Shown here piece by piece: positions 1 through 64,000 of a stretch of 64,000 bases of DNA. The notes under the pieces were generated by a model. The model did no database searches and was not told the origin of the DNA. It worked only from the letters and a program-made list of their open reading frames with translations. The first letter of the stretch is position 1; each line of letters begins with the position of its first letter. Origin of the DNA: Harriotta raleighana (taxonomy: Eukaryota); contig JBNZDD010013425.1 of NCBI GenBank assembly GCA_050575255.1, positions 372,001 to 436,000 of the forward strand. Reading direction: 5' to 3'. The position numbers and the translations under genes were made by a program.

Positions 1-1156
1 GTTCCACAAACAGCCACTTAATGACTTAAGAGATGGATTGCCTAACGTCCCTTGTTGATTCCACTACAAACATTTTATATTTCTCTGAATTTTCTTGTGG
101 ACGTGAAAGGCGCAATATGAATCTAATTTTCTTGTTGCTGTATTACCAGCCTCTATAAATTATGGTATGTTACTTGTTTAAATTTCAGCTTTGTTCCAAT
201 AATAGCAATAATATCATTATATAGTTAAATCCCTATATTTAATAAACTCCTATGGAACGCAATTGCCAATTTGTCCACAACAATGTCCCACAAATGGCTA
301 AGAGATGAATAATCAATCGAACATGAATTTGGTTTTCTGCAAACCTTCGATACTGAGAGAAATACGCTTTTTCAAGCGGACAGGTTCATATGGGGTTAGC
401 AGGTCACAGAGGTAGGAAGGAGCATGGCACAAATATGAGATAGAAGGGACATTTGTGGGTCAAACAAGATGCCACAATGTGTAAATGTTATGTTTCTGGA
501 AGAGAAACACAAAAATATCGCCCCATAAATGCTTCTCAAATAGGGCATCCCACCCTCAGCAGCCAAAAGATTGGCCCACCTTGGCCTAGACTATGAAATT
601 GAATTCCCTGACTGGCGCTTCAATATACAATCGTCTGAGCCAGAGGAAAGAGTGTAACCAACTGAGGCAAGCTGCTATCTAATCTCCACATCTCCCCATG
701 TAACCATTAAATCTATGATGGATCCCAGTTGCATCTAGTCACAATGTATTTAATCCATACTTCTCAGTCCAAAACCTTCACACTAAATTCTATTATTTCT
801 CTCTACACACTATGTCCCAAATTTTGGATGTTCATGTCCAATATTTTTAAATGATCTTTTTAATGTTGTAAGTGTAGAAGTGAGCCAAATATTTTGTCTA
901 TTATTTTGACCTCTGTAAGAAACAGATCTTAAAAGACACGTGACTAAGAGCTTGAGACATGGATTGAGTTTTCGTTTAAACTCTTTGCTGATAAAGACAC
1001 ATCATAGTTAAGAAATAATGAATGGCATAGAACTTTACAGAATAGAAATAGGCCTTTTCGGCCCAGCTAGTTCATGTCTATGTTTACACTGTATATTTGC
1101 TATAAATTTATTACTAGAATTTCTAGCCAATCTTGTGTTCAATTATCAAGGACATA

Positions 1157-1519
1157 GAGTAAAACCTTATTTATCCAGTACCCAACCAACTGGCATACTC
1201 AACCAACTGGTGTTGGGAGATCCGGGACACTCACGCTATGCTCACTTTGCGCATGTGTGGTGCATGTGCACTTACTAAACTTACCGAATGCTGGAATGTT
1301 TTTTTTAACCAATCATTTTACCAAGTGTGCTGGAAAGCTTTATTGGTAATTATCCATAAAATATTCTGTTATTATTAGTCTATTATTAATATTGTATGTT
1401 TTAAAATAAGTTAATTTTTTGTGTAGGATTTTCAGCAACTTGGTGCTTGAATATCCGGCATATTTAATTAAGTGGCATTGGTCAGGTCCCGAGAGTGCCG
1501 GATAACAAAGGTTTTACTG
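1157..1519. mobile_element. Non-autonomous Tc1/mariner(pogo/Tigger)-like MITE, family A
   Basis: TIRs (G/C)AGTAAAACC.T.TTTATCC ... GGATAACAAAGGTTTTACTG flanked by TA. Shares an AT-rich subterminal block (aatattctgttattatt.agtctattattaatat) with other copies. Confidence 0.8.
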
Positions 1520-2929
1520 TAATTGGAAATATGTTGGGAAAGTGTTATCAAATTACCAGACTAGCGATTTTGTAACAAACCTAATGTAGCTAAATAAATG
1601 TAGAGGATTATTCATAATAATCTTATGTGTTGCAGCATTTGTCAGTGCTTTATCTTTTAGTTGTTGAAGCACTTTCACAAATTCAGCACTTTTGTTAATA
1701 AACCTACACTATTGCTAACAAAGACTAAAAGAGTGTAACAAAATCTCAACTACATTCTTAAATGGTACAGTACATTGCTTAGGTTTTACAATATGAACTG
1801 TTGAGTATAAAACTGAGCCCTTATTAAAGCAGTCAAATCCCAACAATCAATTGAAAGTGATACCCTGGCCGGAAATGGCCAACACAGCACATCATGGATT
1901 GAACTGGATTATATGATCGAAGTCCAGATTGCTCGGTATCATTCTACAGCGTATATATATTTTTTGAAAAAAACATTGTAAATGTTAAATTGAAGTTGGG
2001 GCATCAGTTTGATGCAGTTACTAAACTTTGGGAGCCAAACAAAATAACCAAGCTAGGATGTCAATTACGTTTGTTAATTCAGCTGCCTTCCTTGTACTGT
2101 CAGGTTCCCTCACTCTAAACCACTTAATTCAATTAGTTGAGTGTTGATGAAATAAAATATTCTGAAAGTAAATGGGGAGGTGGGGGTATAATTACAGTTC
2201 TCTTTAACAAATTGAGACTTTTGAAAAAATTATTTTCCTTCCAATATTTTTAAATTTAGAGAAACTAGATTAACCGACACGGGTGTTTTGGGGACTATTC
2301 GGAATGGACATCTTCAGGGTGGGAAAGAAAAAAGAACTGTAATATGAAACCAAACTTTACAACAGTTCGTAACAAGCATTGGTATTCAGCAATAAACTGA
2401 CCACACGTACAAAGCACCAATGGTCATGTAGGCCATTTTGAACAGACCAGACCGCAAGAGGAAAAAAACTGAAGGAGATACATTGCAACTTGAAACCAAG
2501 GTTACACCAATCCCTAAAGTGCAGCACTACTTACATCCTTGAGCACTTAAAATACTTTTCTTTAAATAAAAATGTTGCAGAGAGTTGCTCTACAGTTTTA
2601 TGGGATGGTCGAGGTTCAGAAAAATTTGTAGACCTTTTTTTTAAAAAAACACATGCTGTGCATAATATTATTCATAAGGATGCAACACTGTTNTTGCTCT
2701 ACAGTTTTATGGGATGGTCGAGGTTCAGAAAAATTTGTAGACCTTCTTTTTTAAAAAAAAACACATGCTGTGCATAATATTATTCATAAGGATGCAACAC
2801 TGTTCAAATACTGTCTTGGATTTCATGGTGGTCAAAGAACATGACCAATGAAAACCTTATGAACCTCTACCAAACTACAATGCACATGCTTATGATATTT
2901 TTATCTTTCATGACATTGCTGTTGCTTAC

Positions 2930-3523
2930 CTCAGATTTTGAGGACATCTCTTCGTCTAAGGCCAAATCATTTGGATCTACAATGTCTTCAAATGGTGGTA
3001 AACTAGGTTTCTTTTTCTCTATTATTTCACTTTCCATTTTCACCTTTGCTGCTTTAACCTGCAATCTGTCCTTCATCAGCTTTTTTTCAGAAGAAAGTGG
3101 TTGTGGAGACGCACTGGAGAGGGTTTTAAACAAAGATTCGGAGCTGCTTTTCTTTCTCTTTTTGGCTACAAGTTCATCAGAGTCTGAATTAGGAGGCCTC
3201 TTGGTTGCGGCCTTCACGTCCTGCTGCAAGCCTCCCGCCCCAGCCAACATATTGTTGTTTTCCAATGATTTTGGCTCTCTGGACATTGGTTTTGGTTCCT
3301 TAAATGCCGTCTTAGGAACAGGTTTCTCATCTTTTAGTGGTTTGTTTTCTTTGGGTTTCTTTGAAGGCTCTTTGGAAGTTTTACTGTGTTCCCTGGAAGG
3401 TTCTTTAAAGGCACTTTTATGCTCTTTTGAGTCTTTCGATGGTTTATCTTTGTGCTCTTTCATGGATTTGTGAGGCTTCGAGGAGCTGCTACTGCTGTTA
3501 GTGCCGCCCATCTTGTTTGGGTC
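2930..3523 (-). CDS. MLLT3: MLLT3/AF9 large Lys/Ser/Pro-rich exon (equivalent to human exon 5): DPNKMGGTNSSSSSSKPHK...LPPFEDIVDPND...SSKSE
   Basis: Core of ORF 2867..3529(-). Matches AF9 motifs KPHK.MKEHK.KPSKDS.EHKSAFKEPSR, AFKEPKPMS, AKKRKKSSSE (NLS-like) and LPPF.DIVDPND. Acceptor ttgcag|GAC, donor GAG|gtaagc, 594 nt = 198 aa, phase 0-0. Confidence 0.97.
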
Positions 3524-5105
3524 CTGCAATTGAGAGATTGTCTATTGAAAAAAAAGCCATAACAAAACTTATAAACAAATGAGCAAAATTGTGCTTCAAT
3601 ATAAATACCATATTGCCCAAACACAGAAGGCAATATTCAAATGGGCCAGGTGTTAATGGCTTAAAAGAAGATAACAGCTTAGAAGTCCACCCACAGTTAA
3701 AAAGGTAAGATTTCTGACATGTAAATAATCGCTTTTGCAATACATGTGAATCACTTTTAATGTACAATTCGGATATCAGTGGGGCTGTTATGAATTCTAT
3801 GAAGTGCACTACTGGGCTTGGCTATTAGATCTGAAAGGAGGAGACGGAGGAGAAAGGAGGGAAAAGAACATGAAACTATCACTGGATGATCACAGCTGGA
3901 CTTTACAGTTGAATCCTCCTGTAGTTGCTGACTAATTTGGTAACTGTTCTTGCATAATCCTAGGAAATTGTGTTGATTTGGCAACTTGGAATTTTCGGCG
4001 CCAGGGATTAAATCTTTGTGTTAAATCTAGAATATCTGTAATGTTGCCCCAAAAGATTTTGAAAAGCCATAAATATTTAACATAACTTGAAAAAAAATCT
4101 AAAGTCACCAATAAAAATCTTCGCATTTCATAGTGTCTTATTGTCAAAATACCCCACAGGATACGTCACAGTGACGTACTTGTAGGTGAACACTACAATG
4201 TGCACATACCTATGTCCCACAAACAGACGTGAAGTAAAATGACCAATTTAGCTGGGAAGGAGGAGGAATTTTGCTGATTTGCATCATCTTTTCTTGACTC
4301 AAAGCAATCTGCTATGTGTCCATTTTGCCCCTGGACTGTTTGAAAAGTCTTTTATTAGTTCTCATTTGCAGATTATTTTTCGGGGGGGGGGAGGGGGGAA
4401 GGGGGGGCGGGGGAAGATCCAAATATTGCTCCGCACTCCACCAGGCCAATGGCACAGTTTCTAACTTGTATTGACATAGTGTGTCCTAGTGACAACATGC
4501 AAGTTTTGGGGCCATACATGTAGAACAAAGGAGTTATACAGTCCCGGTGTCCCTAATGAAATCAAGTCAAAGATGATTTCATAGGAACACTTTTTAAAAA
4601 AAAATTTGGAACAAATTCTAAAGTTAAAATTTGCTCAGAATTTTTTTTTTAAATTTAAAAAAAAATGCTTTGGATGAGTACCCAAGAGGATCACCATCAA
4701 TTTTTATAAGGTCTGAAAACATTTAATTGTTTCTCTGAAGGGGAAAGTTGTGCATTGGACTTGTTCACTGCAGATGATATTAAACACAATAGAACTGAGA
4801 ACAAGAACAAATTGCAAACACATTGGGGACATACTTGTGGCGCTCTTAGATTTTAATGGAAAATTCTAAACCTGTTTAAAAAAAGCTTGGAGGCAGTACA
4901 GAAACAATAATACACAGCTCCAGTCTTATTCCTTTCTCCTGATGCCTGCAGAGCTGTGCCTCACCACTCTTCTGCAGTCGAGAAAATATAAAATCTGTTG
5001 AGATGGATGGAAAATCTTCCATCTTAATCATAAATGTATGAGGTGAAAATCTGTAGATCTGCATTAGAATCTGGATTTGAAGAATGTGTGAGGTAGGCAT
5101 TAAAC

Positions 5106-5382
5106 ATAATAATAATAATTCTTGCATTTGATGTAGCGCTTTTCACATCTTCTAGACGTCTCAAAGTGCTTCACAGAGTAATTATTTGTGGGTGAAACTC
5201 GACAGTCAATTGCCCATAGTAGTGTCCCACAAACAGTAATTGTTTGAAATGACCAAGTTATTATTGTTTTTTTGAGGGATTATTATTAGGCATCTAGAGT
5301 AAGGAAATTTGTCCTGCTTGGAATTGAATCCAGGTCTCTCACTTGTAAGGCAAGTACTCTATCCACTGAGCTGCAGGATTCC
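5106..5382 (-). mobile_element. Young tRNA-derived SINE (dominant family; tRNA head, CORE-like part, Deu 3' part, L2-like tail)
   Basis: (aat)n tail, cttgcatttgat...gtgtcccacaaacag...gaatccaggtctctcacttgtaaggc...ccactgagctgcagga. Confidence 0.9.
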
Positions 5383-5590
5383 ACATTTAGGAGATAGTTA
5401 TCCAGAGTCATTTTTAGGGTTGGGTCAATGCACAAACTGATCACCACAGTAAAGAATACTTTTCAAAGAAAGGAAAATATACTGAGCAGTTTTAAAATTG
5501 AAACTTTTGAAACTGACCACTGTGGTGCATTGGCCCAACCTTAAAAATGACTCTGGACAACTATCTCCTAAATGTGGAGTCCTGTAGCTC
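5368..5590. repeat. 66-bp inverted repeat (5368-5433 / 5525-5590), 91-bp spacer
   Basis: The arms are reverse complements with 5 mismatches, all transitions. Confidence 0.92.
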
Positions 5591-6082
5591 TTCAAAATAT
5601 TGGGAATTCTTTCTATGTGCATTCCGCAGCAGACTGGTACATCTTCAACATCAGTACAGGAAAATCAGTGAGCCCTTGAAAGCTCTCTCTCCCACTTTTT
5701 CAAGTCCTGCCTGAAAAATTTCTTCTTCCGACCGTGCTTACGGCCAACCTATCCCCACCCACTCAACCCCCCACCCCTCCTGGCTCTGAGTCAGACTCCA
5801 CCACTGTTTAGTGCTCCGAGATACCACCTATGGAAGTTGCTATACAAGTGTAAGTTGTTGTTGCCAAACTGCTACCCCCTATACCCCTGTCTCTCACAGA
5901 TACAGAACTTTAAACAAATTAATGTCATTTGTATCTTGCCCATATGTTTTGAGACAAACTTCAGCAGTCTCTGAACAACTGAACAAGACAAATAGCATGC
6001 TATTCAAAAGCAGTATTTAGTGTTGAAGGTTGTTAGGGTTTGGAATTCAATGCCACAAATGGTTATTGAAACTGGAGTAATT

Positions 6083-6400
6083 CAGCTTGGCTCATTGGTA
6101 GCACTGTTGCCTCAGAGTCAGATGATTGTGGGTTCAAACCCCATGTCGGGACATGAATGCATGTAGTTCTAAGCTAACATTACATTGCAGCACTGGAACA
6201 TGTTGCATTGTCAGAGGTCCCATCCTTCAGATGAGACATGAAACCAAGGTCCCGTCTGCCTGATCAGGTGGACATTAAAGATCCCATGGCTGATTCGAAA
6301 AGGAAATAAAAATAAAAATGGTCACTTGTTTCATGCCTGTTTGTGGGACATTACTGTGCACAATTGTGCTGCTGCATTTGTCCACAAATACAGTCATTTC
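6083..6400 (+). mobile_element. Old Deu-domain SINE (SacSINE1/AmnSINE1-like) with tRNA head
   Basis: Head cagcttggctcattggtagcac...gtgggttcaaacccc; Deu core ttcagatgagacatgaaaccaaggtcccgtctgcctgatcaggtggacattaaagatcccatggc; then ctgtttgtgggacattactgtgcac. Confidence 0.8.
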
Positions 6401-6774
6401 ATCTTGATGAGAGGTTGTCAGAAGTAATCTTGCTAATGTTTTGATGTATTTAACAACGTTCCCAAGAGGAGGTTGTTAAACACACTGCAACTCTTTCATG
6501 AGGTTTGCGTTCAGATTGGTAAAGTTGAAAGAAAAACACGAGACACATTTTCATCATGTTTCCTGTTTTTTTTAAAATTACATTGCTGCCTTCTCTGTGA
6601 GCCAGCTGTCTGAGGCAGTCTGCTGCATTGACTTGCCTTGGTTATCAGTTGGATCTGAACAGATCTAGCGAATTTTCTATCAAGTTTTTCTTACCTTTCT
6701 ACTTCACCTTTCTTTCTCCTCCTGCCTCATAAAAACAGCTGCACCACTGTCCAATATTGCAGACTGTATAATCT

Positions 6775-8305
6775 CTCAACACTATCGCCACATCCCCATC
6801 CTACCCTTCCTTGCCAAAGTCCTGGAATGCATTGTGGCAGGTCAACTCGGGTCTCCTGGATCTTGCTCCACTCCTTCCTCGAGCCACTGTAATCTGGTTT
6901 TCACCCAGCCCACAGCACAGAGACAGTGCTTGTCAAAGTTACGAATGAAGTCCTCTCTATCTGTGACCAGGGCTCCCTCTGCCTCCTTGTTCCCCTGGAT
7001 CTCTCTGTCGCGTTCGACCCAGTCAACCACACACACCATCCTCCTCCATGGCCTTGCCTCTCTCACCTATCTCAGTAGGATCGCACTCGTATGGTTTGAG
7101 TCCTAATTAACCATAAATGGTTTCTCCTCTGCCCCCGCCCAATCACCTGCAAGGTACCCCAGGGCTCCATCCTTGGCCCTCTTCTTTTCCTTATCTATAT
7201 GCTCCCTCTGGGCGATGTCATCCGCAGACATTGAGTAAACTTCCACATGTATGTGGATGACACACAAATCTACTTTGCCTTCTCCAATAATAACTTCAGG
7301 TCAGCCAATGTTCTATTAACTCGTCTTGCAGACATTAGGGCCTGGGTAAGAAATAATAATTCTTGAATATAAGGCTTTCTAGGTCTTCTAGATGGCTCAA
7401 TGTGCTTCACAGAATATATTGTAAAGTGAATTGACTGTATATTTGTGGGTGAAATGTGGCAGCCAATTGTGCACGGTGTAAACTTCCTGCAGCTGAATGT
7501 GGACAAGATGGAAGCCACACACTTCAGTTCCTGTCAGTGTCTTCATTCCTGCAGATTTAAACTCCTCAATCTCCCTGGGCTCTCCCTCAGACTCACTAAA
7601 CCAGTGCACAATCCAGGCGTTTGGTCAACCTTTAGTTATCCTTCCTCCTCCACATCTGGTCACTGACCAGGACCTCCTTCTCCCACGTCCGCATTATCCG
7701 CCTCCGACGATACCTTACCCCAAATGCAGTCAAATCCTTTGTGCATGCATTTGTTACCTCCCCCTTGGATTTCTCCAACACACTCCTTGCTGGTCTCCCC
7801 AGCTCCACTACTCAAAAGATCCAGTTCATTCAGAACTCTGTGGCCTGCATACTTACCCAGACCAAACTCCGTACCCATATCTCACCAGTTCTGGCCAAGG
7901 CTCCACACTTCCCATCACTGAATGGATCGACTTCAAGATCCTCACAATCATGTTCAAATCCATTCACTCCTGCACCTCCCTACATGTCTGACCTCCTCAC
8001 TTCCCAATCCACCACCCGGCGCCTCCACTCAACTGGCACCAGCCTCCTGCTCATCTCTCGCACCCTCCGCCCCACCATCAGAGGTTGCGCTTTTAGCCGC
8101 TACATCCCCAAACTCTGGAAGATTCTACCTCAATCTTTCCGCCTTGCCCCCTCTCTCCCCCGTTTCAAATTCCACCTGAACACTTTCCTCTTTGATTGTG
8201 TTTACGGCCATTTCCTCCCACCACGCTCCAGCTCGGAGTCAGGCTCCGCCACTGTTAAGCACTCTGACATGCTACCCTGCGTGGAGGGCGCTATATAAGT
8301 GTTGT
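6775..8305 (+). mobile_element. L2-clade LINE RT/3' fragment interrupted by a SINE piece (about 7352-7474, minus)
   Basis: [52 protein letters not shown] motifs; L2 tail gtggagggcgctatataag. Confidence 0.9.
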
Positions 8306-8612
8306 GGTACAGAACTATTACAACTCACCCAGAATGACTGTGAAAGACAGTCAAAGCTGGAATCCTAACTGGTGACACTCAGGTTTTGTTACTGAAGATA
8401 CTGGGTTAGAGAGCAAGGTTTCTGTTTCAGTAATAACAGAGAGAAGAGTTATTCTTCTCTTCTTCATACATTTTGATATCGCACCTGTGCAAAAGTCCAT
8501 TAACTGCTATAAAACATCAGTTCAAGCCGCTTACCTTAAGCTATTAAATCCATACCTATGAATTGTTATAATGCTGACTTTCTTCATAGTTAGACTGGAG
8601 TTGAAAACTGAC

Positions 8613-8735
8613 CTTTGACCCATGTGAGGGCTTGCTTTTCTTCCCTTCAGAAAGAGTCAAGGGGTTACTAGGAAGGGCAGGGGGATGAAGATGCAGTCCA
8701 GAAGGGGCTGGTGTTCCATCTGACATCAACATAAT
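8613..8735 (-). CDS. MLLT3: Additional MLLT3 exon homologous to the post-YEATS exon of ENL/MLLT1: IMLMSDGTPAPSGLHLHPPALPSNPLTLSEGKKSKPSHGSK
   Basis: 123 nt, open, phase 0-0, acceptor atgacag|ATT, donor AAG|gtcagt. Start (IMLMSDG vs VMVMPEG) and end (KKSKPSHGSK vs KKTKPSHGSK) match human ENL. It lies between the KAGG exon and the DPN exon. Confidence 0.85.
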
Positions 8736-11164
8736 CTGTCATAAAAATTACACAAATCTTAGCAAATTCAGGGTACTTGACATTAGTCACCATGGAAAAA
8801 AAGCTGCATTGCTGAAAAAGTGCATTCTGTTTAAAGGGGATCAGCAAATCATATCTATAGGTTTACTATTGTCATTTCATGACCTATGAAAATAGTGATT
8901 CTTCTCTTGCCTCAGCTTTCTTTCCCTGGATTGGAATAAAGAGAAGGGAGACTGAAAGAGAGAGAAACAAACCAAATAGCACCACCACAATAGTGTATTA
9001 GCCTGTCAACTATTTCCAAATGTCTGTAGAACGCTCTGTCAACTAAAAGTTTTAAGTTTGTAATTTAAGAAAAGAAAAACCTTAATATATATAGTATTCT
9101 TAGGAAATTTCTGTTTCATAAAAGTTTGCACCCAAACAAACCAATGTCTTTAAACTTAAATAAGTTGAGAGCTCAGTGGGCAATCCTCAAGTGAACTGCA
9201 GTTCAAGTCGTAAAAACTTTCAACAGGATTCGATTGTTTCTGCAATTCTCACAGAATAAATAAAAAGCATCTGGAAAAAAATTAGACAATGATCAGCATT
9301 TTCAAACCAAACTGGTGATAAACAACACAATGAACAATGTGGCTTTTTTCTCTATTGGTTTTGAGGAGTGTTGGTTTGTTTCAGCAGAGTACCTTGCCTC
9401 AGATGTGCACTCTGCCACAAAGGTAGATTATTTAAATTTTTAAAAAATAAACAAAAACAGCTTTTAAAGGCTGGCAAGACCTCAATCACTTTCATTGGAG
9501 ATCTGCAAATCATTTTGTTGGGATTCTGGAATCACCAGCATATCACAAAGTCCATTTGTTGGGTAATGAAGGGAATCTTTAAAAATGTTGAAAAAAAATT
9601 TAAACATCTTTATTTTTCTTGGGAAGCAATTTGGTCTAAACATGTCTGTCTGATACAAAGAGGTTGAAGATGCAATGAGCAAATTAAGGACATTTCCAAA
9701 CTGTAACTTGCTGTACTAATTGTAACTTCAAAATCGCATCTAATGTCACCAAATAAATCAATCGCAGCCCTGAAGACATGCAAAAGCAATTTTCTAGGTG
9801 ACATTTTCTTTTTAGTTTTGTTGTTAGATTTTACCTCGTTCTCAAACAGATAAGCAGCAAAAAACATTGAATGCAATTGCAAACTAAGTCAAACACAACT
9901 AGTGGCTTTACATTCTTTTTTTGCGGGGCTCATCCAGGCGTCTGAGACATGTGTAAACCCATCACCAAGCTAGAGTATCCAAATCAAGATGAGAATTCCA
10001 TGCATCCCACCTACACATGGAAATCCCACAGATAGGATTGTGGGTCTAGAATTTGCGCTCTCTCCCTGGAGGGACATATGGAAATATAGATGGGATGCAT
10101 GGAAATCTTGGCTTGCTAGGCAGTAATGGGCATAACAACAAGCAATTTTTTTTTTTTTTTAAATACAGACGGCAATCACTGAACCCAAGAATGTAAAGAA
10201 CATTTGTTAGATTTGAAAGATGTTGAGAGCTGGGTACCCCACAGAGTTTGGATTTCAGATCTTTGCCAATTTTAATACACATTCAAGATGTAAATCTTGA
10301 GCGCCTTGGGACGTCCTCCCGACGTGAAAGGTGCTCTAGAAATGTAATTTTGGTTGTTGTTGTAAATCTCCCAAGTTTTCTGAAGCCACAAAAGTAGGAG
10401 GCAGAACATACGATGAGAAGCAACACAACTACATTCTAAGAATTAAATAGAAATATAAAGGAAAGCAGCAGAGTTGGAAATTTGGAATGAAACAAAAGCT
10501 GGATAACCCTCAAAAACTACAATTTAATGGAAAGGTATGCCATAAAATGCCCCTTAACATGATGAATTTGTGATTTTTTTCTATTTCAGAAAGTTATACA
10601 AAATTTTTAGAATCCCATGATTTGGATTACCTTCAAAATTTAAGAAAAGGCATATTAATTTCATACAGCTCTGTTTAAATAAAACCTTCCAAACTCATGC
10701 CTATTCATTCACCTTAAACCCTCTGATGTGGAATGAGGTGGGTGTATCTTTTTCTTCCAAGTTATCCTGGTAAAAAAAAATTACAAAAGTGCTTTAATAC
10801 CACATTGTTCTAAACCTGTCAGATTGTGGAAATACACATGGGGGCCAACTGAATCACTGTGAATTTTTGGGAGGGAATTCTTGTAACTCGGAAATACAAA
10901 GTTCCGATTAGCTAGTGTTTGTAATGGCTCAATCCAGGTTCCCATTGCATCAAAAGTACAAGAGGTCACAATTGGCGTCAGTAACATTACATGCAATTTA
11001 GATGGAAGTTCTCCACTTTTGACATGGCAATAACGCAGTTAGGTTTGTGGGAGTTTCGGTTGGCATTATCCGGCAGTTTTTAGTGCATAAACTGAGGAAC
11101 TTTCTTCAACAATACTGCCAATTATTAAATCTGTACAGTTTTTCTTATACAAAGTGAATCCTGG

Positions 11165-11450
11165 CAGCCCCATCACCCCAGTCCTTGGTTCCATTGGATC
11201 TTTGTCAGAGAACAGCTCAATTTCTATTCAACTACAAATCACTTTATGGCCAAGAAATATCCTACTCTCCAAACTCCTCATACTCCACCCATTCTCTGAA
11301 TGTTCCCAACGTCTCCATTGTCAACAGCTGTGCCGCCATCCACTACACCCTATGGAATTCCCTGCTTCAATCCCTTTGGCTTTCCCCATTTTGACCATCA
11401 TCAGATCACAACTGAAGACATTCTTCTTTGACAATGTCTGCCTTTCTCCC
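11165..11450 (+). mobile_element. Old L2 3' fragment
   Basis: catcaccccagtccttg ... ctatggaattccctgc ... actgaagacattcttctttgac matches the L2 C-terminal pattern (WNSL...LKTFFF). Confidence 0.65.
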
Positions 11451-11506
11451 TGGCTTTGTGTCAAACTCCACTATTGTTCAGTAATCCTAGTTGCTATCCT
11501 ATGTGA

Positions 11507-12705
11507 ACAATAACAACATAGTTACATTTCTATAGCTGCTTTTACGTCGGGAGGACGATCCAAGGCCCTGGACAGTCAATGTTTCAGACTCAAACTGGAA
11601 TTGGGATTGGGTAGGGTGGTGGGAAAGGAGGGAGTTTGGGATGAGCGATGGAACCGTCAAAGAGGAGTCTTGAGGCTGGACTTGAAGGAGGCTAAGGAGG
11701 GAACAAGGCGGAGAGACTACGAAAAGGAATTCCAGAGGTTGGGGACAGAGTGGCTGAAGATTTGCCTGCCGATGGTGGGGCAGGTGGGTCAGTGGATATA
11801 GAGCAGGCCAGAGTGGAGGGAGCAGACGAGTTGGTAGGGGATTAGGAGGTCGCAGAGGTGAGAAAGAAAGAAGTGAAGCTGGGATGCACCAACTCATTAC
11901 AGGGCCTTAGAGTGGAATGGGAGGTTGGTGATGGGGCAGTAGCTGGAGAATAGGGATGGGTCCAGGGAAGGTTTCTTTTTTAGGATGGGGGTGATGACAG
12001 CTATTTGTAGAGGTGTGGGAACAGTGCTGGTGGATAAGTTGATGATATCAGTTAGGAAGGAGGCTAGGAAGTGGGCTGGGAGACGAGGAGCGAGGTGGGG
12101 ATTGGGTCGAGAGAGCAAGTGATGAGTTTCATTTTCAGGATGAGAGCAGAGAGGGAGGAGGGAGAGATAAGGTCAAGTGTGTATGATGGGGGTTAGGTGA
12201 GAGTGGATCCAGAGGGAGAGGTAATAGGGGTGTAGTCGTAGACGTTTAGCCGTGGCTGAATGGATCCGCTCAATTTTAGATTCTAGGAAGTCTAGCATCT
12301 CCTCGCAGTTGGAATTTGAGGAGCGGATGGGCGAGGCGTGGGAATGTGGACAGAGAAGATGGTTACTGGTGGAGAATAGGTGCTTGGGGTTATCCCTGCC
12401 CTCCAAGATTAACTTAAGAGTAAAAGGAGGACTTGGCAGATGTAAGGATGGAGCGGTAGGTCTTAATGTGATCCAGCCAAATCTGCCAATGGACCATTAA
12501 TTGGGATTTGGTCTAGACGTGTTTGCCAGCATCGGTGGAGATGTCTGAGAGGAAGGTGGGGGGAGGGTTTGGGGGCCAATAGAGGAGGAGGATTTTGAGG
12601 GAGAGACTAGAGGGATGATAGAGAGTAAGGTGCTCAAAGGGAAGATTCCAGAGGAGAAAGGCCAAGGGGTGACCGGGAGATGAGAGCCATACCATCACCA
12701 CAGGT
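11507..12705 (-). mobile_element. L2-clade LINE, internally deleted (3' tail joined to pre-RT/endonuclease portions)
   Basis: Minus-strand TPILKKKPSLDPSLFSSYCPITNLPF and DNPKHLFSTSNHLL; (aac)n tail at about 11510. Confidence 0.8.
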
Positions 12706-14364
12706 CTATATAAAAAGGGCGCTAGATAAATTCCAATTGTTGTGGTCGGCTACCAAAAATTCATAAACAATAACATTAACAAAATATGACACTTGTATAA
12801 CGTTTTTCATGTCAGGAGGACGTCCCAAAGCGCTGGACAGTCAAAAGCTACAAACCTTAAGTGATTGAAAGAATTTGAAGAATATTCAATTTAATTCACC
12901 AAAGTAATAAGAAAAACTTTTACCAGCGGAGCCAAGTGCCAAAGGCAAGAAAGTGGCTGTCAAGCTTAAATGTAAATTCACTCGTTAATAAGTGTCCTTT
13001 TTAAAAAAAATAATGAGTTAACCAAAATAACTAATGAAAGCAAATAAGTAAACAAAGAACTTTATCTCTAATTTTAATTTGGAAAGTATACAAACAAACC
13101 AATTGATTTCCGTTGTGTGGGATGGTGCCCACATTTCAGTTTCCAGGAATGAATGTACAAAGATTTTTAAGATTCAGATCTACGCACACAATTACTCAGG
13201 AAAGCAATGTAAACATCTAGAATAACCTATCATGTATGTAACATTATTCATGTGCCCAACTGGTTGTTTAAAAAAAACTTGAGTAACAATGTAGAGTTAG
13301 AAATAGAAAACTACTCATGTAAATAGACAAAACGAGAGAGACACACACACAGAAATGCAGAGTGGAAAAGAGAAAGTTTTTTTTTAACTGACTTTACCTG
13401 GACTTTTTGTGTCAAATTGTACACAACCCTCCAATTTTCTCCCACTAGTTTCATGCAAACAAAAAAAATCGGGTCCCAAAATATCCAGTTTTTTTAAAAC
13501 TTTGGTGATAAAAAGAATACTTTAATGGTTCTTGCTAATTAAAACACTCAAACTCTCCCAATATCTGTTTGCGAAGAGATATTTTAGTAAAAAGTCATGC
13601 AGACAAGAAGGTCAGAAGTTCAAGTCCCCATTTATGAGTAAGCTGATCTCAGCCAGGCTCTACAATTGGTCTCAGGGCTGCTAGTTAGAGAAGAAACAAA
13701 ATACAAGGACTTTTGCTCGCAATTGTTATTCAGTGACAACTGCTGAAAAATGCGAGTGTTTGAACTCTAGAGAAGGATAGGATTTCCACTATGATGCTTA
13801 ATCTCATCAAATACAATACCTGGTTGCATTTCAAGGGCATTTAGCAACAAGTACAAAAGAAGTTATTCTAACATTGCATAGTTCACTGTCAGAGCCACAC
13901 TTAGAATACCACATGCAGTTTTTACAACCCTTCTTCAAAGGTATTTGAAAAGGTGTAGATAAGAGTGATGATGGTGATTCTGGCTCAAAAGAGTTTAAAT
14001 TTATGAAGAGACTCAATGATAGTGGGGCAAAAGCATGATATAGCTCTTAAATGTTAAAACACAGATTAAATAAATCCCAATTTACCATTGGACAGATTGT
14101 AAAAGTAAACTATTTCTTGGTCACCCAGGTGCCTGACATATGCAAAAACCCATAGTCTTGCTCAAAACAATTTGATGCAGACTGAGCTTCACATATGCAT
14201 GCCATCCACCATGGAAATTTTCCATTTGTTTGAAATGTGATAAACACTCTCTCCCCAGACAGATGTACCCTGCTCACTTAATTTCACAAAATTTTAGCTG
14301 CAGGTTGGGCAAGAACTAAGACCTGGTAATCACAGGGTGTAAATTAGGGGTATTCATTTATAAT

Positions 14365-15065
14365 AATTATACTCACATTTGATCTGGCGCATATCATATT
14401 GTTTCGGCGTCTCAAAGCGCTTCACAGAATATATTGTAAAGTGAATTGACTGTATATTTTGTGAGGTAAACATGGCAACCAATTACATACAGCAGTGTCT
14501 CACAAAAAGTCGTGGTTTGAATGACCAAATTGTTTTTGGAGGGGATACTCCCCCAGAAAGTGATCTGGCAATTGATTAACAACTGGGTTCCTACTTATTG
14601 CTCAGTAAACAGAGGTGTGTGGAGTAAGGAAACTTACTATGGTTTTACCCTGGATTGGCTGAACAGCCTTTTGTTTGATAATGGTCTCCCAATTCCTGAT
14701 CACTATCCAGTGCCCCCTGTTGGAAGCTGTATGCAATGGTCATCAGGAGAGGTCAAGAAAGGAAGAACTCCCAATGTGACGCCCCATGTTTGTTTTGGAA
14801 AGTCAGCATTTAATAATAATAATCCTTGCATTTGATATAGGACCTTACAACATCTTCAACATGTCTCAATGCACTTCACAGAATGTATATTTTGGGGGCC
14901 AAACCTGGCAGCCAATTGCACACAGCAGTGTCCCACAAACAGTTGTGGTTTAAGTGACCGATCCACCAATCGACTAACAATTGGGTTCCTACTTACTGCT
15001 AGGTAAACAGAGGCCTGTGGAATAAGGCAACCACTTGCTCGCAAGGCAAGTGCTCTAACCAATTT
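14365..15065 (-). mobile_element. Two SINEs of the long variant (about 14365-14660 and 14813-15065)
   Basis: Same family plus the extra segment gggttcctactta.tgct..gtaaacagagg. Confidence 0.85.
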
Positions 15066-15673
15066 GCCAGAATTCTAACCAGGGTATCCATAAGGGTATC
15101 TATGCAGTGTCTGGTCCGATGCAGACAACAAAAGTCCAGTTTCTGCCCCACAGGCTACAGCCATGTGGCGCAACTACAATTCCTATCATTCTCCTTTCCC
15201 AGGCATGCGCAGTGCATGCACGTAAAAGCAAATAATACTGGTATCTGCTTTTGAGAAACTAAGAAGTTGGCAAGTTGGAAGTTAAACAGCCAGCTGGTTA
15301 AATGGTTAAACTGCATGGTCTTGCAAGTCAAGTATGCCCATTTTAGCCAACACACAACAAAGTAGCCAGAAGAGAAAAATCTGATGCCATGAAAGCTAAC
15401 AAACCACATCAGAGAACCTAAGTCAGCAATCTGAAGTGATAAAAATTTATTTCAAAAGTTATTTAGCTATTCATGACTCACAACCAGCCAAATAGAAATA
15501 TAGTAGATGGTTTTCTTCCATTCATATTTTTCCAACAAAAGTCTAGTGCTGGATGGTCCAACATTTTTGGTAAATGTTGGACCATCCAGCCTGATGCCAG
15601 ATATCAGAAATGTCTATTGCGCACATAAGCAATATTGTATCCCAGTTGGCCAGTTGTGTGTGTGTTGCATATA

Positions 15674-16011
15674 CAGGTAGACCTCGCTTAAAGTTGCTTT
15701 GGTCAACGTTGCTTCGTTATTGCGTTGCTGTTATCAGCACCTTGGGAAAGGTGCCTCTCCTGACGTGAAAGGCGCTCCACAAATGTAATTTTGTTATTGT
15801 TGTTGTTCGTACATAGGGGAACATATATTCATTTAACGTTTCAACGTTCACCATTACATTCTTCGTGAGGGTGAAAACAAACTACTTTGGGTGGTGTAGG
15901 CGAACATAGACTCTGAATGTCTGGTATCCTTGCGCAGGTCCACTTAACGTTGTTTTGCTTAAAGTCGCACTTTTCGCGACCACAGCTGCGACGTTAAGCG
16001 AGGACTAAGTG
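15674..16011. mobile_element. Tigger-like MITE, family B, carrying a short L2-tail insertion (about 15735-15807)
   Basis: Imperfect 23-bp TIRs CAGGTAGACCTCGCTTAAAGTTG / CGACGTTAAGCGAGGACTAAGTG flanked by TA. Confidence 0.75.
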
Positions 16012-16964
16012 TATTTGCTTGGAGGGCAATGAAATTGGAAATTATTTGTGGACTGGATTAAATCATCCACCTGCCCCCAGTTCAACCTCCCTGGTCTACT
16101 GTATTAGCTGGAAAATTTATATATCATTGTTTTGCCATTGACACACCTTGCACTCTCAAAGTGTTGCCAGCGTGAGTTAGTAAATTCAGATTTATGCAAT
16201 GAAACGAGACCACAAACTCACACAGAATGTTCAATCAAACACAAGTTTCCTCTCCAGAGGAATAATCACCACCTGCTGTGTGAAGGCGATGAGAAAAAAC
16301 AGAAACAACTGGACAGACAACTAAATTGTCACTATTGCGTGTACTCAAAAAATCAAACTTCCAGTGTAACAGAAAACTAGTTCTAACAAGGAGGGGGCAG
16401 GGAACAGAAATAAAGCTACTGAATCTTAAAGCTAAGAGATTGCAATCCAATTTTCAGCTTCTTGTCAATATGTGCATGTTCATATTTCCTGTGTGTTTTA
16501 TAATGTTCCAAGCCCTGGGTCAAATAGAAGGTTTAATACATTTCTCGGGATGTACACTAAGGACATGAACATGCAAATATCAGTTTGTCACAAAAATCCC
16601 TCACTGAGAGTTTCTTATAACTGTTGGGATTATTCAACTACTGTACCATACAGTTAACTCTCATCGAAGGCGACTATCGATTGCGAATTCAAGTATATGT
16701 GATGAAACAAAAGCATCACGTTTTTGTGCAGCGCACGTAAAATTTGTGTATACGTGCTGGCTGGCCCACGTGCCTATGCGCACGGGTGAAGACGCCGACT
16801 TGCTCCCGACTAAATCCGATGATTCCTCGGCTGGCTGGTCCCACGCGCATGCACATTTTTGATGAGGCCGGCAGATCCCGACTAAAGCCGACCTCTCAAA
16901 GGCTTCACAGGATAACATCTAGTTATCTAAATTATCTAGATTATCTAGATAACTATTGCATTTA

Positions 16965-17330
16965 GTAGGCAAAAGCTGCACCCAATTTGTGTTATAGTTG
17001 TGTGTGACACAAACAGCCACAAAGCAAATGACCAATTTTATTATGGGGAGTGCTGGCCGGGACACAAGGAGAAACTTCCTTCTCTGTTTGAATAGTGCCA
17101 TGAGATCTTTGAAACTTCTCAAAGACATGATGGGGTGCTATCTCAAATGCAAGGATTCTTCTTCTTATTATCATCTGTAGCGTCCACCTGAACAGGCAGA
17201 TGGAACCTCAGTTTAATTTCTCATCTGAAAGCTGTCACCTATAACAATACTCCGCATCCTCAGCAATGCTGTGTCAGCCTAGACTATACAAGTTCAGTGT
17301 CCCAACATGGGGCTTGACCCCACAACAAGT
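16965..17330 (-). mobile_element. Old Deu-domain SINE
   Basis: Reverse complement of the Deu core (aatagtgccatgagatcttt...gtccacctgaacaggcagatggaacctcagtttaatttctcatctgaaag). Confidence 0.7.
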
Positions 17331-17587
17331 GACACAAAGAGCTTTAGGTCTTGCTATTTTGGTTGCATTGTTCATTTGGATGATATATATAATAAGGCAA
17401 ATAATATACGTCTTTACCTCACTGCCTTGCCTCCTTTCATCCTGGGTTCATCAAAACAATGGTCCTTGCACATCACATTGACTGCAGCGTCTACAATAGC
17501 ACTCAATGAAAGCTAACTAATGTACTGATCAATGAATCAGTACTGCTACCTTTCCACCATCCACTTTTGAAAGAATGCAGAACCTAC

Positions 17588-17731
17588 CCCTCCCGCTTTC
17601 AGCAGCTTTCGTCGGAACTCCTCGGTTGGATTATTGAAGGTGAGTTTCTCACAACGAAGATGATTTACAGGTGGGTGTCCTTCAAGGTGCAGAAATAAGT
17701 CATAATCAAAGCGTACTTTCTTAGGTTCCTC
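17588..17731 (-). CDS. MLLT3: MLLT3/AF9 coding exon (equivalent to human exon 4), YEATS C-terminus: [48 protein letters not shown]
   Basis: Translated by hand (not in the ORF track in this frame). AF9-type residues ([25 protein letters not shown]) rather than ENL-type. Acceptor tttcag|GAG, donor GGG|gtaggt, 144 nt, phase 0-0. Confidence 0.97.
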
Positions 17732-19648
17732 CTGAAAGGGGAAAAAAATGACCCAAGCTGAGATTGGTTTTGAAAAATAAATCTTTCCAGGGTTAACAAT
17801 TCAGTCGCTTTGGATTTATTCCAGATTTTCAAAGCAAGAGTAATTTTGATCATCCCAAATCAATACTCAAAAATCTAAAGCACTTAACAAGATTTCAAAA
17901 ATATATTTAAGGAAAACCTGCTATAGTTTCAAGATCATCTCTAATTGTGTTTCACCAAAAACAAAGTATTGTAATGTTTCATGGAATAATCTTGTATTTG
18001 TCCCAAATAAAACTGCAAAGAATCATAGGGCAAGGTTCAACCGTCAGTCAGCTGTGTGTTGAGTTACTGATCTTAGTCTCAATACCTTAAAAAATAGTGA
18101 ATTTTATCTAGCTTTGAAGCAAAAATTACATTCTTAATTGGCAGTAGAATTGAGATAAGGAATAAAGAATGAGATCAGAGAATATATCAGCCAAAAGTTA
18201 GTTAGACCGAATAATATCAGCTTTTTGGGGACAACTTGAACACAAAACATGTAGAATTGTTTCTCTAAGGCATTTAGCAATGGTGGAAAAGTGTGAATGG
18301 TGGTCATGGAGTGAAACATGAATGAATCACACTGAATGAACTCAAGGCTATCGCGTTAGATAAGATGGTAAAGGGACTGCCTGGTGAAGCAATTGATGAT
18401 ACAGATTATTGCAAGTTCCAATTATTGCAGATGCTTGCTCGGAAATGCTATCCAATGGAAAACATACTTAAACGAGGGTGACTACATTTGGTAAACCAAA
18501 TCCAGGTAGTCCAAAAAAATTGAATTCACTTCAATTGCTAATGCTGGTAGGACTGAGGTACCTTGTTGGAATAATGATTGTATTTCTCTGATGAGCGTCG
18601 CTGTTCTAAAAAGTATTATTCTTGCTCAGTTTGTTGTTAAACTCAAGTCAGGGCAAATTTGTCAGTGACAGAACACATCATTAGCGGACTATCCCCAGAA
18701 ATAAGAGACGTATGGCCACCCTATCTTAAAGACTTTGCATGAGCATAGAATCAGGCTGAGTTGTGACATTTACTGAGATTGTTTGGCAGCTCTCACTCTC
18801 ATGATTCACATATGCACAAATCTTATTTGGACAATGAATCAAAGGATACTCATGGTACTGAACTGCGGTAGAAATGGGGAGGGGGAAGGAGTCAAAACAC
18901 CTCAAGGATGGGGAAGAAACAAACTGCCAAAATAAGATTTGCTGAAAGTCCCTTCTCACTTTTCTTCCTCCTTTAATCTGGGATTCTTTATTTTAGACTG
19001 CAAATTTTATTTTGGTAATCAGAATAATATTGAAAATATGGGTGCTCCAGGTGTCAAAGTTGGAAAAATTCAGTTCCCATCTGGAATCATATAGTTAGGG
19101 TCTGCAGACATTCTGGTCTATTACACAAATGCTAATGTGAATGAGCACAACAAGACTCCTGAATCCATTAGAAACTCAATGGTTACTTCTTGTGGATTAA
19201 TTGCAAATACATCAAAAGTTGGTTATTGGACCCCAGAGGTAAAAAAAAACTCAGTGGAGTGGAGAATTAATTTCAAAATCAATTACGAAAGCTTTTGATT
19301 ATCATTTTGATATTTAGCTTTTTTTTCCTACATTAGAAATTTTATCTTGAATTTTGATGTGAATTACTTATAGAAAAATTTATGGCCAGAAATTTGTATA
19401 AATCTGAAAAGTGTCCCACCAGCATGGTCACATTTCTTAAAGGAGTACCAACATCATTCAAAAGAGGTATGAGAGACTGATTGAATCAACCATTTCACTT
19501 CAACTGGTAAACTACTTTGGAACATCTAGCATAGCAAAAATCCTGTATCCTGTATTTTTTATATATATATATTGTTTGTGTGTATATATATATATATTAC
19601 AGTATATCAAAGCATTAGGATGATAAAATGTATTCAAAACCAGCCTAC

Positions 19649-19731
19649 CTTGTTTTTGAAGTACACCTCGATCGGCATTATAAAACCAGCGTATCCGGAC
19701 TCCTCCACTTTGTATGGTGGATCCTTGCATA
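19649..19731 (-). CDS. MLLT3: MLLT3/AF9 coding exon (equivalent to human exon 3), YEATS domain: (V)[27 protein letters not shown]
   Basis: Minus-strand translation is almost identical to the AF9/ENL YEATS segment including the ESGYAGF acyl-lysine-binding loop. Acceptor tgcag|TA and donor AAG|gtaggc. 83 nt, phase 1 to 0, matching the human exon length as I recall it. Confidence 0.97.
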
Positions 19732-21137
19732 CTGCACTCAGAAAGCAAACAATTAACAAATAATTAAAGAATAACATACAAAGGACAACATCACATATAT
19801 GACACATTTTGTATGTATAAACATGTACTTTCAGCAAAACACTTGATTGAAACAGTATCCTAGTGCTACATGATCANTGTACTTTCAGCAAAATACTTGA
19901 TTGAAACAGTATTCTAGTGCTACATGATCAGTAGTACTGTATCTGAGACTGTATATGGTCTTTAATTTTTTTGGACAAAGTGAATTTCTTCATGAATCTC
20001 TTTTTTCTGCAGAATTAATTGAAACTCAGTAAACCCATTGCAGTCACTGGCGATCAGAACCATGACAAATACATCTGTACATTTCAAAGAAAATCCACAT
20101 GCCACTCAACAGAGCTTTGTAAATATATTTTTTAATNAAAAAAACTCACATCTGTAAGCCTTTCCTGGCTTCTCACTACTGAGTGAGCAGCTGTTTAAAC
20201 AGCGGAAAAACTCAAACACAATAATCCTATCAAGAATTGTAGACAGGGTAGGAAATCCAATATGCACACACCCACACATCAACTAAACCCTGGCAGCAAC
20301 TTTAATCTGGAAAATTCAACAATTTTCCATCAGGTTTCAAATCATAGAAAGAAATGTAAGAATTCATATGTCTCACGGTATGGATTTCGAACAAGGAGGT
20401 AAACCCATAAGAAAATTCTCTAATACACCGAGACCGCAGGATAAGATAGTAACATAGAGTCCAGGCTGTGAAGGGTGATTTAGCATTATTATTTGATAGC
20501 TTTCACATAGGGAGGATGTTGTAATAGCTGGGACTCATTACTAGGAATGGTGATTGAGACAAGGATGTTGTACTACTGTACATGTTTAAGGGACAGCTTG
20601 ATGCTGGCATCATAAGAGTAGCGAGGGGACTCTTGAAGCATAAAATCAGATAGGCCTTATTCATCCCTCATTCATCCATATTCATTGTTCTACACAAGCC
20701 AAGTTGTGTAGCCAAAATATAAAGGACAAGATTTGTCCAGAAAGTATACAGTCAATCCATTTTACAGTATATTCTTTGAGACTTTAAAGATGTGATAAGG
20801 CATTCTATTGAAAGGAAGGATTATTAATATAACTTCCAATTTGGGCAAGTCATTAAAAAAATGTAATCAGTAGATGTCGAAAGGCTTTAACAGTGATAGC
20901 TGGAGGGAGAGAATTTGAAAGAAGAGAAAGTGTTATTTTTACAACAAAAAATTACAATCATCATGTTAGGAAGTGACATTATTTAATAGCTCTCATACAA
21001 TTCTTAGCAACTGGAAAAGCCAGAGAGGTAATCAGCCCTTCATCCCATGGGGCAGGAACAGAAAGATAAATGAAATGGATCAGGATATTAACACAAAGGG
21101 AGTCAAGACGAATGCAATGAGAAAAAAACCATAAGTA

Positions 21138-22062
21138 CAGTAAAAGCTCGTTTATCCATGACCCGATCAACCGTAACTTCCATATAAGCGGCACCTCAAA
21201 AAAAGGACCCCATTCGAATAACCAGATCTTATCTGGCACAATTGCGGTGGGGTATTTAGTGAGTCGATTGTCGCATGAGAGTACAGTACGATTAGTTCTG
21301 TATGCTGCCGATAGTGGCATTTCCGTTTTTTCCTCTTAAAGTGGCACTATAGGTTTTTCCTCTCCCTCTCTCGTTTTTCTCTCTCTCCCTCTTTTTCTTC
21401 CTCCCTCTCCTTCCTTCCTCTCTATCACTCCCTCTCTCTTTCTATCTTTTCCCCTTTCTTTCTTTCCCTCTCTCTCTGATGAATACTATGTATTGCCTGT
21501 ATAGCCTGACTGTATTGTGGGATTATACACTGTTTTGGTGGGGGGGGCGGGGGTGGGGTGGGAGAAGGAGAGAGAGGCAGGGAAAGAGAGGGTGGGGGGG
21601 AAAGAGAGAGGAGTGCCAAGGGGAGAGAGAGGCAGGGGAGGAGGGGAGAGAGAGGGGTATGAGTTGATTAATTTAGATGGAAAATGAGGAGGGGAGTTGG
21701 GTTTGGAGCCATTGAGATGCCAGACTGACTTGAGTGTGTGAGAAAGAGAGAGAGGGGGAAGGAGGGAGAGAAAGGAAGAAAAAAAGAGGAAGAAACGACA
21801 GTACCGGTTTAAGCCACTACCGTTCACCGCTTTAAAAGTTTGCTTTGTGATTGTGTGCTGTGTTTGTAGACTGTAATTGATATTTATTGCTTTATTGGTA
21901 AGTATCCATACAATATTCTGTTATTATTTAGTCTATTATTAATATGGTAGGTTTAAAGAAAAGTTAATTTTTTTTATATTGGGTTTTCGGCCGAATATCC
22001 GGCGAGCTGTTTAAATGGCATTGGCCAGGTCCCGAGGGTGCTGGATAAACAGGCTTTTACTG
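21138..22062. mobile_element. MITE family A, long copy with internal CT-rich and GA-rich low-complexity tracts
   Basis: TA|CAGTAAAAGCTCGTTTATCC ... GGATAAACAGGCTTTTACTG|TA, with the same subterminal blocks as the 1157 copy. Confidence 0.85.
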
Positions 22063-22132
22063 TACACTACTGTATAAAGCCATAAGAATTACTCTGCTGT
22101 GTGACACCATGCCTGAACTGTGCTCATGGGAC

Positions 22133-22442
22133 ATAATAATAATCCTTGTATTTGATATAGCGCTTTCACGTCATCTAGACGTCTCAAAGCACTTCACGGA
22201 ATATACTGTAAAGTGAATTGACTGTATATTTGAGGGCGAAACACAGCAGCCAATTGCGCACAGCAGTGTTCCACAGACAGTGGTGGTTTGAAATGACCAA
22301 TGTACTTATTTTTTCTTCAGGGATTATTAGTAGGCGTGTGCAGTAAAGAAACTTGCCCAAGGTTTTGCTCTGACCTGTCTGGAGTTGAACCCAGGTCTCT
22401 AACTTGTAAGGCGAGTGCTCTAACCACTGAGCTAAAGAATTC
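22133..22442 (-). mobile_element. Full-length SINE of the dominant family
   Basis: Complete tail, core and A/B-box head on minus. Confidence 0.92.
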
Positions 22443-22984
22443 AAATATAGTGTAATAAGAGTTTCCTACTGCAGTTCTTTATGCTCCAGCTCATCAGAAT
22501 TCAAACAATGTTGCTGTGAAGAAGAGCCATATATATTTGGACTGACTTGCAAAGGAGTTATGAAGCAGGGTGAATGAAGCAATAGTACAAATTCCCTCCA
22601 CTACCACTGGTAATCAAGTTTGGCTGCAAAGCAAGAGAAAGGTAACTCGAGTCTCACAAGATTGTTGCCCAGAACTCATCATGTAGAAAATGTAAAAAAT
22701 CATCTGGCTCGAGTGAGTGCCTCTAAATTTTTGGATGAAAACACACTATCGGAGGAACATAAAGAAAGGCAACAATCCCACGATAGCCAACTCTTAAATC
22801 CTCAGGGCAGTCACTTGAGTTGTATAAATTGTGCACTTTTCTTTGCGTCTCTTCAGACATCATTAACCATGATTGTATCTTCCACTTGAAAATGAAATTG
22901 TACATCCTGTAAAGCACTTTGAGAATTTGACTCTGTCATAAGACGCTATGTCAAATGTAAGGATTATTTTATTATAAACAGACA

Positions 22985-23365
22985 AGCAGTTTGATGTCAC
23001 AATGTCTCAAAGTGCTTTTCAGATAATTACTGCCAAGTGCAGTGATTATTTATAGCTAAACACTGCAGCCATTTGCACCATTAAGATCCCGCATACAGCT
23101 ATGAGGCAAACAATTAATTAATCAGGATTACTGGCTAGGACACGAGGACAAACTCGCATTTTTTTTCTCTAAATAGTGTCATGGGATCATTAATACCCAG
23201 AAAACGGATCCTCACTTACATGCTTCATCCAAAGTATGGCCTAAAACAATATAGCACTTTGCCTAGATTTACACTCAGCGCATCACAACAACAACAGCAA
23301 GATTACATTTATTCAGTGCCTTTCACGTCTGGAGGATTATGAGCTCAAGTCCCAATGTTGTGCAG
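22985..23365 (-). mobile_element. Old Deu-domain SINE
   Basis: tggctaggacacgagga...aatagtgtcatgggatcatt...cctcacttacatgcttcatccaaag matches the Deu core on minus. Confidence 0.6.
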
Positions 23366-25949
23366 ATAACACCTACTGATGGTCAGCAATCAACCTGTAC
23401 ATCAGTGCAATTTCTATCACAAACATATAACTTTGATGCTAGATCGCTGGTTATTCAAATCAAGGCAGTACTTCGGCTGATTTGATATCCTTCCAGAATG
23501 GAGTCCTGCAGCTTAGTTGTTTGAGCACTCGCCTGGCAAATGAGAGGACCTGGGTTTCATTCCCAGACAAGGCAGAGCGAAACATAACGGAAATTTCCTT
23601 ACTCCACACGCCTTTGTTTTCCTAGCAGTGTTTAGGAACCCATACAGCAGTTTTTTAAAACGAGTCTAGTATTCTGGTGTCACCCATTCTTTACGGTAAG
23701 CGTTGAAGTTATACACCACAGAAACATACCTTTAAGACCAACTAGTCTGTGTCAGTGTTTATATTCCCCGCAAACTTTCACCTCTCCTAATCCACTATCC
23801 CAAACCCCTCAATTTCCTTCCCCGTTGTATATACATCATTTGAGCCTAAATATGGAGATGAATTGCCTTAAGCAATTATCCTATGCAGAAAGCAATACTT
23901 TCTAGTGTCTATCCTGAAATGGCCCTTTGCAAATCCTAACCCTGTGCCCGCTTGTCCAGTTGGATGCCACCCATCCAATCTATTTCACGTAATGATCATC
24001 ATTTGTTTGTTCTACTGGCTAACTTTCAGACTTAATGCTGATCAACTGCAATGATCCTGTCATTCAGTACAGTGCTTTTCATACAACCAGTTTCACGACA
24101 GAGTAAGCAAGGAAAGATCCATGTGAAAGAAAAAAATGGAAATTACAAACTGAGAATATAGTTAAGGATGAATGCAAAGATTTGTAAAAGTAGATTTGAT
24201 GTGACTAAATCAAACTGAAAGTCAGGATTACCTTATATGGTGGTGAAATACCAAAGTTTGAATGTACATTATTATTCTTGCCTACCAGATACCAGCATAT
24301 TATTTATGGACTCAGTTAACTTGATATGTTAAATTTAACATTGCAAGTGTTGCCGATAGAAGATAAATGTATTGTATCAAGCTAGGAAGGTTTCCCAATC
24401 TCAGAAAGAAATGGGAACTCAGTTAAACACTATCCAGTATATTCATTACAGTAACTTGCAAGCAATCATGTCAAAGAGAGTTAGATTTTATACAACAGGA
24501 AAATAGGCAAACAGTGCTTTTTGGTTTTAGGGCAAATAATTCAAAGAAAGTGCAGTAATAATGCAGGAAGTGTATTTTTCAATTCTTAACCGGCAACTTT
24601 AGACTTCAATACCAATTTTGTAGGATGTATTCTGGGCAGTAAAACATATGTTCCTACCTTTCTGCATTTGACATTACAGAACCACGGGAGGAAAGAGACA
24701 TCTTTGGGGAGCTGGTAGAGGTGACGTAACTGAGGTTCACAAACTTTTTCACTGAGAGAAGGCAGTTGGTGGGTCCTCCCACCACCACATTCAATATGTT
24801 AACCAGTGAGACCCGAGGCTAAATTGACTAAGGAGTTACAATTGCCAAAGCTACACAGATCATCAGCAATTAACCTGGAGACATAGCCCTATTCTCAATC
24901 CTCCAAACCCAAACCCTTAGCAATATGCCGCAAGTTTTCTACAATAAATATAAAAAGCACTGTTATGCACAGTTAAGCAATAATTTTTACTGGAAATAAA
25001 ACTATTGGAGTGATTAGAATCATTTAAATTCACCCTAAGGATGTTTGTGAGCACGGGTAGCTTAGACTGTCTTAGCATTTGGCAATGGTTTTGCATTCTG
25101 CGGTACCCTAAATTGAAAATAGCCTGTTCTACCATCCTCAATTTCAAAGTCAATTCATCTTAAACATAATGAGTTTACACTTTTATTTACTTGTGAAGAT
25201 AATTCCACGACTAACAAAGAAAGGAGCTTCAAAGCTTTTAACAACTTCCATTACTTCAGAGTTCGACACAATCTGCATCAGAACAGTTTAAACAGTTGTC
25301 ATGGAAAAGATCATTGGAAAAGCTTGCCTTCGAGTAAAATCTAAATAAGATTCCCTTTTACACTACAGTTTTAAAATAAAATCAGAGGTGAGACTTGAAA
25401 AGAATGCAAACACTGAACCCTGTCATTTCATACATTACACAGTACACAAATAAAAACATTTACACATAGGCCTGTGTTGTTACATTATTTTTCAGTATCA
25501 AGAAAGAGAATGGGTGATAAAAATGAGAACTACAAACTGTTCTACAATGATTGATCACAGAAATCTGGAAACTTTAAAAAAATGGGAGACTGAAGCCCTG
25601 CAGCAACCCTAAACCCATTAAACTTGAAATCCAGTCCAGTTTGTTTGGAAGTTAGTGCTACAGATCAAATAACTGAGACTACCATTAAAGGATTTAAGAG
25701 AACATAGGAAAGTATGGTATGAGAAACGCTCATTTACTCCTTGAAATCAACTCCTTCCATAAACCGTAGAGAGCATATCTTACTGGACTTCGAATCCTTC
25801 TTTTCTCCTAATCCCCAGCATTGAAGCAATCATCAAGTTACGTGAACCTTCTGCTCATCTCAGTTTGCTCCTACCCCTCTAATGCTAGGGGAATGGGTGG
25901 CTAGGGGAAGGTGGAATGGTGACCGTAGGCACGGTCGAAGAGGAAGGTC

Positions 25950-26100
25950 TGCCTTCCCTCACCTCCATAACATCGCCCAACTCCGCCGCTACCTCAACCC
26001 TCAGGCTGCTGAAACTCTCACGCATGCTTTCATTACATCCAGGCTCGACTACGACAATGCCGTGCTTGGCAGCCTCCCCAACTCCTCCCTCCATAGGCTG
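25950..26100 (+). mobile_element. L2 LINE fragment
   Basis: [39 protein letters not shown] in ORF 25882..26103. Confidence 0.85.
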
Positions 26101-26450
26101 TAGAATCCTGCAGCTCAGTGATTAGAGCAGTCGCCTTGTTAGCAAGAGACCTGGGTTTGATTCTCAGCACGAAACCCTGGGCAAGTTTCCTTACTCTGCA
26201 GGCATAATAATAATTCAAGGAAAAAAATTATAATTTGGTCACTCAATCAACAACTGTTTCTGGGACACTGCTGTGTGCAATTGGCTGCTGCATTTCACCC
26301 ACATCTTCTAGATATCTCAAAACGCTTCACAGAATATACTATGAAGTGAATTGACTGTGTTTTTTGGGTGAAACGTGGCAGCCAATTTCGCACAGGAGTG
26401 TCCCACAAACAGAAATGGATTAAATGACCAAATTATTGTTTTTTTGAGAA
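26100..26450. mobile_element. Two abutting SINE pieces in inverted orientation (26100-26303 plus; 26304-26450 minus)
   Basis: Head and core on plus stop at catttcacccaca and are followed directly by tail and core on minus. Confidence 0.88.
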
Positions 26451-26710
26451 GGGATTTATTGTAAAGTGTGTACTTTTAGGCAAACACAGCAGCCCATTTG
26501 CACACAACCACGTCCGCCTGCACAGAACCTAGGTTGAATGGATCATTTAAGGACACCACCTATTGTCTAAAGGCATTCATTTGGCCTAGATTTGACAGTT
26601 TACCAAAAACTAGAAGTTTGTATTAAATAATAAATACAACCACTCTAATACAGCTCTCCCCAATACTATGCTGCAGTACCAGCCTACACTATCATCTCTA
26701 AATCCTGAAA

Positions 26711-27305
26711 TAAGAACATAAGAACATAAGAATTAGAACAGGAGTAGGCCATTCGGCCCCCCGAGCCTGCCCCGCCATTCAATAAAATCATTGCTGATCT
26801 ATTCTAACTTCACCTATCCCCCTTATCCCCATATCCCTTAATCCCTTTATCCACAAAAAAATCTATCAATCTCAGTCTTGAATATTTTCCAAAGACTGAG
26901 CATTTACAGTCCTTTGGGATAGAGAATTCCATAAATTCACTATCTTCTAAGTGAAGTTTTTCCTCAACTCAGTGCGAAAGGGCTGACCGCTAATTTTAAG
27001 ACTGTGACCCCTGATTATAGTTTCTTCAAACAGGGAAAACAGTCTCCCACTATCTACTATGTCATGCCCCTTAGGTTTCTATAAGATCAACTCTAATTCA
27101 TCTATATTCTAGAGAATATAGGCCCTAGATTGCTCAACCTATCCTCATAACTCATCCCCCTCATCCCAGGTACCAACCTAGTGAATCTACGTTGTACTCC
27201 CAATGCTGTACCTGCAAACTAACTTTTTGTGACTGGTGTACAAGAACACCCAAGTCCCTCTGAACGCTAACATCATCTAGTCTCTCCACTTCTAAAAAAT
27301 AATAT
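26711..27305 (-). mobile_element. CR1-clade (HER-like) LINE 3' end
   Basis: (taagaaca)n terminal repeat followed by ggagtaggccattcggccc..gagcctgccccgccattcaat, the typical reverse-complemented CR1 3' UTR, then decayed ORF2 C-terminus. Confidence 0.85.
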
Positions 27306-30300
27306 GACTTGGGGCTTGAATCAACACCTTCCCCACTAGGCTATATATCCTATTAGTGTATAGGATTTTTGAACTTGAACAGAGGTCAGAAAAATCAGTT
27401 CCTCCTGAAGCATATCATGTCTCTACTTGCTTATGTTACATGAAGATAGAGCATAGTTTTGAAAATCATGTTGAGGATCACACTCCTACTAATCATCTAA
27501 CAAAAAGGTCAACATTGCAGGTATGCAGGTCAAATTCTGGACATATCTACATTGAACACAACCAAAAACATTATCTTGTAGATCTAAGATATTAATTTGG
27601 CCTAATTTTTTTTCCAATTTTACAATAACTGGAAGTTTGTTATAAACCATAATAATCATTCAAATACCATCCCCAAAAATACGCAATGGACAATATGCAC
27701 AACAATGCATAAATAATTATAGAATTATAGAATGGTGAATTATATTTTTAAAAGAGTTGTGTTGTAAAACGAAAAGTTTTCCCGAAGAGTCCTGTGTTTT
27801 GTAATGCACAATGTCTGTGACATTTATAATTGTGGGTCTTATTGTTCTAGCACCAAGGCAATTTTAAGAAAATTAAGATAATACTTTTCTATTCATGGTT
27901 TTTGTTTTATGTTGCCTTTTCAAATATGTTTAAAGAGTGAAATTGTCTAACCTGGTAGAGATCAACTGGTGATGAGAAAGCACTTGTGAAGTATGGGTCG
28001 AGCGTGGTCAAGTACCCTTGAGAGTATGATTCAACAAATGCAGAGGATGGCAGTATGTATACAACGCTTTTCCTGCATGGAAGAGGTGGATTTGGGAATT
28101 GATTAAAAAAAGGGGATGCACATGATAATAATAATAATAATACTTGCATTTGATATAGTACCTTATTACTTTGTTTTTCGAGACTTTTCAAAGCGCTTCA
28201 CAGAATTGATTGAATTTTTGCTGTAAAATGAATTGACTGTATACTTGGTTGGAAAAAACCCACTATATTGTAGTTCCAAAGTGAATGCCATATTAAAGAT
28301 GTCACATCAACCAGCTACTTTTTCTGAAGTGATGCAAGCAAATAATGAGGACTTGGGCCCCCTCACTCACATTGCTGCCCAAATCAGTCAAAGAGGAGCT
28401 CTAAACACAAGCTTGTAAACTACTGCTACAGAAATTCTGAAGATTGAACAAAGTTTACAAAGATTTACACAAAGAATGTACTGCACCAGAACAGTCACTA
28501 GGCCCAACTCGTTCATGCCAGGCACAAGTCTTCATCCATTCATTATTCCTTTCCATTCTCCTCTCCCTCAATTGTTTCAGAAAATGTAAAAGATAAATCC
28601 TTACATTTATATAGCGCTTTCCGCATCTTATCAATGTCTCAAAGTGCTTGAGATGGCAATTAATAAAATCTTCATGTGTGGAGCAATATCTGGCGGAGTT
28701 CAACCATTGTCTACTCTGGTGTTCAAATAATTTCAGAAATGCAGTTAACATAAAATAACATTCGCTGACATTACCTATGTGAGCAATAACATTTAAGGTC
28801 CAGATCAACTGAGCAGAAAGACCTAGCTGTTGGCAACAAAACTAATCACATTTTTTTTGATCTTGAGAGTACTTGAAGTTCAAAGACACTATTGTAATAT
28901 TGCTCTATGAGTGTAGAAGATGAACAAATAGTCCACGGGACAATAAATCATTGGGTGTAGAGAGAAGGTACACAGGTTTCAATACAGCTACAGCTTTCAC
29001 CTTCTGCTTTCCAAGTTCTTGACATTAGTTTACATCTCACATTGGGGAAAGGTTTGTGGCATTCGTTAATCTGTTAAATAACACACAAAAGGAATACCAC
29101 AAACTTGTTCCTTATGTACACCTGTGCTCCTCCCCATTTATATACTGTAACTTGTTTCCTGGCCTTTTGCCTACATGCTTATTGTACATACTAGACAATA
29201 TAATACAATCAGTGCACGATAGTATCTGTGACCATTGCTAAACTGATTTTAAGTTTTGAATCATAAGTTTTAAGTCTTAGACTAACTTCAGAAGTTGCTC
29301 AGACTCCACCATTGTATCAAAGCTGTATGGGACCACAGACCATCCATTACAAAGGACAGCAAGTGTCATATACATTTAGGATCAAATTATTTGTGTTACA
29401 ACAGCAACAAAATTACATTTGTATAGCACTTTATACATCAGGAAGACATCACAAGGTGCTGGACAAACAGTATTTCGGACCCGAGGTGGTGTAGGATTTG
29501 GGGAAGGTGGAGGGCGGAGATAAAGAAGATTGATCCAAAGCACAGTCGAAGAGGAGAGCCTTGAGGTGGGTCTTGAAAGAAGCAAGGCATGGGGTGAGAC
29601 AGTAGGACTGTGGGATGGAGTATAAGCTATTAGAACAAGGGTGGCATTAAGCAAAGTTGCAAATTTTATCCATTGCTCCTCATCTTCAGTCTATGTGCCT
29701 ATGTGAACAGATAACATTGTACACAGTTTGTTTTATTTTATGTAGTGCTGCAAAGTATGAGCAGGAAGTGCAGGAAAGAACACAAGTAAAATGATAAAGA
29801 GATTCAATTCACACTTCATTCTACCTCTATTCTGCCACATAACAATCAATATACTGGAGTAGAAAAGAATATGTTTGGCAGATTAAAAATGAGGGAAGCA
29901 GACAATCTAAAGGAAAACATGCACAAAAAAATTCTAACACAGTAAAATAGCAGAAAATGAATTAAGGAAGATAATATAGATTGGAGCACAATTCCTTCAT
30001 TGAACACAGCAAGCTCAATTGGGCATATATATGAAACAGAACTGAGCCATTTACTATTTGGGAGGTTAAAGAATGAGTTAACATGCATCACTGCTTCAGA
30101 GCTTCTCATGCCTAGTTACAGTCCTTGGCATGGTTCCAGGAACAGGACTCTCTCAGTTGGAGTCAAGACATGGAAGAGTATTTCTGTTTTTTCCCTCTTC
30201 CCTCACCCTCTCCCTTCCCACCCATTAAAATGAACACAGAAAAAATAACATGAACACAATTGGAAAATAACCCATTAGAAAGATCAATGATATATTTACA

Positions 30301-30395
30301 GATAATGAACTATTTAAAAACTAGTGACTGCCAGAATACACTGACAAGATGTTTTATTCACTCTTTTACTAATTGTTCAAGCTGTAGATACACAT

Positions 30396-30689
30396 TAATA
30401 ATAATAAGTTCATTTGATATAGCACGTTTCATGTCTTCCAGACATCTCAAAGTGCTTCACAAAATATACTGTAAATTGAATTGACTGTATATTCGTGAGT
30501 AAAACGCAGCAGCCAATTGCGCATGGCAGTGTCCCACAAACAGTTATGGATTGAAATGACTTTTTTTTAAGGAATTATTTTTAGGTGGATGGAGCAAGGA
30601 AACTTGCCCAAGGTTTCACCCTACCAGGAATTGAACCCAGGTATTTCGCTTGCAAGGCGAGTGCTGTAATCACTAAACTATAGGAGTCC
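30396..30689 (-). mobile_element. Full-length SINE of the dominant family
   Basis: Tail, core and head all present. Confidence 0.92.
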
Positions 30690-32013
30690 ACATTTAGGAC
30701 ATAAGGTTTAGAAATCCTAATGTCCATTAAATTCCCATTTCTGGATACGAGGCTTTCCTTTCTGAACTTCTCTACTCCAATGAAGGTAATTCAAACAAAT
30801 AATTTAACTAAGGTTTTGGAATTTTTCAATTCCTTTGATAACTGCACAATTTGTTTCAAAATAAGAATCTGGAATAACCAACAAATAAATCATTTTAATT
30901 AAATCAACAAAAATCAATGTAAGCATTCTCTGAAATAATGTTGCCACTAATACAACTCCTACAACCACGGATAGAAATAGATTAATCTAAACATTTTTCT
31001 ATTATAAACATATCAATTTTGTACTCTTTAATTTTCTGGAACACCTGAAAGATTCAGTGTCAATCCCGATTTTTAAAAAAATCATTTAGAGAACATGATT
31101 AAAAAAGAGAATTCAAATCATGTGCAGATTTAACAACAACAAAATAACAACAAAATTACATTTCTAGAGCACCTTTCATGTCGGAAGGACTTCCCAACTA
31201 ACAAACAAACCAACCTTTTATTTGGGCCAATGTTAACAGATATCAGTAATATCTCAATGTGTTTCATTGGACAAGCCTTTACAGTATATATAGTCAATAT
31301 AATATATATATATAGTTGACTATATTTTGTGGGCAAAACACAGCAACCAGTTACACACAACAGTCTCCTACAAACAACCATGTAGTGAATGACCACTTTT
31401 TTAAATCTGAAAGATTGTTGGCCACGGAGAAGGTTTCTGACTGTAGAAACAAGGACATTGTAATAGGGCTTTTGCTACCATCTGCTTTACTCCCAGTGAG
31501 AGCAGAAAGGGAGAGGAAAATATATTATCAGCTCCCAAGCTTGGGCTCATGCAAAGTACAACTTTATAAACCCTCTGATGATTTCCTTTGGTACATCAGT
31601 TATAGTGCCTTCTGTTGTTTGGAGAAGGGCCATAGATGTATTCTGAATTTGCTCTACGAAGGCATTGGCTAGAAATTTGTCAGTATCTTGTTCTGGTAAA
31701 ACAAAATAATTTGTCAGCCATAAAGAGATAAGGTTATTTAATTCACCTCAAACATGTGGTCAGATGATGTTCCATACTGGCAGTGGAGCAGTTGCCACTG
31801 TATCTGTGAATCTGTATGGATTTAAATACAACATTTGTGTTTTGCAGCTAGTCCTGGCCACCTTTCACACCGTGGTGTATCCCAATTAATTTTGAACTGG
31901 TATGACCGATTGTGCTATAAAGCAAAAAAAAACTATGAAGGGAGCAAAAAGAGGCTGAAAATTGAAGCATGTGCAATTTTAATGAGATTGTCATAACAGG
32001 ACAGGAATTCACG

Positions 32014-32299
32014 TAATAATCATTGAATTTGATATAGCGCTTTTCACATCTTTTTATTAAGACATTTCAAAGCACTTCACAGTATATGGTGTAAAGTGAA
32101 TTGACTGTACATTCACGGATGAAATGCAGCAGCCAATTGCGCGCAGCAGTGTAGGACAAATAGTTGTGGATTGAAATGACCAATTTATTGCAGTTTTTTT
32201 TGAGGGATTATTATTAGATGTGTGGAGTAAGGAGTAAGAAAACTTGCCCAAGGTCTCGCCCTACCTGGATGCAACTCACACTTGTAAGGCACTTGCTCC
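32014..32299 (-). mobile_element. SINE of the dominant family
   Basis: Tail, core and partial head. Confidence 0.88.
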
Positions 32300-32584
32300 A
32301 AAGTACATAAGGTAATAAGACACAGGCACAAACACAGAACTTGAACACAAAACAAACTGTATGAGAAACTACTTGCATTATAAGAGCTTTCTGATGGGAA
32401 ACTGCAAATAATGTGAGCAGCTGATGTGAGTTGAACTTGGCAGTTTAATGAACCAGAAAGATGCCCATGATCAATTATAGTGAAACTTCAGTTTCAGTAA
32501 AACTAGTCTTTGTAAAAAAAATTACACCGTTGAATCGGTTACAGTTACAATGGCATACTTTTAGAAAGTATATATAGAGATTAT

Positions 32585-33350
32585 ATAATAATAATCTTTA
32601 CATTTATATAGCTCTTTCCACATCTTATCGACTTCTCAAAGTGCTTCACAGAATACAACAACATCCCAAGGTAGGGACGAGAGCAGGAGTGGTGGGGTGG
32701 TCAGGATAGGGAGAAGAAAAGAGGGAAGAAAGGTGGGGAAAGAGGTAGGGACCAGAGCAGGGTGGGGAGGGGTTGGCGTAGGAGAACAGGAAAATTGACT
32801 GTATATTTGTGGGCGAAACGCAGCAGCCAAATTGTGCACAGCAGTATCCCACAAACAATCGCGGAAGTGGAGCTGGGGAGAAAGAGGGCAAGGGGAGGGG
32901 TCGGGGTAGGGGGAAGGAGAACAGGAAAACTGACTGTATATTTGTGGGTAAAACCCGGCAGCCAAATTGCGCACAGAGGTGTCCCACAAACAGTCGCGGA
33001 AGAGGGACCAGGGGAGAAAGGGTGAAAACAGGGCAAGTGGGGAGAGGGAGGGAAAGGCGAGGTGAGGCAAAGTCAGGGAGAAAATTGTGGGGGGGACGGG
33101 GGTGTGTAAGGGAGGAGAGGGATTAAATACTTTATGACTAGAGGCATTGATTTATATTGATCTATCAAAATAATACTAAATTTGTCACTTCAAACCACGA
33201 CTATTTGTGGGATACAACTGTGCACAATTGGCTGCCGCGTTTTGCCACAAATATACAGTCAATTCACTTTACAGTATATTCTGTGAAGTGCTTTTAAATA
33301 TCTAGAAAATGTAGAAAATGCTATATCAAATGCAAGTAAGATAAGATTAT
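32585..33350. repeat. Composite: minus SINE tail, two tandem units of about 140 bp containing the SINE core in purine-rich spacers, then a plus-strand SINE 3' half (33175-33350)
   Basis: aggagaacaggaaaa.tgactgtatatttgtggg...cccacaaaca.tcgcggaag occurs at about 32779-32866 and 32915-33002. Confidence 0.8.
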
Positions 33351-33625
33351 TACCATTATGAGGCACATTTCAGGTTTTGGTGGAAGGGAGGGGTTTTAAA
33401 AATAGTTTACAGGCTCAGATTTTCAATGTAATTAATTAGCAATTTTATGAGAAAGTTAATCAGAGTGTCAAATAAGGAACTCATTTGACAAGTACACAGC
33501 CAGTCAAATGAGAATCCAGAATTCATTATAAAGTAGGAGTTTCAGTAAGACTGGGTGTGATGCTTCTCATTTAAACCCTGGTAATTTGCATGAAAATGAT
33601 TTTAAAGATAACTATGAACTAGAGA

Positions 33626-34050
33626 CCAACAACAACAACTTTGATTTATATAACGCCCTCCACGCCAGACGGCGTCTCAGAGAGCTTCACAACAGCGGTT
33701 CCCAGGACCGAGCCAAGGGCAGGGTTGAAAGGTGACCAAAGGTCAAAGAGAAAGATCTTCAGCTGGGACCTGAAGCTGAGAAAAGGGGGGGCGAGGCGAA
33801 GGGAGTGAGGAAGGGAATTCCAGAGCCTCGGGGCATAGTGGCTGAAGGCACAGCCACCAAGGGTGGAGCGGAGGATTCGGGGGACATGGAGGAGGCCAGA
33901 CCTGGTGAAGCAAAGGCAACGGGTGCTGGTTTGAGGAGAGAGGTCAGAGAGGTAGGGGGATGCAGAGGAGGGATTTGAAGACAAGGGTGAGGATTTCTGG
34001 GATCCTCTCTGGGACAGGGAGCCAGTGAAGTCTGGCAAGGACTGAGGTAA
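33626..34050 (-). mobile_element. L2 LINE 3' end
   Basis: RSTLGGCAFSHYAPRLWNSLPHSLR on minus; tail with (aac)n; highly similar to 46390-46826. Confidence 0.9.
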
Positions 34051-35164
34051 TGGGGGAGCGAAGTTTGGTGCAAGTGAGAATGTGTCAGTCATAGTGACCA
34101 GTCATTATCAATTCAGGAGGTGAGGCGGCAAGGTTGACGTTGTCAGAAAAATGCATCGAGAGTTTGGGATAATTCACACCAACTGTATATTGAAGCCCTC
34201 GCACTGTAAACAAAGCTTTTTGAGAAATCCAACCATATGGATAAGATGGAAAAGTCTGTTTGGTAGTTTAATGCAGCTTCTACAGTGGAGCAGTTTTATA
34301 TTGATCTTGTGCAGCACCACAGCTCAAATGCCAAAGTAAAAGTTGTTAGTAGATGAGCCAAATGCCACATTCATGCCAGGAGAAGACCTGTTGTGTTAAT
34401 ATTATGAATTAATCTGAAATCCCCACAATGGACGAGAGAATATGATTGACATGTGGTTCCTTCTCCCCTAGGAACTCAAACATTCAGATGGTAAAATGCA
34501 GAATTAACCTTCATTTCTTGAACTTGCATTTAAAAAGCTAGGCTAGTGCCCCAGGGCGCTTTGAGGAATGGTAGATAAAGTTTATACACCTAGGAAGATG
34601 TATGCCCAGTAAATGGATGGAGTTATTTTTTTTCTCCATAGAGTTGTCAGGATATGCCAGGGGTGACTGGCACAACAGAGGCAATTGCGGCCTGCAAAAA
34701 AGAATTACACATAAAGGTTATTAAAAGTTAAGGGGAAAGAGTGGGGACATGGGATTCAAATCTATGACTTTTTGGAGTAAAATACTGACATGATAAAAAT
34801 GGACCAAATGCATTCCTACGATGCTATGGGTGTAAGGCAGAGAGATTTAAGAGAATTCCAGAGAGTGAGGGCACAATGGCTGACAGCCCAGCCAGCAATG
34901 TTGGAGGTGGATGAAAGAAGCAAGGGCGTGGGACTGGAGGACTGGTGATTGCAGAAGGAAATGGGATGGGTTACAGTTGAGAAAACACAAAGCTAAAATG
35001 ATGAAACTCTAAAAGGGGGACCTAGAAATACCGGCTACAATTTAGGCTTCTGCATTATAAACTGGCTGCTTACATAAACTAATAGTCCAATAGAGGGTGG
35101 TATCAACAACAATGCTGATCCTAAAGGTCAATGGGTTGAGTTAGGAATTTAAAAGTAAATTTTA

Positions 35165-35602
35165 TAATAAATAATATTTGCATTTTATACAGTATTTCTT
35201 GTCAAAAGGACCTCTAAAAGGTGTCACAGGAATTTGTGTTGTGATTATATATTCTGTAGCCAAATATGGCATACAATTTATCCATAGCAATGACCGACAA
35301 ACAGCCATGGAGTGAAGAACCAATTCTGTTCAGTGGGATTGTCGTCTAGGACAAAGGGAAAAATACAATAGTGTAGTACCATGGGACCTTTAAACATCAA
35401 CCTACACTGGCAGATATGAGACCCAGGCTTAACATCTCTTCAGAAGGATAGCATTTCCTACAATGCCCCCATCTCCACTGCAGCACCTGGATTACATTAA
35501 CTAATCGTCCCAATGTGGGACATTGAGTCAGAATTAAACTTCTACTCAGAAGTTACAAAGCAGATACTTCTATTCAGAGTGCTACCAACTGAGCCACGCT
35601 GA
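35165..35602 (-). mobile_element. Old Deu-domain SINE
   Basis: ccatgggacctttaaacatcaaccta..ggcagat..caggcttaacatctct and head gagtgctaccaactgagccacgctg. Confidence 0.65.
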
Positions 35603-37879
35603 TATACCAGTGTCAGGTTAACTGGTTCTTCAGCCTCGAAACAACTCGGAGAACATTAAGATGCCAATGGGTTTGAGAATGTAAACCCAAAACACTGCTG
35701 ACACTTTCAGACATGTCAAGTTTCACAGAATTTGCAGTTCAGGATTGTGAAGGGCAATTTTAAGACAGACACTGGGGTGTATTTCATGACCAAAATGTAA
35801 TCAACAGCTGGAACAGATTACCAGGAAGAGGTAAAACACTGGATTCATTTAAGATCTTGAAATTGTAATGTCAGACAGTGTGGTTAGTATTCTGGAAGGA
35901 TTAGATCAAATAAGCTAAACGGTTTATTTCATCTGAATGAACCTCTTGTGTTCTTGCAAAAAGAGGCAATGGGCAAATGACCCCAGGAGCTGTCAGAGAG
36001 GAAGAGCACAACGGGAAAGACTCAAATCATCCCAGGCTAAATCAGGTAGGGTAACGAAGCAGGATGTACAGTAGTATTCGTAATTTAGTGCTGCTTTGCT
36101 GCATATTTAACATTGCACTGAAGCCCCATAGTATAAGGGAGAGGTGGTTTCAGGATGAATGCAGGCATAAAGACAGCCTTCACACTTCGTGGGATTGGTT
36201 ATTTAATAACACTACAAATAGATATCCAATTTTTATCATCTGCACAGAAATATATTGGGACGGCCAGAGCCTTCGGATGTTCTCCCAATACAAAAGGCGC
36301 AAATGTAATTTTATATTGTACCAATTTATAAGCTGTGTTTCAGAATTTTAAAAATAATGCAACACAATTTAGAAAATTAAGTCTGAAACCTTAAAAGTGG
36401 ATTAATTCTAAGATCACAATTGCTCATATTCCCCTTCCCAATATAATAAGAATTTATATTATGGGCATACAATTAATTCTTTAATCATCATTCCAAAAGT
36501 TGCCTCATGACCGGAAATCTAAAAAAAATGTTTACAAGCGCTGTAATTTATAATTCCTCGCGGAATTGATCTGTCATTGTAGAATGACTGAAGGTCTATG
36601 AATAAGTGACAAAGTTTACTGAAGCGTACACAAGGTTGTGTCTTGTGCTCAATTAGCTCGAGGCTGACTGATTCCTGCACACAAATCATTGACTGATTCA
36701 CTATAGCCATTGATAAATAGAAACAGCACAATTTAACCACAAGGTCAATTTTAAAGATGTATTTTTTTCCACATGAAAGCAGTCACCAACTTGCTAGCCA
36801 GATTGGGCTTCAAGATTACACCTATGACAGTTAAGATGCCAAACATTTCTTCCTCTCATCTCGCGTTCTTTATTTTGTGCAAGTGAAAATCCAGTACAGA
36901 TAATCGCTCTCTTGAACATTTGACAACCAGTTGCAAAACGTTTGCAATGGATATTTTTTCAGAACCTCATGAGAAAGTAACACTTTCCTTCAACCTTGCT
37001 CTCCCAACCCATTTACCTTCCCTGGTGTTGAGAAAAGTGGGGAAAGATTCATTATCAGACTGCAGATTTGAAAATCACCCTTCAAAGACACGACATCCAA
37101 ATTATAAACTCTTTACTGGAAATCAAATAGTTAAAATTAATGAACTACGCAAGATTTACGATATATATATTTTTAAAATAAATTATGGTAAGTCACAAAT
37201 ACCTATGTTCCCTTGGGTTGTTATTTCTATACAGCATAACCTGAAGTTTACAACACTCACAAAATCTTTACTCACTCTCAGAAGACCAAATTTCCACAAA
37301 TGTGCACACAGCATGACGGGGTTACAACAGAATATCCCGAGCTGCCTGCAGTACCTTTACTCAATGAATATTTTAGTCAACTGTCTTCAACAACAGTGAT
37401 AATTTCAACATTTGACAACACTCATTATCATGATCCATTATTAGACAATGCCTCTTGGAAAGTGTCAATTCAATTTCCCAATACAATACTGTACTTCCTC
37501 TCCAATATTTCTGCACCCTGATGTATAGGGTGAAATTGGCAGGATTTCATAAAGCATTTCTCACTGCAATTAATGCACTGAATAAGTTATGAAAAGTCAC
37601 AAATTTCATTCTTTTTTTAGAAAACAGTAGGTAACATCAATCTTATAAGCTGTCAAGCACCAGGTAAATTATTTTCTCATTACTGTAGAGTAATGGTGAG
37701 GCTATACAGTAGAGAACAACGCAAGTATAAACTACTAGTTTTAAGAGCAGACAGTTTTAGAACATACAGACAAAGTCTCAGACACACATTTAACAGCTAT
37801 TCAATGTCTAGGGAATAGTTCTCCAATGACTGAGCAAATCATCCAGTGAGTAGCTGAACCATGTAGTAATTTAGGAAAT

Positions 37880-38510
37880 TAAGAACAGAAGGTTATTCAG
37901 GCCACTGAGCCCTATCCACCACAGACCATTCAATGCTCCATATATCATAACCTCCCCGAATCCTATCTTGCTGCCATATGCCTTAATGCACGGAAACCTC
38001 ATTATACAGTGACATTATAAGTGACGTAAGCAGAAGGGACTACATGTAGTGCACACAGGAAGTGAGGTCTTCAGTGACCTGATCACCCCTAAAGGTAGCT
38101 TTTTTAAAAAAAAAGCAAATAAACACTGATGAGCCCTTGCCAGAAGCTAAGTATAGTATTAGCACAGATCCACACTAGTCCAGAAGCAAAGCAACACTTG
38201 ATCAAAGGGTGCTATTACAGGGTTCTCCTGTATATTTATTCCCTAAATAAGAATCTATTCTTTTTCTCTTAAATCCCTCAACTGATTCCTAATTTATGAC
38301 ATTCTGGGGCATTCCAGATTCTTATTTCTCTCTATGAGAATATTTCCCTCATCTCAACCCTAACCTGCTATTCCTTAATTTTAAGGTCATGTCCTCTTGT
38401 AAGTAAAGAGGGTTGGGGAGGAGGGAAGTCACTCATTGCTTATTTTGCTGAGCCCTTTCATAATTAATTTGATCAAATCACCCTTCAGCCTCATCTATAT
38501 CTGGACTTCC
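37880..38510 (-). mobile_element. Old CR1 3' fragments
   Basis: aagaacagaaggttattcaggccactgagccc and ttccagattct..ctctctatgagaa..tttccctcatctc…atcaaatcacccttcagcctc resemble the CR1 3' region. Confidence 0.55.
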
Positions 38511-39026
38511 TCTCACTACTATTGACTGGAAAGGTTACGGATTTGATCTCTGCTCTGTCCTGAGTTAGGTACTCTGACCACAGCAGCATTAGGATTAATA
38601 CAGCTGGCATCGGTCACCCCAAGTTTAGGGAAGGATCTGGACTGGAGTTCCTGCATCTGACTGCTGCCATCGACCTTTGCTGGCAGTGTGGATGAAGATG
38701 GAATTACTGTTCGGTGTAGCATGTGCAAAAGAGCAGTCCAACATTCACTTTCTCAGAGCAGAGGGAAATCAACACTTGTTTGGCAACCACAGAACTTCAA
38801 ACGAGAAAAAGGAGAAGGTGAACTAATGGTCTCTGTTTTACCCCTCTCACTTTAACCAGGTCCATAATTCTCCACCCTCCTCTAGCCTCACCCCAACCCA
38901 CCACACAACACACACAGAACAAAAAAAGTGCACAAAACAAAAACTTAAGTTTTAAAAAGATTCTATACAATTCATAGTGAAGAGAGTATAATACATGTTT
39001 CTGTGGCACAATGTGTGTTGCAAGTA

Positions 39027-39568
39027 CAGTAAAAGCCCGTTTATACATCACTCGATGAACCATAACTTCCATATAACTGGCACGTCAGAAAAAGGCCCCA
39101 TCCAATTAACCGGAAGTTATCCGGCACAATAGCGGTGGCATATTTAATGAATGCGGTAGTGCATTTTAAAAAAACGGCAGGCTCTACTAGCGGTAAGCCG
39201 AATGTACAGGTATTTCGGCTTGCCACTAGTATAGCCTGCCATTTTTTAAAAAATTGCCCCACCATTTTTTTTCCTCCCGTGGTGGCCATCATTACAGAAG
39301 TTAGGTATAAATAATAAAGTATTAATACAATATTCTGTTATTATAGTATCTGTTATTAGTGTATTTAGTCTATTAGTTATATGATAGTGTTCAACATTTA
39401 CAATAAAGTACTAATACAATATTCTGTTATTATCTGATATTATTTAATCTATTATTAATATGGTATGTGTTAAAATAAGTTTTAAAAATTTATGTTGGGT
39501 TTTCGGATCCAATCGTTTAACCGGCATTGGCCAGGTCCTGCGCGTGCCGGATAAATAGGTTTTTACTA
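39027..39568. mobile_element. MITE family A
   Basis: TA|CAGTAAAAGCCCGTTTATAC ... GGATAAATAGGTTTTTACTA|TA, with an internal duplication of the AT-rich block (about 39314-39344 and 39403-39433). Confidence 0.85.
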
Positions 39569-39571
39569 TAT

Positions 39572-39836
39572 TTGGAGTCCTGTATCTTAGTGGTTAGAGC
39601 ACTCGCCTTACAAATGAGAGACCTTGGTTTGATTTCCCTCCATGTGCCTGATAATAATCCCTCAAAAAAATTGTCATTTTCAATCCACAACTGTTTATGG
39701 GACACCTCTGTGTGCAAGTGACTGCCACGATTCGCCCATATATAGTCAATTTACTATATAGTATATTCTGTGAAGCACTTTGAGACGTCTAGAAGATATT
39801 AAAAGGACTACATAAATCTAGAGGATTATTATTATT
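39572..39836 (+). mobile_element. SINE of the dominant family between two MITEs
   Basis: ggagtcctgtatcttagtggttagagcactcgcc head to (att)n tail. Confidence 0.9.
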
Positions 39837-39837
39837 A

Positions 39838-40624
39838 CAGTAAAACCCTGTTTATCTGGCAACCACGGGAACTGGCCAGTGGTGGTTAAACCGTTTTTCC
39901 GGTTGAACTGATTTATTTTTTAAAAATTAAATATAATTTTTTTAAATTTTAAATTATTTTAACACATACCATATTAATAATGGACTAAATATAACAGAAT
40001 ATTCTATTAATACATTATTATTTATACTTAACTTCGCAATCGCAGCACTGATTCGATGGGAGGTAAAAAACCCGACTTTAAAAAGCAACAAGTTTAGACC
40101 TAACGGCCACCACACACACACACATAGACAGACACACACACAGACAGACAGACACAAAACCTCAAAGATATTCAGTCTGAATCCATCATATAAATTCTGT
40201 CCACAATTCTCAACCACCCACCCACCCCCACCCTTTCCTCTCTCTCTCTGCATCAACCTGCCTGCCATTTCTCTCTCTCTCTCACTCCATTATGCTTTCC
40301 CCTATCTCTCTCTCTCTCCCTTCCCCCCCTCTCTCATTCCCCCACTCTCTCTTTCTCTGTCTCTCCATCCCCCCACTCCCTCTCTCTCTGGCAGCTACCT
40401 GCAGCAGTATTTATTATGTACACAGTATTTGACTTCCCAACGACAGGCACATCCGAACAAGGTAAAAAAATGCGACTTTTAAAAGGACCCAGAATGAGTT
40501 TAGACCCGACATTAAACGCATCTCCAGATAACTTCCGGTTAATCGGATCGGGACTTTTTTTTTTGAGATGGCGGTTGAACAGGTTTTCCGATTATTCGAG
40601 TCACGGATAAACGGGGTTCTACTG
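39838..40624. mobile_element. MITE family A, opposite orientation to the 39027 copy
   Basis: TA|CAGTAAAACCCTGTTTATCTGG ... CGGATAAACGGGGTTCTACTG|TA. Subterminal blocks are reverse-complemented; internal CA/CT microsatellite. Confidence 0.85.
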
Positions 40625-40634
40625 TATTTACAGA

Positions 40635-41000
40635 TACCTGTAGCTAGTGGTTTGAGCACTGGCCTCACAAGCAAGAGACTTGGGTTCTAATCCCAGCAGA
40701 GCAAAATGTTGGGCAAGTTTCCTTACTCCACACGCCTATGTAGTACGTAGCAGTAAATAGGTAACTGCTAGTCGATTATTAGTTAGTCGAATGGCAGATC
40801 GCTTTCCCGGGACAATAATCCCCCAGGATAATAATCCCTAAAAAAAAACACAATTTGGTCAGTCAATCCACAACCACTGTGCACAATTGACTGCCATCTT
40901 TCGGCCAAAAATTTACAGTCAATTCACATTACATATTTTGTGAAACACTTTGAGGCATCTAGAAGACATGAAAAGCACTATATCACATGCAAGGATTACG
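40635..41000 (+). mobile_element. SINE, long variant
   Basis: Head, ttgggcaagtttccttactccacacgcct…agcagtaaataggta, core and tail. Confidence 0.85.
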
Positions 41001-41779
41001 ATTAATTACATAATTATCACATATTTATCCAATGGTTCTGACTTTTAAAAAAATGACATTCATAAAACACAGAGGGATGAGGGACGCATTAAAACAGCAA
41101 GAACTGTGTGTTGAAATTTTGTTATCCCTTTTTAATTTTTACTATGACACAAGAATTATCCCTTCCAGGTAAATGAGATCTGCACAGCTTGCACAGTGCT
41201 ACATTAGAACATGAAGTTGGCATCACAGAAAATAATTTGTGTACTCCGCGTTTCTTTTACTTAGACCAGTTCCACAATTCTACCCCTTCTCCCCCAAACC
41301 CCCACAACACAAACAGACAGGGGGGTGGGGTGGACAGACTCCACCCCACCCCCCCATCACACACGCACAGGGAGACAGAAACACACACACAAACACACAG
41401 ATACAAACACACAACAGAAACAAGATACAAACTGAGAGACAGAGACACCCACCCACACACGGAGGCAGAGACACAAAGAGAGAGATACAGCCATGCAACT
41501 ACACAAGAGAAACAAAACCGAAAAACCCACAGATACACAACAACTTGCATTGATATAGCACCCTTCATGCAAGGTAGTGTCTCAAGAGTTCTCAACACTA
41601 GGGAGGAGTGTTAAAACCTGATGCCCAGTTGGCAGGAATTGACTGTCAACACAGCCAAAGAGGAAGATCTTCAAGCATGGTTTGAATATGGGGAAGGAGA
41701 GGGCAAGCTGGAGGGATCCAAGGTTTCTGGGCACAGTGGCTGAACGCATGGCCTCCAATGGTGGAGCAACGATAGAGTG

Positions 41780-42690
41780 TGTTTCACGTCAGGAGGACGT
41801 CCCAAAACGCTGGACAGTTTGTTTAAGACCCAAGCAGGGGGAAATGTTCAGCGCGAGGGGGGGGGGGGGGAAGGGTGGGAGCGAGGAGGGGGGTAGAAAG
41901 TCGAGAGGGGAGCTGAAGGCATGGTCGAAGAGAAAGGTCTTGAGACCGGCCTTGAAAGAGGAAAGGGAGGAAGCGAGGCAAAGGCACTGGGGGATGGAGT
42001 TCCAGAGCCATGGGGATGAGCGGCTGAAAGCCCGGCCGCCAATGGTAGGACGGTTAGAGCAGGGGATGAGGAACAGACCAGAGCCAGAGGAACGGAGGGT
42101 ACGGGCAGGTAGATAGGGGGATAGTAGGTTGGAGAGGTAGGAGGGAGCATGGCCTTGTAGGTAAGGATGAGGATCTTGAATTCGATCCTCTGGGGGATGG
42201 GGAGCCAGTGGAGATGGGCGAGGGTGGGAGTGATGTAGTTTCGAAGCCTGGTGCGGGAGAATACATGAGCTGCAGAGTTCTGGATGACCTGCAGTTTGTG
42301 GATGGAGGAGCCGGGAAGGCCTACGAGGAGAGAGTTCCCATAGTCCAGCCTTGAGGTGATGAAGCAAGGGGGAAAAGGGACAAGCAGAGGCCAAAGCCAG
42401 CCAAGAGAGGTCGAGTGAGGTCAGAAAGATAAGCAGGGCATAAAGGGATGTGTAGACCAGTGTGAGAAACTTAAAATCAATCCATTCTGTGATATGGAGC
42501 CTGGCTAGGAATTATGTGATGGGGGAAATGGAGTATCGAGCTAATTAAATAACTTCAATTTGGAAGATAGTGGAGCTGGGGAGACTGGCAAGGAGGGCAT
42601 TGGAATAGTCAAGGTGATCAGTGACAAAAGTTGTTTAAGTCTTTGAAATAGGCCTGGGAGGTTGAGGAGATCAGAGCCACAAGCAGGGAG
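41780..42690 (-). mobile_element. L2 LINE 3' end (41780-42365) abutting an older L2 fragment
   Basis: ORF 41789..42394(-) contains [24 protein letters not shown] and [19 protein letters not shown]. Confidence 0.88.
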
Positions 42691-42699
42691 ACAGACAGT

Positions 42700-43580
42700 G
42701 GAGGGGGAGGGACAGGTGGTGGGCAGGGAAAGGGGCAGACGGGGTGGTCAGGTGGGGTGGGGAGAGACAGAAAGCAGAGGATAGACAGCGGTACAGGCAG
42801 AAAAGGGGGGAAGAGACAAAGGGACAGACAGAGAGGGGCAAAGAGACAAGCACAAAGGCACACAGAGACAGAGACATAGAGATGAAGCAAGGCCGAGACT
42901 CTCAGAGACAAAGACACTAAGATAGACAGAGACAGGCACTCGCACACACTGAGACAGGCACACACACGGACAAGACACAAATGCATGCAGACAGACACAC
43001 AGGTGCATGGCGACACAGGCAAAGATAGAAACACAAACATACTCTGACTCTCTCGGGTTGCATATATGCACGTCCTCATGTGTCCTCACACACACAAAAA
43101 TATGATCGCACACCTCCTTTACTCGATCTCTCTCATGCAGGTGCTTTTGCAAAAACTATCTCTCAGCAGTTGTGCACACATACTTTCTCACGCACATGGA
43201 CCTCTCTCACCTGTGCAAACAAGTGCTTCTCTCTCACTCTCTGACAAACTCATATGCATTCCCTTCATCTCTCAGATGCATGCACAATACAGTGCTAGCT
43301 TGCTCACATGTGAACCAGCTCTCTCATTCGCGTGGTTGAACGCACTCACTCCCCCTTGCACCCACACTCTCTCTCCCTTGAAAGCACACATGCACCGCTT
43401 CATTCTCATGCTCCCTCGCACACAGGTACAAACCCTCACAGAAACCCTCAAGGCCTGCATATACTGTACACTCATAAACCCCTGACATGTGTATACACAT
43501 ACCCATGTGTGTGATGCACACACAACCCTTTGCATGCCCATTTGTGTGCATACATGCACACACCCTGACACGCATAAACA
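42700..43580. repeat. Degenerate (GA/CA/CT)n low-complexity tract
   Basis: Runs of gacagaga and cacaca. The overlapping Cys/Val/His-rich ORFs are compositional. Confidence 0.8.
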
Positions 43581-43584
43581 CACT

Positions 43585-44940
43585 ATAGCTTTTGGAAGCT
43601 TCCTCAAAGCTTCTGCTGGCTGAAGCCCGTGTCCAGTACAGTGTTGTACAACAGTCCCATGAAGGTATCCTTGGGGGGTGGGTGGAGTGAGCATTATGCC
43701 ATGTTGGTGCCTGAACAAAGAGGCCATTGTGGCAATCCATTTGCTCGGAGGATGGAATTGCTGGGGTGAGGCATTCAGGAGATTCAAGGCTTTAATGAGC
43801 CAAACTGTCGAAAGAGAGGTCTCTGCACTAGCAGGGTCTTGCTATGGCAGCACATACAAACTATATGCAGAGTTCCTAAAGGATGCTTTTGGGGTGGGGG
43901 GAGGGAGTTGGATGACAGTGAGGATCTTACAGATTCAAACCAAGAACCTCTAACTCTCGTTGGAACTGCCTTCCTAGCACTGATGAACAAGACGCTCTGG
44001 GTGTTAACACATCTACATCAATGGTGCATTGTGCACTTGTGGTCTCAATCCTCAAGAAAGGTGACCCTACTGAGACTGAGAACTGCAGAGGGGTCTGACT
44101 GACTGCAGTGACTCTTAAGGTGGTGTTTTGGTTTAGTCACTGCACGTGTATCGTAGGCACTGTGCTTTGATCAGGAAAGAACAGGATGCCTTTCATTCTC
44201 ATGAGGAATGTATGGGACAAGTTGTGGATTTGTATGAGATTGCAGAATATCACAAGGCTCAGGGAAACCATCTCTCTTTTGTGTTCATCGATTTTAACGC
44301 AGCTTTTGACCGAGTGCCTTATGAAGCCTTCATGATGAAACTGGAAGTCACGGGAATACATGGCTAAATCTTGGATTTTATCCCAGGGAATATCTGGGTT
44401 CCAAGATCCATGTGGCAGTGAACTCACTGAGCCCATCCCTCTTAAAAAGCGACATAAGGTAAGGCTTCCCATTGTCATCCACCCTAGTTCATAAACAACA
44501 TATTAGATGACATCTAGTGGGAGGACGTGGTGTAGTTGTTCCAAGCCTCTCTGACATGATTGCAATGCTTCTGTTTACAAATGATGGATTCACTTGGGAC
44601 TTTATATGTAACACCAGCCTCTTGGAACACTAGGCCAACCTGTGGGACATGGTGGTTGGTACCCCCAAGCACAGACTCATGGTTCTACTCAGCCAAATGA
44701 AGACGTCGAAGGTATTGATCAGAAGATACTGCGAGCTACAGTCTCAAATGTGGATTTTTAACCTGGGAGTTGTGGTGGGGCTGGACACAGAGTTTGCTTG
44801 AAGGACACTCCTGAAGGACAGCAAGTTTGGGTCAAACAAGAGCTTTGTGCAAACACTTCTTGGATGGATCTGAACTCCTGCATATGCAGCAAAGGAGCTT
44901 CCTCAGGCCCATTTTCACAGTCCAGGATCAAGCAATGAGG
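43585..44940 (+). mobile_element. Fossil non-LTR retrotransposon reverse transcriptase, not L2/CR1 (RTE/RTE-X-like, uncertain)
   Basis: Broken frames give LVVSILKKGDPTETENCRGV*L, LIRKEQDAFHSHEECMGQVVDLYEI, FVFIDFNAAFDRVPYEAFMMKL, IR*GFPLSSTL.FINNIL, GVVVPSLSDMIAMLLFTND and GSELLHM..LRPIFTVQDQAMR, which are RT subdomains in the correct order. Confidence 0.8.
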
Positions 44941-45129
44941 CAAGCACACCCACCCCCACCAACACACACAGCCCTCCCACACATTCAACCCATCCCCTCC
45001 CACTCACACAACACACCAACCTCACACATAAAACCCCCCATGTACGTGTGCTCACAAACTCACCCCCCCCCCCCCAAACACAAACACACCCCTCTCCCCA
45101 GGCATGCACACAAAATCTCCCCTTCCCCC

Positions 45130-46826
45130 TACATTCCCCTCCCCACCAACCTACGGCTTACCCAGCTCCCCCTCCTCTGCCCACTGCTGGCTGACATCAT
45201 CAACTAATCCCTCTTCACAGGATCAATCTCTGCCCCCTTAAAACTTCTGCCATCATCCCCTCCTTAAAAAACCTTCCCTAGATCCCTCAAAGCCTAGCCA
45301 CTACCGCCCCATTTCAAACCTGCCCTTCGTTTCAAAAGCTCTTGAATGCGTTGTTGCAAACCAACTCCGCACCCACCACTTCTCCCACTTCAAACCCCTC
45401 CAGTCCGGTTTCCGCCCTGTCCACAGTACAGAGACTGCACTTGTGAAAGTCACAAACGATGCCCTCTCTATCTGTGACCAGGGCTCCCTCTGCCTCCTTA
45501 TCCTCCTGGACGTATTCGCTGCGTTTGACACAGTCGACCACCCCATCCTCCTCCACCGCCTGTCCTCTGTCATCCACCTCAGTGGGACCACACTCGCCTG
45601 GTTTGAGTCCTACCTCACAAACCACAGGCGGTACATCACCAAACGTTTTTTCCTCTCGCTCTCACCCTGTTACCTGTGGTGTACCCCAGGGATCCATCCT
45701 TGGTCCCCTGCTCTTCCTCATCTCTCTTGGGGATGTCATCCGCAAACATGGGGCACACTTCCACATGTATGCAGATGGCACCCAATTCTATTTCTCCAGT
45801 TCACTTTGCGACCCCCACTCCCCTGATGTTCTATCAGTCTGCCTGTCAGACATATGGAGCTGGATGAGCACAAATTTCTTGTAGTTGAATGTTGACAAGA
45901 GGGAGGCCATACTCTTTGGCTCTCGTCAACGTCTCCATTCGCAAGGCCTCTCACCACCGCCACCTTCCCGGTCTGCCTCTAAAACTCTCCAAACCCTAGT
46001 GCGCAACCTAGGCATCAGGTTCTACCCCCAACGGTCCTTCCTCCCTCACATCCAGTCCCTCACCAGCACCGCCTTCTTCCAACTCCGACGGATCACCCGT
46101 CTCCGGCAATATCTCACCCCAAAAACGACTGAAACCCTGGTTCACGACTTTGTCACCTCTCGGCTGGTCTTTTGCAATGCCCTCCTCTCCGATCTCCGCT
46201 CCTCCACAATCCACAGAGTCCAGCTTATCTAGAATTCTGCTGCTCGCGTTCTCAAACTTCCTCCAGTTCACTTTGCGACCCCCACTCCCCTGATGTTCTA
46301 TCAGCCTGCCTGTCAGACATATGGAGCTGGATGAGCACAAATTTCTTGTAGTTGAATGTTGACAAGAGGGAGGCCATACTCTTTGGCAATCCTTGCCAGA
46401 CTTCACTGGCTCACTATCCCAGAGAGGATTGATTTCAAGATCCTCACTCTCATCTTCAAATCTCTCCACTCCTCTGCCCCACCCACCTCTCTGACCTCCT
46501 CTCTCCTCAAACCAACATCCGTTGCCTTTGCTCCACCGGGTCTGGCCTCCTCCATGTCCCCTGAATCCTCCGCTCCACCGTCAGCGGCCGTGCCTTCAGC
46601 CACTATGCCCCGAGGCTCTGGAATTCCCTTCCTCACTCCCTCCGCCTCACCCCCTCTTTTCCCAGCTTCAGGTCCCAGCTGAAGACCTTTCTCTTCGACT
46701 GTGCCATTGGTCAACTTTCTACTCATGCCCCTGGCTCGTTCCTGGGATCCGCTATTGTGAATTGCTCTGAGATGCCATCCGGGGGTGGAGGGCGCTATAT
46801 AAATCGAAATTGATGTTGTTGTTGTT
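45130..46826 (+). mobile_element. L2-clade LINE, 5'-truncated, degenerate RT and 3' end
   Basis: Frames give [59 protein letters not shown]. Ends in ggagggcgctatataaat...(gtt)n tail. Frameshifts and stops present. Confidence 0.92.
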
Positions 46827-47407
46827 ACATGCGCTCACAACTCCCAACCCCCATGTGCACACAACTCATCCCCACCCTACACGTGCACACATAAACACTC
46901 AACAAACACTCCCATGCTCGAACTCAACTCGCACCCCCCACCAGCCAAGCGCTCATTCAATGCACCTCCCACCATGCGCCCACTCAACCCACCTCGCACC
47001 ACATGCACTCAAAGTGCAAACCCTCCCCACTACCTGCAAAACTAAATAAGATTGCAATACTCATTTCTTATTCATATATACACACACATGATGGAAATTA
47101 TTTGGTCAACTACTAATCTGATCAATGACATATAGACCACAATGGATGTAACAAACCTTTCTAGTCTGCAGTTCCCAAATCTGAGCACCTGACGGCAGTG
47201 TAACTGAGCTATGAATGCCAGGGAGGGTTCAAGTAAACTTCAAAAACATCATCATCATCATATGTTGTCATATAATCATCCTTGCATTTGATATTTCACA
47301 TCAGGAAGATCTTGCAAAGCACTTCACAGGGTTCACTATAAATTCTGGAAACCGGAATGTACTTCTGCAATCGGTGAAATACTGGTTAGATTTACATAAT
47401 AATTATA

Positions 47408-48160
47408 TAATAATTCTTGCATTTGATATAGCATTTTTCACATGTTTTAAACGTCCCAAAGTGCTTCACAGAATATACTGTAAAGTGAATTAACTGTATA
47501 TTTGTGGGCGAAATGCGGCAGCCAATTGCGCACAGCAACGACCCACAAACGGTCGTGGATTGAAATGACAAATTTTTATTATTGTGTTTTTTTTGGGGGG
47601 AGGGATTATTATTAGGCGTGTGGAGTAAGGAAACTTGCTCAAGGTTTCACCCTGATCTGCCTGGATTTGAACGCTGGTCTCATGCTTGTCAGGTGAATAC
47701 TCTAACCACTGAGCTTCAGGAGCTCCAACAGTTGCAATGTACGACATTCTAAACAACAACAACCTGCATTTATATAGCAACGTTCACTCAAGGCAGCATC
47801 TCAGAGCCTCACGCCAAGCTGGGGGCAGGAGGCGACTATAAGCACGATACAACCTACTAATAATTCTTGCATTTGATACAGCACTTTTCACATCTTCTAG
47901 ATGTCTCAAAGTGCTTCACAGAATATACTGTAAAGTGTATTGACTGTATATTTGTGAGCGAAACGGGGCAGCCAATTGCATACTGCAGTGTCCCACAAAC
48001 AGTCGTGGATTGAGTGACCAAATTATTACTGTTTGAAGGATTATAATTAGGCGTGTGGAGTAAGGAATCTTGCCCAAGGTTTCACCCTGGCTGAAAAGCG
48101 AACCTGGGTCTCTCTCTCGCGAGGCGAGTGCTCCAACCATTTACTGAGCTGCTGGACTCC
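47408..48160 (-). mobile_element. Two full-length SINEs (47408-47726 and 47858-48160)
   Basis: Both show tail, core and tRNA head on minus. Confidence 0.92.
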
Positions 48161-51079
48161 ACAACTGTTTATCATTAAGGGCAAAACAAAGCGTTTTGAA
48201 TTAGATCATGAGGGAAAACTTTGAAAAGCATTTTGAAAGCTTGGAGCATCTATTCTCAACTACAAATTTGGCTTGTTTATATGGAATTCACATCATGCAA
48301 TTCGCAGCATGTTGGGGAACTCCGATCCTATCACACTCCCCCATGAACGACACTGACTAGAATCAACCCCACTCGATTTCCTTGCTGAATGATTTAATTT
48401 CCTGCATAGGGCTGTTGGGTTTCAGTAAAAATACACTTTAATCTTTTTTTTAAATCCCTAGGTTCTAATCTTTACAGCCCATTACAAGTAAATGTTTGAT
48501 ATTATTTTATGGGGAACAAAAATACTTCAAAACATTAGCGTTTTGATTTCTTTTTGTTTAAAAAAAAGTTATCCTCACTCCAATCCCCCCAACCCCCCAC
48601 CTCCAATCCAGCTCAAACTGGGTTAAATTCAAACAGACAAAAACATTTTAGTGCCTTGAATGAGGCATAGCAACTTCCCCCTCACCCCACAAGTGCTTTG
48701 ATCTTAGATGTTGTATAACTATATGGAGTACAAGGAGAACAATAGAGTCCAGGTTTTAGGACACTAGAGTGATGTTGCAGTGTGTTGCTAGAGAATAAAT
48801 ACCTTTTGTGCCCAAGTCCTTCACCTTAGGAAATAGCTCTCCTATAAGCACAGGAGTGTAGTATCGCTTCAATGGGATCCCTCTACTTAAATAGCTTGAA
48901 GACTTTACTAACCCCTCTTCACCCAGGGACCACAGTGCATTCAGCAGTCTAGACTGTCAGCCAGCATTTCCAATGCCTCACAGTCTACTGATCATTTAAC
49001 TGGCTCACGGTCCAAGGGGTCCATGTAAACCTGTCACCAGTTTTAGACAGCACTCGGGAGTCCAGGGCATTTGCTTTGGTTCAGGCTGCATACAATTAAA
49101 GTTAGTGATAGGTTGAAGCTTTGCAGTGCACGAAGGGTTTAGCTTTTTAAATCACCAGAGGTTTGTTAATCATATGAAAGTTCCCTTTAAAACAGAAGTC
49201 CACTCATCTTGCCACCATAACACTTTGTGTGGCCCATTGTAAAGGAGTCACACAGCGATCTCTGGAACATCAGACCTGGTATAAATTTTTCCTTCCCCCC
49301 CCTCTCCCATCCATGCGCACAAAAATAGTGAATAAATGTTGTTGAAACTATTTGAGGCTATTAAATAGTATGGTCTATGAATTATGCTGGCAGACACATT
49401 GCTAATTTTTCATAAATATTTGGTTGAACCAAAATCAAAATAGTGATATAGCTCTGATAATACAATTATAATTATTATAATTTGAAATAACATTTCAGCC
49501 ATTTCATAATGCTGAAACTGGCATCTGATAGAGCACTACTGTAATCTGTACAGAAAACAGAGTGCTGGAGTACAGAGTTGTTATTCACAAATAGAAAGAT
49601 GAAAATAATGGTGTGAAGTTAAGTGGCGAAAATAATTCTACAATAATAACATTTGTATAGTGCCTTTCACATCGGGAGAACATGCAGGCAAAACAGAATG
49701 TGAATTTGGGGGGTTGGGGGGAGAGAGGAAAGAGATGCTTTCTGGTCAATGCAGTGATATACCAGTTCTCACTGTTTGCTCATCAGCTAATCACAGTGAA
49801 AGGAAGCAAGAATTGGACACAATAATTACACCAAAGAAAAAAACCTTGCATTTGATATAGAGCCTTATCATGTCTTCGAGGCATCTCAAAGCACTTCACA
49901 GAATATGCTGTAAAATGAATTGGCTGTGTAGTTTATAAAAATTATGAAAGATTTTAAATAAATGAATAGTTTCCAGTGCAGTCATTTATCCCATTGACAA
50001 ACGAATAGCAGCATTTTTTTTTAAAAAGAGTTCAGTGTGAATGCTATTAACCAAGTTGCAGTTTTTTTGAATGTCATTCATACAAAAGACCAGCGCCAAA
50101 TGTGTGGCCTATCAACAGCACGAGCAGTAACTCAGGCTGGTGAGCAAGTTAAAAGAAAACTGTTTTTGATTAGCCACTGACATCTAAACTGAACACCATC
50201 TAAATCCAGACTTAAATGGTTTCATTCTGCTACAGGATGTGGGAATTTCAAGATGGACTGTGTCCAAATCAAGGGACTTTGAAGAAGTCATACTCCGATT
50301 CAGGTGCTCCCTTCATTTTGGCCACTATATCTAAAATTAGAATCCCAACAGTCATTATTTAGTTAGCTGAAATGCAATTGTGGTGTTTATTACCATCTCG
50401 ATCTAATCTCTGAAGCTTGTTAACACATGGAAGTATTGTTCTAATACATTGCCTATCACTTTATTTTCACTGTTAAATGTGGAACCTCAGATTTTCGTGT
50501 TTCAAAATAAAAATAAAAAATGCTTATTCAGTAAGGAAAGATGTCTTGAAACCATATTGGTTACCAGTTAGTGGTGTACTAGACCATAGAAAAACCTTTG
50601 CAAAACAAGCTCTTGTAAAGGCTCATTTAAAACGGGTAGTTAACTGTTGAAATCCAGCTGAAATCCATTTGAACACAACATAGATATGAATTTCCCTCCT
50701 CGTTTGCAAGCAGCCTTTTTTTTAAAAGAAAAAAGTCAAATGAAAACAACAACCTATTATACAGCATGTGGGTAGCTTCTGAGCACTTACCAGCAGTGCA
50801 TCTGCTTTCACCAAGATCAGAGCATGTAACTTAGAAAAAGGAGGGGGGACAAGAATAGAGCCTCGCAGTAAGTATTCCTCAGGTGACTGTATGGAACAGG
50901 AAAACAAACCATTGGAGGATACAAATGACGCAATTGGCTGCCGCATTTCATCCACAAAATATGCCACCAATTCACTTTACAATATATTATTTGAAGCGCT
51001 TTGAGACGTCTCGAAGACATGATAAGGCACGATATCAAATGCAATGATTATTATTCTAATAATGGTGGCAGTGGGTCAC

Positions 51080-51790
51080 ATAGGACTTGAACCAGGAAAG
51101 GTCAGTCCTACTGAGGTGGATGAGAGAGGAGAGATGATCGAGGAGGATGACTGTGGAAGGCAGAGGAGAGGGTCCAGGAGGGCAAGAAGTCAGAGGGTGC
51201 TCCAGTCACAGAGAAATTTGTAACTTTAAAGAGCGCTGTCTGAGGCTTGTGAACAAGGTGGAAACTGGACTGGATGAACTCAAAAAGGAAGTGGGGAGAA
51301 AAAGGTGTGAGTGAATTTGATTGGCAAGGACTGCTCCAGGACTTCAGAAAGGAATGGCAGGTTTGTGAAGGGCTAGTATTTAGCGAAGATTGGTGGATCA
51401 AGGGTAGTCTCCCGAGGAGGGAGGAGATGCTTGCACTTTTTAGGGGGTGGAACTCTACCAGAGGAGAGGGACAGGTTGACTATGTCCCCTGGGACAGATG
51501 TAATAGATGAGTGGTCAGCAGCTGGGTGAGGAGGGGTCGAAGTAGCAGTGGTAGGTTTCATCTGATTGATGGTATTGAGGGACGAGGTAAAAATGGGGGG
51601 GAAACAAGTGTATGAAGAGAGCAATGAGAGTCCTGAGAGAAGAGAATCCTGAAAGCCTAGAGCAGAAAGGCAAGAGGAATCGGCCAAGCGGATGCTTCTT
51701 TTTGATTAAAGAAGTCCAGGATCTCTGACATAGGGATTGAGGGTACTTGAAAGTGAGGCAAGGAGGAGGTGATGTGTGGTGCTTGACTTC
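51080..51790 (-). mobile_element. Old L2 LINE ORF2 fragment
   Basis: Minus-strand DIVNLSLSSGRVP, TTLDPPIFAKY, QTALFKVTN-like motifs. Confidence 0.7.
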
Positions 51791-51824
51791 ATCAACTCAA
51801 AGATTGAAACCATCCACTTGGCTA

Positions 51825-52081
51825 CATTGTACTTTTCACGTCTTCGACACATCTCAAAACAAAATTAATTGGCTGAATATTTTGTGGGTGAAATGCACAG
51901 CCAATTGCAGACAGGTGTGTCCCACCAACAGTCATGGATTGAGTGACCAAATTGTGTTTTTTTTCTTGTGGAATTATTATTAGGGTTAAGGAAACTTTCC
52001 CAAGGTTTCGCTTTTCTGGGAATCAAACCCAGATCTCTCGCTTTCGAAGCAAGTGCTCTAACCACTAAAATACAAGACTTC
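51825..52081 (-). mobile_element. SINE of the dominant family
   Basis: Core and head on minus. Confidence 0.85.
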
Positions 52082-52084
52082 TGT

Positions 52085-53530
52085 AGAATTCATCTGCCTT
52101 AGTGGAGCTGCACTCGGATGGTTCGAGTCCAACTTAACCATCCGCCTCTATTTCATCTCGGCAAATGGTTTCTCCTCTCGTCCCATCACTTGCAGGGTAC
52201 CCCAAGGCTCCATCCTTGTCCTTCTATTTCCTGTCTATTTGCTCCTTCCGAGCGATGTCATCCGCAGACACAGGATAAACATCAACAGGTATGACACACA
52301 AATTATTTTGCCTCCTCCAGTACCAACTCAAGGTCCATTGATCTTCTTCCAGCTTGTCTGGCAGATATCAGGGCCTTGATGAGTGTAAACTTCCTGTAGA
52401 TGAATGGGACAACAAAGAAACCACACTCCTTGACTCCCATCAATGTCTTCACTCCTATGGTTCTAAATACTTCAACTGCCCTGGGCTGTTCCTCAGACTC
52501 ACCGAACTAGTGCGCAATGTAGGCATCCAGTTCAACCCCCAGCTGTCTTTCCATCATGGGAGCTCCTGTGGCTGTGGTTAGGAGCACTCACCTTACAAAG
52601 TTTCCTTACTCCACACGCCTAATAATAATCCCTCCAAAGAAAACACAATAATAAAATTGGTCATTTCAATCCATGACTGTTTGTGGGGACGCTGCTGTGC
52701 GCAATTGGCTGCCGCGTTCCACCCACAAATATACAGTCAATGCACTTTACAGTATATTCTGTGAAGCGCTTTGGGACTTCGATAAGATGTGAAAAGCACT
52801 ATATCAAATGCAAGGATTATTATTACCCACACATCCGGTTGCTGACCAGGACTGCCTTCTTCCACCTCCACCACATTGTCCAGCTGCAACCGTATCTTAC
52901 CTCGAATGCAGCCAAAAACTTTGTGCACGCGTTTGTCCTCTCCCACTTGGATTAATCAAACACATCCTCGTTTGTCTCCCCAGCTCAACTATTCAAAAGA
53001 TATTAGTAGAATTTCTCCCCTTTTTGCGTCTATTATCTTTATAAAATAGTGTTTTGTTTCTCACAAATAATTTTCAGCATTAAGGAATACAAACCAAATG
53101 GGAATATGAATCCATATTGTAACTTGGATGAAACTCCGCACCCATATCTGACCAGTTCCTGCCAGGCTCCACTTGTGTTCAAATCCCTTGACTCTCTGGC
53201 TTCTCCATATCTCTCTGACCTCTTCATTCCCCAAGCAACTCAGACTGACCGAACCAGTGCGCAATCTAGGCATCCGGTTCAACCCCCAGGTGTCTTTCCA
53301 TCGTGAAGCTCCTGTGGCTGTGGTTAGAGCACTCGATTGCACTCTGCTCGATTGGCCCTGGCCTCCTGCTTGTCCCTCGCATCCTCTGAGGTTGTGCTTT
53401 CAGCCAATATGCTCTGACACTCTGGAACACTCTCTGTTGATCCCTCCATCTTAAGTGCTCTGCCACTGTTAAGTGCTCTAAGACGCTACCGTGCATGGAG
53501 GGTGCAATACAAGTTCAAGTTGTTATTGTT
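52085..53530 (+). mobile_element. L2 LINE RT/3' fragment with nested SINE (52558-52826)
   Basis: [26 protein letters not shown], then after the SINE PHIRLLTRTAFFHLHHIVQLQPYL; L2 tail at about 53480-53530. Confidence 0.85.
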
Positions 53531-54656
53531 TGGGGCCTCCAGGACATTGTTGGGAGTAAAATGTGATTCGGACTTTTTTGAGGAAGTAGCAGTAAGTTTG
53601 GAGATGTTCGAGCCAGATCTGGCGGTAAACCATCAGGCTGGATTTGTGCCATTGACTAAATAGGACTTGGATTTAAGTTTCAGAGAGAGCTGGTTTACCA
53701 AGGGGAATGGGAGGAAACAAAAGTTGCAAAGTTTTTAAAGTTTAAAACAACATTAACAAAGTTAAAAGAGTCAAATACTGTAGTTTTGTTTAAGATGAGC
53801 TCTGACAGCTGAATTTGTTGACGATGCTAAGATGTGCTTCAAATAATCACAAAAATGAAAATTTGCTGGGGCACAACATTAAAGCACATTACAAACTGGG
53901 ACTCTAAAATCAAAAGCATATCAAACAAACAAGTTTTCAAAAGGAACATTGCTTCTGGGAAGGGGGCGGAGTATGAATGAATGATATATAAATAGTGATG
54001 ATCCTTACATTTGATACAGTACCTTTCATGGTAGGACATGTCAAAGTGCTTCACAGGATTTATTGTAGACTGTGTGTTTGATGCAATAAAAAAAATGCGC
54101 AATTGAAACTGAGCAACAATTAATCATTCAAATGATCGCTGCACAAAAAGAAACAGTTGCACTCATTACTATATTTTCAGAACTGTTACTTAGGCAATCA
54201 TTTAAAACGTTTATTTAAAATAATAATGCTGAAATTTGATACAGCGCCTTTCTTTCACATCAGGACGACATGTCAAAGTGCTTCACAGGATATTCTATAC
54301 ACTGATTCAAATGTGTGTTTAGTAAGAAAAGTAGAAGAATCAGATAATGTTTTGACCCTTGATATATATTTTTTTAAATGTGTTCCATTTAGATTTTGTT
54401 TACTCCTATTTTTAAAAAATAATTACTCTTCCTATTTTTGTTTTTAAAAACCTGGTTTACGAACGTACGCTGACTTTTTCACATTCCTGGGATATCAAGG
54501 TGAGGCAGAGCACAGCAGGCAAGGTAAAAGAGGAGAACAAAACAAAGACCAGAGATGTAAAATCATTAATTTACCTCCATGTATTGTTAGAACATCCACA
54601 TTGCAGCTGGCAATATTGTCTTAGTACAAAAATATTAAATAAAAACAAACATACTC

Positions 54657-54740
54657 CAGTATAAGTCTAATAATCCGGACGGTCGGGACCTGGGCGGAGC
54701 CGGATTATCAGATATGCCGGATTATTGGACGTTACTCTTA
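54657..54740. mobile_element. Probable single end of a related Tigger-like MITE
   Basis: CAGTATAAGTCTAATAATCCGGAC..GGGACCTGG..GCCGGATTA resembles the family A terminus; no partner TIR found. Confidence 0.4.
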
Positions 54741-55793
54741 GGGATGGGAGGATTTGAGTGTGCTATGCTCTTATCTATGTTACATACCTGTATAGCGAAA
54801 CCCAGAACTCTCCCCATCCCAGCGGAGCAGGCGGTCTGCCTAAAGAGGCATCGCACCCACCAAAAGTTTTTTTTTTTTCTAATGAGTGTGCTCTAGTGGG
54901 GTTTCCTGTACAATCATACATGATTTGCGTAGGATATGGGAAGAAACACTTGCTCCCACTGTTCTGAGGCAACAACTAAATTCTAGAAAGAATAAATGGG
55001 TGGAGTGGGGGTGGTGAGAGACAATGGGAGGATTAACACACGGTGGTTTGGTGTGATGCTAGGAGGTTTTTAAACATGAACACAATTTACTTCAACTTAA
55101 AGTACACACGCACTCAGACACACAACCCCCTAGAGACTGAACAAATGGAAAGGTTTAAGACAAGGCAGCATCGGTGACTTGGGCTTACAGCTGCGACATG
55201 AAAGATCAAGAAAGAGCCTAGAGATAGATTTGTTCAGACAAGGCCCAGAGAGAAAAAGTTTGCGCAGTAAACACAAAACAAATATCTGTACAAAAGATCA
55301 GAGAAAGTATAAGCCACGGGATATAGCTGAAGAAGACAATAACACATTTTCATGCATCTGGTTCCCACTAACCTAATTATCAGGATGTGTTGTAGATGGA
55401 GCAGAACATCTTTTCATAACTGGCGCACAGTTACAAGCTACCATTTTTTTGGGGGGGATAAATAACAAGCAAGAACCGATTTATAATTTACGCATGTTGA
55501 ATCACATCTCCTCCAATTTCTTTCAAGCTCTTCGAGGAATTTAAGTGTGTAATAGCCTCTATATAATAATAATCATTGCATTTGATATAGCGCCTTGTCA
55601 CGTCGTTGAAACGTCTCAAAGCCCTTCATAGAATATATTGTAAAATGAATTAAGTGTATATTTTGGCTGAGGTGTCATTCTTGCCCGCCCACTCCCTGAC
55701 TCTCCATAAGTCACTCGATAACCAGAGTGTTTATTAAGTGCTTGGAGAGTGTGAAGGGCGCAATGTAAATGTAAGTTGTTGCAAAATCATTTT

Positions 55794-56118
55794 AATAATA
55801 ATAATAATAATCCTTGCATTTGATATAGCGCTTTTCACATCTTATCGTCGTCCCAAAGCGCTTCACAGAATATACTGTAAAGTGAATTGACTGTATATTT
55901 CTGGGCACAATGCGGCAGCCAATTGCGCACAGCAGTGTCCCACAAACAGTCATGGATTGAAATGACCAATTTTATTATTGTTGTATTATTGGAGGGATTA
56001 TTATTAGGCATGTGGAGTAAGGAAACTTGCCCAAGGTTTCGCCCTGATCTGCCGGGATTCGAACACAGGTCTCATGCTTATAAGACAAGTGCTCTAACCA
56101 CTAAGCCACAGGAGCTCC
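55794..56118 (-). mobile_element. Full-length, near-consensus SINE
   Basis: (aat)n tail, intact core and head; preceded by another tail fragment at about 55564-55665. Confidence 0.93.
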
Positions 56119-56719
56119 AATTTTAATTGATTTGAAAACGTGATCTCTTTTGATGCTGTGCTGCTCCTGGTTATAAATGCAAATCTCACCCTTTTCCCCC
56201 CAGTATAAGCATTCTGAGGTCAGTTATTCACAATCTGTCAATGTCACATTGCTTGAAGTACTCCATTTGATTATAAAGTTGTCATTTTTCCTCGGAAATA
56301 ACATTGCACATATAGAGATGCAACAAATATACCCCGAAAGTAACAGTATGGGCAAAACACAGCAGCCAATTGTGCACAGCACAGTCCTACAAAGAGTCTA
56401 GATTGAGTGACCAATTTTTTTTTATGTCTAAGTGCAAGGTAGTCAATTCATGTTTCCCGGGTACATAGACTGGAGGAAATATTACCTGATAAATTACCCA
56501 AATGAGTCATTTAGGCAAGAGCACTGACAGACGATCTGACTGGTATAACCCCCACCCCCATATTCCCTTAAAGGCACATGGCAATTGCAGTACCAAATAC
56601 ACATCCTAGTACAGATCAGCTACCTCAACGCAGCTATCAAGCTTTGGAATCCATGCCACATAGTGATTCACCCACTGAACCACTGGGTGACAACAAGTAT
56701 CATCACCATTTGCCTTTGA

Positions 56720-57075
56720 AACAAAAACAACTTGGATTTATATAGCGCCCTCCACGCCAGAAGGCATCTCAGAGCGCTTCACAATAATGGATTCTGGGGC
56801 GGAGCCAGGGGGTGTGGGGAGAAAGGTGACCAAAGGCGAGGTCAAAAATAAGTCTTTAGGCGCAACCTGAAAATAGGAAGGGAGGGGGCAAGTCAGAGGG
56901 AGTGAGGAAGGGAGTTCCAGAGCCTCAGGGCACAGTGGCTGAAGGCACGGCTGCTGATGGTGGAATGGAGGATTCGGGGGACAAGAAGGAGACCAGACCA
57001 GGTAGAGCAAAGGCAACGGGTACTGTTGTGAGAAGAGAAGAGGTCAGAGAGATAGGAGGTGCAGAGGAGTGAAGC
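56720..57075 (-). mobile_element. L2 LINE 3' end
   Basis: HSTISSRAFSHCALRLWNSLPHSL on minus; tail homologous to the 33626 copy. Confidence 0.88.
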
Positions 57076-58807
57076 ATAGAGGGATTTATAATGCCGTTTC
57101 ATATAGTTGAGATGTCTCAAAGCGCTTCATAGGGCATACCTTAAATTAATTAATCCAATCTATCATGAAAAGAAATTGGTGGTTTTCACTAACCACCCTC
57201 TCCCAAAACAAACTGCATCTGTTTATATGGCTTCAAAATACTGAAGTGGACAAAACCAGAAGCAGAATCTACATTGTTTAATAACCTTTTATGTTTTAGA
57301 ATGTTATCATTTGGGGAAACATGGAAAGACTAATTTTATGCCATTTAAATCCCATGTTGGGCATATAATTAATTGTACACTATATCAAGTACAGCACTGT
57401 GCAAACAGCAACTTTGTTCCTAGCTGTTTGTGTTGGGCTTGAACCTCAAGACTCAAAAAGGGTTTTGTAGAAGCCTCTTCAACTATCAAAATCATTCAGC
57501 ATTTAACCCAATTTATTAAGTTTCCATGGGTAACTTGAATGTACTCACCTGCAAAATACTGTCATAGCTGAAACGGTGGAGTAAATAGTTTTAAAGGCTG
57601 CCCATTGCAAAATTAAGAAAAAATCACTTCAAAATTGAAAACATTTGTGGGAAGAGTTGCACAGCAAGTTAAACATACTGAGCTTTCACCTCTGGGCATG
57701 AGATCAAATTGAACCCAGAATAATTTTTATTTCACTCTCTTTCTCCTCCTGCCCCACTCTCTTTGTTTTCTCTGTACCACCTAAAAAGGCTGCGGTAAGT
57801 ATTGCACAAACCTGGTCCCGGCTGGAGCTGAGCAACAGAATATAAACTGCCATTAATCCAACTCAAACCAACATGGATAGTTGTTGTAGGAATCAGATAA
57901 TGCATGAAGATTGGGGCAAAGCTCACTTACACGAGAGAAAGAAAAGAGGAGGGAATAAGAGACAGTAATTTGAAACAATTTTCATAATGTTTTGAACAGC
58001 ACGCAGGAATAAGTTTTGCGATTTTCAGGTAATAGTGAAAATCAAAAAGTCTTTTTGCTCAAACAATGCAAGGATTAATTATTATATGAATTGTTAATAG
58101 TAATTGTAACAGGAAACAACATGTACTCCAGTCCAATTATTCAGAAAATGATATTTTAAAACTTAAAATCCATCCTACAATTTTAGGGGGGTTAGAGGAG
58201 AGAGAGAGAGGGTGGAGGAGGGTAAAATCAATCTGTATATGGCATATTTGAAAGGAGAAACACATCAAGATTTAGATTGTTCACTGGTGAGGTTTGACAC
58301 TGCATTCATCAATTTGTGTAAAAACAAACACACACACACCCGAGTAGAGAAGATCATATAGGGTTCACAAGAACTTTAAAAGAATCCTTTGTAGTTGACA
58401 ATTTGTTACTTACCATTTGTTTCTTTTTATAGAAAAAAACCCCAAAGAGATTGTTGTTTTCAATAACCAGGCATGTTTTAAAACAAGCTTAGAATAATAC
58501 CAGAGCACCAGACAAGTGCTGAAATAATTTGTTAGAATTTACACGTTGACAGGTTGCACTGTTTGTACTTATGTTCAACAGCTTTTCAACAAAAGTGTTC
58601 TGCCCTTTATTTACCAGACAAATGCTGGTTAATAAACAGACTTCCATTTGCTGGACACTTGTGAGGAATGAAGTAAACACAAACACAAGAGTGTGGGAAC
58701 AAAGGATATTACAGGAAGCCCAACAAACAAAAAAAAGGCACTGCATAAACATGAAAATAAAATTTGTTTTCTCTTTATTCAGACAGTCAAGTGAACACGT
58801 TGTTAAA

Positions 58808-58875
58808 CATATCCAAGTCTTTTAAAAACACAACATATTTATTGGATCTTTTGTGTTTTAAAAGACTTGGATATG
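58808..58875. repeat. Near-perfect hairpin: 25-bp stem with one bulge, 17-nt loop
   Basis: catatccaagtcttttaaaaacacaa ... ttgtgttttaaaagacttggatatg. Confidence 0.92.
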
Positions 58876-61800
58876 ACAGGGGAAAAAAGTTCCTTGAAGT
58901 CAGAAGCTGACAGAGAGTAGTTTTTAACCTAAACTCCACAAAATCAAATCTAAACATAAATCAAATACTGTATTCTGGGCAGATATTCTTGTTAATGCAA
59001 TTTTATTTATACAGTCGAGTATTTGGCAATACACCACTTTAAATAGATGTTGCGCATTGAACATTTTCTGCACTTTCCACTGAACTGGATCCAACTTCAA
59101 GATGCCAATCACTTCAGAATCCAAGTGCAACATACACATATTTTAGACACCACCATAGTACTTTAAATTACAAATCAAGGAATGGGCAACAGTTCCCTGC
59201 TCATTGCGTGTTTGATATTCAGAGGATCCAAAAAAAAGGTTTACGATTACATGGTTGCCATAAAAACTTACAATTCAATGAGTTACTACTTTTGTATTCC
59301 TGGGGTTTGTTCTCCCAACAAGTGGAACAGAAGAAATCTTTTATGTCCAAAATAAAAATTTGTAGTACTTCACAACCTAAGAAGGAAGTCACCCAGCAGC
59401 AGACAGGCTTATTAACTATGCTTCAATAAACTACTTCCTCAGAAAGCCTTTCATTCAAAAAGCTGTGAGAGAATTTGCATTTATTGGGTAGATCCTGTTT
59501 ACAGGTTCTCTCCAGCTCCCATGGCTGCCCCTTTTCTTTTAGTTGCCTGCTAGCAGCACCAACTCAGTCATTTCCAAGGCACCCTTTGTGCTTTACCTAT
59601 AGAAGTAGGCATGATTTCTGGCAAGTCATAAAACAATTACTGCCAAATTCTTGGCTTCTCTTTGATTTCTAGGCTTGCCTTGAGGTTCAAAGCAATTGGG
59701 GGAGCTCCTTCCACAAAACATGTTACCCTGGGCACACTGATTCCTTCGACAGGTTTTGAGATTCAAAAGATAAATGCCTTTTCAGCGCCGCAAAATGAAG
59801 CCACTTCAGGATTCAACAATAATCAAACATCTACTGGAAGACATGAAGGACAAGTAGATTGAGCTTAGTGTATCTAAAATACATAAGAGTTAACAGACAA
59901 AAGCAATTAAAAAGTGCTCAAAAGCAGCAGTAGCAAACGTGCAAAGTCTGAAAATGTACACAGAACAGTTTATAGAGAAGTTTATACTGGAGCAGCTTTC
60001 CCCTCACACCATCCTCTTTGTTTTCCAAGAGACTGACTGTCAGGCTCTTTATTCATCATGTTCCTAATTATTTGAAACGTGTCGTACAATACAATAAAAC
60101 ACTCTCTCGTACATAAAATCATGGCTTCTATACACACCACACATTTGACATAGGAAAACTTGGCTAGGCTGGGAGCATTTTTGAGTAATCCAAGCTATTT
60201 AAAATGAAAAACTGGTGTCAGGTGGCTAATTTAGGACTACAGTAATTGAAATCATGTTTTACAAATTACTTAATACAACAAAACATTGGTTCAATGCAGT
60301 ATATTATTTCATGTACTCAGGTCAGCTTGTTCCATTTCATTTCAAATAAGGCATTAGATTAGCTGTCGCTTAAACCCAAGTGGTTATTGTTCAAAAACAA
60401 TTAGCAGCAGGCCACACACGTGCTGACTAAAAGAAGCTTGCTTTGCTCTTTGTAGCTTTGCTTTTAAGAAACCAAAAATTACATGAAAATTGTATTTGCA
60501 AGTTACCTCTTCAAGCACATCCTCCTGAAGCTAACAACCTATCTTTCTAATTAAAATATATGGAAATAGGATTAGAGTCAACAGTTTAAATGGGAAATGT
60601 TAATACAGTAAGTGCGTATTCAGATTTGAACTGAAATAATTTAAAGTTAATAACACTAACAGAATGCACTAACATGGAACACCATTTAGTCTGCAAATTA
60701 TTTTCTTAGACAAACTCCAAATATGGTTGGACAAAAGGAATTTTCACTCTGGGATTATGAAATATCCTCTTTTTCAACCCCCTTCTCTTTGTAATCCGCT
60801 CCCGTTTTGAAATGAATCAATAACATTAAACTTTCTACTACGTACGGCAACCTTCAAAGAGTTAAACTTTACCAAAATCAAAACTGCATCTGAAGTCGAT
60901 TTTACAGACAACAAAGATAAAAGCTTTCCAACATGAACTGAAGGGAGATCCAGTGTGTGCAGAGTCTTTAGACATTATCAACAGGTCAAAGGACTTGTAT
61001 AATGTGGTCTTGTACTCAACCTCCACTGTAACAGACAGGTAATTTACTCTTTTGTAGCTTAATCCTACTGCCAAAAGGTAACATTTCCCTTAAGTTAACC
61101 ATGCATTCCTCATTAACCCAAATACTGTGAAAAAGGACATTCTCGTTTCCTCCTTTAAAGATATAATAATTCACATCTAATGTGATTTATATTCTTGGCT
61201 TAAGAGCTTGAAAAATTACTATGTTAATTTGCAGTAATAGATGTAAAAAAGAAAAGTTTGGTGTGCTTAAAACTGCATTTTAAGTGACCGGTTAAGAACT
61301 GGTTTGAACAAAATTGTCAGCACATGTTTAATTTTCATAACTATATTTAATGCTCCTTTTAAAGCTAATCAGTTTGGTTTCTGAAGAATTGTTCTTTGTA
61401 AATGCTACTGTTTGCAGTGCATTCTGGAGGATTATAAAGGTTGGTCTATCCATCAGATAGTCACAATTCACAAGTCTCACTCTTATTGTGAACTACAATA
61501 TCTGGTATACCTCCCTCCCCTGCTGACATAATTTAAAATATTGTATTTCAGTGTTTCTGTATCTTTTCCTGTGGCCCAAATAAGTTTGATTTGACATTTG
61601 GAATCAACTCAACATGTAGATGGTTTCACGGCGCGGAGGGGGAGGGAGAAAATAAAAGCAAAGAAAAGATAAAAACACATTTCTATACATATTCTCAGTC
61701 TAACTGAACCTCACATGGTTTCACTTTAAGCACTGGAATCAATTCGGATTGCTTTTCCTGTGGCGTCCCGACTAGAGGACAACTGTTGTGAATCAATTTA

Positions 61801-62119
61801 CACAGATTAATGCAAGACACTTAATTTTGAGACCAAATAAGAAGACTTGTGCTGGGGCTCCACATACTTAGGGAAACATTAAACACAGGTTTCAACCAAT
61901 TTTCACCATGAATATCCTATTCTCTTTTTTTTCGTGTGGGCAAGGGGGAGGTTGTTGATGAATTTATTACCTAAATATAATTTTCTCTGAATTTAAAAAA
62001 AAACTCAAATCAGCTTCCAGGATGCAAACACAATTTGCATGTCTGACTGACATGCAAATTGCACACGAAGGTAATAATAATCATAATCATTGTATTTCTT
62101 GTAACACCTTATCACAATA

Positions 62120-62563
62120 CTGTAAAACCCTGTTTATCCGTGACTCGATGAACCGGAAAACCCATTAAACTGGAACCTCAAAAAAGTCCCGATTCGGCAG
62201 CACAATGAATGAATTGATAGTTGCACGCGAGTACTGTTGTAGATACTCGGCTGGCCGCTGTCTAGTCTAAACTCGTTCCTGCTCCTTTTAAAAGTCACTG
62301 CTGCTGCCGTTTTTTTTTCCTCCATGAGATGCGGGCCACGATTGCAAAGTTAAGTATAAATAATAAAGTACTAATAANGAGATGCGGGCCACGATTGCAA
62401 CGTTAAGTATAAATAATAAAGTACTAATAATATATTCTATTATTATTTAGTCTATTATTAATATGGTATGTGTTTAAAAAAAAGTAAAAAACGTTCAACC
62501 AGAAAACCCGTTTAACCGCCACTGGCCAGATCCCGTGGGTGCCGGATAAATAGGGTTTTACTG
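62120..62563. mobile_element. MITE family A inserted into a SINE tail
   Basis: TA|CTGTAAAACCCTGTTTATCCG ... CGGATAAATAGGGTTTTACTG|TA. The flanks rejoin to a SINE 3' end (…ccttatcacaa / ttaagatgcctcaaagtgcttcac…). Confidence 0.85.
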
Positions 62564-62989
62564 TATTAAGATGCCTCAAAGTGCTTCACAACAAACCGTG
62601 TATTTTGTAGGTGAACATTTGCATATAGTAATGTCTTACAAACAGTGTGAATAACCAATTAAATCATCAAAAATGACCTCTGGACCATGGATAGTAGGCA
62701 AATGACCTCAGCATAGCAATGTTCTATGTTAAAACGCTTCAAGACAAGTTTTTAAACCACCCAAATATGTTTATTTGGTGCCAGAATCACTCACATTTCT
62801 TAAGAGTAATCAGAGTGAAGAAGCTCTTTTGGAAATGTCCTGCTAAGAAAATGAGCCAAAAATATTATTCCAGCTTTTTTTAAAAAAGTGTCCAAAAGAA
62901 ATCCCGATTTTCACCGTATTCACCTGCTCTCTACCCACTTTGATTTTCTTCCTTTCCTTGTCATGAGAAAGCCCCTGAAAAATACGAGC

Positions 62990-63785
62990 TATTAAATGTT
63001 GTAGATACAATCTAGCTTTCACGATCTTTAGACAAACAGATTCCTGTGATCTAAATGGAGGAGGCAGTATTCTGCTACAAGTTCGGTCCATAGACTTACC
63101 CTCAAGCATTCATGAGAGAATGGAAGTGATGGGGTCACAGAGCCTGGTGCGGGAGAGAACATGAGCTGCAGAGTTTTGGATGATCTGCAGCTTGTGGAGG
63201 GAAAGGTTGGGGAAGCCAACAAGGAGGTGTTTCCATAGCCGAGCCTTGAAGTGGCAAAAGCATGTATGAGGGTTTTGGTGGCCTGAAGCAGTTGCAGAGG
63301 TGATGGAAGGCAGTGCTGATCATGGTGTGGAAATGGGGAAGGAAGGACAGTTGAGGGCCAAACAAGTTGCCCAAATTCCTGACCGTCTCAGTGAGTGGAG
63401 TGTGCATCTGTGGATGTTGATGCTGCCAGTGTGGGGGTGTGGGGGCATTGGCGCAAAACAATCAAGAGGACCTTGGTCTTGCTGACATTCAGCTACAGAG
63501 GGTTGGCTCCCAATCAGGACTTGATGCCCGACAGGCAGTCTGTCAGGACGTCAGTTGTCCTGGAATAGAGGATGGTGGCAGAGAGATAGAGATGGGTATC
63601 ATCCAGGTGGAAGTTCAACCCATGTCTGGAGATGATGTCACCAAGGAGGGGAATGTAGAGATTGAAAAGGAGGGGACCAATGTCAGGGACACAGGAGACG
63701 GTGCGGGGCCTGGAAGAAAAACCATCGGCGGAGATAAACTGGAGACGGTGTGACAGATAAGACCTGAACTATTCAAGGACAGAAC
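62990..63785 (-). mobile_element. Old L2 LINE RT fragment
   Basis: Minus-strand LTETVRNLGNLFGPQLSFLPHF and STAFHHL motifs. Confidence 0.75.
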
Positions 63786-64000
63786 ATTGAAGGTTGAGGC
63801 GAGAGGAAAATAAGAGAAACGATAAATTTTAGCACATAATGAATGGAGTCATCATCAGTCCTGCTATTATTGGGACTCTCATGTCTGGCCATATATTTTT
63901 TAAAAAGCAGCGTTTCTTCACTCACTTTGCCCAAACCCTCACTCCCATTGTTTGAACTAGAACATACTAATGGTGAAGAGGCATCAAGTTTCCACACACA

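Follow-up and report, generated by a model that had tools for sequence, protein, structure and literature searches.

An in-frame cassette exon of chimaera AF9 that may toggle a short autoregulatory strand and was likely lost independently in therians and in sharks and rays

Human AF9 (MLLT3) is presumed to pass from KAGG, the end of its last YEATS exon, directly into DPNR, whereas its paralogue ENL (MLLT1) carries a further stretch at this site; we take both from the original prediction, from other therians and from the ENL 140–153 peptide printed in PMC13643176. In the chimaera Harriotta raleighana, an open frame lies between the KAGG and DPN exons of an AF9-like gene. Is this frame a genuine exon, to which paralogue does it belong, and what might it do? 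We analysed the 64,000-nucleotide stretch that contains it (the window). The frame is open throughout on the minus strand (8735..8613) and translates into the 41-residue peptide originally predicted. Its acceptor is pyrimidine-rich and ends in AG (...TTTTTATGACAG), its donor is GTCAGT, the linker exon is preceded by TTGCAG directly before DPN at 3523, and every junction around the exon is in phase 0 (Table 1). The original prediction of an open, phase 0–0 exon with proper splice sites between the KAGG and DPN exons is thus borne out in the DNA.

Table 1. Features of the AF9 locus in the window (window coordinates)
Feature	Position	Strand	Description
Focal cassette exon	8613..8735	-	123 nt, AG/GT, phase 0-0, 41 aa; paralogue of the 126-nt exon of ENL
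First five codons of focal exon (IMLMS)	8721..8735	-	Predicted beta strand on YEATS; counterpart of human ENL VMVMP (AlphaFold, ENL crystals, PMC13643176)
Conserved intron stretch 3' of focal exon donor	8568..8612	-	Candidate splicing-regulatory element
Second optional exon	10713..10766	-	54 nt, phase 0-0, 18 aa, AG/GT; spacer between KAGG and focal exon
Large lysine/serine-rich linker exon, starts DPN	2930..3523	-	94% identical to C. milii; spliced to 8612 in run X1
Last YEATS exon	17588..17731	-	Ends KLLKAGG; donor GTAGGT; joined straight to 3522 in one run X4 contig
MLLT3/AF9 YEATS coding exon with GFIMPIEV	19649..19732	-	tblastn of C. milii model P0004, 100% identity; ends approximate to codon

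The window gene is MLLT3/AF9. In a tree of 19 AF9 and ENL rows (midpoint root; six intended outgroup rows left out), built without the cassette, it falls among named AF9 proteins with 100/100 support, as sister to AF9 of Callorhinchus milii rather than with MLLT1. The YEATS exons lie inside the window and the linker and first AHD exons in L009/L010, and the matching C. milii protein carries PF03366 and PF17793. Downstream of the gene, the same contig (C13425) has family-level matches to a ceramidase (plus strand, 1–9 kb) and a Na/Ca exchanger (minus strand, 60–240 kb), in agreement with the human gene order, ACER2–SLC24A2–MLLT3. Tree and synteny both uphold the AF9/MLLT3 call that had been made from the sequence, and a separate ENL-like gene is present on contig C13680 of the same genome. 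Two tandem ceramidase-like genes stand upstream of that ENL gene (C13680:451800-464958), and two near-adjacent matches to the first ceramidase exon at C13425:1158-1541 reflect either a duplication or an assembly repeat. The gar and paddlefish proteins P0086 and P0116 carry the GenBank name ‘ENL protein’, yet they group with AF9 and are likely mislabelled; the RefSeq member of the paddlefish cluster bears the name AF-9.

Evidence for splicing comes from contigs of organism A, a close relative whose linker exon is ~95% identical to that of the window. Seven runs, presumed to be RNA, were aligned; as contigs of organism A rather than of Harriotta, they show splice forms and carry no inclusion level. 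The focal exon is included in runs X1, X3 and X5 (three runs, two studies) and skipped in one run, X4. One X1 contig passes from 8736–8612 directly into 3522, and contig 8 of X4 passes from 17587 directly into 3522, which are the inclusion (8613 to 3523) and skipping (17588 to 3523) junctions named in the original prediction; the direct junction 17588 to 8735 is absent from the listed contigs of organism A. In X3 and X5, a contig spans 8612–8737 with no mismatch, and its free ends correspond to the linker exon on one side and to a 54-nt exon (10766..10713) on the other. These junctions fall at AG/GT ends and therefore imply spliced transcripts. With inclusion and skipping both present, the frame preserved and AG/GT at its ends, the focal exon is a cassette exon. 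Raw-read run X15 (organism C) gives barely any cover over these exons.

The 54-nt exon did not figure in the prediction. It is joined to the focal exon in runs X3 and X5, and 16 of its 18 residues match C. milii AF-9 isoforms X1 and X3. Its single match in the genome, in a search that skips common words, does not support a transposon origin.

The annotation of C. milii contains the focal exon as well. Isoforms X1–X3 of its AF-9 (XP_007898201.1, XP_007898202.1 and XP_007898203.1) include the 41-residue peptide at 100% identity, as checked against the X2 model XP_007898202.1, and X1 and X3 also have an 18-residue spacer; these are predictions from a related species (linker exon 94% identical) and come without a functional reading. 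Three of the five C. milii AF9 models include the exon and two skip it, and both forms are modelled in Rhinatrema, Corapipo, Neopelma and Patagioenas too. The newer RefSeq protein XP_042201107.1 (P0003, 468 aa) and its UniRef model are without the exon, whereas the older models P0002, P0004 and P0005 contain it and spliced contigs back it. Because XP_042201107.1 omits a demonstrably spliced exon, annotation can miss it. Searched alone, the 41-residue peptide returned four candidates with a C. milii protein as the sole match, a count that marks the sensitivity limit of the search rather than rarity.

The exon is also unusually constant. Compared with organism A it has no difference in 123 nt, against 28 in 593 nt of the linker exon (Fisher p = 0.008), and the 40 differences listed against DNA run X11, from a table with 78 further rows, all fall in 433 flanking bases and none within 8568–8741. 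Identical residues in C. milii, spliced contigs and low divergence from organism A together mean that the frame did not arise by chance. None of the ~30 synonymous sites has changed between Harriotta and organism A (P ~0.05 at the flanking rate), a weak hint that the exon may contain splicing signals.

We then asked how old the exon is. The ENL gene of the same genome has its own exon directly after the last YEATS exon (L004:247-372, 126 nt), again in phase 0–0 and with the donor GTCAGT; it is the only other match to the focal exon in the genome at E < 0.01, and 23 of 42 residues are identical between the two. Because position, phase and sequence are common to both paralogues, the exon predates the ENL/AF9 duplication, as had been proposed. 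DNA alignment shows that the residues were kept while the DNA diverged. The label ‘ENL-type’, by contrast, does not hold: the focal exon is AF9's own copy, as it is not nested in the clade of ENL exons (100/99) and its match scores are higher with AF9 exons (100–129) than with ENL exons (77–98). We regard the reality of the exon, its two splice forms, its orthology, its ENL paralogue and its presence or absence in protein models as, jointly, almost certain. An AF9-plus-ENL exon profile found no full-length counterpart among non-vertebrate-like homologues (best such E = 0.043), and therefore only the leading hydrophobic pattern is traceable beyond vertebrates; a YEATS-plus-AHD tree with distant homologues was poorly resolved and gave no root. 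In two ENL-like proteins, P0250 and P0268, GG runs directly into DA(K/N)KE. Exon-skipped ENL models thus exist, and cassette behaviour may itself predate the duplication.

The Met in GFIMPIEV had been read as an ENL-like marker of the ancestral state, which the wider family does not support. At this position, 82 distant homologues have Leu in 56 cases and Met in 10. All chondrichthyan AF9 rows with a matched motif have Met and all such bony-vertebrate rows Leu, whether or not the exon is present: Met goes with its absence in sharks, and Leu with its presence in tetrapods.

Across vertebrates, we assembled 244 proteins (the best 120 of 1016 and the best 120 of 1158 matches, plus cluster members) and grouped them by hand from their names, with the caveat that kin species and isoforms make the counts non-independent. 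The exon is present in all ray-finned fish (4/4), frog (39/39) and monotreme (11/11) AF9 models, in most models of birds (48/62), squamates (10/12) and turtles (4/5), in two of four from caecilians, and in one of 13 rows that are unnamed or fragmentary. It is absent from all 47 shark and ray protein models (19 named species) and from all 37 therian ones (16 named species, the placentals represented by five sequences), as well as from the small samples of crocodilians (0/4) and salamanders (0/1). A profile search returned the same presence and absence in sharks and rays, therians, monotremes and the chimaera, and all 31 therian models in which the last YEATS exon is present read KAGG-DPNR.

The counts of 0/47 and 0/37 therefore suggest two independent losses. 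The simplest history, which we consider probable from the distribution in protein models, is an ancestral cassette of which the skipped form became fixed separately in sharks and rays and in therians. Given the crocodilian and salamander models, ‘twice’ may undercount the losses or reflect sampling. The original prediction was therefore right that mammalian AF9 lost or skips the exon as far as therian models go, but monotreme models keep it; and the exon is indeed retained and spliced in chimaeras, but it is not peculiar to them. Conservation in other chondrichthyan MLLT3 loci, which the prediction had put forward as a test, fails in shark and ray models, a result more in keeping with a second loss than with an unreal exon.

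Several further irregularities were seen at this site. Crocodilian, salamander and Microcaecilia models without the exon (P0106, P0107, P0162, P0183, P0195 and P0105) are possible further losses. Spacers of 13–31 residues, apparently unrelated to one another, occupy the same position in P0086, P0101, P0116, P0084, P0065, P0088 and P0049, which come from ray-finned fish, a frog, a turtle, monotremes and a lizard; small in-frame exons therefore seem to have arisen in this intron several times. The last YEATS exon is skipped, with the frame kept, in many models from birds, turtles, marsupials and the platypus (P0184, P0185, P0187-P0190, P0192, P0193, P0196, P0197, P0204 and P0206). Such skipping would break the reader fold, and would represent either rare splicing or a regulated YEATS-dead form.

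What the exon encodes can be approached through structure prediction. With 92 diverse rows, AlphaFold gave a confident YEATS domain and a strand at residues 148–151, the first four exon codons (mean pLDDT 96 over residues 141–150); pLDDT falls to about 45 further on, and the exon is of low confidence beyond about residue 155. An alternative run with 51 near-identical AF9 rows left YEATS unfolded (mean pLDDT 45.8) and was set aside as uninformative. The leading residues IMLM thus quite likely form a strand on YEATS, and the remaining 36 residues, which end in a conserved basic KK.K..HG.K block, are predicted to be disordered. The model can be overlaid on ENL crystals as far as ENL residues 143–146 (9ehi_C: 143/143 residues, 0.9 Å). 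ENL structures from 2017 presumably predate the training of AlphaFold; the strand is therefore not independent evidence, and the agreement is partly circular. Solved AF9 constructs stop at residues 138–142, the structure matches include no exon-plus AF9, and the ENL exon peptide on its own had no match in the PDB.

Distant homologues carry a related pattern. After the GG of 82 such proteins, position +1 is hydrophobic in 65 and position +3 in 53 (background 17%), although some Val at +1 may represent intron read-through (GT), which leaves +3 unaffected; Asp occurs at +1 in none. Because this pattern is family-wide, the DPN of the skipped form looks derived. Within AF9, all 65 distinct exon peptides share M2, G13 and three lysines.

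The corresponding human ENL residues have a reported function. According to passages of PMC13643176, the ENL peptide 140–153 (VMVMP) binds the ENL ET domain in the manner of external motifs but ~20-fold more weakly, autoregulation has been proposed, and tight binding requires the third hydrophobic residue of the hxhxh motif; the terms ‘exon’ and ‘isoform’ are absent from its text. Human ENL 141–182 occupies the same site after YEATS and starts with the same h-M-h-M, and chimaera ENL encodes its counterpart as one phase 0–0 exon. The focal exon reads I-x-L-x-S, hydrophobic at positions 1 and 3, with Ser at position 5 where ENL has Pro. Ser takes this third hydrophobic position in 55 of the 65 AF9 peptides, the focal one included, and the hxhxh match is therefore weakened. 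Other differences are that the exon is optional in AF9 and that binding is known for ENL alone, from a free peptide; in ENL crystals the counterpart residues are ordered on YEATS, and so may be unavailable to ET. AF9 YEATS 1–138, which lacks the strand, still folds and binds acyl-lysine (4tmp, 5hjb).

We favour, at somewhat better than even confidence, a reading in which an in-frame AF9 cassette toggles a short autoregulatory strand and was likely lost independently in therians and in sharks and rays. In this reading, a short hydrophobic strand made by the first exon residues would dock on YEATS and likely could exchange onto the protein's own ET/AHD pocket. Because the matching human ENL residues are a weak internal ET ligand, splicing the exon in or out would likely toggle this autoregulatory strand, and the basic block at its end would make the lysine-rich linker more positively charged. 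Weak self-binding of AF9 to ET/AHD, in competition with AF4/DOT1L-type ligands, is the least secure step; by analogy with ENL it is conceivable, at slightly less than even confidence. More tentatively still, the common ancestor of ENL and AF9 might have had a self-closing post-YEATS strand, which ENL keeps, non-therian AF9 toggles, and therians and sharks and rays each replaced by a fixed unlatched form; we think this broader history rather doubtful.

The strand could instead be a structural cap, with the first four residues completing the edge of the YEATS sheet and affecting stability or self-association, and with no role for ET/AHD. The confident predicted strand, the ordered counterpart in many ENL crystals, the hydrophobic +1 and +3 residues attached directly to YEATS in distant homologues and the Ser at the third hxhxh position of AF9 all fit such a cap, but we judge it unlikely, as the human ENL peptide binds the ET domain, the other 36 exon residues are conserved too, and the motif is kept behind 13–31-residue spacers from YEATS in ray-finned fish, monotreme and chimaera X1/X3 models. 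Survival of the motif behind unrelated spacers therefore fits a mobile element of the protein better than a fixed cap. At the other extreme, the 41 residues may be a dispensable linker without a specific job, conserved because splicing signals lie within and next to the exon. The two paralogues, however, keep residues in common although their DNA has diverged, five positions never vary, and the ENL counterpart binds ET, which makes such a linker improbable even though silent change is missing, the downstream intron stretch is conserved, losses seem to have recurred and the peptide is mostly predicted to be disordered.

Two more alternatives concern the history of the exon rather than its function. 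It may still exist in therians or in sharks and rays, with inclusion too rare or tissue-limited to be annotated. Absence does rest on protein models, and both XP_042201107.1 and its UniRef model omit the exon; yet the exon occurs in 0/47 and 0/37 models, while these same species do have annotations of rarer splice forms, and consecutive isoform series run without it in S. canicula (X1–X6), Heptranchias (X1–X5) and Monodelphis (X1–X4), so that we think this quite unlikely. Conversion of the chimaera AF9 exon by ENL, or a gene that is really MLLT1, is highly improbable: a 42-column exon tree does place the chimaera exon on a long branch between the ENL clade and other AF9 exons, and the Met in GFIMPIEV is ENL-like, but the gene tree, the separate ENL locus, the ceramidase and Na/Ca-exchanger neighbours, the exon's higher scores against AF9 exons and the orthologous exon across bony vertebrates all point the other way.

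Cassette exons that are conserved, keep the reading frame and were lost in particular lineages after a gene duplication form a general class. The focal exon resembles its members in having a length divisible by three, phase 0–0, both forms transcribed, low synonymous change and a conserved intron flank; it differs in that it likely carries a self-docking motif, by analogy with ENL, beside a drug-targeted reader domain. In therians (Dromiciops XP_043833507.1, Dugong KAM9206637.1; human YEATS 4tmp and 8pj7), the orthologue is the exon-skipped form, without the post-YEATS hydrophobic strand. The exon is already known at the level of annotation, which limits the surprise. In a literature search that left most subscription journals outside its coverage, we found no published work on the exon, its splicing or its loss, nor its patchy loss and coincidence with the ENL autoregulatory motif in print; passages of 10.1101/466284, PMC12362337 and PMC8022399 do not describe an extra post-YEATS strand.

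Passages of PMC12362337 describe near-identical folded domains in ENL and AF9 but different dependence in leukaemia and different mutation patterns, and attribute the difficulty of making paralogue-selective inhibitors to identical pocket residues. If human AF9 has lost the exon with the ENL autoregulatory motif, this would be a simple and testable cause of paralogue divergence, for which chicken, frog and fish offer natural plus and minus isoforms. Under the broader, rather doubtful history, human AF9 would be free of autoregulation by nature, a concrete structural ground for the differences between ENL and AF9 in partner binding, condensates and disease. Work on AF9 in non-therian models also involves an isoform that humans appear to be without. 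Lysines of the ENL linker contribute to RNA binding (passages of 10.1101/2025.07.29.665963) and the linker drives phase separation (passages of PMC7112754), neither effect being mapped to the exon in these passages.

The rest of the window is largely intronic. The first 71 AF9 residues have no match in 19733–64000; the first exons therefore lie beyond the window, and this interval is likely one long intron. Read depth indicates that the window introns are repeat-rich. Long frames at 7636–8295, 41792–42511 and 45242–46229 resemble reverse transcriptase fragments, which we take to be of LINE origin.
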